DNA of 20,000 nt from an uncultured virus (IMG/VR IMGVR_UViG_3300005095_000031) (lineage: Duplodnaviria; Heunggongvirae; Uroviricota; Caudoviricetes). Of the stretch, positions 1-20,000 are shown one piece after another (position 1 is the first letter of the stretch; the number at the start of each line of letters is the position of its first letter). The position numbers were made by a program, and so were the translations under genes. Location: IMG/VR virus record IMGVR_UViG_3300005095_000031. One strand, written 5' to 3'. The notes below the pieces were generated by a model. It searched no databases, had not been told where the DNA came from, and worked only from the letters and a program-made list of their open reading frames with translations.

Positions 1-191
1 AAGAGTCTACCGTCATGCTTTACAGCATCTTCGGTAATGCCCTTCTCTCTCATAACATCGAACGTGTCGATAACGTCTCCGTACCCTACAGGGTTTGCCT
101 CAAGATATCCTTTTGCCCAATCGAAAAGAGAAATCTCTTCCTCGCCACTTTTGTCATCAAAGATGACCGATCTTTCTGAGACTACTCTCAT
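1..191 (-). CDS. Hypothetical protein, 3'-truncated by window edge (MRVVSERSVIFDDKSGEEEISLFDW...)
   Basis: Not in the ORF track. ATG at 191 is preceded by AAAGGA and the frame stays open to position 1. Confidence 0.7.
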   Translation of the reverse strand, partial: MRVVSERSVIFDDKSGEEEISLFDWAKGYLEANPVGYGDVIDTFDVMREKGITEDAVKHDGRL

Positions 192-211
192 GTTTCTTTC
201 CTTTCAGCAGC

Positions 212-541
212 CTACGCCGCCATCACTTTTCTCCTGAAGGCACGAATAACGCAATCCTCATTCTCCTTGATCCTCTTGATGATCTTCTTGAAGAACTTGG
301 ATATCTTTTGATTTTCGTGCCACCTCACAACCCTACCATTCACGATTGCAACCCTTTCTCCCAGATCAATCTCTACGCAATCGAATCTGCTTCTGAGCAT
401 ATCGGCAAAGTCTCCGTAGTCAACCTCGGCAACAACGCCATAGTCATCAACAAGCTCTACTGAGTATCCTCCTACAAACTCGATAGCGTACTTAGGGCTT
501 CCGCAGACAACATCTGCAAATACCATCTCTACAGAGTTCAC
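212..541 (-). CDS. Hypothetical protein (109 aa)
   Basis: ORF overlaps the ligase stop (ATGA-type coupling) in a co-oriented gene run. Confidence 0.75.
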   Translation of the reverse strand: MNSVEMVFADVVCGSPKYAIEFVGGYSVELVDDYGVVAEVDYGDFADMLRSRFDCVEIDLGERVAIVNGRVVRWHENQKISKFFKKIIKRIKENEDCVIRAFRRKVMAA

Positions 542-1206
542 TTGAAGTCCTTGTATTTGATTTTTGTGATAATCCTATTCCCCATCCTGTCGAGGAGTCC
601 GCCAGCAGGAGTTCCAACGATTCCTTCTGCCTTGAAGTCTCCAAAAGCCGAAATCATCTCGTCTCCGGCTTCAGATTCAAGGCGGATGGCATCAACCGCA
701 TCGCTCAGAGACATGCGCTTCACGACCGGAACACACCTCATGTTGAGCTTTTTTGCGATTTGCTCTACGCTTTCGTGCTTCAGCCATACGCCGTTGACGA
801 TGGCATCAAACAGAATCACCTCATAGTCATCGAAACCATGCTTTCCTTTCTGAATCTTCTCTCCAACGCCTTCTCCGTACAGAACAACGGATTCGGCTTT
901 TTCAAACATATCCAGAAGGGTGTCGATGTTTTCGTACTCCCAGTTGTTGTACCAGTCTTGAAGAGGCTTCGGAATCTCAGCATTGTCGCTCTTGCCCTTG
1001 AAATCAACCTCCCAGGTATCAGGATTAACGATAATCCTAACGTTCATACCGTCAACTTTTTCCTTCCACTCCCACTCCACATCAGCAAGAGCCTTGAAGT
1101 TGGGATCGGCCCATTTTCCGACGATAAAATCGCCCTTCTTGTGTTCTCCGTCACTCTTTTCGTAACGCTTGAACACGCCATTGATTTTGTGATATTTCAT
1201 ATACAC
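538..1206 (-). CDS. ATP-dependent RNA ligase (Rnl2-like adenylyltransferase domain)
   Basis: Nucleotidyltransferase motifs in order: I KEKVDGMN, III LYGE, IIIa FDA, IV EGIV, V KIK. No OB-fold C-terminus as in DNA ligases. AAAGGAG lies just upstream. Confidence 0.85.
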   Translation of the reverse strand: MYMKYHKINGVFKRYEKSDGEHKKGDFIVGKWADPNFKALADVEWEWKEKVDGMNVRIIVNPDTWEVDFKGKSDNAEIPKPLQDWYNNWEYENIDTLLDMFEKAESVVLYGEGVGEKIQKGKHGFDDYEVILFDAIVNGVWLKHESVEQIAKKLNMRCVPVVKRMSLSDAVDAIRLESEAGDEMISAFGDFKAEGIVGTPAGGLLDRMGNRIITKIKYKDFK

Positions 1207-1382
1207 TCCTTTTGTCCTATACAGGACTTAATTTTTGCGCTAGGCTCGCTATACCCCGCAAAATACCGCCAGTGAACGCAAAGATTTATTGCACAAAAAC
1301 AAACACCGTATACAGTTGATATATCCAATGTTGTTTCTATGAAAAAACCTTTATCTAGATAGGGGCAAAACCGCACTTTAGG

Positions 1383-1748
1383 CTATACAGCCTTATTTAT
1401 TTTCCTTGATATTACCCCATTTGATTTTGAAACAAGTCCGCTGTTGCCATAGGACGAGTTTTCCTGCAGCCACCTGATGCACTCTTCTTCGATGTTATAC
1501 ATACTTACTCCTGTAAGTTTCCTTTTTATCCTTTTGAATATGCAAGTTCTTATACTCAGGCTAGATACCACAAACCCAAACCCAATAGCGAGTATTGCTG
1601 CATACAATATCATATCATCAGATATTGCTATTGAGTTTCTTTTGCAATAATTCCTTGCTTTACGGATCAGGAAATTCTTAGAGCTTGAATAATCGATAGA
1701 GATACCTTCTTCTTCGAAGACTCTCTTTACTTCCTCTAGTGGGCACAT
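1383..1748 (-). CDS. Hypothetical protein with one hydrophobic segment (likely start MCPLEEVKR)
   Basis: GGAGG SD before the ATG at 1748. The longer track start would overlap the upstream gene. Hydrophobic stretch ILYAAILAIGFGFVVSSL. Confidence 0.6.
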   Translation of the reverse strand: MCPLEEVKRVFEEEGISIDYSSSKNFLIRKARNYCKRNSIAISDDMILYAAILAIGFGFVVSSLSIRTCIFKRIKRKLTGVSMYNIEEECIRWLQENSSYGNSGLVSKSNGVISRKINKAV

Positions 1749-1761
1749 TAAGGCCTCCTCC

Positions 1762-2115
1762 TTACCTAGGTTCGCACTTGTACACCTGATGCGACTGTCC
1801 ATACTTGATAGGCATAAGAATGTAGTCATTGTAGTAAAGCAAGACCTTGTCGTTGTTGCGAACGCAATCCACGACATCCTTGCTTGTTGCAGTAAACTTC
1901 CATTTCTCTACTCCACCTTCAGGAGCAATCCCCACAGGGAACCACCCTTCCCATGTTTTCCAGATGATACCTTTATTCGATATCTTCACGTTCTTTGCGT
2001 GAATCGTTCCTTCACTGAGTTTGTATATAGGCCCAGGACCAAAAAGCATCCAGCCCCAAAGAATAATATTTCCCAAAACAAACCCAATGATTACGGGAAT
2101 AGCGTTTTTAGTCAT
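1762..2115 (-). CDS. Membrane-anchored hypothetical protein (KGxxxKTWEG-like motif)
   Basis: N-terminal TM segment IPVIIGFVLGNIILWGWMLF. GAGGA SD. Overlaps the upstream gene stop. Confidence 0.8.
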   Translation of the reverse strand: MTKNAIPVIIGFVLGNIILWGWMLFGPGPIYKLSEGTIHAKNVKISNKGIIWKTWEGWFPVGIAPEGGVEKWKFTATSKDVVDCVRNNDKVLLYYNDYILMPIKYGQSHQVYKCEPR

Positions 2116-2521
2116 TGAATTCCTCCTCGTTGACTTCTTTAGGCATCAAGATACCTTTATTTTTGAAGACAAACCTCAACGGTTCACGTTCGCCATCGGA
2201 ATTGAAAACATCAGGATATACAGGAAGCAAGACCTCATTGTAGTACTCTGACCACTTGTCAGAAATCTCTGACCAGTACTCGATTCCTTCATCTGAAGCA
2301 GACCAAGAAGACATCGCAATGATAAACTGATCCTTGAATTTGATTACGACATCTGAAGTGTCATCTGCTCCAATATCCACGAGGGTCCTGGAAAACATCT
2401 CTGCAAATCTTCTTGGATCAATATTCTCTTTTTTCACGAATGACTCGATATGCTTTCTCAGTTCTTCCCTATAGTCCTTCTCTCCAGCTCTTGTGTAGAG
2501 CTTTGCATACGGCTCAACCAT
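2108..2521 (-). CDS. Hypothetical protein (137 aa)
   Basis: Overlaps both neighbours in a tightly packed co-oriented run. Confidence 0.8.
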   Translation of the reverse strand: MVEPYAKLYTRAGEKDYREELRKHIESFVKKENIDPRRFAEMFSRTLVDIGADDTSDVVIKFKDQFIIAMSSWSASDEGIEYWSEISDKWSEYYNEVLLPVYPDVFNSDGEREPLRFVFKNKGILMPKEVNEEEFND

Positions 2522-2957
2522 GAATCACCACCTGCGCTTCCCTTTCTCCAAACTCTTCATAAAGAGAGTCAACATTGTCCATTTCTTCAAGGACCTTCCT
2601 ATAGTCATCGATGTCTCTCTGGATGACTGTTTTTCCAGTGACGGTCTTCTTCAGTACGCCTTCGAGATGATCGATCCGTGCCTGCACAATCTTTCTCATC
2701 CAGGCGGTGAAAGGCTTGTCAACCCACTGATTTTCACATGCATGGACATCGATAACGTCGAGTTCGCCCTTTTGATCCATCTCTTCGGACTCGATAACAT
2801 ACCTAACGTCGTCGGGCGACAACGGAAGAAACTCGTTCGTATCAACGATAAATGTCCCATTGTCATTGACTTCGATGACGGTGTGCTTTTCTCCGAATCC
2901 AGATCCGATAAGGTTGTCTGCGTAGGAATGAAGTACTACCATGTCTCCTGGTTTCAT
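2514..2957 (-). CDS. Hypothetical protein (147 aa)
   Basis: AAAGGAG SD upstream. First gene of the left minus-strand block. Confidence 0.8.
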   Translation of the reverse strand: MKPGDMVVLHSYADNLIGSGFGEKHTVIEVNDNGTFIVDTNEFLPLSPDDVRYVIESEEMDQKGELDVIDVHACENQWVDKPFTAWMRKIVQARIDHLEGVLKKTVTGKTVIQRDIDDYRKVLEEMDNVDSLYEEFGEREAQVVIHG

Positions 2958-3087
2958 AAAAATCTCCTTTTGGGGTTCAGTCCCAATTTTTCTTCAAAGT
3001 AATAGTAGATCTACATCCACTATAAGGCCTCTAAACCGACTATGCGTTCTATAGCTACGCACAGATACCGTGACAGAAATCACCTGT

Positions 3088-3102
3088 CAAATATATATAC
3101 CA
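3088..3102 (-). promoter_or_regulatory. Recurrent motif TGGTATATATATTTG, candidate extended -10 promoter
   Basis: Near-identical copies at 11993-12008 and 14685-14699, each upstream of minus-strand genes or tRNAs. Confidence 0.4.
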
Positions 3103-3307
3103 GAAGGATTTTATAAAGTTTGGAGGAAAGCAGGCAGCCGCACTCGGCAGCTGCCAACGGATCGGAGGAGAGTTTTAATGCGTACCACGACAAAGCGAAT
3201 TTATCTAACTACGGACATTCGTCCAAAGCTGGGGATGTGGCGTGCATCCTGGATAAGTACTTACCCAGGTGCATTGTTATTATATCAAAGAAATATAAAA
3301 ATACAAA

Positions 3308-4672
3308 TTACGGCTCCTGCCCGTATTCAACCATCCACTCTGTATAGAATGCTGCATCAAATATTTCAGGCAATGCGCTATTTAGAAGTGGAGTGGGATC
3401 AAATTCATATCCATCTTCGTTTGCATGAAGCGCTACTTGCGCCTTGTGGTATCCATTAATTGCTCTCAAGATATTTGTTACTGCCCCAAATGCATTTATA
3501 GAAGAGCCGCCAGTCATATCTCTAACATTTCCAATTGCAACCATTGCCTTATATGCAGTCATTCCTAGCGTAGAGTTTGTTAATTCATTCTTAATCCACT
3601 CAACTAATTCTGGAGCATTCCATATACCATCATCACTAAGACTTAAAGATGCAGCTAGAACTCCTATAGCATTGAATCCCTCAGTATCTCCATCAACTAC
3701 ACTGATTGTATATGGTGAAAACTTTTCATTAAGTTTTGTTAAAATTTCTGGCCTACTTGAAGATTTAAATTTATTCGCATAATAGAACATAGGGTTATAT
3801 CCCATGTCTTTCTCGTGAGATATCTCTCCTTGGTATATTCCCAAATCAAATGTTACTGACGTAGAAGAAAGGCCGTCTGCCTTAGTTACAGCTGCAGCGT
3901 TTGCTGAAATACCAATTGATGAACCGTCAACAAGACCGATAAGATCATCTATTACTCTCTCTATGGTGTCATTCGCTGACAGGATGACAAATTTGGAGAT
4001 TTCATTAGTAAGAATACCGTCTGAAGATACAGTATTGTTTGGACCAAGAATTTCATTGTATTTAGTAAGATTTACTTTTGTCCTTATAGTTTCAAATACT
4101 GTCCTTCTATCTACATCGCCATTAGAATCAGAATATCTCTTAAGAGAATACAGAAATGATCCAAGGTATGCCGGAGCATCAGGTCCGACTTGCGCCTTGA
4201 ATGTATCCTCCCCAAATTCAGAAAGGGCTTTTACAAGCTTATACTCGACCATCATATGAGCTGGTGTAGCTGTAGATGATCCTGCGCTCTGGACTACACA
4301 CCCACGCACGTAATCCATGAAGTCGTCTCCTACTGCAACCCCGACATCTGAAAAGCAAAATTCACTATCGTTTCTACCGTCATATACCATCATCTCTGCG
4401 ATGGAATATCCGGTTGAAGATTTAACCTCGTAGTTTTTAACACCATCTTTTTCTATGTTGCCGATAAACCCTACCATTTCCTTTACGGACTCTGTAGCAG
4501 TTCCTTTTCTAAGCATATCTCTATATACTGCTGCTACATATCCGAATTTGGTAAAGTCTGCAGTACTGGAATCAGTTCCATACAGGTCTTCTTCTGTACC
4601 TGGACCATCAAGGTATGCCTGAATAATTTCCGGGCGAATCTTGTCAGTAATAAAATTTACAAAATCAGTCAT
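3308..4672 (-). CDS. Hypothetical protein (454 aa), possibly virion-associated
   Basis: Long ORF with AAGGAG SD, directly downstream of the 1919-aa gene. No family recognised. Confidence 0.85.
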   Translation of the reverse strand: MTDFVNFITDKIRPEIIQAYLDGPGTEEDLYGTDSSTADFTKFGYVAAVYRDMLRKGTATESVKEMVGFIGNIEKDGVKNYEVKSSTGYSIAEMMVYDGRNDSEFCFSDVGVAVGDDFMDYVRGCVVQSAGSSTATPAHMMVEYKLVKALSEFGEDTFKAQVGPDAPAYLGSFLYSLKRYSDSNGDVDRRTVFETIRTKVNLTKYNEILGPNNTVSSDGILTNEISKFVILSANDTIERVIDDLIGLVDGSSIGISANAAAVTKADGLSSTSVTFDLGIYQGEISHEKDMGYNPMFYYANKFKSSSRPEILTKLNEKFSPYTISVVDGDTEGFNAIGVLAASLSLSDDGIWNAPELVEWIKNELTNSTLGMTAYKAMVAIGNVRDMTGGSSINAFGAVTNILRAINGYHKAQVALHANEDGYEFDPTPLLNSALPEIFDAAFYTEWMVEYGQEP

Positions 4673-4688
4673 AAAAAAATCTCCTTAT

Positions 4689-7600
4689 TTATATAATATC
4701 CCACTGGTATTTAACGTCTCTATTCTGAGATAGCGGTGCCTTCATGTCCTTCAGTAAGAATGTAATACTTTTCTTGTTTATAATCATACCCCAGTTTCCT
4801 TGACCGAGTGTTGAATCACCGCTAAATTTATCAGTCGCACTAAAAGTAACTACAGGGATAGGACCAAGTCCGCTTGAAATAATATGGCTACCAGTCACCA
4901 TCTCTGTGGCCTCTGATCCTCCATATGTTTGAACTATTGGCCAAAATGGATCTGTACCAGAATGCTTTAGTGCAAATAGAGCACCTGGCGTTCCAATACT
5001 ATGCACAACAACCTTGCCCTGCTTTGCAAGCTCATCAACAGAGTCTCCGTCCCTCGCAATCACAACATCTTGCGCACCGAGGAATTGTCCTGTGCCGCCT
5101 TCTACATACTGAGCTTTGGATACAGCCTTAACGATATCTACATCAAATACGCTAGTGTCGCCATCCCTTGAATAATCAGTAATGCCGACAAAGCTTGAGT
5201 CTGGACCTATATATATCACTTCTGTTGAACATTCAGGAATGTTGTCTTTTGTTTTCTTTTGGGCAAGAATATCCCCATTGGAATCTTGGCATCCGTCTAT
5301 AGCCCCAAGAACAGCACAGATATTAAGTATTCCTGTCTCAAGAACGCCTTCTTCTGTCAACTTAGAAATTCCGGCACGCAAAGATAAAGTTGCTGCGCCA
5401 GGAACCTCTCCATACTCCTGCTTTCCTGTATCAGGATCAATAGAATACAAGTCTGATATATTTCCAAATTCACTTGGAGAGATTCCACTTTTTACAGATG
5501 GGTTTCCAGTACATCCAACCTTTCCTATTTCTCCATCAAAGCTAAGAACAACACCTTTCCTTTCAACAATATCCACTTCTCCTGGAAGGACGGGAGCTGG
5601 TGTAGAGAATCCAACAACTTGTCCTTGAGCAGGCGTATCGTTTTTAGCGCATGGTCCATAGAATGTAAACATAAATTGTGCACTTATTGGCTGTCCGGTT
5701 GATCTGGCATGATATCTAGCTATTCCACTATCATCTGTAGTAACAACTATCTTGCCATCCATATTTGGAGATCCGCTATCTTCATCAAAATACCATTCTC
5801 CACTAACTTTATCAGGAGAATATCTTGCTGAGCTATACTCCTCTAGATACTCTATCAGGTATTCAACGCCAGGTTTTGGAGGAGTAAGTATGACTTTTCC
5901 TTCTTGTGGCTGCATATCCTGATCCAGTGGCGGAGGAGGAACAAGGATTGCAACACATGGAATATCTACCTCAGTTTTCAGTATTCCTATCTGCAATTCT
6001 TTCAATGTGTCGCTAGACCCAGCGAACTCACATCCTCCAGTATCAATGGAGACCTTGAAGTATTCTATATCACTGTTTTCATCATTATTCTGCAAAGTTG
6101 GTATCTTTATTGTAAGCAAAGATTCAGAATTGACATATATTGCTTCTCCAAAAGAAAACTGAATCTCTTCGCCGTTTATTACTACCGTACTATCAATATC
6201 ATTGTCATCTGTAGGGGTTTCTGTAGAGACATCATGATCTATCATAATTGATACTTGCTTGCTATCATCTGTTGTAAAACTAACAGATACATCAGCATCC
6301 TCACCACGCTCCACGATTGGAACGTAGTTTACTGTTGCCATACAATCAGATGTCTTGTCAATTATTATTGATGACAGTGTAGCGCTACCATCTCCGCTAC
6401 CATTAACATCTGAACACTTTTCTGAATAAACAATAAAGTCTACCTGCTCCTGTCCCTCGTCAGATCCGTCATCAATAGTTGGAAGATATATTGTCTTGGA
6501 TGTTTCTTCGGAATTAAGTGTTATTGGAAACTCAACCTCGCTATCATCATCTTTATATCTAAACGAAGAATAGTCTGAACTGTCCGTTGTGACATCAACT
6601 ATTTCTATATTTATATTCTCAGTTTGATCACCCTGAAGATATGGAGCCATTACTGTTATTTCTATATTGCCACCCTCAATAACTACGGGCGTGGCAAATG
6701 CACTAATTGAACATCCACCGTCATCAGTAATCCACATCTTACTAACTATCTCCTGCTGGGAATCTTCTGATATATTTGGGCTTGCTTCAAGAACAGATAC
6801 CACTACATCGAAATCTTCCATCTCCTCGTCACTGTCGTCTTCTTTTGTCGGAACCCTAAAAATTCTATAAGTATCTTCTGGTGTAAATTCATCAAAAAAT
6901 TCTTGAGAAAGGCTAACTTGAGTCCAATCATCACTATCGATGGATTTCATCTCAACTTCGTCTGCTAAATAATCTTCATTATTCTTGGCTGATCCGTCAA
7001 CAAGCTTTATTGAATATTTTATATAACTATCATCACAACTATTTGGAATGTTGGCAGTTATATTTATATAATGGTAGCCACCCTCCATTACAGTACTTGT
7101 AGTGTTAACAAACAATGATGATGGATCCTGTTTCGGGATAAGCGTATTCACCCTATCTCTCATCAAAATAAATTCATCTTCTCCAGTATGCTCAGGAGGA
7201 ATTGTTATATTTTCTATAACCTCAGAATACTGTTCGCTATCTTCTGTTATGTTGTCGTTTTTTACAACCTCTCTAAATGAATTGCTCCTAGTCTCACCAG
7301 CCGGGACAACCAAAGGAAGGTCTCCAACAACTTCTCCGAAGTCGTCATCATCAGTAGTGACATGCTTTCTTGCTATTACATACTCAACATCGTAGTCTAC
7401 TTTTTTTGATGTCTGAATATAGTATTCACCTGTCTCCCCACATTCGCTAGCAACAGAAGGCCCCACCAGCTCAACATATACTGGAATGATTACAAAATCA
7501 CTCCTCCTTGGAACTATCGGGACCAATGGCAATGCATTACAGTCTGGTGCAGGAAGCTCTATCGGCGATATGCCTTCAAGCCGTGGATATACTCTAATAA

Positions 7601-10448
7601 ATTTAACATTTCCGCTTGGGGATGTTATTTCAAGCCCCTCATAAGTCTCCTCTTCCCCCGCTGAATTTAGCAGTGTTCTTGTTGACACTTCAACAGAATA
7701 CCCCTGAGATGTATCATACTCGTATGTTTTTGGCCCATCTCCTCCATGCTCAATCATTATAAGCTTTCCGGCATCAGCATACATAGCAGAATCACTCGGT
7801 GATATAACATAGTATGGTGCCTCATTCATCCACGATTCGTCAGGTATTGACTCATCAAGTATTCTTAAGACAGTCCCATCTTCATCTGGAACAGAAATTC
7901 CATCAATCGATATAGCAAGAATGGAATCAGCAACATCGCTTACATAAACGATTGGAGCACTGAGGCCTTTGAAAATCCCAAGACTATCAGCATTTCCTCC
8001 TTGAGAATACACTTCTGGAGCATCATCTTTTGCTTCTATTTCTACATAATCTAGCATAAATACCCTATCATGGTAATCATGCCCATATCTAAGTTGCTCA
8101 AAGCCTCCAATCTTTGAATTATGCGGAGTAGCATTTTCAAGATCACTTATTTTGATACCATCAAGATATTCATTCATTGCTGAAATAATCGCATCAGAAG
8201 CCGACTTTGAAGCCATAGCATTATCATCGCCATTTATCTGAGCAAACGGACTAAGATTTATAGGCGTAGAATCATGCCATTCTGTACCATAAACACCTGT
8301 TGTACCTATTTTGTTCCCAGCCTCGTCTAGTATCATTCCTCCTATCTTCAGGTACTTTCCTGGAGGCAATTCAACTTCGCCAATAGTCAATGTTTCAGAA
8401 TCTGATGACTCAACAGAACAGAACCCGACAACAGATGTTGATCCACCAACTTCGGAAACATCTATAAAAGAATCGCAAAAATCAATGTTAGTCGGAATGC
8501 CTGTTGCGGACGATACACACATAAGAGTTTGATACACCATGTATGCGACAACTTCATTTGCTGGTATCACATATCCGGACGAATCAAACCCGTACATATT
8601 CTCTGTGTCCATATTCTCTATTATTGCTGCAACATCTATCATGTTTATAGTTCTTGTTGATTTTCCTATATACCTTTCACGACAATCATTATCAGCAGAA
8701 AATACAACCATAGTTTCCTGCCTGCCAGCCTTATTTACGTAGCACTGGCTTTGACGCTGAATGTATCTTGGTGTCGATAAATCTGAAATTGATATTGTTA
8801 CAATATTTGGAATGATTGTAGGGCCAAAAACTGGAAGCATTCTACTGGTGCTTGAATAGACAGAATGAAATAATGTTGGAAATATTGGTGTCTGAATACT
8901 ATACGCATACTGTGGATTTATTACAATCAATGGAAGCTTTATTGAGACATCATTATACACAGGCTCTATTATTCTGGGAATAATAACATTCGGAACTATT
9001 GGCTTCAATACTGGCCCTATAACTTTCATAGCAGTTGGAATTATTACAGGAAAATCTGGAGTTGTTCCAGGCTGAACAACATCTGGTGTCATTAAGCATA
9101 ATTTAGCGACAACCCTTCTTATTGCATCAAAAGTTGATGCCATTCTCTGTCTTGATATATCTATGTCTATTCCAAGCCTTTCAGCATAAGCAGATAGTCT
9201 ACTTATCTCATCCTGATTTTTAAAATACCTAGCAGACATAAACGTTTTTTCATCGTATGACTTATCGTATTCTCCTTTATACTCAAGAAGGATTTTACTT
9301 ATTGCTTCACTATTAAATATACTGTCCATGCTATTGTAGTCAAAGCCAAGGAAAACAGTTCCGTCTATTTTTGCATCTTTCTCAAGATATACAGACTCAC
9401 TTGAATCGCATATCAGCCTAAGATATTCTTTAAACTCATCAATGCTTCCTATATCCTTCTTTATCATCGATGAAAAAAATTCCGATACAATTGATTGCGC
9501 TTCTGCATACGATAATACATTTTCAGGTGATATATATTCCCTATCATCACCTATAATGATATTGTGTGCTTTATTGTCTGTCCTTGAAATATATCTTGAG
9601 TGTATACCCAATAGCTGTTCTTTATTTATTGGTGAAGTAGTATATAAATCGTCAGCACTATTATTGCAAAATATAGGTTCAGCAGACTCAATAGATACCT
9701 TAAATACATTTTCATCCATATATTTAACGCTGACAAGCTCATCGTTGTATATTGGCTGAAAATCATCACCAAAAGATATTTTTGATACGGCAAGAGTATC
9801 GGAGCTAATAGTTGTAATATTGTCCCCGGTTATACTTATTTTGTCTACCTGGTCTGTTTTATGTAAATATCTATTTTTTGCATCGCCATAACTTATTATT
9901 GCCGAGTCGTTATCAACAGACTCTGATACTGTCAGATCAAAAATCTCAGGGTCTTGTATTGCACCATCAGTCTTTCTATACAGTCTGCCTGTAATATCTG
10001 ATTTACTCAATATATTTGAAAATTTTACATCATCTTTTTTTAACAAAAATGAATATGCATTCTCAATAGGAATAAACCTATATTCGACCATGAAAAAACT
10101 TGTTTCTTCAAGATTAACTATATCAATATCGCCAATTATTGAAAAATCTACTGTCTCTTTTTTGAACGATAATGCTTTGACACTAACATATCCCTCTGAA
10201 ATTAGAGTACGTGCATCGTAGTCAAAATAAAACTTATCTTTTATCCCGTCAGAATTTACAGTAATTAGATCTTTGTCGGTGTAAATTCTAAATGATTCTG
10301 CAGTTTTTAATAATTTTTCTGCATATTTTTCTAAAAAAAGAGAGTTTTTATCTGCAACAATAAATGGAAGGTTTACATTTAAGTAATCAAGTGTCTCATT
10401 GGTATTTGGAAGTTCCTGAAGCCTGAAAATCAAATCTTTTCCTTGCAA
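4689..10448 (-). CDS. Large acidic protein with about four tandem Calx-beta-like (Ig-fold, Ca-binding) repeats; putative virion surface/adhesion protein
   Basis: 1919-aa ORF (TTG start uncertain). Repeats of pattern VxEG...D(G/V)(S/T)(A/T)...DY...PTxDDxxxExxExFxV at about 6040-7480 (e.g. PTKEDDSDEEMEDFDVVV, PTIDDGSDEGQEQVDFIV). Confidence 0.8.
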   Translation of the reverse strand: MQGKDLIFRLQELPNTNETLDYLNVNLPFIVADKNSLFLEKYAEKLLKTAESFRIYTDKDLITVNSDGIKDKFYFDYDARTLISEGYVSVKALSFKKETVDFSIIGDIDIVNLEETSFFMVEYRFIPIENAYSFLLKKDDVKFSNILSKSDITGRLYRKTDGAIQDPEIFDLTVSESVDNDSAIISYGDAKNRYLHKTDQVDKISITGDNITTISSDTLAVSKISFGDDFQPIYNDELVSVKYMDENVFKVSIESAEPIFCNNSADDLYTTSPINKEQLLGIHSRYISRTDNKAHNIIIGDDREYISPENVLSYAEAQSIVSEFFSSMIKKDIGSIDEFKEYLRLICDSSESVYLEKDAKIDGTVFLGFDYNSMDSIFNSEAISKILLEYKGEYDKSYDEKTFMSARYFKNQDEISRLSAYAERLGIDIDISRQRMASTFDAIRRVVAKLCLMTPDVVQPGTTPDFPVIIPTAMKVIGPVLKPIVPNVIIPRIIEPVYNDVSIKLPLIVINPQYAYSIQTPIFPTLFHSVYSSTSRMLPVFGPTIIPNIVTISISDLSTPRYIQRQSQCYVNKAGRQETMVVFSADNDCRERYIGKSTRTINMIDVAAIIENMDTENMYGFDSSGYVIPANEVVAYMVYQTLMCVSSATGIPTNIDFCDSFIDVSEVGGSTSVVGFCSVESSDSETLTIGEVELPPGKYLKIGGMILDEAGNKIGTTGVYGTEWHDSTPINLSPFAQINGDDNAMASKSASDAIISAMNEYLDGIKISDLENATPHNSKIGGFEQLRYGHDYHDRVFMLDYVEIEAKDDAPEVYSQGGNADSLGIFKGLSAPIVYVSDVADSILAISIDGISVPDEDGTVLRILDESIPDESWMNEAPYYVISPSDSAMYADAGKLIMIEHGGDGPKTYEYDTSQGYSVEVSTRTLLNSAGEEETYEGLEITSPSGNVKFIRVYPRLEGISPIELPAPDCNALPLVPIVPRRSDFVIIPVYVELVGPSVASECGETGEYYIQTSKKVDYDVEYVIARKHVTTDDDDFGEVVGDLPLVVPAGETRSNSFREVVKNDNITEDSEQYSEVIENITIPPEHTGEDEFILMRDRVNTLIPKQDPSSLFVNTTSTVMEGGYHYINITANIPNSCDDSYIKYSIKLVDGSAKNNEDYLADEVEMKSIDSDDWTQVSLSQEFFDEFTPEDTYRIFRVPTKEDDSDEEMEDFDVVVSVLEASPNISEDSQQEIVSKMWITDDGGCSISAFATPVVIEGGNIEITVMAPYLQGDQTENINIEIVDVTTDSSDYSSFRYKDDDSEVEFPITLNSEETSKTIYLPTIDDGSDEGQEQVDFIVYSEKCSDVNGSGDGSATLSSIIIDKTSDCMATVNYVPIVERGEDADVSVSFTTDDSKQVSIMIDHDVSTETPTDDNDIDSTVVINGEEIQFSFGEAIYVNSESLLTIKIPTLQNNDENSDIEYFKVSIDTGGCEFAGSSDTLKELQIGILKTEVDIPCVAILVPPPPLDQDMQPQEGKVILTPPKPGVEYLIEYLEEYSSARYSPDKVSGEWYFDEDSGSPNMDGKIVVTTDDSGIARYHARSTGQPISAQFMFTFYGPCAKNDTPAQGQVVGFSTPAPVLPGEVDIVERKGVVLSFDGEIGKVGCTGNPSVKSGISPSEFGNISDLYSIDPDTGKQEYGEVPGAATLSLRAGISKLTEEGVLETGILNICAVLGAIDGCQDSNGDILAQKKTKDNIPECSTEVIYIGPDSSFVGITDYSRDGDTSVFDVDIVKAVSKAQYVEGGTGQFLGAQDVVIARDGDSVDELAKQGKVVVHSIGTPGALFALKHSGTDPFWPIVQTYGGSEATEMVTGSHIISSGLGPIPVVTFSATDKFSGDSTLGQGNWGMIINKKSITFLLKDMKAPLSQNRDVKYQWDII

Positions 10449-10714
10449 ACATCTAATAAGTATTGTCTTTCTATTCTCGCCACCACAAGATCAATATTGT
10501 AATTATGTCTTCTTGAAAAGTCAATAATCATTTTATATCTTTCTGAACAACTAGCTGTAGCAAGTCGATTCTTTACCCACAACCTTGGAATTTCTATCGC
10601 TATATAATCATAATGTAATTCTGCACATTCATCAGAGCAATAAATCGCACCGTTCTGTGTTTTTGAAAAGCACATTCTGCATTTGTTTTTTAAATCAATA
10701 TCTTTACTATGCAA
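10430..10714 (-). CDS. Small zinc-finger protein (CxxC-x9-CxxxC)
   Basis: CRMC...YCSDEC motif. Overlaps the start of the large gene. Confidence 0.7.
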   Translation of the reverse strand: MHSKDIDLKNKCRMCFSKTQNGAIYCSDECAELHYDYIAIEIPRLWVKNRLATASCSERYKMIIDFSRRHNYNIDLVVARIERQYLLDVCKEKI

Positions 10715-10753
10715 TTTATTTCTCTGACAATTTTAATTAAAATAATTATATCT

Positions 10754-10809
10754 AAAAAAACGAGGAAAGCTTCAATCATGGTCCCAATTAGGGCCATGAG
10801 CTATTCCTC
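10754..10809 (-). terminator. Long hairpin plus U7, probable 3' end of the tRNA-array transcript
   Basis: Minus strand GAGGAA..AGCT.CATGG.CCC / GGG.CCATG..AGCT.TTCCTC followed by GTTTTTTT. Confidence 0.55.
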
Positions 10810-11056
10810 ATTTTGCGCAATTACTGCGGGTGGCTACGCAAAACCACGCAAGCCCAGAAAGGGCCGCTTTATCTGTGTCTGGAGCTTGTCTGTATCTACT
10901 CTGCGACTCACATTTTCTGAAAAATATCAGAGAATGGTCTTGCGACTCGTAGAACTCAACGCTGTCTCTGCACAGAAGGGATTTCCCCAATGTGCACTCA
11001 TGGGTTTTTGGGAAAGGTAGGTATATTGAGGAGGCACACCCCATGAGTGCACATTG
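10810..11056 (-). ncRNA. Unassigned structured RNA candidate downstream of the last tRNA
   Basis: Perfect 17-bp inverted repeat (10988-11004/11040-11056). Nested stems TCTGTG/CACAGA and TCTAC/GTAGA, GTC-GCAA-GAC tetraloop, GCCC/GGGC, GTGG/CCAC. Confidence 0.45.
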
Positions 11057-11107
11057 CGAAAATCAGTTGGTGGGCATGGTAGGACTCGAACCTACGACCA
11101 CCCCGTT

Positions 11108-11822
11108 CAGGTTTGTGAATGTTTCCATCCTCCCTGGACTATATCATCACCCTCATCATTACAAGTTAGGGTGTCGGACGCTAATGATGTATTACAAAGG
11201 ACGCTTCCTTTACCATCTAGTCTCTGCACCTTCCAATCAAGTTCGTGATTGGCTTGGCTCAGGATTGCCATTAGATTCCATATGAGTGGAACCACTTTCT
11301 TGCGGTCTTTTTTGTTACTTTATATTTGCTTGAGATATAGTCAATAGTTTTACCAGCAAGCTCTTCAGCTTTTGGTTTCTTAGACATATGCATATTTTTA
11401 CATACTACTGAACAAAACTTACTATTAGATCCGCCTAGCGGTTTATTGCACTCTATACATCTAAATCTTTTAGGTTCCCCTGAATTCATCCGATTCTCAT
11501 CTACAGATTTCTCTATAGTGACACAAGATAGCCAATTATGAAGCCTTGTATGGTCTGCTTTTGAAAGAAGAATAAGATTGTCGTCCCTGTTGTTTTCTTT
11601 GTTGCCATCTAAATGGTGCACTTCAAAACCGTCAGGAATAGTTCCAACCCTTTCCTCTATCACTGCAATATGTTCATATACATATCCTTCCCAGTTGTCA
11701 CTTTTCATCGCATATTTACTGTCAGGATTGTATACCAAAATATACCCATTAAGTCTTCTACTTTTTGGCATTTGGAATCCTTTTTGCCATAATAGCACAA
11801 GCAAATTAGAATACCAAACCTT
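11108..11822 (-). mobile_element. Group I self-splicing intron (715 nt) carrying an HNH endonuclease gene
   Basis: Exon ends in U and intron ends in G. P AATTCAGGGGAAC (11474-11486), Q GGCAATCCTGAGCCAA (11254-11269), R GGTGCAGAGACTAGATGG (11213-11230), S GATATAGTCC (11136-11145). P3 TCGGATG/CGTCCGA. P2 CTATAGA-GAAA-TCTGTAG. Confidence 0.93.
11271..11771 (-). CDS. Intron-encoded HNH homing endonuclease with C-terminal zinc finger (likely start MPKSRR)
   Basis: VHHLDGNKENNRDDNL...H HNH motif. CIEC...CSVVC. AAGGA SD before the ATG at 11771. Confidence 0.9.
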   Translation of the reverse strand: MPKSRRLNGYILVYNPDSKYAMKSDNWEGYVYEHIAVIEERVGTIPDGFEVHHLDGNKENNRDDNLILLSKADHTRLHNWLSCVTIEKSVDENRMNSGEPKRFRCIECNKPLGGSNSKFCSVVCKNMHMSKKPKAEELAGKTIDYISSKYKVTKKTARKWFHSYGI

Positions 11823-12034
11823 ATGAGCGGGGAGCTCTAACCAACTGAGCTACATGCCCGACTCTGCATTTCGCCGCCCAGAAATAAATCCAAACGGCAT
11901 GGCTGCAGAACACCATAGTAGTTTTTCCATCAAGGTGACTACCAAACACCGACAAAGCATCAATAAATACCTTGTCGGAATCTGGGTTCCAGCAAATATA
12001 TATACCCATTTGAAACACAAAAAGTTCATCAATA

Positions 12035-12111
12035 TGGAGCCAACTGTCGGACTCGAACCGACGACCTGCTGATTACAAATCAGCTGCTCTAGCCAACTGA
12101 GCTAAGCTGGC
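12035..12111 (-). tRNA. tRNA-Thr(UGU)
   Basis: Canonical cloverleaf, GCTGA TT TGT AA TCAGC, encoded CCA. Confidence 0.95.
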
Positions 12112-12116
12112 GTGCA

Positions 12117-12197
12117 TGGCGGACATGGCTGGAATCGAACCAGCGAGTCTTTTCCGTAATTGACCAGCAACGCAGAAAAAACTCCCCAAGCATGCCC
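12117..12197 (-). ncRNA. tRNA-like RNA lacking a D-stem (acceptor stem, long irregular stem, T-arm, CCA)
   Basis: GGGCATG/CATGTCC acceptor with G3-U70. GCTGG TTCGATT CCAGC T-arm. GAGTTTTTTC/GAAAAGACTC stem. Ends G-CCA. Confidence 0.6.
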
Positions 12198-12210
12198 TCC
12201 GAGAAGCAAA

Positions 12211-12284
12211 TGGCACGACAGGGGCGGAGTCGAACCGCCTGCTTTCTGCATGCTACCATTGCAACATCGGCCCCTTTTGTCGGC
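12211..12284 (-). ncRNA. tRNA-like RNA with truncated anticodon arm
   Basis: CGACA/TGTCG acceptor-like stem, D-like TGC AATGGTA GCA, mini-hairpin TGC AGAAA GCA, T-arm GGCGG TTCGACT CCGCC, 3' CCA. Confidence 0.5.
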
Positions 12285-12294
12285 CAAAGGCCTT

Positions 12295-12392
12295 TTAGCC
12301 TATCGACGGCTGCGCAGTACCATCGAAGAGGGACTCTGCGGGACTCGAACCCGCATCGCATACTCACAAAGCCAATTCCTATCGAAAACTAA
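12295..12392 (-). ncRNA. Candidate Y-RNA-like (YrlA-type) permuted tRNA mimic
   Basis: Terminal stem TTAGTTT/AGGCTAA, TCGA/TCGA, GGC/GCC, TGCG/CGCA encloses T-arm GCGGG TTCGAGT CCCGC, closed stem AGAG/CTCT and D-loop-like GATGGTA. No CCA. Confidence 0.45.
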
Positions 12393-12396
12393 CCAA

Positions 12397-12473
12397 TGGT
12401 GTACCCACCAGGACTTGAACCTGGGACCTATCGCTTAGGAGGCGATTGCTCTATCCAGCTGAGCTATGGATAC
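12397..12473 (-). tRNA. tRNA-Arg(CCU)
   Basis: ATCGC CT CCT AA GCGAT anticodon arm, A20-type D-loop, CCA. Confidence 0.95.
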
Positions 12474-12474
12474 A

Positions 12475-12550
12475 TGGTCGTCCGGGGCGGAATCGAACCA
12501 CCGACACAGGGATTTTCAGTCCCTTGCTCTACCAACTGAGCTACCGGACG
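12475..12550 (-). tRNA. tRNA-Phe(GAA)
   Basis: AGGGA CT GAA AA TCCCT, canonical arms, CCA. Confidence 0.95.
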
Positions 12551-12775
12551 TTTTCCTCAATAGCTCTCTGTAGGCAACTCCTTGAAGTTGCCTATCGGAA
12601 GCTAAAAGTACCTATCAAACAAATATATGGCAATTGCAAATATAGGCATTGATGCAACATATACATAGAATGATATTTCATTAATATCAGTTGTCATAAT
12701 TTTCCATCACATACAACAATAGTGCAACAATTGAAATACCTATAAGAATATCGAACATTTTCAACCTTAGCTATA

Positions 12776-12860
12776 TGGTACCGACGGAGAGACTCGAACT
12801 CTCACACCAATTGGCACCAGATCCTAAGTCTGGCGTGTCTACCAATTCCACCACGTCGGC
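12776..12860 (-). tRNA. tRNA-Leu(UAG)
   Basis: CCAGA CT TAG GA TCTGG, long variable arm, A73, CCA. Confidence 0.95.
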
Positions 12861-12868
12861 ATTAAATA

Positions 12869-12945
12869 TGGTGCGAGTGACAGGATTCGAACCTGCGACC
12901 CTCTGCTCCCAAAGCAGATGCGCTACCAGACTGCGCTACACTCAC
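12869..12945 (-). tRNA. tRNA-Pro(UGG)
   Basis: TCTGC TT TGG GA GCAGA, CCA. G1-C72 instead of the usual bacterial C1-G72. Confidence 0.93.
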
Positions 12946-12948
12946 ATA

Positions 12949-13032
12949 TGGTACCCGGAGTGGGATTCGAACCCACACGCCCGAAGGCAGGGGATTTTAA
13001 GTCCCCAATGTCTACCATTCCATCATCCGGGC
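12949..13032 (-). tRNA. tRNA-Leu(UAA), no intron
   Basis: GGGGA CT TAA AA TCCCC, variable arm GCC TTCG GGC, CCA. Confidence 0.95.
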
Positions 13033-13400
13033 AACTGTATGTAGGCCGCATTTTGCACCTCTACAGATACAATAAACTGTCAGAGTACCGCTTCACGGCC
13101 TACTTAGTGCGAAGACCAGTCGGCTCCGGGCCACTAGTTAGTAATGAACAACTATCTAGTGGCCACTACCTGTCGCTCTTCACACTGCATAATTTAGACA
13201 CAAGACAATTATAGTCCCGACCCGGTGCTCATATTAGCACCATCCAGCCGTTACTAACAGGTTGTGTCACTTGTGTTCCCTCCAGTAGCTGTTAACTAAC
13301 TACAACCCCCTAAGGTTGTAGTTAGGGTTACTCTCCCTGGAAGGGCCGGATTTCACCTCTAAAATCTTTAACAAGACCTTAGAGGCGAAATCTTTCAGTT
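13033..13400 (-). ncRNA. Unassigned ~370-nt highly structured RNA candidate within the tRNA array
   Basis: Ends can pair (AACTG/CAGTT). Stems GATTTC.CCTCTAA/TTAGAGG.GAAATC, CTAACTACAACC/GGTTGTAGTTAG, GGTGCT/AGCACC, AGTGTGAAGA/TCTTCGCACT, GGCCACTAG/CTAGTGGCC, GTAGGCCG/CGGCCTAC. Confidence 0.55.
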
Positions 13401-13407
13401 TAATGTT

Positions 13408-13485
13408 TGGAGCCAGAGGCCGGATTCGAACCGACAAAAAAATCAGAATCTAATCTGACGTGTCTCCCACTTTCACCACTCTGGC
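13408..13485 (-). tRNA. Atypical tRNA or pseudo-tRNA with 6-nt anticodon loop (identity undetermined)
   Basis: Perfect GCCAGAG/CTCTGGC acceptor. T-arm GTCGG TTCGAAT CCGGC. TCAGA TTAGAT TCTGA anticodon arm. U7 variable region. T-CCA. Confidence 0.6.
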
Positions 13486-13491
13486 ATTTTA

Positions 13492-13583
13492 TGGTACCTC
13501 TGGCAGGATTCGAACCTGCATCAGCCGCTTATCTGGCGCTGACGGAGTATAAACCCGCTGCTTTACCGTTAAGCTACAGAGGT
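13492..13583 (-). tRNA. tRNA-Ile(UAU) with long variable arm
   Basis: ACCTCTG/CAGAGGT acceptor. GCGGG TT TAT AC TCCGT. Variable arm CAGCGC CAGATAA GCGGCTG. A73, CCA. Confidence 0.88.
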
Positions 13584-13634
13584 ATTAAGATATGGTGCAC
13601 CCTGCAGGACTCGAACCTGCGACCTATCGCTTAG

Positions 13635-14235
13635 CTTCCAGCATCATGTTTCCATGACCACCAAAAAAGCTTGGCTTGCTGGCTGGACCATTTCTTCACC
13701 ATTCCAGGTGGACTGCGTATGGCCTCTACGGTTCCTAATTGTCTTTAGTTACCTCGGAGTTGTCGTGTGACCTATACTCACTTACGAGATTCTCCGATAT
13801 AGCAGTCTCCACTTCATGTGTTATTCCGTTCAATTGTATAAAACGAGAAAACTTGCCCCTACAAGATGAACTACAGCATGTGTATCTAGTATTCTTTGAC
13901 AAAAATGTTTGACTACGTTCTCTATGGAATTCTTCTCCACATTGAGGACATTTCAGGATACACATCTTTCTTCCCGTTGAGGAATGTCTTCTTGCGTGCT
14001 CTGATTGACAAGTTAATTCAAGGTTGTCAATACAGTTGTTCTTCTTGTTTCCATCTACATGATGAACAATCTCACTTGCATCGAGAAGTCTTCCTAGGTG
14101 ATTCTCCATTATGATTCTGTGATGAAGAACATACCCGTGCTTTGTTGCGTTTGGGTGTCCTTTAACAACAGCGTAATCGTAGTCACCTTTCTTGACAATC
14201 TTCTCGATGTTCCACATGAAGGCTCCTTTAAGTTA
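13635..14235 (-). mobile_element. Group I self-splicing intron (601 nt) carrying an HNH endonuclease gene
   Basis: Exon ends in U and intron ends in G. P3 GACTGC/GCAGTC (13802-13807/13711-13716), P4 TCGGAG/CTCCGA (13792-13797/13754-13759), P6 GGT/ACC, P7 GGCCAT/ATGGTC, P8 CACC/GGTG, J8/7 AAGAA, P9 CATG-GAAA-CATG. Confidence 0.88.
13735..14217 (-). CDS. Intron-encoded HNH homing endonuclease with C-terminal zinc finger
   Basis: VHHVDGNKKNNCIDNL...H HNH motif. CPQC...CSSSC. AAAGGAG SD at 14223-14229. Confidence 0.9.
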   Translation of the reverse strand: MWNIEKIVKKGDYDYAVVKGHPNATKHGYVLHHRIIMENHLGRLLDASEIVHHVDGNKKNNCIDNLELTCQSEHARRHSSTGRKMCILKCPQCGEEFHRERSQTFLSKNTRYTCCSSSCRGKFSRFIQLNGITHEVETAISENLVSEYRSHDNSEVTKDN

Positions 14236-14286
14236 AAGGCGATTGCTCTATCCAACTGAGCTAAGAGTGCAAAATGCTTAACAAAA

Positions 14287-14361
14287 TGGCTCCGGATGCT
14301 GGATTCGAACCAGCGACCAAGCGGTTAACAGCCGCCTACTCTACCGCTGAGCTAATCCGGA
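14287..14361 (-). tRNA. tRNA-Asn(GUU)
   Basis: GGCGG CT GTT AA CCGCT, G73, CCA. Confidence 0.95.
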
Positions 14362-14416
14362 ATGATAAGCACGTCATACTATTGACTTAGTTTTTGTCAT
14401 TACTTATATAGAAAAA

Positions 14417-14505
14417 TGGCAGAGAGCAGCGGTCCCGACCCGCATGCGATAAAAACGCACCAACGGCTTAGCAGGCCGTGCCTGGCCCCGCCAGGTTTGC
14501 TCTCT
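14417..14505 (-). tRNA. tRNA-Ser(GCU) with non-canonical 8/4 fold
   Basis: 8-bp acceptor AGAGAGCA/TGCTCTCT, 5-bp D-stem CCTGG/CCAGG, ACGGC CT GCT AA GCCGT, variable arm, 4-bp T-stem GCGG GTCGGGA CCGC, G73, CCA. Confidence 0.85.
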
Positions 14506-14506
14506 A

Positions 14507-14594
14507 TGGCGGAAGTGGTGGGATTCGAACCCACGGCAGATCTCTCTGCGCTGGTTTTCAAGACCAGTGCCTTCAGCCACTCGGCCACACTTCC
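14507..14594 (-). tRNA. tRNA-Ser(UGA)
   Basis: CTGGT CT TGA AA ACCAG, long variable arm, G73, CCA. Confidence 0.95.
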
Positions 14595-14684
14595 GGAGAA
14601 ATATTAGCAGATTTTTCCTGATGTGTCCATTAGCGTTTCGGGGTCATTCGAAAAGGAAAAATCTGCCTTTGCGCACGCTTTGTG

Positions 14685-14699
14685 CAAAAATATATACCA
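14685..14699 (-). promoter_or_regulatory. Candidate promoter of the tRNA array (TGGTATATATTTTTG)
   Basis: About 90 nt upstream of the first tRNA. Matches the motif at 3088-3102 and 11993-12008. Confidence 0.4.
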
Positions 14700-14833
14700 A
14701 TAATTAATATCAAAAATACACAGATTTTCGTCCTTGTGGGAAAGCGAACTTTTTCAGAAAAATGTGGTAATTATTTTTGACGGAAAGTTAGGTGCCATTC
14801 GGCAAACAATAATAGCCACAAGGAGGCAACAAT

Positions 14834-14953
14834 ATCAAGATTTTCACCCCTGCAGTTGTTGGGTCTGTCACAAGCATTATGGCGGCAAGTGCTGCAGCGA
14901 AAACAAGAGCTGACGAAGCAGCGAGGACAATCGCAAAGGCACTGGGAAGATGA
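14834..14953 (+). CDS. Candidate 39-aa microprotein with ATC at the start position (IKIFTPAVVGSVTSIMAASAAAKTRADEAARTIAKALGR)
   Basis: AAGGAGG SD 7 nt before the ATC. In-frame TAG at 14813 blocks upstream extension. Terminator-like hairpin over the stop. Confidence 0.4.
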   Translation: MKIFTPAVVGSVTSIMAASAAAKTRADEAARTIAKALGR

Positions 14954-14975
14954 TAATTCCCGTGCCTATATTTTT
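14938..14975 (+). terminator. Hairpin plus T-rich tract after the microORF
   Basis: GGCAC.GGGAA / TTCCC.GTGCC followed by TATATTTTT. Confidence 0.5.
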
Positions 14976-15074
14976 AGGATACTTTTTTGGTATATAAAAA
15001 TGATGCAGTAAAGCATCCAACAATAACCCATTTAAAGGAAGGCGAAAGCCAATCTTTTGCAAAGGATTTCTCTT

Positions 15075-15197
15075 ATGAAAAATTTCATGAAGAGCGTCGG
15101 GAAAGTAATTTCTGACGATAGGGTTATTGTTGCGCTGGGTATTCTGCTTATAGCAATTGCGGAGTCAAAGCCCAAGAACAAAAATCACACCGGATAA
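15075..15197 (+). CDS. Candidate 40-aa membrane microprotein (MKNFMKSVGKVISDDRVIVALGILLIAIAESKPKNKNHTG)
   Basis: AAAGGA SD. Hydrophobic core VIVALGILLIAIA and basic tail. Below the ORF-track length cutoff. Confidence 0.55.
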   Translation: MKNFMKSVGKVISDDRVIVALGILLIAIAESKPKNKNHTG

Positions 15198-15206
15198 CTC
15201 CGGTGT
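15178..15206 (-). terminator. Hairpin between convergent genes, likely terminator (possibly bidirectional)
   Basis: ACACCGGA TAAC TCCGGTGT 8-bp stem. On the minus strand it is followed by GATTTTTGTT. Confidence 0.6.
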
Positions 15207-15210
15207 AATA

Positions 15211-16728
15211 TCAAACTACTTTTTTTATATCAAATTTATTTTTCTCTTTTTTGTCAAAAACAGGCTTTACTTGATGTGGTGGGAAGAAGGCATCTACTAT
15301 TCTTGCGCCAACATAAGCTGAAACAAGGTCTTCCTTATCAAGCTTCTTTTCGTCCTCTTTATCTTTTATGACACGAAGCTTTTGGTTTCTTGGCATCTTT
15401 AGAAACTCTCTTGCTTTGTGCTTTTGGTATTCTTCGTATAAAACTTTTGGAATGCTGTATGCCGCAGTAAGAGCGGCCGCCTTTGCTCCAGCACGACTAG
15501 TCCCAGCAAGCTCCCTCCCCGCAATATATCCAAATGCGGCAAGCCCGCCCTTCCTTATAAGTGAATCAGTTGTGCTACTTGATAAAATATTTTTTGCTCT
15601 AGCTTCTTCTGCAGATATTAAGTCATCACCATTCAATGAAGCCTTCTTTTCTATACCACTGCTGTTTTCTATTAGCTTTCCTAGCCCATACATTATTGCA
15701 GCTCCAGCAAGACCACCCCTAACGCCACGTTTTAAAACATCCTTCATCACACCTTTGTATGGGCTTACGCCATTTTTTGCATACCTATAACCCCTAACTA
15801 TATTTCTTGCATCTTCTGCTCTCCTCCCGCCAAAAGGGATATAGTCAGCAACATTTTTTGGAACAACTCTTCTTAGCAACTTCTCTTTCTTTGCTGAGCT
15901 TCTATTTATTTCATCTTTGTATTCTTTTAAAATTGACCCATCTTTATCAAACTTTTTAATAACTTTCCCTCCAATAAACCTCTCAGATATTGGATCTATC
16001 GCAGTATTTGCAGCAAACCCTGCAGCACCAGAAATTGCCAAATTCCTTGCTAGCCCATTCTTACTGTTATACCCAACACCTTCTTCTGCAGATTCAACAC
16101 CTCTTTCTATTGCATCGCTTGCTAGGTTTCCAGCACCGAAACTCAAGCCGAGCTTTGTCCCAGATGTTATTGCCCTTCCTTTGGCTCCACTCGCTAACGT
16201 CAAAAGTCTTCCAGCGGTTCTCCCAAGCCTGACACCTTTAAGCCCGCCATATAGTGCGCCAACAGCTGTTCCACCGACACCCCATGCCAATGCACTTTTC
16301 ACGGAATCTGAAACACTTCTATTTTTATCATCAAATACTCTGTCGCTATATTGGACATCGCCATCTGACGCTTCCTTGTATATCCTTTCTGTATTTTTTA
16401 TATATTCATTCTTTTTTCTTTTGTCTGAAAGCCACTCTCTTGCTGCCTTGGCCTGGTCAACCTTCTTGTCATTATATGCCTTTCCAGCAATAGCGCCAAG
16501 GACAGTCCCGGCCCCAACCAGAGCTGTTTCAGTCTTTGTTTTTGGTAGCCTCTTGCTCACAGATGGAAATTCACGAATAACCTTAGAAGCCAGAGAAGAT
16601 GATAATGCCCCCTTGAATGCCCCCTCTGCTACAGGCTCGACACTTTTTTTGTCATAATGATAGCTTGCATCATTTTTTGCCTTCTCTTCAGTAAGCAGAT
16701 CAGACACCTTCTCTTTTACATCGGACAT
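15211..16728 (-). CDS. Basic Gly/Ala-rich protein with repeated glycine-zipper-like segments; putative internal virion protein
   Basis: 505-aa ORF. Segments such as GAGTVLGAIAG, GVGGTAVGALYGGLKG, GGLAGAAIMYGLG. AAAGGA SD. Confidence 0.8.
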   Translation of the reverse strand: MSDVKEKVSDLLTEEKAKNDASYHYDKKSVEPVAEGAFKGALSSSLASKVIREFPSVSKRLPKTKTETALVGAGTVLGAIAGKAYNDKKVDQAKAAREWLSDKRKKNEYIKNTERIYKEASDGDVQYSDRVFDDKNRSVSDSVKSALAWGVGGTAVGALYGGLKGVRLGRTAGRLLTLASGAKGRAITSGTKLGLSFGAGNLASDAIERGVESAEEGVGYNSKNGLARNLAISGAAGFAANTAIDPISERFIGGKVIKKFDKDGSILKEYKDEINRSSAKKEKLLRRVVPKNVADYIPFGGRRAEDARNIVRGYRYAKNGVSPYKGVMKDVLKRGVRGGLAGAAIMYGLGKLIENSSGIEKKASLNGDDLISAEEARAKNILSSSTTDSLIRKGGLAAFGYIAGRELAGTSRAGAKAAALTAAYSIPKVLYEEYQKHKAREFLKMPRNQKLRVIKDKEDEKKLDKEDLVSAYVGARIVDAFFPPHQVKPVFDKKEKNKFDIKKVV

Positions 16729-17231
16729 TATTTTCCTTTAGATAAGCTCTTTCCTGTGGTGATAAATCCAAGTACCTCATCTGTCTTATTACCTATATTT
16801 TCAGACTTGCTTCCAATATCAGAAATTAGTTTTGCAGTAGCCAAATCAACATTTCCACCATAATCATTTGTAGTAACAAGCATACTTGAGCCAAGTTCCT
16901 TATTTGTGGCTGCCTTCGGCGCTAATGTATAGAATGCGCTCATTTGACTCATAAGCTTTTCATGTGGAACATCACGAAGCTCAGGGTGCTTCTTTTTTGC
17001 ATACGAGATCACTTCATTAAACTTATTTTTATCTGCTTTTTCATTAAAGTAGTTTGTTGCTGCACTAATTCCCTTTAGCGCAGCAGCTACAGCTATAGCA
17101 CCACCAACAGGATGCTCTATTGCCCTTAAAAAGATATCACCAGCCTTTCCGGCATTTCTAATACTTTTACCAGATAGAATATCGCTAGTATTAATAGAAG
17201 CTTTTTTATCAAGAGAGGCAAGGCCTTCCAT
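16728..17231 (-). CDS. Hypothetical protein (likely start MEGLASLDKKAS)
   Basis: AAGGA SD before the ATG at 17231. N-terminus matches the neighbouring gene. Confidence 0.8.
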   Translation of the reverse strand: MEGLASLDKKASINTSDILSGKSIRNAGKAGDIFLRAIEHPVGGAIAVAAALKGISAATNYFNEKADKNKFNEVISYAKKKHPELRDVPHEKLMSQMSAFYTLAPKAATNKELGSSMLVTTNDYGGNVDLATAKLISDIGSKSENIGNKTDEVLGFITTGKSLSKGK

Positions 17232-17329
17232 ACTTATTTCCTTTTTTATAAAATTATATCTAATTAAATCATTTTGCAATATTCAAATTTGCAGCTAACA
17301 GCTCAACCACAAATATAGAGAAGCTTCCT

Positions 17330-17740
17330 CTAAAAAATATTTTTAAGATTTGACAATCCACCGCTATATGTACTGTTTATGAGATTTCTTGAAAATTTAT
17401 TAACAGCATTCCCAGCATTTGCCACAGTGGCCTTAATCGCCTCTGGAGAAGTTCCGGATAATTTATTTGCAGCCTTCATAGCCAATTCTGGACCAACTGT
17501 CCAACCTGCAGCACTTTTCCAACTCTGGCCAGAAACCATTCCTTTTGCGAGTCCACCAACCCTTGACGCTGCAGCACTTACAGCCTTGGATGCTACTGGC
17601 TTATAGCTACTAATTACATTTTGCATTACAGGGGAAACAGCCTTTTTTGCGCTGATCAGCTTTGGAATAATATACTTTCCTGCTGTCTTTGCCGCAATTC
17701 CAATAAAAGCTTTCTTCTCAAGATCAGCTAAACCTTCCAT
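17330..17740 (-). CDS. Basic Ala/Gly-rich hypothetical protein (MEGLADLEKKAF...)
   Basis: 136-aa ORF overlapping the end of the HU-like gene. Confidence 0.8.
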   Translation of the reverse strand: MEGLADLEKKAFIGIAAKTAGKYIIPKLISAKKAVSPVMQNVISSYKPVASKAVSAAASRVGGLAKGMVSGQSWKSAAGWTVGPELAMKAANKLSGTSPEAIKATVANAGNAVNKFSRNLINSTYSGGLSNLKNIF

Positions 17741-18003
17741 GATGTAAGACCTTTTGATGGGGTAAAAGAAATATACAGTTTATCTTCTCTTTTTATAGGA
17801 GCACCGGAAAGTTTATCAACCTTCCCTCTTCTTTTCTTCATTTCAAATTTACCAATATTTTTTATATAGGCGCAATCTCCTTCATTCTCGACAGCATCCA
17901 CTATAGCGAATTGCAGTGCTTTCATAAAGGTATCAATTGTATCCTCTGGCATTCTTGTGTTCTGGGCTATTTTTTTAACAAGCTCCCTATGAGTCAATTT
18001 CAT
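17728..18003 (-). CDS. HU/IHF-family DNA-binding protein
   Basis: LTHRELVKKIA...IKNIGKFEMKKR...SGAPI...ISFTPSKGL matches the HU fold pattern. Likely start at ATG 18003 (AGGA upstream). Confidence 0.85.
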   Translation of the reverse strand: MKLTHRELVKKIAQNTRMPEDTIDTFMKALQFAIVDAVENEGDCAYIKNIGKFEMKKRRGKVDKLSGAPIKREDKLYISFTPSKGLTSWKV

Positions 18004-18052
18004 CAGAATCCTAATTCTTTGATGATATAATTGTACCAAAAAAAGACAGTCT

Positions 18053-18340
18053 ATGGATACGATACTTAAACTTCAAATATTAAAAGGTCTTGATAATAAA
18101 ATTTTTGACAGAGAAGAAGTTAATTTCCTCATGCTGTTAGTAAATAAGCTTTCCTCTATAGATGAAGCAATACGGATACTTAAAATTATAAACTTCCAAG
18201 AAGATGGAAACAAGTTTGTAGGGATTGAAGAATATGGAATATTTGAGCACGTTATTATTGGTAATTCAATAGTAAAAAAGGCAAAAGAAATAGATATTGA
18301 CACAGAAACACTAAATAGAGCGATTGGGGAGATTGAATAA
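18053..18340 (+). CDS. Hypothetical protein (95 aa)
   Basis: Divergent from HU. TGATATAAT extended -10-like site about 20 nt upstream. TAATG coupling to the next gene. Confidence 0.75.
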   Translation: MDTILKLQILKGLDNKIFDREEVNFLMLLVNKLSSIDEAIRILKIINFQEDGNKFVGIEEYGIFEHVIIGNSIVKKAKEIDIDTETLNRAIGEIE

Positions 18341-18642
18341 TGGAAAAAGATATTTCAAAAATCATAGAGGAGCAAGCAAGCGGCATAGTCAAAGCACTGG
18401 GAATGCCTGAAGTTAGAACCACGACATATGAAAAAGAAGTCAATAAAAACAAGAAGAACAAGGTCTTCAAGACAAAGGTGTTTGTCTTGATAGACGATAT
18501 ATCTGCAGAAGAGTATGCGGCATTCATGAATTATCTAATAGCAAACAATAAAACTACAGAACTAATAAGAGAAGTTGAAAACTGGACAAAAGATGGGGAG
18601 CTTGTAAGAGTTGTTGACTACATAGAAGAAGAGCCTAGCTAA
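18340..18642 (+). CDS. Hypothetical protein (100 aa)
   Basis: GGAG SD. Coupled to the upstream gene. Confidence 0.8.
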   Translation: MEKDISKIIEEQASGIVKALGMPEVRTTTYEKEVNKNKKNKVFKTKVFVLIDDISAEEYAAFMNYLIANNKTTELIREVENWTKDGELVRVVDYIEEEPS

Positions 18643-18859
18643 CATCAAGCAACGAGCTTATCTTTATGGTTGCTATATCTCCATCATATTCTCTTATCTG
18701 AAATTTATCGAATCCGACTGAAATCAACTTTCCAATCTTGAGCCCATCAAACTCAGTTGATCTAACGGCAACATCTTCTCCTCTTTCATGCTTCCTGAAA
18801 AGTAGCTCTTGATAATATCCAAAAGATGTAACCCCGTTGCCATCTTTTACTAAATCCAT
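18635..18859 (-). CDS. Hypothetical protein (74 aa), small beta-rich
   Basis: AAGGA SD. Overlaps the VRR-NUC gene end. Confidence 0.7.
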   Translation of the reverse strand: MDLVKDGNGVTSFGYYQELLFRKHERGEDVAVRSTEFDGLKIGKLISVGFDKFQIREYDGDIATIKISSLLDVS

Positions 18860-19326
18860 TTTAATATCCTTCCTGCATATAGCTTATAACCTGCGAGCTT
18901 TTCTGACACTTCCGCCCCAAGCTCTCTTACGCCAGAAACCACATCATCAAGGCTCCTTGCCAATATATACTTATATCCCCTGCTTTCAAGCATTTCTTGA
19001 AATTCTTTTTGACTATCGCTCTGTCTGCCTCCATGAGATGACTTTACTTCTATATATAATGGTATACCTATAATATATCCTTCATTATTTTCTGCGTGCA
19101 TCCACACCTCAATATCAGCTTTACCATTAATTGAATTGCACCTAACCATTCTTTTGGATGGATTCCCTCTTTTGTTTTTTCCATCGATTGAAAATTGTGC
19201 GCCGTTTACCCTGTTATGAGGTATTTTTGACTTCTTAAAAAAAGAAATTATTGACGATTGAACTTGAGACTCTGGTATTTTTATATTGCCTCGGCTTACT
19301 GTTTTCCTTCTCAATATTAAAACCAT
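18850..19326 (-). CDS. VRR-NUC domain PD-(D/E)xK nuclease (Holliday junction resolvase-like)
   Basis: ESQVQ...GKADI...YIEVKS..GRQSDSQKEF...GYKYILARSLDDV pattern. Confidence 0.85.
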   Translation of the reverse strand: MVLILRRKTVSRGNIKIPESQVQSSIISFFKKSKIPHNRVNGAQFSIDGKNKRGNPSKRMVRCNSINGKADIEVWMHAENNEGYIIGIPLYIEVKSSHGGRQSDSQKEFQEMLESRGYKYILARSLDDVVSGVRELGAEVSEKLAGYKLYAGRILKWI

Positions 19327-19691
19327 CCTTTCTTTTTTTTATTCTTATCGATATCATTATCTGAGCTTTTAATATAAGACTTCTTTTCAAGAACATACCC
19401 ATTAGCTGAACATACTCCGCATGGTGCAAAATAACTATCATCATCATTGCTTACATAGTTTGCCATCCTTTTTAAACATACAGGACATGGCATATTATGC
19501 ACAAGAACACCATCTTTAAACCCAAAAGTCTTGATTTCCAAAAGACAATTTTTGTCATTTTCTAAGCTGATATGCTTTTCTTTATTTCTTGAAAAATAAT
19601 CATCAGCTATAGCTTCTGCACTATGATTTCCTAATCCAGCAAGCCCAAGTGCAATTTCCTCCTGTGTGGCATCATTCATATTTTTAATCAT
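19317..19691 (-). CDS. Hypothetical protein with zinc ribbon (CPVC...CGVC)
   Basis: AGGAG SD. Two CxxC motifs. Confidence 0.75.
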   Translation of the reverse strand: MIKNMNDATQEEIALGLAGLGNHSAEAIADDYFSRNKEKHISLENDKNCLLEIKTFGFKDGVLVHNMPCPVCLKRMANYVSNDDDSYFAPCGVCSANGYVLEKKSYIKSSDNDIDKNKKKKGWF

Positions 19692-19739
19692 ATTCTCTCC
19701 TAAATTTGAATATAAGGCCTATATTACCATATTTTTTCT

Positions 19740-20000
19740 TTATCCTACTTCAACAATATCAGAATAATTTATTTCTCCTTTTCTTATTTTCTCTTTTAGC
19801 TCATCCATGTTTTTGACCTTTTTGACCTTATTTCTAGCTCCAATTGATGCTTTATATATCCCAAGTGTTGCGTCTTGATCTGGCAATAGCAATATGTCAG
19901 GATTTGTATAATTACTCTGATCTGTAAATAGATTCTTGCTTGGAAGAAGCTTATTCTTTACATCATCTATTGCTTTTTGCGTAACTGGAACATGCAATGA
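19740..20000 (-). CDS. Hypothetical protein, 5'-truncated by window edge
   Basis: Frame is open up to the window end. Confidence 0.7.
   Translation of the reverse strand, partial: SLHVPVTQKAIDDVKNKLLPSKNLFTDQSNYTNPDILLLPDQDATLGIYKASIGARNKVKKVKNMDELKEKIRKGEINYSDIVEVG

Follow-up and report, generated by a model that had tools for sequence, protein, structure and literature searches.

A tRNA(CAU) gene in a phage-like tRNA array, probably interrupted by a group I intron whose HNH endonuclease frame runs through the ribozyme core

Group I introns of bacteria lie mostly in tRNA and rRNA genes, and those of phages in protein-coding genes. A review from 2014 names the Azoarcus pre-tRNA-Ile intron and places all phage introns known at that time in protein-coding genes (PMC3984707). 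The group I intron in the CAU anticodon loop of the Synechocystis tRNA-fMet gene carries its own homing endonuclease, I-Ssp6803I (PMC3984707, available text), which is a PD-(D/E)xK enzyme, as had been stated in the first-pass annotation of the present locus (PMC3384342, available text). Phage group I introns can encode HNH enzymes; these include I-HmuI of Bacillus phage SPO1 and I-PfoP3I, a nicking enzyme from an intron in a cyanophage DNA polymerase gene (PMC3428280, available text). Within phages, T4 SegB is a free-standing homing endonuclease of the GIY-YIG class that mobilises a tRNA gene cluster (PMC2330249, available text). The open-access literature that we searched, whose coverage excludes subscription journals, held no report of a group I intron in a phage tRNA gene; a vibriophage "tRNA-Stop" with a 2.5-kb insert, called by ARAGORN, may be an artefact according to its authors (PMC5746245).

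In the window analysed here, which is the whole 20,000-nt stretch of DNA, a tRNA(CAU) gene in a phage-like tRNA array is very probably cut between bases 36 and 37 by a complete group I intron that encodes an HNH endonuclease (Table 1). This intron shares its type of gene, its site after the anticodon, and its core helices and core sequences with the Azoarcus intron and the bacterial tRNA(CAU) introns. However, the bacterial tRNA(CAU) copies that we examined in full are ORF-less, whereas the window intron carries an HNH gene and lies in a phage-like array; we also take the Azoarcus intron to lack an extra helix that is present in the window. The Synechocystis intron is likewise a CAU anticodon-loop intron with its own endonuclease, but its host is a cyanobacterium and its enzyme belongs to the PD-(D/E)xK class rather than HNH_3. 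I-HmuI and I-PfoP3I are HNH enzymes of phage group I introns, like that of the window, but their introns interrupt protein-coding genes and not a tRNA gene. T4 SegB occupies the same niche, a phage tRNA array, as the free-standing relatives of the window enzyme, but it lies outside an intron and is not an HNH protein.

At default settings ARAGORN listed 10 tRNAs in the 20,000-nt window, and the split tRNA(CAU) was absent from them. With introns allowed, it called tRNA-Met(cat) c[11068,11859], a clean cloverleaf with a 715-nt intron between CUCAU and AACGG; the earlier claim of two halves split at 36/37 and 715 nt apart is exact to the base. Note that in long-intron mode ARAGORN produces many false genes by fusing halves of different tRNAs; we accepted only orphan halves with full stems, and judged three of the five genes reported in the window to be spurious. 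With the insert removed, the tRNA stems are paired in 49/49, 28/28, 35/35 and 35/35 cells across seven sequences. G1:C72 is paired, C4:G69 is present, and position 5:68 is A:U. A G1:C72 pair argues against a bacterial initiator tRNA. The annotated phage tRNAs nearest to this one are mostly Met, with a few Ile. The expectation that standard annotation overlooks such genes was borne out beyond the window, since the GenBank records of Muenster, Turkey5 and phiKp_21 are blank over the related intron-containing tRNA.

Table 1. Features of the split tRNA(CAU) locus. Pairing gives cells with standard pairs per helix in seven pre-tRNAs (the window, L078, L004, L001, L002, L068 and L111); compensatory pairs, in brackets, are those changed on both sides.
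Feature	Position	Strand	Basis	Pairing (compensatory)
tRNA(CAU) 5′ exon, 37 nt, ends ...CUCAU; acceptor 5′ strand, D arm, anticodon stem 5′ strand, loop to U36	11823..11859	-	sequence; ARAGORN with introns allowed	anticodon stem 35/35 (4)
P1 5′ strand, CAU-AAGG, across the 5′ splice site	11819..11825	-		28/28, U.G 7/7 (1)
Group I intron, 715 nt; first base A 11822, terminal G 11108; AAGG...CCUG	11108..11822	-	RF00028; ends fixed by tRNA halves	
Shine-Dalgarno-like AAAGGA, six bases upstream of ATG	11779..11784	-	read from sequence	
HNH endonuclease ORF, 166 aa; ATG 11771, TAA 11273..11271	11271..11771	-	ORF list, Pfam, PHROG	
Internal guide sequence UCUUGUG (P1 3′ strand), inside ORF at codons 82-84	11522..11528	-		
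P2 hairpin, 7 bp, GAAA loop, within ORF	11501..11518	-	RF00028 alignment; comparison with relatives	
P3 5′ strand, J3/4 (AAUU), P4 5′ strand, P5 5′ strand, all within ORF	11473..11493	-		
P5 extension (L5), holding the ORF C-terminal third (Zn ribbon and helical DNA-binding part)	11274..11472	-		
P5 3′ strand, J5/4, P4 3′ strand, P6/P6a	11228..11269	-		P4 42/42 (2); P5 14/14 (2); P6 21/21 (0); P6a 47/49 (5)
P7 5′ strand (GACUA)	11218..11222	-	RF00028 alignment	
Extra two-part helix between P7 and P3′, P7.1-like, UAAUA internal loop	11186..11217	-		24/27 (3)
P3 3′ strand	11174..11180	-		48/49 (3)
P8	11148..11173	-		39/42 (4)
P7 3′ strand (UAGUC)	11137..11141	-	RF00028 alignment	
P9 hairpin, GAAA loop	11117..11130	-		
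tRNA(CAU) 3′ exon, 40 nt, starts AACGGGG, CCA encoded; A37 and A38, anticodon stem 3′ strand, variable loop, T arm, acceptor 3′ strand, ACCA	11068..11107	-	sequence; ARAGORN	

The group I identity of the insert had been proposed from core sequences, with a covariance-model search as the check. Rfam model RF00028 matches 11551..11115 with 75.4 bits (E 7.7e-18, model positions 1-253) against a gathering cut-off of 50 bits, and the core helices are all present. The sequence also confirms the claimed U at position -1 of the 5′ splice site and the terminal G of the intron, the latter being found in 7/7 aligned relatives. The stem sequence of P2 differs in each relative, and its four-base loop is always GAAA or GUAA. 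The extra helix between P7 and P3′, which had also been noticed earlier, was located by the RF00028 alignment and by comparison with relatives. A helix at this place is typical of subgroup IA, and bacterial tRNA introns are assigned to subgroup IC3; the core sequences of the window intron match those of bacterial tRNA introns.

The long-range P1 predicted in the first-pass annotation, between the splice-site strand and UCUUGUG, is present, and it places a U.G pair at the splice site. The guide sequence and the start of the intron, ~290 nt apart, covary across six relatives: the pairs are AAGG/UCUU in the window, CUGAG/CUCAG in L004 and CA/UG in L078. P1 must close a loop of ~290 nt, which ribosomes may occupy. 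The guide sequence can also pair with a nearby segment, UACAAGG (11550..11544), in possible competition with P1, and the window intron shows no evident P10 pairing.

The HNH ORF, correctly placed inside the intron by the earlier reading, matches Pfam HNH_3 (PF13392) at 1e-13, with 51.1 bits against a threshold of 24.8, and PHROG 15471 at 3.8e-22. Residues H52, H53, N61, N65, H74 and H78 and four Cys are invariant in six aligned sequences of ~40% identity. An AlphaFold model of the protein has a mean pLDDT of 80.3 and falls below 50 at residues 86-101, which correspond to nt 11516..11469 and hence to P2, P3, J3/4, P4 and P5. The best fold match of this model is I-HmuI (1u3e; probability 0.96, E 0.09); a search of solved structures with the protein sequence returned chance-level rows only. 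At the position of the Shine-Dalgarno-like element of the window, L004 has AAGGAG.

The ORF is not confined to one loop. From its start in the P1 loop it crosses the 5′ half of the ribozyme core (guide sequence, P2, P3, P4 and P5) and finishes in the P5 extension. The P1 loop codes for the nuclease domain, and the P5 extension for the Zn ribbon and helical DNA-binding part. The linker between these domains is encoded by the 5′ core (the guide sequence and the P2-P5 strands) and is predicted by the structural model to be disordered or flexible. About 85 nt of the ribozyme core double as coding sequence; the segment GAAUUCAGGG (11473..11493, minus strand), for example, codes for the peptide N-S-G. 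In the linker of intron-borne genes, third codon positions are 57% identical at an amino-acid identity of 28%. The corresponding third-position values are 43% and 37% for the two protein domains of intron-borne genes, and 34% for the linker of free-standing relatives. By these comparisons, the linker nucleotides are more conserved than the protein requires. Compensatory changes maintain pairs inside the ORF: P3 is UCGGAU/GUCCGA in the window and UGGGGU/GCCCCA in L078, and P4 is UCAGGG/UCCUGA in the window and UCAAUG/CAUUGA in L004. Given that the ORF shares the guide sequence and core strands with the ribozyme, a single RNA could not be translated and folded for splicing simultaneously. A simple origin of the threaded ORF by two insertions looks unlikely, since free-standing relatives have linkers of equal length and are colinear with the protein. 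No traces of the ribozyme core are visible in the linker of those free-standing relatives.

Judged by sequence, the ribozyme is a member of a family that is widespread at the same site of bacterial tRNA(CAU) genes, and is not peculiar to this phage. In 19 of the 49 bacterial loci that have tRNA halves, the interrupted gene is a tRNA(CAU) with its cut after CUCAU. The three bacterial introns examined in full (L155, L207 and L135) share P1, a GAAA-loop P2, P3-P9 and the extra P7-P3′ helix with the window, and are ~230-250 nt long. Isolated jumbo phages of Klebsiella and E. coli also carry ORF-less relatives that their annotations omit; culturable carriers include Turkey5 and TH47, which infect E. 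coli. The form with an HNH gene makes up a large family of its own, with members in viral contigs and metagenome loci. Of 80 metagenome loci, at least 25 have the HNH gene flanked by a split tRNA(CAU), and in 9 of 19 further ones the RF00028 match reaches the cut-off and begins ~225 nt into the ORF. L072 suggests tRNA-Asp as another host gene of the intron family. The same ORF-through-core layout is seen in L078 (RF00028, 78.2 bits), in L004 (53.9 bits) and in the partial locus L110. The flanks of L004 and L078 have nothing in common with the window except the tRNA, the intron and the HNH gene. An exact 26-nt probe from the P7 region had no match in viral contigs. Because the same split tRNA and a related intron recur in many independent sequences, the arrangement is far beyond chance.

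The distribution is patchy, and the site is found in three states: it holds an intron that carries the ORF, an intron that lacks it, or no intron, with tRNA-Met(CAU) intact. In a search for empty sites, suggested at the outset, intact tRNA(CAU) alleles were found, for example in L008 and L009, the best of those in isolated phages being 82-87% identical to the window exons; no close intron-less allele of the same phage was found. Phage tRNA arrays also house free-standing relatives of the HNH gene (L008-L010, phiKZ, Psa21 and Izhevsk); their neighbours are tRNAs of other types (Lys, Thr, Asn), so the HNH family is variable in its preferred target. Zeng, Bonocora and Shub reportedly described in 2009 a "collaborative homing", in which a free-standing endonuclease sits beside an ORF-less intron. 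Turkey5 resembles this arrangement, with a distant HNH relative directly after an ORF-less intron-containing tRNA(CAU), whereas in the window the endonuclease lies inside the intron. The Turkey5 and window HNH proteins are only 27% identical (E 2e-4), and a simple before-and-after relation between the two loci is therefore not supported.

Evidence for a phage origin of the window is indirect. A megablast search of the whole window against phages returned tRNA matches only; the flanking 505-aa and 1919-aa ORFs have no tblastn relative in 50,697 phage records, and the 505-aa ORF has no match in viral contigs either.

We infer the following course of splicing, translation, cleavage and homing. 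The tRNA array would be transcribed from the minus strand. The last three bases of the exon and the first four of the intron would pair with the guide sequence ~290 nt downstream to form P1, with U.G at the splice site, and the core, including the additional P7-P3′ helix, would fold through P3-P9. Guanosine would then attack after U36, and the terminal G (11108) would direct exon ligation, with the exons aligned probably by the anticodon stem and not by a P10 helix. The product would be a 77-nt elongator-type tRNA reading AUG, or AUA should its C34 carry the modification of tRNA-Ile2. The most likely role of the HNH protein, judged from other HNH endonucleases of phage introns, is homing on intron-less tRNA(CAU) genes: it would nick or cut those of co-infecting relatives, and repair would copy the intron in.

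The intron may instead splice while its HNH gene no longer homes at this site, being either a decaying passenger or a protein that aids RNA folding or cuts elsewhere in tRNA arrays. The window protein has a long end branch (1.57) and at most 42% identity to any relative, and the variable target preference suggested by the Lys, Thr and Asn neighbours of its free-standing relatives would also fit such a loss. We nevertheless regard this as unlikely: the ORF is intact, the catalytic and Zn-binding residues are all invariant, and the retention of full-length ORFs at ~40% identity across many lineages argues, at the level of sequence, for selection on the protein.

It is still less probable that the locus is a dead relic, in which the ORF has overwritten the 5′ core and abolished splicing, leaving the tRNA(CAU) a pseudogene and the HNH gene effectively free-standing. 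Such an outcome might be expected where ~85 nt of core must also code for protein and where P1 spans ~290 nt. Moreover, a second HNH gene splits tRNA-Arg(UCU) in the same array (14270..13593). That insert gives no Rfam intron match even at E up to 10; in blastn-short comparisons it shares only 8-13-nt matches with the tRNA(CAU) intron and its relatives; and no guide-sequence candidate places a G opposite the last exon base. Given this lack of Rfam, blastn-short and guide-sequence support, we did not call it a group I intron. A tRNA split without a detectable ribozyme means that dead insertions of this kind seem to be tolerated. In the tRNA(CAU) intron, however, all helices are intact, compensatory changes on the non-coding strand maintain the P3 and P4 pairs inside the ORF, conservation of the linker nucleotides exceeds the needs of the protein, and the Rfam score is well over the cut-off. 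That the split arose in assembly, or from tRNA-like halves lying together by chance, has a negligible probability despite the spurious calls made in long-intron mode, as both halves are perfect, they exactly flank a full ribozyme, and the arrangement recurs in independent isolates and assemblies.

Beyond the favoured reading of a splicing, homing intron, a broader scheme is conceivable, although we consider it doubtful. The HNH gene and the ribozyme would form one co-evolved unit, with translation and splicing mutually exclusive on each RNA, and the free-standing HNH genes of phage tRNA arrays, including phiKZ gene 296, would be its escaped descendants. The same enzymes would also insert into tRNA anticodon loops without a ribozyme, as in the tRNA-Arg(UCU) of the window and the tRNA-Asn of phiKZ, in which the insert supplies an unusual tRNA-Asn as a replacement; the split tRNA would be sacrificed or rejoined by a route other than group I splicing.

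The contrast between bacterial introns in tRNA and rRNA genes and phage introns in protein-coding genes may not hold, since it is contradicted by the window and by the ORF-less jumbo-phage and metagenomic relatives. HNH would join PD-(D/E)xK, the class of the one characterised tRNA-intron endonuclease. As standard pipelines miss intron-split tRNAs, phage tRNA counts and arguments from codon usage are incomplete for such genomes. A ribozyme core that is also a protein linker offers a natural system in which to see how a single sequence accommodates both RNA and protein constraints. Finally, the series from a free-standing gene, through a gene beside an ORF-less intron, to a gene inside the intron can be used to test ideas on the origins of mobile introns.

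The minus-strand tRNA(CAU) in the window is exact in the sequence as the first-pass annotation had claimed it, with two halves 715 nt apart, a U immediately before the insert and a G as the final base of the insert. At default settings, ARAGORN reported 10 tRNA genes for the window but not the split tRNA(CAU), as expected from the claim that annotation misses this gene. With long introns permitted in the anticodon loop, it reported tRNA-Met(cat) c[11068,11859], a cloverleaf whose four stems are regular and whose intron measures 715 nt. Two of the five genes from this run were accepted, the tRNA(CAU) and a split tRNA-Arg; the three other calls were judged spurious, having poor stems or halves from different tRNAs. 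Across seven aligned pre-tRNAs (the window and loci L078, L004, L001, L002, L068 and L111), the tRNA stems are paired in 49/49, 28/28, 35/35 and 35/35 cells. The window's tRNA(CAU) has a G1:C72 pair and no initiator pattern in its anticodon stem; it is therefore probably of the elongator type, Met or Ile2. The nearest annotated phage tRNAs are mostly named Met and a few Ile. Intron-split copies in jumbo phages and bacteria carry C4:G69 and C5:G68, which in E. coli mark a tRNA for the Ile2-modifying enzyme; in the window these pairs are C4:G69 and A5:U68.

The claimed group I identity of the insert was borne out by a search with the Rfam group I intron model RF00028, which matched 11551..11115 at 75.4 bits (cut-off 50; E 7.7e-18) with the whole model covered. 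We assigned helices by reading the Rfam alignment alongside the six related pre-tRNAs. For pair counts, ORF-only loops were removed from the three long introns, the seven pre-tRNAs were aligned and a consensus was made with RNAalifold; the counts in the table rest on just seven sequences, and the structure was taken from the same alignment. P7 is invariant in all seven and hence neutral as covariation evidence. The extra helix claimed between P7 and P3 is present, as is the proposed P1, with its U.G pair in every sequence. The guide sequence, the 3′ strand of P1, covaries with the intron start: AAGG/UCUU in the window, CUGAG/CUCAG in L004, CA/UG in L078, CG/UG in the phages Muenster and Turkey5 (L002), C/G in L068 and UC/GG in L111. 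Because the guide tracks the first intron bases, and does so across 240–300 nt in the three ORF-bearing introns, the predicted long-range P1 is well supported. Just 5′ of the guide, UACAAGG (11544-11550, minus strand) can pair with it and may compete with P1. We found no P10 pairing in the window's intron. The Anabaena pre-tRNA intron requires exon pairing in the anticodon stem, according to a title cited in a 2014 review (PMC3984707), and this stem is intact in the window's tRNA(CAU).

Features of the window, with pairing across the seven aligned pre-tRNAs
Feature	Position	Strand	Description	Paired cells	Both-side changes
RNA ligase	538..1206	minus	Pfam PF09414, 6.5e-18; ~10 kb from tRNA array
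tRNA(CAU) 5′ half	11859..11823	minus	ends ...CUCAU
Insert in tRNA(CAU)	between 11823 and 11107	minus	715 nt; starts AAGG, ends CCUG
HNH ORF	ATG 11771 to TAA 11273..11271	minus	166 aa; AAAGGA six bases before ATG
P1	11825..11819 with 11528..11522	minus	CAU/AAGG (splice site at slash) with UCUUGUG	28/28, U.G in 7/7	1
P2	11518..11501	minus	7 bp, GAAA loop
P3	11493..11487 with 11180..11174	minus		48/49	3
J3/4	11486..11483	minus	AAUU
P4	11483..11478 with 11264..11259	minus		42/42	2
P5	11474..11473 with 11269..11268	minus	CC/GG, closes long extension	14/14	2
P6/P6a	11258..11228	minus		P6 21/21; P6a 47/49	P6 0; P6a 5
P7	11222..11218 with 11141..11137	minus	GACUA with UAGUC
Extra helix, P7 to P3′	11217..11186	minus	two-part	24/27	3
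P8	11173..11148	minus		39/42	4
P9	11130..11117	minus	GAAA loop
Terminal G of intron	11108	minus
tRNA(CAU) 3′ half	11107..11068	minus	begins AACGGGG, ends ACCA
Split tRNA-Arg(UCU)	14270..13593	minus	perfect halves, 601-nt insert after U34
Second HNH_3 gene	13735..14217	minus	within tRNA-Arg(UCU) insert
VRR-NUC nuclease	18850..19326

The HNH gene said to lie inside the intron is a 166-aa ORF that matches Pfam HNH_3 at 1e-13 and, over its full length, PHROG 15471 at 3.8e-22. We conclude that the split tRNA(CAU) with an HNH-bearing group I intron is real, and that the interpretation in the first-pass annotation is supported. Since the RF00028 match begins 220 nt past the ATG, the ORF is threaded through the ribozyme: the P1 loop holds the first 81 or so codons, the guide sequence and strands of P2, P3, J3/4, P4 and P5 coincide with codons 82-100, and later codons fall within the P5 extension, with the stop codon immediately preceding the P5 3′ strand. 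We infer that the element would be spliced and translated, and that it would cleave and home. The intron contains a promoter-like TTGGTA, 17 nt, TATTAT (11789-11817, minus strand) just before the HNH start codon.

An AlphaFold model with six homologues in the input (mean pLDDT 80.3) has a confident N-terminal HNH domain, a four-Cys ribbon and then a helical C-terminal part; pLDDT falls below 50 at residues 86-101, corresponding to nt 11516..11469, P2 through P5. The 5′ core of the ribozyme is carried by the sole protein stretch apparently free to vary. Codon statistics from a small sample, three complete intron-borne genes versus three free-standing ones, agree with the core lying in a variable linker: amino acid and third-position identities among intron-borne genes are 28% and 57% in the linker (72 codon pairs), 58% and 43% in the HNH domain (229 codon pairs) and 41% and 37% in the C-terminal domain (189 codon pairs), and are 25% and 34% in the linker of the free-standing relatives (59 codon pairs). 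Where helices fall inside the ORF, pairing is maintained by substitutions in the partner strand, which is non-coding: P3 reads UCGGAU/GUCCGA in the window versus UGGGGU/GCCCCA in L078, and P4 reads UCAGGG/UCCUGA in most sequences versus UCAAUG/CAUUGA in L004. Translation of the J3/4-P4 sequence GAAUUCAGGG accounts for the tripeptide N-S-G that the window shares with L078 and L110. In L004 (3519-3600) and L110 (290-370), the HNH ORF continues through P4′, P6 and P7 and stops in the P7-P3′ helix, making more of the core coding. The overlap itself is already known, because a figure legend in PMC3984707 mentions certain intron ORFs that share sequence with the core; a single gene lying in two loops joined via five core strands is unusual.

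When the region was searched with blastn in 50,697 phage records, jumbo phages of Klebsiella and E. coli matched its core at 74-81% identity, among them Muenster, KP13-7, RCIP0023, TH47, Turkey5 and phiKp_21; none of the matched records has an annotation under the match. RF00028 scores 104.1 bits in Muenster and 95.1 bits in Turkey5, where an ORF-less intron of about 230-240 nt cuts tRNA(CAU) at the window's site. The intron-split gene sits in a gap between annotated tRNA genes. In Turkey5 (L002 703-1731), an annotated HNH homing endonuclease gene (27% identity to the window's, E 2e-4) begins ~20 nt past the 3′ end of the unannotated split tRNA(CAU), an arrangement of endonuclease beside intron.

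A core pattern scan of viral contigs gave at least 118 stretches, and flanks were taken for 80. We examined 122 core matches, the window and three phage loci among them, and accepted eight as lying in tRNA genes; the tRNA(CAU) cases number seven (the window, L001, L003, L002, L068, L078 and L111). The eighth, in the viral contig L072 (about 1057-1360), is a related core between tRNA-Asp(GUC) halves, with RF00028 below the cut-off. The remaining rows printed by the script were un-tRNA-like and were removed by eye. Threaded HNH genes 40-42% identical to the window's occur in L078 (78.2 bits) and L004-L007 (53.9 bits for L004, which the search at default filters did not pick up), and the partial locus L110 is a fourth threaded case. 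HNH relatives are encoded in 306 stretches of metagenome contigs. Among the best 80 of these, 16 have strict core motifs, and 25 have split tRNA(CAU) halves 570-1020 nt apart around the HNH gene, many of the rest being contigs too short to judge. Of 19 loci without strict motifs that were scored with RF00028, nine pass the cut-off with a match that begins about 225 nt into the ORF, three fall below it (two of these truncated by the contig end) and seven have no match over the ORF. The window's HNH is at most 42% identical to any relative. Given this recurrence in viral contigs and metagenomes, the HNH-bearing intron is a sizeable family of which the window's member is divergent. By tblastx, the window shares with the L004 or L078 flanks the tRNA, intron and HNH gene alone, which fits horizontal spread or deep divergence. 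The metagenome contig L261 (538-882) combines a tmRNA gene (85.9 bits) with a tRNA(CAU) split by an HNH-bearing intron, the two being a few hundred bases apart.

Scanning one genome per prokaryote species with the core pattern gave at least 120 loci. By script, tRNA halves flank 49 of 121 listed matches; by our own reading, 19 of these 49 are tRNA(CAU) cut after CUCAU. Three proteobacterial loci read whole (L155, L207 and L135) have a window-like P1, a GAAA-capped P2, P3-P9 and the P7-P3′ helix, which is nearly identical in L155 and L078. Because these loci have the same helices, the window's ribozyme is, by its predicted fold, a member of a bacterial tRNA(CAU) intron family. The Azoarcus pre-tRNA-Ile intron, named in PMC3984707, is the family's studied example; the sequences compared here are those of the other bacterial loci.

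Free-standing HNH relatives (32-41% identity) occur in intron-less tRNA arrays. Those in L008-L010 accompany intact tRNA-Met(CAU) genes, and others are phiKZ gene 296 and genes in Psa21 and Bacillus phage Izhevsk; the phiKZ locus has no RF00028 match at E up to 0.001. Their linker, at 21-29 aa, is the same length as in intron-borne genes, and it contains no traces of core sequence. A quick HNH tree of 44 rows took in 35 genes labelled intron-borne, 8 labelled free-standing and, as outgroup, the second HNH of the window. Most of its forks lack support, four of the 'intron' labels come from motifs only and the window's row is long. The label requires five changes, at least two of them forced by well-supported branches. 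Since the free-standing genes are dispersed among intron-borne ones, the tree hints at their escape from introns rather than at many separate origins of the threaded layout.

The window's minus-strand array has at least 11 tRNA genes, and its RNA ligase may take part in tRNA repair. Most remaining ORFs lack a family match; given this gene content and the relatives present in viral collections, the window probably derives from a phage. Between tRNA-Thr and tRNA-Arg(CCU) (12120-12360, minus strand), three T-arm-like GGTTCGAnTCC hairpins within about 240 nt, without a recognisable cloverleaf, may be decayed or unusual tRNAs. ARAGORN also called a tRNA with an undefined anticodon loop (13408-13485, minus strand) and a 92-nt tRNA-Ile(UAU) (13492-13583, minus strand) with a long variable arm, unusual for Ile.

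In the split tRNA-Arg(UCU), the 5′ exon ends in U and the insert in G. A search of this insert for group I introns was negative at E up to 10, no guide sequence could be found in it, and it shares only 8-13-nt matches with the tRNA(CAU) intron and its relatives. The closest relative of its HNH (L131, 51% identity) is free-standing, with a stop codon overlapping the start of an intact tRNA-Arg(UCU). In phiKZ (L252 981-1830), orphan halves of a canonical tRNA-Asn(GUU) with a 7-bp acceptor stem surround a 774-nt insert after the anticodon, which contains an annotated, unusually long (87-89 nt), long-armed tRNA-Asn and the HNH gene PHIKZ296, and has neither a terminal G nor a ribozyme match. It looks like an endonuclease cassette that split the resident tRNA and brought a replacement.

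All phage introns observed by 2014 were in protein-coding genes, despite the many phage tRNA genes, as stated in PMC3984707. The full-text literature searched, outside which most subscription journals lie, contained no subsequent description of a phage tRNA gene interrupted by a group I intron. A paper on a RaK2-like phage (PMC5259590) classes that phage's HNH genes as free-standing and has one of these where a tRNA gene ends. The element in the window combines known kinds in a new form, and is commoner than the first-pass annotation supposed. The tRNA-Arg(UCU) and phiKZ tRNA-Asn inserts suggest that these HNH enzymes target the anticodon-loop DNA of tRNA genes, with or without a ribozyme to repair the damage.

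Follow-up and report, generated by a model that had tools for sequence, protein, structure and literature searches.

Can one stretch of phage RNA form the core of a ribozyme and also encode the middle of a protein? Among selfish elements, group I introns that carry homing endonucleases are a textbook case. In the accepted view, the open reading frame (ORF) is located in a peripheral loop and creeps at most a few codons into the core. The locus studied here lies on a 20,000-nt stretch of DNA from an uncultured virus (the window). With a probability of about 0.8, it is a phage tRNA(CAU) gene whose anticodon loop is interrupted by a mobile-type group I intron, with the gene of a two-domain HNH homing endonuclease threaded through the ribozyme. 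The nuclease domain is encoded in the P1 loop and a DNA-binding zinc-finger/helix-turn-helix (HTH) domain in the P5 loop. Between them lie approximately 66 nt that make up the guide sequence, P2 and the 5′ strands of P3, P4 and P5; these nucleotides serve as ribozyme core and as codons of a flexible linker (Table 1).

The tRNA(CAU) gene is located on the minus strand (11859-11068) and is interrupted directly 3′ of the CAU. Joining the exons in silico gives an intact cloverleaf tRNA-Met(cat) in ARAGORN, and in-silico splicing yields a cloverleaf tRNA(CAU) in 13 of 13 related genes. No second tRNA(CAU) was seen in the tRNA array of the window. The Rfam model RF00028 matches 11551-11115 with 75.4 bits (E 7.7e-18; gathering score 50) and spans model positions 1-253. 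U11823 pairs with G11522 in a U:G wobble at the 5′ splice site, and this wobble is kept in 12/12 aligned introns. The omega-G, G11108 in the window, is invariant in 13/13. By its covariance-model score, the U:G pair, the omega-G and a covarying P3-P9 core with a P3/P7 pseudoknot, the element is a member of the group I introns. The Rfam score is unreliable as a proxy for activity, because Rfam missed the introns of two family members, L009 and L015, at both thresholds.

Table 1. Features of the split tRNA(CAU) gene, the group I intron within it and the threaded endonuclease ORF, in window coordinates.
Feature	Position	Strand	Evidence or remark
tRNA(CAU) 5′ exon, 37 nt, ends CUCAU	11823..11859	-	sequence; ARAGORN on spliced exons
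Group I intron, 715 nt; U-1 = 11823, omega-G = 11108	11108..11822	-	Rfam RF00028; boundaries via anticodon-stem pairing
tRNA(CAU) 3′ exon, 40 nt, CCA encoded, begins AA at 11107	11068..11107	-	sequence; ARAGORN
P1 5′ strand: last 3 exon nt and first 5 intron nt	11818..11825	-	8 bp with 11529-11522
P1 3′ strand = internal guide sequence (IGS), within ORF	11522..11529	-	helix map, family alignment
P2 hairpin, 7 bp, GAAA loop, within ORF	11501..11518	-	7/7 pairs changed on both sides across family
P3 5′ strand, within ORF	11487..11493	-	partner 11180-11174; 96.4% of cells paired; 3 pairs with compensatory changes
P4 5′ strand (P), within ORF	11478..11483	-	partner 11264-11259; 100% of cells paired; 2 pairs with compensatory changes
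P5 and P5a 5′ strands, within ORF	11464..11474	-	partner 11277-11268; P5 100% paired, both pairs change on both sides
P5a and P5 3′ strands; contain last ORF codons and stop	11268..11277	-	helix map
P4 3′ strand (Q), outside ORF	11259..11264	-	helix map, family alignment
P6/P6a	11228..11258	-	100% paired in family
P7 5′ strand, bulged A	11218..11224	-	partner 11141-11136; 100% paired
Extra hairpin, P7.1 position (P7 to P3′ interval)	11186..11217	-	outer helix 100% paired; 3/4 pairs changed on both sides
P3 3′ strand	11174..11180	-	helix map, family alignment
P8	11148..11173	-	helix map, family alignment
P7 3′ strand, P9.0 and P9 (GAAA loop)	11109..11141	-	helix map, family alignment
HNH homing-endonuclease ORF, 166 aa and stop	11271..11771	-	ORF listing; Pfam HNH_3 E 1.1e-13; PHROG HNH endonuclease E 3.8e-22; 46 homologues
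Predicted Shine-Dalgarno-like AAGGA, 6 nt 5′ of ATG 11771	11778..11782	-	sequence only
HNH_3 Pfam match, residues 32-76, within P1 loop	11544..11678	-	Pfam; AlphaFold domain 1 = residues 1-83
Linker residues 82-101 (SCVTIEKSVDENRMNSGEPK) = IGS, P2, J2/3, P3 5′, J3/4, P4 5′, J4/5, P5 start	11469..11528	-	helix map; pLDDT; synonymous suppression
Zinc-finger (CxxC...CxxxC) and helix-turn-helix-like domain, residues 102-166, fills P5 loop	11274..11468	-	conserved residues; AlphaFold

Covariation was analysed in 13 distinct related introns with 74 pairs in 16 helices. In these introns, standard pairs fill 87.3% of the pair cells; for shuffles the figure is 69.1%, and none of the 500 shuffles was as high. 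Changes on both sides occur in 47 of the 74 pairs. Covariation scores 0.467, compared with 0.151 in shuffles and 0.056-0.114 with slid partners. Pairing reaches 96-100% in P3, P4 and P5, where compensatory changes also occur, and the +1 position of P1 covaries in the family alignment (A:U and C:G, 4 vs 8). The core strands inside the ORF covary with partners outside the ORF. All helices of the window intron are intact. The first-pass annotation had located the 5′ strands of P3 and P4 in the ORF. A search of the intron by pairing and spacing found no other such strand outside the ORF; a single site, within the ORF, pairs fully with P3′ (7/7) and P4′ (6/6) at canonical spacing. The annotated P1 is present as well, with the position of its 3′ strand corrected to 11529-11522. 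Bacterial tRNA introns typically belong to subgroup IC3, for which a secondary-structure signature without P7.1/P7.2 served as criterion. The conserved hairpin 11217-11186 between P7 and P3′ bears on this criterion.

Judged by its sequence, the predicted intron protein is a member of a recognised homing-endonuclease family (Pfam HNH_3, PHROG HNH). The start had been assigned to TTG 11804; ATG 11771, preceded by AAGGA at 11782-11778, is likelier. A hairpin sequestering the ribosome-binding site near the start codon was not detected, the fold being no better than shuffles (z = -1.14); therefore, nothing visible regulates translation. AlphaFold predicts two confident domains (mean pLDDT 86) and a disordered linker (residues 85-99, pLDDT <50). 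The helix map and the Pfam match place the N-terminal part of the ORF with the HNH domain within the 288-nt P1 loop, where it had first been seen. The assignment of the zinc-finger C-terminus to the P5 region, with a stop before Q, also holds. The stop UAA (11273-11271) overlaps the 3′ strand of P5a just ahead of Q (11264-11259). Residues C105, C108, C120, C124 and W160 are invariant in 24 homologues, as are the HNH residues. A sequence search of the PDB with the 166-aa protein gave 0 matches at E ≤ 0.01, and Foldseek with the AlphaFold model gave no PDB match at E ≤ 0.001. The best structural match to a homing endonuclease is I-HmuI (PDB 1u3e) and is weak (Foldseek rank 2, prob 0.97, TM 0.35, E 0.11).

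Sixty nucleotides of the core (11528-11469) also encode the flexible 20-residue linker between the domains. The overlap of ORF and core comprises 66 nt (11529-11464) and is internal to the ORF. The helix map places IGS, P2 with its GAAA loop, the P3 5′ strand and P within the ORF, as had been proposed, and adds the P5 5′ strand. Suppressed synonymous variation in the core codons had been predicted and is observed. Core codons of conserved residues have a mean identity of 0.82 across 10 related threaded homologues, with only 7 columns; the mean is 0.42 elsewhere in the ORF (n = 66; one-sided Mann-Whitney p = 2.3e-4). The core-coded serine is UCA in 10/10 threaded homologues. The codons of the C-terminal domain vary freely, with an identity of about 0.1-0.6 at conserved residues. 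RNA-level selection is shown to act on the ORF-embedded strands, and protein-level selection on both flanking domains.

Translation of P3-J3/4-P4-J4/5 yields the peptide N-[RG]-[MV]-N-S-x-K. Among close homologues that could be classified, 22 of 45 contain it, as do 36 of 135 classifiable cluster representatives. It is absent from the linker of all free-standing homologues with inspected DNA. A DNA-pattern scan revealed a near-identical P3-P5 motif in generic ORF-less phage introns; this shows no more than that such a sequence is common in intron cores.

The threaded architecture is a conserved family in phage tRNA(CAU) genes and not a one-off. An unbroken HNH-linker-zinc-finger-HTH ORF with an identical arrangement was present at 11 distinct related phage loci, always in tRNA(CAU). 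ORF-less introns of 231-234 nt occupy the same site in L015, L392 and L423. Full two-domain homologues are free-standing in the tRNA clusters of phiKZ, a Bacillus phage and metagenomic phages; phiKZ gp296 is a full-length homologue with 31.6% identity. A model built from the 3′ half of the intron (R1) was run on the window and L001-L099. Its matches were confined to the 23 loci previously known to contain the intron, and in this set none lay beside free-standing homologues. Intron-less tRNA(CAU) genes adjoin the close free-standing homologues L070 and L071. No two nearly identical genomes of which just one has the intron were found among the relatives. The unrooted protein tree has at least 4 changes of state, and the intron tree does not resolve the position of the ORF-less L015. 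A scan of genome contigs yielded 13 loci; all were partial HNH matches, and a full-length relative was not among them.

Some relatives have decayed. L070 retains a degenerate 5′ exon and is missing the core and the 3′ half, and only vestiges of the core-coded peptides are left in L019 and L071. The window element might likewise be a dead relic: a ribozyme that no longer splices, a tRNA pseudogene and an ORF that is effectively a free-standing endonuclease with absorbed intron remains. This is improbable in view of the intact helices including the U:G pair and the omega-G, the compensatory changes in P3-P9 across the family, the perfect cloverleaf of the product spliced in silico and the array in which no other tRNA(CAU) was seen. 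Coupling in the manner of a maturase deserves even less credence. Here, the threaded protein would bind its own intron RNA and aid folding or splicing, and the layout would be selected for that role. We know of no HNH enzyme that acts as a maturase, and the small ORF-less relatives keep the same core without such a protein. Nothing direct speaks for this coupling; dual endonuclease/maturase proteins are known in general, as described for some intron-encoded endonucleases (PMC8393795).

Natural variants suggest that the HNH domain alone could be functional, with the core-coded stretch and the P5-loop segment as unselected read-through. L072 (= P0008), an HNH-only protein of 117 aa, is without a 184-nt block of the P5 loop, and its reading frame extends as far as a stop in P6. 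P0033 resembles this variant, and in several clade-B relatives the ORF continues through P4′-P7 as an RNA-dictated tail. For the window ORF, read-through is the least probable of these explanations. The C-terminal cysteines and the tryptophan are invariant while the codons of the C-terminal domain vary freely, this domain is predicted by AlphaFold to fold confidently, and it is homologous to that of free-standing relatives.

In the preferred reading, a mobile intron with a threaded endonuclease gene, the ribozyme would splice itself and release a working tRNA. By cutting tRNA(CAU) genes that lack the intron in competing phages, the protein would spread the intron. The homing target is assumed to be tRNA(CAU) because of the constant association of the family with this gene. 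A point against this reading is that the P1 helix has to close over a 288-nt loop. A ribosome on the ORF would have to unwind P1-P5, and the folded core would block the ORF, so that one RNA molecule could not do both at once. The likeliest order would be translation of the nascent transcript, then folding, then splicing; the start site and the HNH codons would emerge about 700 nt ahead of the last ribozyme strand. The excised intron may go on being translated.

In core creep, one end of an ORF is lengthened, either beyond a stop that was lost or from a new start (Edgell, Chalamcharla & Belfort 2011, PMC3073962). The overlaps in Table 1 of that article are terminal and of 0-81 nt, and the table lists no case of an inter-domain linker. 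The earlier description of the present overlap as unusually deep is in agreement with these entries. Simple terminal core creep does not explain the internal overlap because both flanking domains are homologous to free-standing relatives. The 3′ tails of clade B and a 7-nt overlap at the stop of the window ORF do fit core creep.

The group I intron in the tRNA-fMet gene of Synechocystis PCC 6803 carries the I-Ssp6803I ORF in P1, with a 61-nt overlap with P1/P2 (PMC3073962, Table 1). Both introns are in a tRNA with a CAU anticodon and have an endonuclease ORF that extends from P1 and overlaps the core. I-Ssp6803I is a PD-(D/E)XK enzyme on a cyanobacterial chromosome with an overlap listed for P1/P2 only, whereas the ORF of the phage HNH enzyme runs on across P3, P4 and P5 and encodes a further, homologous domain in the loop of P5. 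The T4 td intron is also a phage intron with an ORF, I-TevI, that shares nucleotides with essential helices (20-nt overlap at the C-terminus), and the same dual selective pressure is predicted for it (PMC3073962). In contrast, the bases shared here are internal, between two domains with free-standing homologues. I-HmuI of the Bacillus phage SPO1 is encoded in P8 with a 9-nt overlap (PMC3073962, Table 1). It is likewise a modular HNH enzyme, with the weak structural match given above and without a sequence-level counterpart in the PDB search.

The self-splicing group I intron of the Azoarcus pre-tRNA-Ile(CAU) is compact, with 205 nt, and ORF-less (PMC13168695; Williams 2020, bioRxiv 10.1101/2020.01.27.920355). 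As in this and other bacterial tRNA introns, a tRNA with a CAU anticodon is interrupted in its anticodon loop, and the ORF-less relatives are of similar size. The window intron differs from that of Azoarcus by the extra P7-P3′ hairpin and two coding insertions. T4 SegB is a free-standing GIY-YIG homing endonuclease in a phage tRNA cluster (PMC2330249). SegB and phiKZ gp296 share the niche of phage tRNA gene arrays and are located between tRNA genes, with no ribozyme. Another ORF reportedly runs through several core helices, where the traversed stretch forms an N-terminal leader, which is removed afterwards. In the window ORF, the traversed stretch links two functional domains instead, and as the host is a tRNA, the ORF is not fused to an exon.

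No published description of a two-loop endonuclease with a core-coded linker, or of this intron family in phage tRNA(CAU) genes, was found in a search of the openly accessible literature. As far as found, the threaded tRNA(CAU) introns are a previously undescribed variant among mobile group I introns. According to a review from 2014, every phage intron then known was in a protein-coding gene (PMC3984707); the present introns add to the evidence for group I introns in phage tRNA genes. The family keeps a functional-looking two-domain enzyme around a catalytic core. With about 20 codons under a joint constraint of RNA structure and protein, it is a natural, sequence-rich dual-coding system in which to study how ribosomes and ribozyme folding share a single RNA. 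Comparison of the threaded, half-deleted, ORF-less and decayed free-standing variants may indicate how partnerships of introns and endonucleases form and dissolve.

A more tentative proposal, which we consider rather doubtful, is that the threaded layout is an old state that locks itself in, and one from which free-standing nucleases arise. Once the endonuclease linker is the 5′ core of the ribozyme, neither partner could be cleanly lost. Passage of the ribosome may act as a timer, with one translation of the nascent RNA, followed by folding, splicing and closure of the ORF. Many free-standing HNH genes in phage tRNA clusters may descend from threaded introns by RNA decay. Possible fossil peptides of ribozyme helices are GAP...G in L019, as a remnant of IGS/P2, and MWKK in L071, as a remnant of P5′/P4′. 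If true, the direction from intron to free-standing gene would be the reverse of the usual pathway, in which a free-standing gene invades an intron.

Another DNA-pattern scan returned mostly unrelated DNA, with the intron in 3 of the 80 matches listed. A scan for the P7.1-P3′ motif had, among 80 matches listed, 9 loci with a split tRNA(CAU) by a strict test. Five of these 9 are threaded and come from contigs already in the family set, 2 are ORF-less and 2 are long without an HNH domain. Most of the remaining P7.1-P3′ matches listed resemble related introns in other genes.

The window carries a tRNA array with at least ten tRNA genes (ARAGORN, Rfam) and looks like a phage genome. PHROG matches include an RNA ligase, HNH endonucleases and a resolvase-like protein; the majority of ORFs are unknown. 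One further tRNA gene (11859–11068) was called neither by ARAGORN nor by the Rfam tRNA model because it is split by a group I intron. The exons, joined in silico, form a canonical tRNA with the anticodon CAU. The single intron ORF is listed from a TTG; its first ATG at 11771, with AAGGA 6 nt ahead, is the likelier start and yields a product of 166 aa that matches Pfam HNH_3 (E 1.1e-13). To judge from its sequence, the element is a mobile group I intron with an HNH homing endonuclease, a known kind. An inverted repeat of 25 nt (92% complementary, 35-nt spacer, 10980–11064) begins 4 nt past the 3' end of the tRNA(CAU) gene on the minus strand and is a possible terminator or processing hairpin.

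Features of the split tRNA(CAU) gene and its intron, in window positions
Feature	5' strand or extent	3' strand	Strand	Remarks
tRNA(CAU) 5' exon	11859–11823		minus	anticodon-loop letters CUCAU at end
tRNA(CAU) 3' exon	11107–11068		minus	begins AA; CCA encoded
Group I intron	715 nt between exons, ends G11108		minus	Rfam match over the model's whole length, 75.4 bits, E 7.7e-18
Intron ORF	11804–11271		minus	from TTG as listed
P1	11825–11818	11529–11522	minus	8 bp; 5' strand is the last three exon and first five intron letters
P2	11518–11512	11507–11501	minus	GAAA loop
P3	11493–11487	11180–11174	minus	helix map
P4	11483–11478	11264–11259	minus	helix map
P5/P5a	11474–11464	11277–11268	minus	helix map
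P5 loop	11463–11278		minus	codes a zinc finger (CxxC...CxxxC) and a C-terminal region rich in helices

The helices were mapped on the window sequence itself. The P1 loop of 288 nt contains the start codon and the entire HNH domain. Residues 82–101, SCVTIEKSVDENRMNSGEPK, are coded by the stretch from the internal guide sequence (the P1 3' strand) to the start of P5 (11528–11469), and the ORF stop UAA (11273–11271) falls within the P5a 3' strand. Bases serving both RNA and protein amount to about 66 nt in the core (11529–11464) and 7 nt at the stop. The first-pass annotation had claimed that RNA elements of the core code the inter-domain linker, and the helix map agrees. It had also named an alternative 5' strand of P3/P4 outside the ORF as evidence against this; a scan of the whole intron gave a single site, inside the ORF, with full pairing to both P3' and P4' at canonical spacing. 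P4', P6/P6a, P7, an extra hairpin at the P7.1 position, P3', P8, P7', P9.0 and P9 lie 3' of the ORF. The P4 3' strand hexamer recurs exactly, with two flanking bases, in the HNH coding region (11727–11722, minus strand); this copy is probably due to chance but could compete in folding.

The protein search returned 46 homologues of the intron protein. In an alignment of 24 homologues, many proteins of 40% identity share N-[RG]-[MV]-N-S-G-x-[PS]-K between the domains; P3, J3/4, P4 and J4/5 translate in frame to this peptide. The DNA of relatives covered 67 loci on viral contigs and 39 on metagenome contigs. An unbroken HNH–linker–zinc-finger–HTH ORF threaded through a group I intron was present at 11 distinct loci: the window, L068, L069, L001, L004, L005, L008, L009, L012, L016 and L021. 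The host gene, both at these loci and in two ORF-poor relatives, is in every case a tRNA(CAU) split at the identical position, and 13/13 products spliced in silico were called tRNA by ARAGORN. Because two of these introns fell below Rfam's own thresholds, a model of the contiguous intron 3' half was built. Across the window and L001–L099 it matched 23 loci, exactly the intron-bearing loci and their duplicates, and gave no match where the homologues are free-standing. The core-coded peptide was found in 22 of 45 classifiable homologues of the protein search and 36 of 135 classifiable representatives of 50%-identity clusters, using a strict regular expression that gave at least one false positive among the representatives and missed several obvious variants. 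Among the loci examined, full-length family members inside introns were all threaded (11/11) and none lay wholly in one loop. By these sequence criteria, the threaded layout is a family and not an accident. A DNA pattern search matched at least 120 IMG/VR stretches (L122–L201 among them). Those tabulated have a near-identical P3–J3/4–P4–J4/5–P5 motif in short P5 contexts, apparently without an ORF; the sequence that codes the linker is therefore a core motif common among phage introns.

Selection on the RNA was assessed in a MAFFT alignment of 13 distinct introns (the 23 intron-bearing loci minus ten duplicates), in which the window-mapped helices were counted. Standard pairs made up 87.3% of pair cells, compared to 69.1% in column shuffles (0/500 reached 87.3%) and 33–40% with partners slid by 1–3 columns. 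The covariation score was 0.467 versus 0.151 in shuffles and 0.056–0.114 with slid partners, for a structure drawn on one member and 13 sequences related to each other, with register shifts of some rows in P2, P5a and the inner P7.1 helix and with the misaligned 5' half of the ORF-less intron L015 scored as gaps. The cleanest helices are the three with a 5' strand in the ORF: P3 (96.4% paired, both sides changed in three pairs), P4 (100%, both sides changed in two pairs) and P5 (100%, both pairs changed). At the +1 position of P1, A:U and C:G switch jointly with the guide-sequence partner.

The codon test used a back-translated protein alignment of 10 threaded ORFs, leaving out L004 (nearly identical to L001) and the truncated L072, and columns with a degenerate residue common to at least seven sequences. 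Mean pairwise codon identity was 0.82 in the seven core columns (11531–11466) versus 0.42 in 66 columns elsewhere (one-sided Mann–Whitney p = 2.3e-4). UCA codes the N-S motif serine in 10/10, and four or five codons are used at other conserved serines. The suppressed synonymous variation proposed as a check in the first-pass annotation was thus observed; its overall observation is confirmed and its reading supported. Outside the core, both domains of the 10 ORFs keep conserved residues while their codons drift, a signature of selection on the protein. AlphaFold2 (24-sequence alignment; mean pLDDT 86, pTM 0.50) modelled domains 1–83 and 100–166 with confidence and residues 85–99 with pLDDT <50, which points to the core-coded peptide as a flexible tether. 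Of all parts of a protein, such a tether best tolerates a sequence imposed on it. As read from these alignments, the comparisons show a conserved architecture with shared bases under dual RNA and protein constraint.

In the core creep model, as outlined in part of the article by Edgell, Chalamcharla and Belfort (PMC3073962), an intron ORF grows into the core when its stop mutates or a new start is used; examples in its Table 1 overlap by 0–81 nt. In contrast, the overlap in the window is internal, and the domain 3' of it is no run-on. Full-length free-standing homologues with the same HNH, zinc-finger, HTH order lie between tRNA genes in phiKZ (gp296, 31.6% identity), a Bacillus phage and at least ten distinct metagenomic phage loci; their linkers have 12–27 residues and are without the N-S motif. 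Because of the internal overlap and these homologues, core creep was rejected as a sufficient account. Ordinary core creep is what the ORF ends look like: the window's stop lies inside P5a, and several ORFs of clade B, one of two threaded clades in the protein tree, continue through P5', P4', P6 and P7 into the extra hairpin, with tails such as ...ILSQ...GAETTGEV. The nearest described case, the Synechocystis tRNA-fMet intron, differs in having a PD-(D/E)XK endonuclease ORF in P1 with a P1/P2 overlap of 61 nt (PMC3073962, Table 1). According to a passage of a 2014 review (PMC3984707), every phage intron then known was in a protein-coding gene, despite many phage tRNA genes. ORF layout is unmentioned in the available text of the bacterial tRNA intron catalogue (Williams 2020), as is a threaded layout in that of a 2025 intron/endonuclease database paper. 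Full-text literature searching revealed no described endonuclease with domains in two loops and a core-coded linker. A gene-through-core architecture conserved across a family, with RNA and protein footprints, appears to be undescribed.

Natural variants bear on how the layout may have changed. L072 and L069 share 98.2% identity over 623 nt, with exactly the 184-nt P5-loop block missing from L072; the HNH-only ORF of L072, of 117 aa, continues to a stop in P6. The block (L069, 474–657) is the whole zinc-finger/HTH block, a clean deletion or insertion flanked by similar short repeats including the P5 3' strand. L015 has an ORF-less intron of 231 nt at the same tRNA site and, just upstream of the tRNA, the end of a free-standing homologue; ORF-less introns also occur, among the matches listed, in L392 (234 nt) and L423 (232 nt). 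The nearest free-standing relatives of the window protein (L070 and L071, 52–55% identity) are each followed immediately by a tRNA(CAU) gene that has no intron. Ahead of the L070 homologue (about 1895–1945) lies the split-gene 5' exon in a degenerate copy; the homologue itself overlaps the start of the intact intron-less gene. The L071 C-terminus is ...IMWKK, compared to ...I[TV]WQS, the P5'/P4' translation, in threaded relatives. L019 is free-standing, yet nested in clade B (branch support 95/89), and retains GAPYEG, a remnant of the IGS/P2-coded peptide. The unrooted protein tree (24 rows, 11 threaded and 13 free, linker columns kept, L108 and truncated L072 left out) has threaded genes in two clades and at least four state changes, three forced by well-supported branches. 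In the unrooted intron 3'-half tree, a 99/98 branch splits the threaded introns, with L015 on one side in an unresolved placement. These patterns suggest that threaded forms have decayed repeatedly into free-standing or ORF-less ones; the trees, being unrooted, do not fix the origin of threading.

Among the matches listed, the related introns L373, L379 and L410 have, by eye, other endonuclease types placed entirely within L5, and a related phage intron with another endonuclease (L372) has an ORF through P3–P7 (...KNGMNSGN...ILSQ...). In L364 and L369, a related group I intron about 150–330 nt before the pattern match is apparently, by eye, in the T-arm of a phage tRNA, not in the anticodon loop.

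By analogy to group I introns, the intron would self-splice to give a working tRNA(CAU); by analogy to homing endonucleases, the enzyme would cut tRNA(CAU) genes that lack the intron in co-infecting relatives, and the intron would be copied in during repair. The geometry implies that a ribosome on codons 81–101 must melt P1–P5 and that the folded core buries these codons, so that a single molecule should not be able to serve translation and catalysis simultaneously. Transcription reaches the start codon about 660 nt ahead of omega-G, the intron's last G, which would favour translation on nascent RNA, then folding and splicing; further translation from the excised intron may be possible. Folding of the start region revealed no RNA structure masking the ribosome-binding site.

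A second, free-standing HNH ORF (13735–14217, minus strand, 160 aa) lies within the array between tRNA-Ile(tat) and tRNA-Asn; across the HNH core it is only 33% identical to the ORF of the intron. Two ARAGORN calls on the minus strand are odd: a 'tRNA-???' with a two-letter anticodon (13408–13485) and a tRNA-Ile(tat) of 92 nt (13492–13583). The unannotated array gaps 12112–12396, 12551–12775 and 13033–13407 had no Rfam match, and an ORF of 1919 aa (4689–10448, minus strand) had no PHROG match. The RNA-ligase-like ORF (PHROG) is located at 538–1206 on the minus strand.

Follow-up and report, generated by a model that had tools for sequence, protein, structure and literature searches.

The interrupted tRNA-Arg(UCU) gene and its boundaries

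The locus analysed here raises the question of what separates the two halves of a tRNA-Arg(UCU) gene in a viral genome: an intron, the remnant of one, or an unrelated gene that landed there. The gene occupies 14270-13593 on the minus strand of a 20,000-nucleotide stretch of an uncultured virus (IMG/VR record IMGVR_UViG_3300005095_000031), hereafter the window. An insert of 601 nt (14235-13635), preceded by U and with G as its last base, interrupts it after anticodon position 34 and before position 35. The window is probably part of a phage genome, and the insert lies in a tRNA cluster. A PHROG search left 6 of the 10 larger neighbouring ORFs without a match, and megablast of 13400-14500 against GenBank phages gave no match; no close phage relative is known from there. 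The parts of the gene are the following:

14236..14270, minus strand: 5′ exon of tRNA-Arg(UCU) (sequence and ARAGORN with introns allowed)
13635..14235, minus strand: group I intron, 601 nt, U −1 at 14236 and omega-G at 13635 (sequence, ARAGORN, boundaries of relatives)
13593..13634, minus strand: 3′ exon of tRNA-Arg(UCU) (sequence and ARAGORN with introns allowed)

The 5′ exon, whose 3′ end reads ...AUCGCCUU, supplies the acceptor 5′ strand, the D arm, the 5′ strand of the anticodon stem and the loop bases C32, U33 and U34. The 3′ exon begins with CUAAGCGAU and contributes C35, U36, A37 and A38, the 3′ strand of the anticodon stem, the variable loop, the T arm and the acceptor 3′ strand, with an encoded CCA at its end. 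The first-pass annotation of this DNA had recognized an HNH-encoding group I intron here, whose removal would restore CT-TCT-AA. Excision of 14235-13635 indeed generates a 7-nt loop, CUUCUAA, with the anticodon UCU. Three cuts yield a loop of that size; only this one combines U −1 with a final intron G. Homologous introns of 17 other complete loci have identical boundaries, and G is the last base in all 18 complete copies with mapped boundaries (those 17 and the window). ARAGORN in its default mode reported 10 tRNA genes in the window, the interrupted tRNA-Arg(UCU) not among them, while the search allowing introns reported 13, including tRNA-Arg c[13593,14270] (tct) i(36,601).

The ribozyme core

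The identity of the insert was assessed with a covariance model (R1) built from 22 relatives, the window being excluded. R1 has a single match in the window, at 13810-13635 of the minus strand (160.4 bits, E 5.4e-40), that spans model positions 1-173 of 173 and terminates on the last intron G. This full-length match, the insertion site and a GGAGC motif before helix P2 (see below) place the element in a family of introns found at position 34/35 of tRNA-Arg(UCU). Its core is complete, with P3, P4, P5, P6, P7, P8 and P9 in canonical order and a P3/P7 pseudoknot, as the first reading by eye had described for all of these helices except P5:

13802..13807, minus strand: P3 5′ strand GACUGC, pairs with 13716-13711 (100% of cells paired)
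13754..13797, minus strand: P4 (13797-13792/13759-13754) around P5 (13787-13784/13766-13763) and P5a (covariation)
13730..13753, minus strand: P6 (13753-13746/13737-13730; 100% paired, 3 compensatory pairs)
13719..13724, minus strand: P7 5′ strand GGCCAU, pairs with 13691-13686 AUGGUC (100% paired)
13711..13716, minus strand: P3 3′ strand GCAGUC, forms the P3/P7 pseudoknot (covariation)
13697..13710, minus strand: P8 hairpin CACC/GGUG (100% paired, 3 of 4 pairs compensatory)
13686..13696, minus strand: J8/7 (AAGAA) and P7 3′ strand AUGGUC (alignment, covariation)
13638..13682, minus strand: P9 (13682-13678/13642-13638) around P9a and P9b (13657-13653/13648-13644, GAAA loop) (covariation)

Covariation, found in every helix, was counted over 12 distinct sequences and 42 proposed pairs in 8 helices (503 pair cells). 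The two bases pair in 98.6% of the cells, and 19 of the 42 pairs changed on both sides. No shuffled control scored as high (0 of 500), and sliding the partners by 1-3 columns lowered pairing to 35-43%. The middle pair of P3, for instance, is GC, AU, CG, GU or UA in different relatives. In P4 and P5 the paired share is 95.8% and 93.6%, and in each of them two-sided changes affect 2 pairs; in P9 and P9b it is 98.3% and 100%, with 3 and 4 compensatory pairs. In the window copy itself every proposed pair of P3, P4, P6, P7, P8, P9 and P9b is standard. Its P7, GGCCAU/AUGGUC, is a variant of the usual GACUAU/AUAGUC in which the two strands have changed in step; three relatives (L049, L080 and L106) show it too. 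The G-C pair that closes P7 (13724 with 13686) is invariant throughout the aligned sequences. L049, a copy from a tRNA-Lys gene, was considered as the closest relative because of this common variant; the idea was dropped, as the window copy shows 66-71% identity to all 11 relatives, with no outlier.

In most family members J6/7-P7 (GUAGAGACUA) and J8/7-P7′ (AAGAUAUAGUC) match the Rfam group I consensus. At gathering threshold Rfam gives no group I match at 13635-14235, and RF00028 applied to 13400-14500 and to 13625-13900 finds nothing even at E<=10. With the homologue L045 Rfam Intron_gpI scores 30.2 bits (E 1.1e-5), below the gathering score of 50, and assigns the same helices. The silence of Rfam ceased to count as a sign that no group I intron is present once homologues turned up: it is a limit of the general model, since the family-specific model gives 160 bits. 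RF00028 assigns 75.4 bits to the other intron of the window (11115-11551), where R1 has no match at E<=10. The independence of the two introns, claimed from the start, is therefore upheld. Their assignment to one family is not: they represent two separate tRNA-intron lineages that both carry an HNH_3 gene, and identity between the HNH proteins is 33% over 99 residues.

Membership of the insert in group I is thus supported by homology and covariation, and we infer that this copy splices. Very probably the insert belongs to the mobile group I introns of the type found in bacterial tRNA genes (IC3-like), lying between U34 and C35 of the tRNA-Arg(UCU) of a probable phage.

Contigs of public sequencing runs

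Four public runs were compared with the window as contigs, not reads. The best shares of the window's sampled words ranged from 0.16 to 0.08, none reaching half. In the DNA runs X2 and X6, one contig each contains a joint that skips exactly 13635-14235, with 36 letters on the shorter side and 85% likeness; the simplest reading is that other organisms there have tRNA-Arg(UCU) genes lacking the intron. The contigs of the four runs showed no spliced joint assignable to the window intron. Contigs of X1, an RNA library, cover 13635-13778 with 1 other letter and 1 gap, and 13854-14040 with 23 other letters; they also cover 14195-14265, spanning the 5′ splice site, in a type of library that can contain DNA. 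Contigs of X2 cover 13674-13881 and 13919-14226. The runs thus contain pieces of relatives. As a separate observation, one X1 contig ends its match exactly at 13635 and continues with 8 letters foreign to the window.

The lack of an assignable joint in these contigs would suit an element that is a group I intron by descent and no longer splices, for instance because of its P7 variant or because an ORF runs over its core. In that case a selfish HNH cassette would interrupt what has become a tRNA-Arg(UCU) pseudogene. The failure of Rfam on this copy and its unusual P7 point the same way, as does the tRNA complement of the window, whose 13 calls include a tRNA-Arg(CCU) without interruption and no tRNA-Arg(UCU) besides this one. 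We consider such a dead element unlikely. The P7 change is compensated and seen again in relatives, the core pairs are all standard, R1 matches over its full length with 160 bits, and neither the two splice-site bases nor the two tRNA halves are damaged.

Guide sequence, P1 and P2

The guide sequence, which could not be resolved by eye in the first-pass annotation, is proposed to be a conserved GGAGC located directly before P2 and 5 nt upstream of the ATG of the HNH gene:

14222..14226, minus strand: GGAGC, proposed internal guide sequence and Shine-Dalgarno sequence (conservation)
14213..14221, minus strand: P2 5′ strand CUUCAUGUG, which holds the HNH start codon ATG 14217-14215 (complementary to 13820-13812)
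13812..13820, minus strand: P2 3′ strand CACAUGAAG, codons of ...THEV... (complementarity, covariation)

In the proposed P1 the exon bases C-U-U would pair with G-A-G of GGAGC, U −1 (U34) forming a U-G wobble, and intron base +1 would pair with the first G. GGAGC is kept in all 32 family members at the 34/35 site, including ORF-less bacterial copies, and 31 of the 32 have U or C as base +1. Conservation in ORF-less introns, which need no ribosome site, argues for a guide role. So does L085, an intron inserted two bases later (36/37, after an exon ending ...UCU), which has GGA in place of GGAGC, matching its exon end. In phage copies the motif may also serve as ribosome-binding site. The putative P1 comprises only 3-4 bp and its exon side is nearly invariant, hence pair-by-pair covariation is thin and the exact register is a proposal. 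Two other candidates for the guide were discarded: GAGGC in J6/7 (13726-13722) varies among relatives, reading GAGAC in L045, and GGGGC at ~13855 is coding sequence and not conserved either. No conserved P10 was found among the relatives; CUUA in L1 with exon UAAG could form one in the window copy, is missing in relatives and was not adopted.

A P2 helix of 7-9 bp is present in all 14 distinct phage and metagenome copies. It shows compensatory changes, as between CUUCAUGUG/CACAUGAAG in the window and CUUGAUGUG/CACAUCAAG in L051. P2 is a long-range pairing around the HNH gene, whose AUG forms part of the helix.

The HNH gene inside the intron

One gene is encoded within the intron:

13735..14217, minus strand: putative HNH homing-endonuclease ORF, 160 aa (Pfam HNH_3, PHROG, alignment with relatives)

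Its ATG is intron base 19 and its TAG (13737-13735) lies inside the 3′ strand of P6, in agreement with the first description of an ORF that starts about 18 nt into the intron and reads through P3-P6. The last ~30 codons are encoded by P2′-P6 of the ribozyme. The protein combines an HNH_3 domain with a Cys-rich, zinc-ribbon-like part. Pfam HNH_3 (PF13392), whose cut-off is 24.8 bits, matches residues 32-76 with 43.6 bits (E 2.3e-11), and PHROG HNH endonuclease families match with a best E of 1.7e-19. Residues H52, H53, N61, N65, H74 and H78 are invariant in 4 homologues, as are some further residues of the HNH_3 region. A tblastn search of GenBank phages with the window HNH protein retrieved 273 records; identity stayed below 60% in every one, and query coverage never reached 80%.

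Decay of the ORF was counted in 11 of 14 family ORFs. Four of these 11 are truncated or deleted, to 26 aa in L049, 16 aa in L051, 134 aa in L052 and 108 aa in L057, so the HNH gene decays readily. In L051, with the ORF deleted to 16 codons, P2 and the core are nonetheless retained. A recent inactivation of the window copy could be invisible in the sequence.

Family distribution and free-standing relatives

The same intron family was recovered in IMG/VR, a JGI metagenome and a GenBank phage. IMG/VR contains 15 loci at position 34/35 of tRNA-Arg(UCU) and 2 further ones in tRNA-Lys(UUU), also at 34/35; these counts exclude the window, whose contig is absent from the collection searched, an exact 25-mer of it having 0 matches. 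One JGI metagenome contig carries the intron, and an ORF-less copy is found in one 484-kb GenBank phage. Contigs of bacterial metagenome-assembled genomes (MAGs) hold 18 loci of the ribozyme family, 17 at tRNA-Arg(UCU) 34/35 and one (L085) at 36/37. Among the cousins in bacterial tRNA-Arg(UCU) genes are ORF-less ones and ones with a PD-(D/E)XK gene; in acidobacterial copies the protein is PDDEXK_5 (PF11645, E 8e-39). The pairing of host gene and site, described at first as uncommon, is so in the literature read but not in sequence data, with 15 IMG/VR and 17 bacterial MAG loci at this site. The suggested link to jumbo phages is not established, only 2 of 18 IMG/VR contigs being longer than 200 kb. 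Targets without the intron are frequent, 42 IMG/VR stretches containing the exact 20-nt sequence of the spliced junction.

Homologous HNH genes also stand free beside tRNA-Arg genes. In L001 the gene and the 5′ end of a tRNA-Arg(UCU) overlap, and in L044 it lies 63 nt after a tRNA-Arg(CCU). Their proteins begin with MW(N/I)I, and the tails hold AISEN in L044 and the diverged AVDNN in L001. Such genes, together with an RNA ligase-like ORF in the window (538-1206; PHROG 548, E 4.2e-15), might suggest that the insert is no intron: a free-standing HNH gene would have landed in the tRNA gene, and the RNA would be repaired by proteins or not at all. This would leave unexplained the covarying P2-P9 helices, the exact U/G boundaries and the ORF-less homologues with the same boundaries. 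It is very improbable, the covariation and the R1 match already disfavouring it strongly.

For the group I intron favoured here, mobility is a distinct question. The ribozyme might work in an intron that is immobile and descends only vertically, the HNH protein being inactive or having another role (an aid to RNA folding, or attack on host or competitor DNA without homing). Such an intron would fit the decayed ORFs of 4 of 11 relatives and the persistence of ORF-less copies in bacteria and in the 484-kb phage. It would fit poorly with a window ORF of full length and conserved HNH_3 region, and with a family that is present on many unrelated contigs and also occupies position 34/35 of another tRNA, Lys(UUU), a spread that is the pattern predicted by mobility. 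We find immobility improbable. The spread of the family, its move to tRNA-Lys(UUU) and the free-standing relatives are circumstantial support for a role of the window protein as a homing endonuclease. Six states of the one ribozyme lineage were seen: no ORF, a PD-(D/E)XK gene placed in the P6 region, an HNH gene in P2, a decayed ORF, residence in tRNA-Lys(UUU), and free-standing HNH relatives next to tRNA-Arg genes.

Comparison with known introns and endonucleases

Bacterial and plastid group I introns in tRNA anticodon loops (IC3) are known from Leu(UAA) ("Leu.3Ug"), Arg(CCU) ("Arg.5Ug"), fMet ("2Ug") and Ile2(CAU) ("5Ug"), and 17 further bacterial tRNA intron classes have been reported (Williams 2020, bioRxiv 10.1101/2020.01.27.920355). 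The window intron resembles IC3 tRNA introns in its place in the anticodon loop, its U −1, its terminal G and its compact core. It shares position 34/35 with the Leu(UAA) intron and, like bacterial tRNA introns, has homologous copies in chromosomal tRNA-Arg(UCU) genes of bacterial MAGs. Unlike the classical IC3 introns, it has a tRNA-Arg(UCU) in a phage-like genome as host, bears within P2 an HNH gene overlapping the core, and escapes Rfam. A known tRNA-gene intron with its own endonuclease encodes I-Ssp6803I, of the PD-(D/E)XK class. The window intron likewise lies in a tRNA gene and has its own endonuclease, and its acidobacterial cousins carry PDDEXK_5, but its enzyme is HNH_3 placed in P2, and host tRNA and genome type differ.

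In the td intron of phage T4, I-TevI is controlled by sequestering its ribosome site. Among phage introns, protein-coding genes host HNH-bearing group I introns, such as the DNA polymerase intron with I-PfoP3I treated in part of PMC3428280. The window element is similarly phage-borne, has an HNH gene and appears to bury its translation start in RNA structure. It differs from the I-PfoP3I and td introns in that the host gene is a tRNA, the ribosome site would be the guide itself, and the ORF tail is ribozyme core. Phage introns known to 2014 were all in protein-coding genes according to the section concerned of Hausner et al. 2014 (PMC3984707). In their tRNA passages, Devoto et al. 2019 (PMC6784885) call the tRNA-gene introns of Lak megaphages "enigmatic" and report testing them against Rfam. 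They share with the window intron a phage tRNA gene as host and are likewise missed by bacterial-mode tRNA finders. Those passages neither classify them nor mention an endonuclease gene (PMC6784885), whereas the window element is demonstrably of group I and has an HNH gene. SegB, a free-standing homing endonuclease in the T4 tRNA gene cluster, promotes inheritance of that region, as the pertinent part of PMC2330249 relates. The free-standing HNH relatives beside tRNA genes recall it; SegB is a GIY-YIG enzyme and, unlike the window HNH, lies outside any intron. The literature searched described no phage tRNA-Arg gene with a group I intron and no such element in other phage tRNA genes, though the class table of Williams 2020 may list the site for bacteria. 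New here are the P2 around the HNH gene, the proposed double role of GGAGC, the ORF-less and PD-(D/E)XK-carrying bacterial cousins, the tRNA-Lys(UUU) sisters and the free-standing HNH relatives.

Proposed mechanism and significance

The tRNA cluster would be transcribed from the minus strand and the intron RNA would fold on its guide through P1. P2, of 9 bp, would close off a loop of ~390 nt with most of the HNH gene, and P3 to P9 would build the core. Free guanosine would attack after U34, the terminal G (13635) would enter the G site, and the exons would be joined to a normal tRNA. The 160-aa enzyme would cut or nick intron-less tRNA-Arg(UCU) genes of co-infecting relatives, this being its predicted specificity, and repair would copy the intron into the cleaved gene. 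With GGAG as presumed ribosome-binding site and the AUG paired within P2, ribozyme folding and HNH translation would be mutually exclusive.

A wider reading is offered tentatively, as possible rather than probable: intron and endonuclease gene may be fused as dual-use sequence, the guide being the ribosome site, the start codon part of a P2 pair and the ~30 last codons P2′-P6. Each RNA would then either splice or yield HNH protein, and the free-standing HNH genes would be escapees. If true, the element has a built-in switch by which the tRNA matures first and the enzyme is made only from misfolded RNA or released intron. An escapee origin of the free-standing genes, if true, would reverse the usual picture of a free endonuclease gene invading an intron.

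Since the default tRNA finder and Rfam both miss the gene, the only tRNA-Arg(UCU) among the window's 13 tRNA calls would be missing from codon-usage and tRNA-repertoire analyses, and the same loss probably affects many phage and MAG annotations. The family offers a concrete, bench-testable answer to the tRNA introns called "enigmatic" in the Lak passages, and it contrasts with the protein-coding-only picture given in that section of the 2014 review. Its six states form a natural series for how introns and endonuclease genes associate, and the overlaps of guide with ribosome site and of ORF tail with core would make it a compact case of coding sequence doubling as structured RNA.

The split tRNA-Arg(UCU) gene

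The minus strand carries every gene in the part of the window around two separated tRNA halves, which lie between tRNA-Asn and a tRNA-Ile-like gene.

Split tRNA gene and its neighbours
14361-14287 (-): tRNA-Asn, neighbour
14270-14236 (-): 5' tRNA half, ending in ...AUCGCCUU
14235-13635 (-): insert of 601 nt
13634-13593 (-): 3' tRNA half, starting with CUAAGCGAU, with encoded CCA end
13583-13492 (-): tRNA-Ile-like gene called Ile(UAU), 92 nt

Removal of 14235-13635 restores the anticodon loop CUUCUAA, which identifies a tRNA-Arg(UCU) interrupted between positions 34 and 35. Three cuts yield a 7-nt loop and only this one has U at position −1 and G as the final insert base. The tRNA-Arg(UCU) gene was missed in the window by Rfam and by ARAGORN with default settings, but intron-permitting ARAGORN identifies tRNA-Arg c[13593,14270] (tct) i(36,601), in agreement with the excision proposed in the first-pass annotation. 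A single long ORF (14217-13735 (-), 160 aa) lies within the insert and matches Pfam HNH_3 (43.6 bits; cut-off 24.8) and, among PHROGs, HNH endonucleases.

Evidence for a group I ribozyme core

A full group I core can be drawn by eye in 14235-13635 but Rfam Intron_gpI has no match at the split tRNA-Arg, not even when short stretches are scanned at E≤10, and relatives were therefore sought as a test. The same Rfam model scores 75.4 bits on the window's other intron (11115-11551). A search with the HNH protein identified one metagenome contig (L045, 56% identity) with a similar insert at the same position of another tRNA-Arg(UCU). Intron_gpI does match this copy (30.2 bits, E 1.1e-5; below the gathering score of 50) and its helices agree with those drawn by eye. 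A degenerate 21-nt pattern spanning J6/7-P7-P3' was then used to search IMG/VR. It retrieved 23 loci: 18 members of the same family, two other group I introns and three chance matches. Boundary mapping defined 14 distinct intron sequences, including that of the window. The 42 proposed pairs of P3, P4, P5, P6, P7, P8, P9 and P9b were counted over 12 of the 14 sequences, which are 66-71% identical to the window. Pairing is found in 98.6% of the 503 cells and 19 of the 42 pairs display changes on both sides. None of 500 shuffles reached the observed pairing and compensation, while shifting the partners by 1-3 columns left 35-43% paired.

Model R1, a covariance model trained on 22 relatives and not on the window, has a single match in the window (13810-13635 (-), 160.4 bits, E 5.4e-40). 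The match is full length and its last base is the terminal G, which settles membership of a group I family. The window's P7 is GGCCAU/AUGGUC rather than the usual GACUAU/AUAGUC, a variant compensated on both strands and common to some relatives, which explains at least in part why Rfam misses this copy. Covariation and the R1 match thus bear out the initial reading of an HNH-encoding group I intron in tRNA-Arg(UCU), and 14235-13635 is almost certainly a genuine one.

P2, the candidate guide sequence and the overlapping ORF

Comparison of the copies shows P2 to be a long-range helix.

Strands of P2
14221-14213 (-): 5' strand CUUCAUGUG, with the ATG within; pairs with 13820-13812
13820-13812 (-): 3' strand CACAUGAAG, within the codons of ...THEV...; pairs with 14221-14213

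Since the strands lie at the ORF start and in the ...THEV... codons, the P2 loop houses most of the HNH gene. Each of the 14 distinct copies has a 7-9 bp helix here. It covaries (CUUGAUGUG/CACAUCAAG in L051; CUGUAUGUG/CACAUGCAG in L045) and is kept even in the copies whose start codon is altered or lost (L049, L068, L069). The ORF-less bacterial cousins have a plain hairpin as their P2 at that position (e.g., CUGUGCGGG...CUUGCACAG). The ORF continues through P2', P3, P4 and P5 to a TAG stop (13737-13735) in the P6 3' strand, the course through the core that had been noticed at first pass; in relatives it ends anywhere from P6 to past P8.

The sequence GGAGC is found immediately 5' of P2 in all 32 members inserted at the 34/35 site. 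These include ORF-less bacterial introns, for which a ribosome site would serve no purpose, and this argues for its conservation at the RNA level. The GAG is complementary to the exon end CUU, with U34 facing G, and for the first G a partner is available in intron base +1 (U or C in 31 of the 32). Locus L085, from a Pseudomonadota MAG, is inserted two bases later in a tRNA-Arg(UCU) and has an exon end UCU and GGA where the others have GGAGC, consistent with a guide role. We propose GGAGC (14226-14222) as the guide sequence, in what would be a short helix of putative register. Comparison thus provides a candidate for the guide that inspection by eye had left unresolved. In ORF-bearing copies GGAG lies 5 nt 5' of the ATG, a normal spacing for a ribosome site.

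Relatives in phages and bacteria

Fifteen of the 17 complete IMG/VR loci lie within tRNA-Arg(UCU). In the two others (L049 and L058, which are identical) the same 34/35 position of a tRNA-Lys(UUU) is occupied, flanked by CCUU and UUAAGC. In their intron (688-1299, oriented coordinates) the HNH ORF ends at 26 codons and the ribozyme helices are intact. The only GenBank phage match is LR756508.1, a 484-kb uncultured phage with two ORF-less mini-introns of this family.

Introns of LR756508.1 (at 675-943 and 1074-1325, respectively)
193 nt: in tRNA-Lys(UUU), R1 108 bits
175 nt: in tRNA-Arg(UCU), R1 101 bits

A tRNA-Glu lies between these Lys and Arg introns; the record carries no annotation.

The 21-nt pattern also identified 36 loci in bacterial genome contigs. 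R1 matches 18 of them, 11 by construction because they had been used to build it and seven independently. These 18 loci lie in MAG contigs labelled Acidobacteriota/Pyrinomonadaceae, Chloracidobacterium, Bacteroidota, Caldilineaceae, Pseudomonadota and Actinomycetota. The insertion is at 34/35 of tRNA-Arg(UCU) in 17 cases and at 36/37 in L085 (832-1042 (-); 121.9 bits with R1, which included this locus). The first-pass annotation had regarded the host/site pairing as uncommon and saw the two elements as pointing to a family in jumbo phages. Neither inference is supported: the intron family is widespread, and only two of the 18 IMG/VR contigs exceed 200 kb.

The bacterial introns come in two sizes: ORF-less ones of 218-253 nt (ARAGORN) and long ones of about 640-650 nt. 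L073, the one long version examined, has an insertion in the P6 region that encodes a 137-aa PD-(D/E)XK endonuclease (PDDEXK_5, E 8e-39) and cuts the R1 match in two. The match is also split in L087, L091, L099 and L100, which carry a similar coding sequence at that position; these five are Acidobacteriota and Chloracidobacterium MAGs. With PD-(D/E)XK in the P6 region and HNH in P2, one ribozyme lineage gained two unrelated endonuclease genes in different loops.

Decay and mobility

In four of the 11 HNH-type copies tabulated, the ribozyme is intact but the ORF truncated or deleted, as is usual when a homing element decays. Two HNH homologues, 50% and 59% identical along the entire length, are free-standing (L001 and L044). 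The first bases of an intact tRNA-Arg(UCU) lie within the L001 gene and that of L044 lies 63 nt 3' of a tRNA-Arg(CCU). Both retain the protein from the MW(N/I)I start on; the tail AISEN is kept in L044 and diverged to AVDNN in L001. In the intron, the codons for this start and tail form part of P2 and P3-P4, whose RNA pairings are absent from both free-standing genes. Retention of the protein ends without the pairings suggests, but does not prove, that these genes escaped from an intron. Targets lacking the intron abound, with the exact 20-nt spliced junction present in 42 IMG/VR stretches.

Other features of the window

The window's other intron lies at 11068-11859 (-), where a 715-nt group I intron splits a CAU-anticodon tRNA after the anticodon. 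Its ORF (177-aa HNH_3, 11804-11271 (-)) likewise runs through the ribozyme core. R1 has no match to it and the two HNH proteins are 33% identical.

The Ile(UAU)-called tRNA (13492-13583 (-)) has a long variable arm, unusual for this identity (Rfam tRNA 63.3 bits, 19-nt insertion). A tRNA-like gene at 13408-13485 (-) has a 6-nt anticodon loop, UUAGAU (ARAGORN tRNA-?(Leu|Ser)(ag); Rfam tRNA 39.5 bits). The segment 12117-12390 (-) displays three T-arm-like motifs (GGTTCGAnTCC) within G+C-rich hairpins. It contains no tRNA by default ARAGORN or Rfam and no group I signal; intron-permitting ARAGORN proposes c[12117,12365] to be a tRNA-Lys(ttt) with an insert of 153 nt, and a tRNA-Ala(tgc) is also proposed when the threshold is relaxed. 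Candidate explanations for the motifs are fragments of tRNAs, unusual tRNA-like genes and scars of mobile-element traffic. An ORF at 538-1206 (-), ~11 kb away from where the tRNA cluster begins, matches phage RNA ligase families (PHROG 548, E 4.2e-15). Six of ten larger neighbouring ORFs tested, including one of 1919 aa (10448-4689), have no PHROG match.

Literature context

Williams 2020 (bioRxiv 10.1101/2020.01.27.920355) presents four classes (Leu.3Ug, Arg.5Ug, fMet.2Ug, Ile2.5Ug) and reports 17 more, which likely include the Arg(UCU) 34/35 site because MAG copies exist. According to Hausner et al. 2014 (PMC3984707), the phage introns seen by then were all in protein-coding genes despite the many phage tRNA genes. 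Devoto et al. 2019 (PMC6784885) describe 'enigmatic' introns in Lak megaphage tRNAs and, according to these authors, phage tRNA introns were previously unreported. Our literature search turned up no account of a phage tRNA-Arg gene interrupted by an HNH-carrying group I intron.

Proposed splicing and homing

Contigs of public sequencing runs, which cover only pieces of relatives, contain no spliced joint assignable to the window's intron. A 151-nt contig of RNA library X1 aligns to 13635-13778 with one other letter and one gap. It ends exactly at the last intron base, followed by eight letters that do not align to the window; these may come from a different 3' exon or from the junction of an intron circle, or may mark the end of an assembly.

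The element is an IC3-like tRNA intron whose HNH gene is built into P2 and overlies the core; the genome around it is phage-like. The best-supported reading is that ordinary group I self-splicing would restore tRNA-Arg(UCU) and that the HNH protein would drive homing into intron-less tRNA-Arg(UCU) genes; overall, the window copy probably splices and is mobile in this way. As the candidate guide is also the ribosome site and the AUG lies in P2, this anatomy implies that folding for splicing and translation initiation should compete, as would be expected on every RNA molecule.
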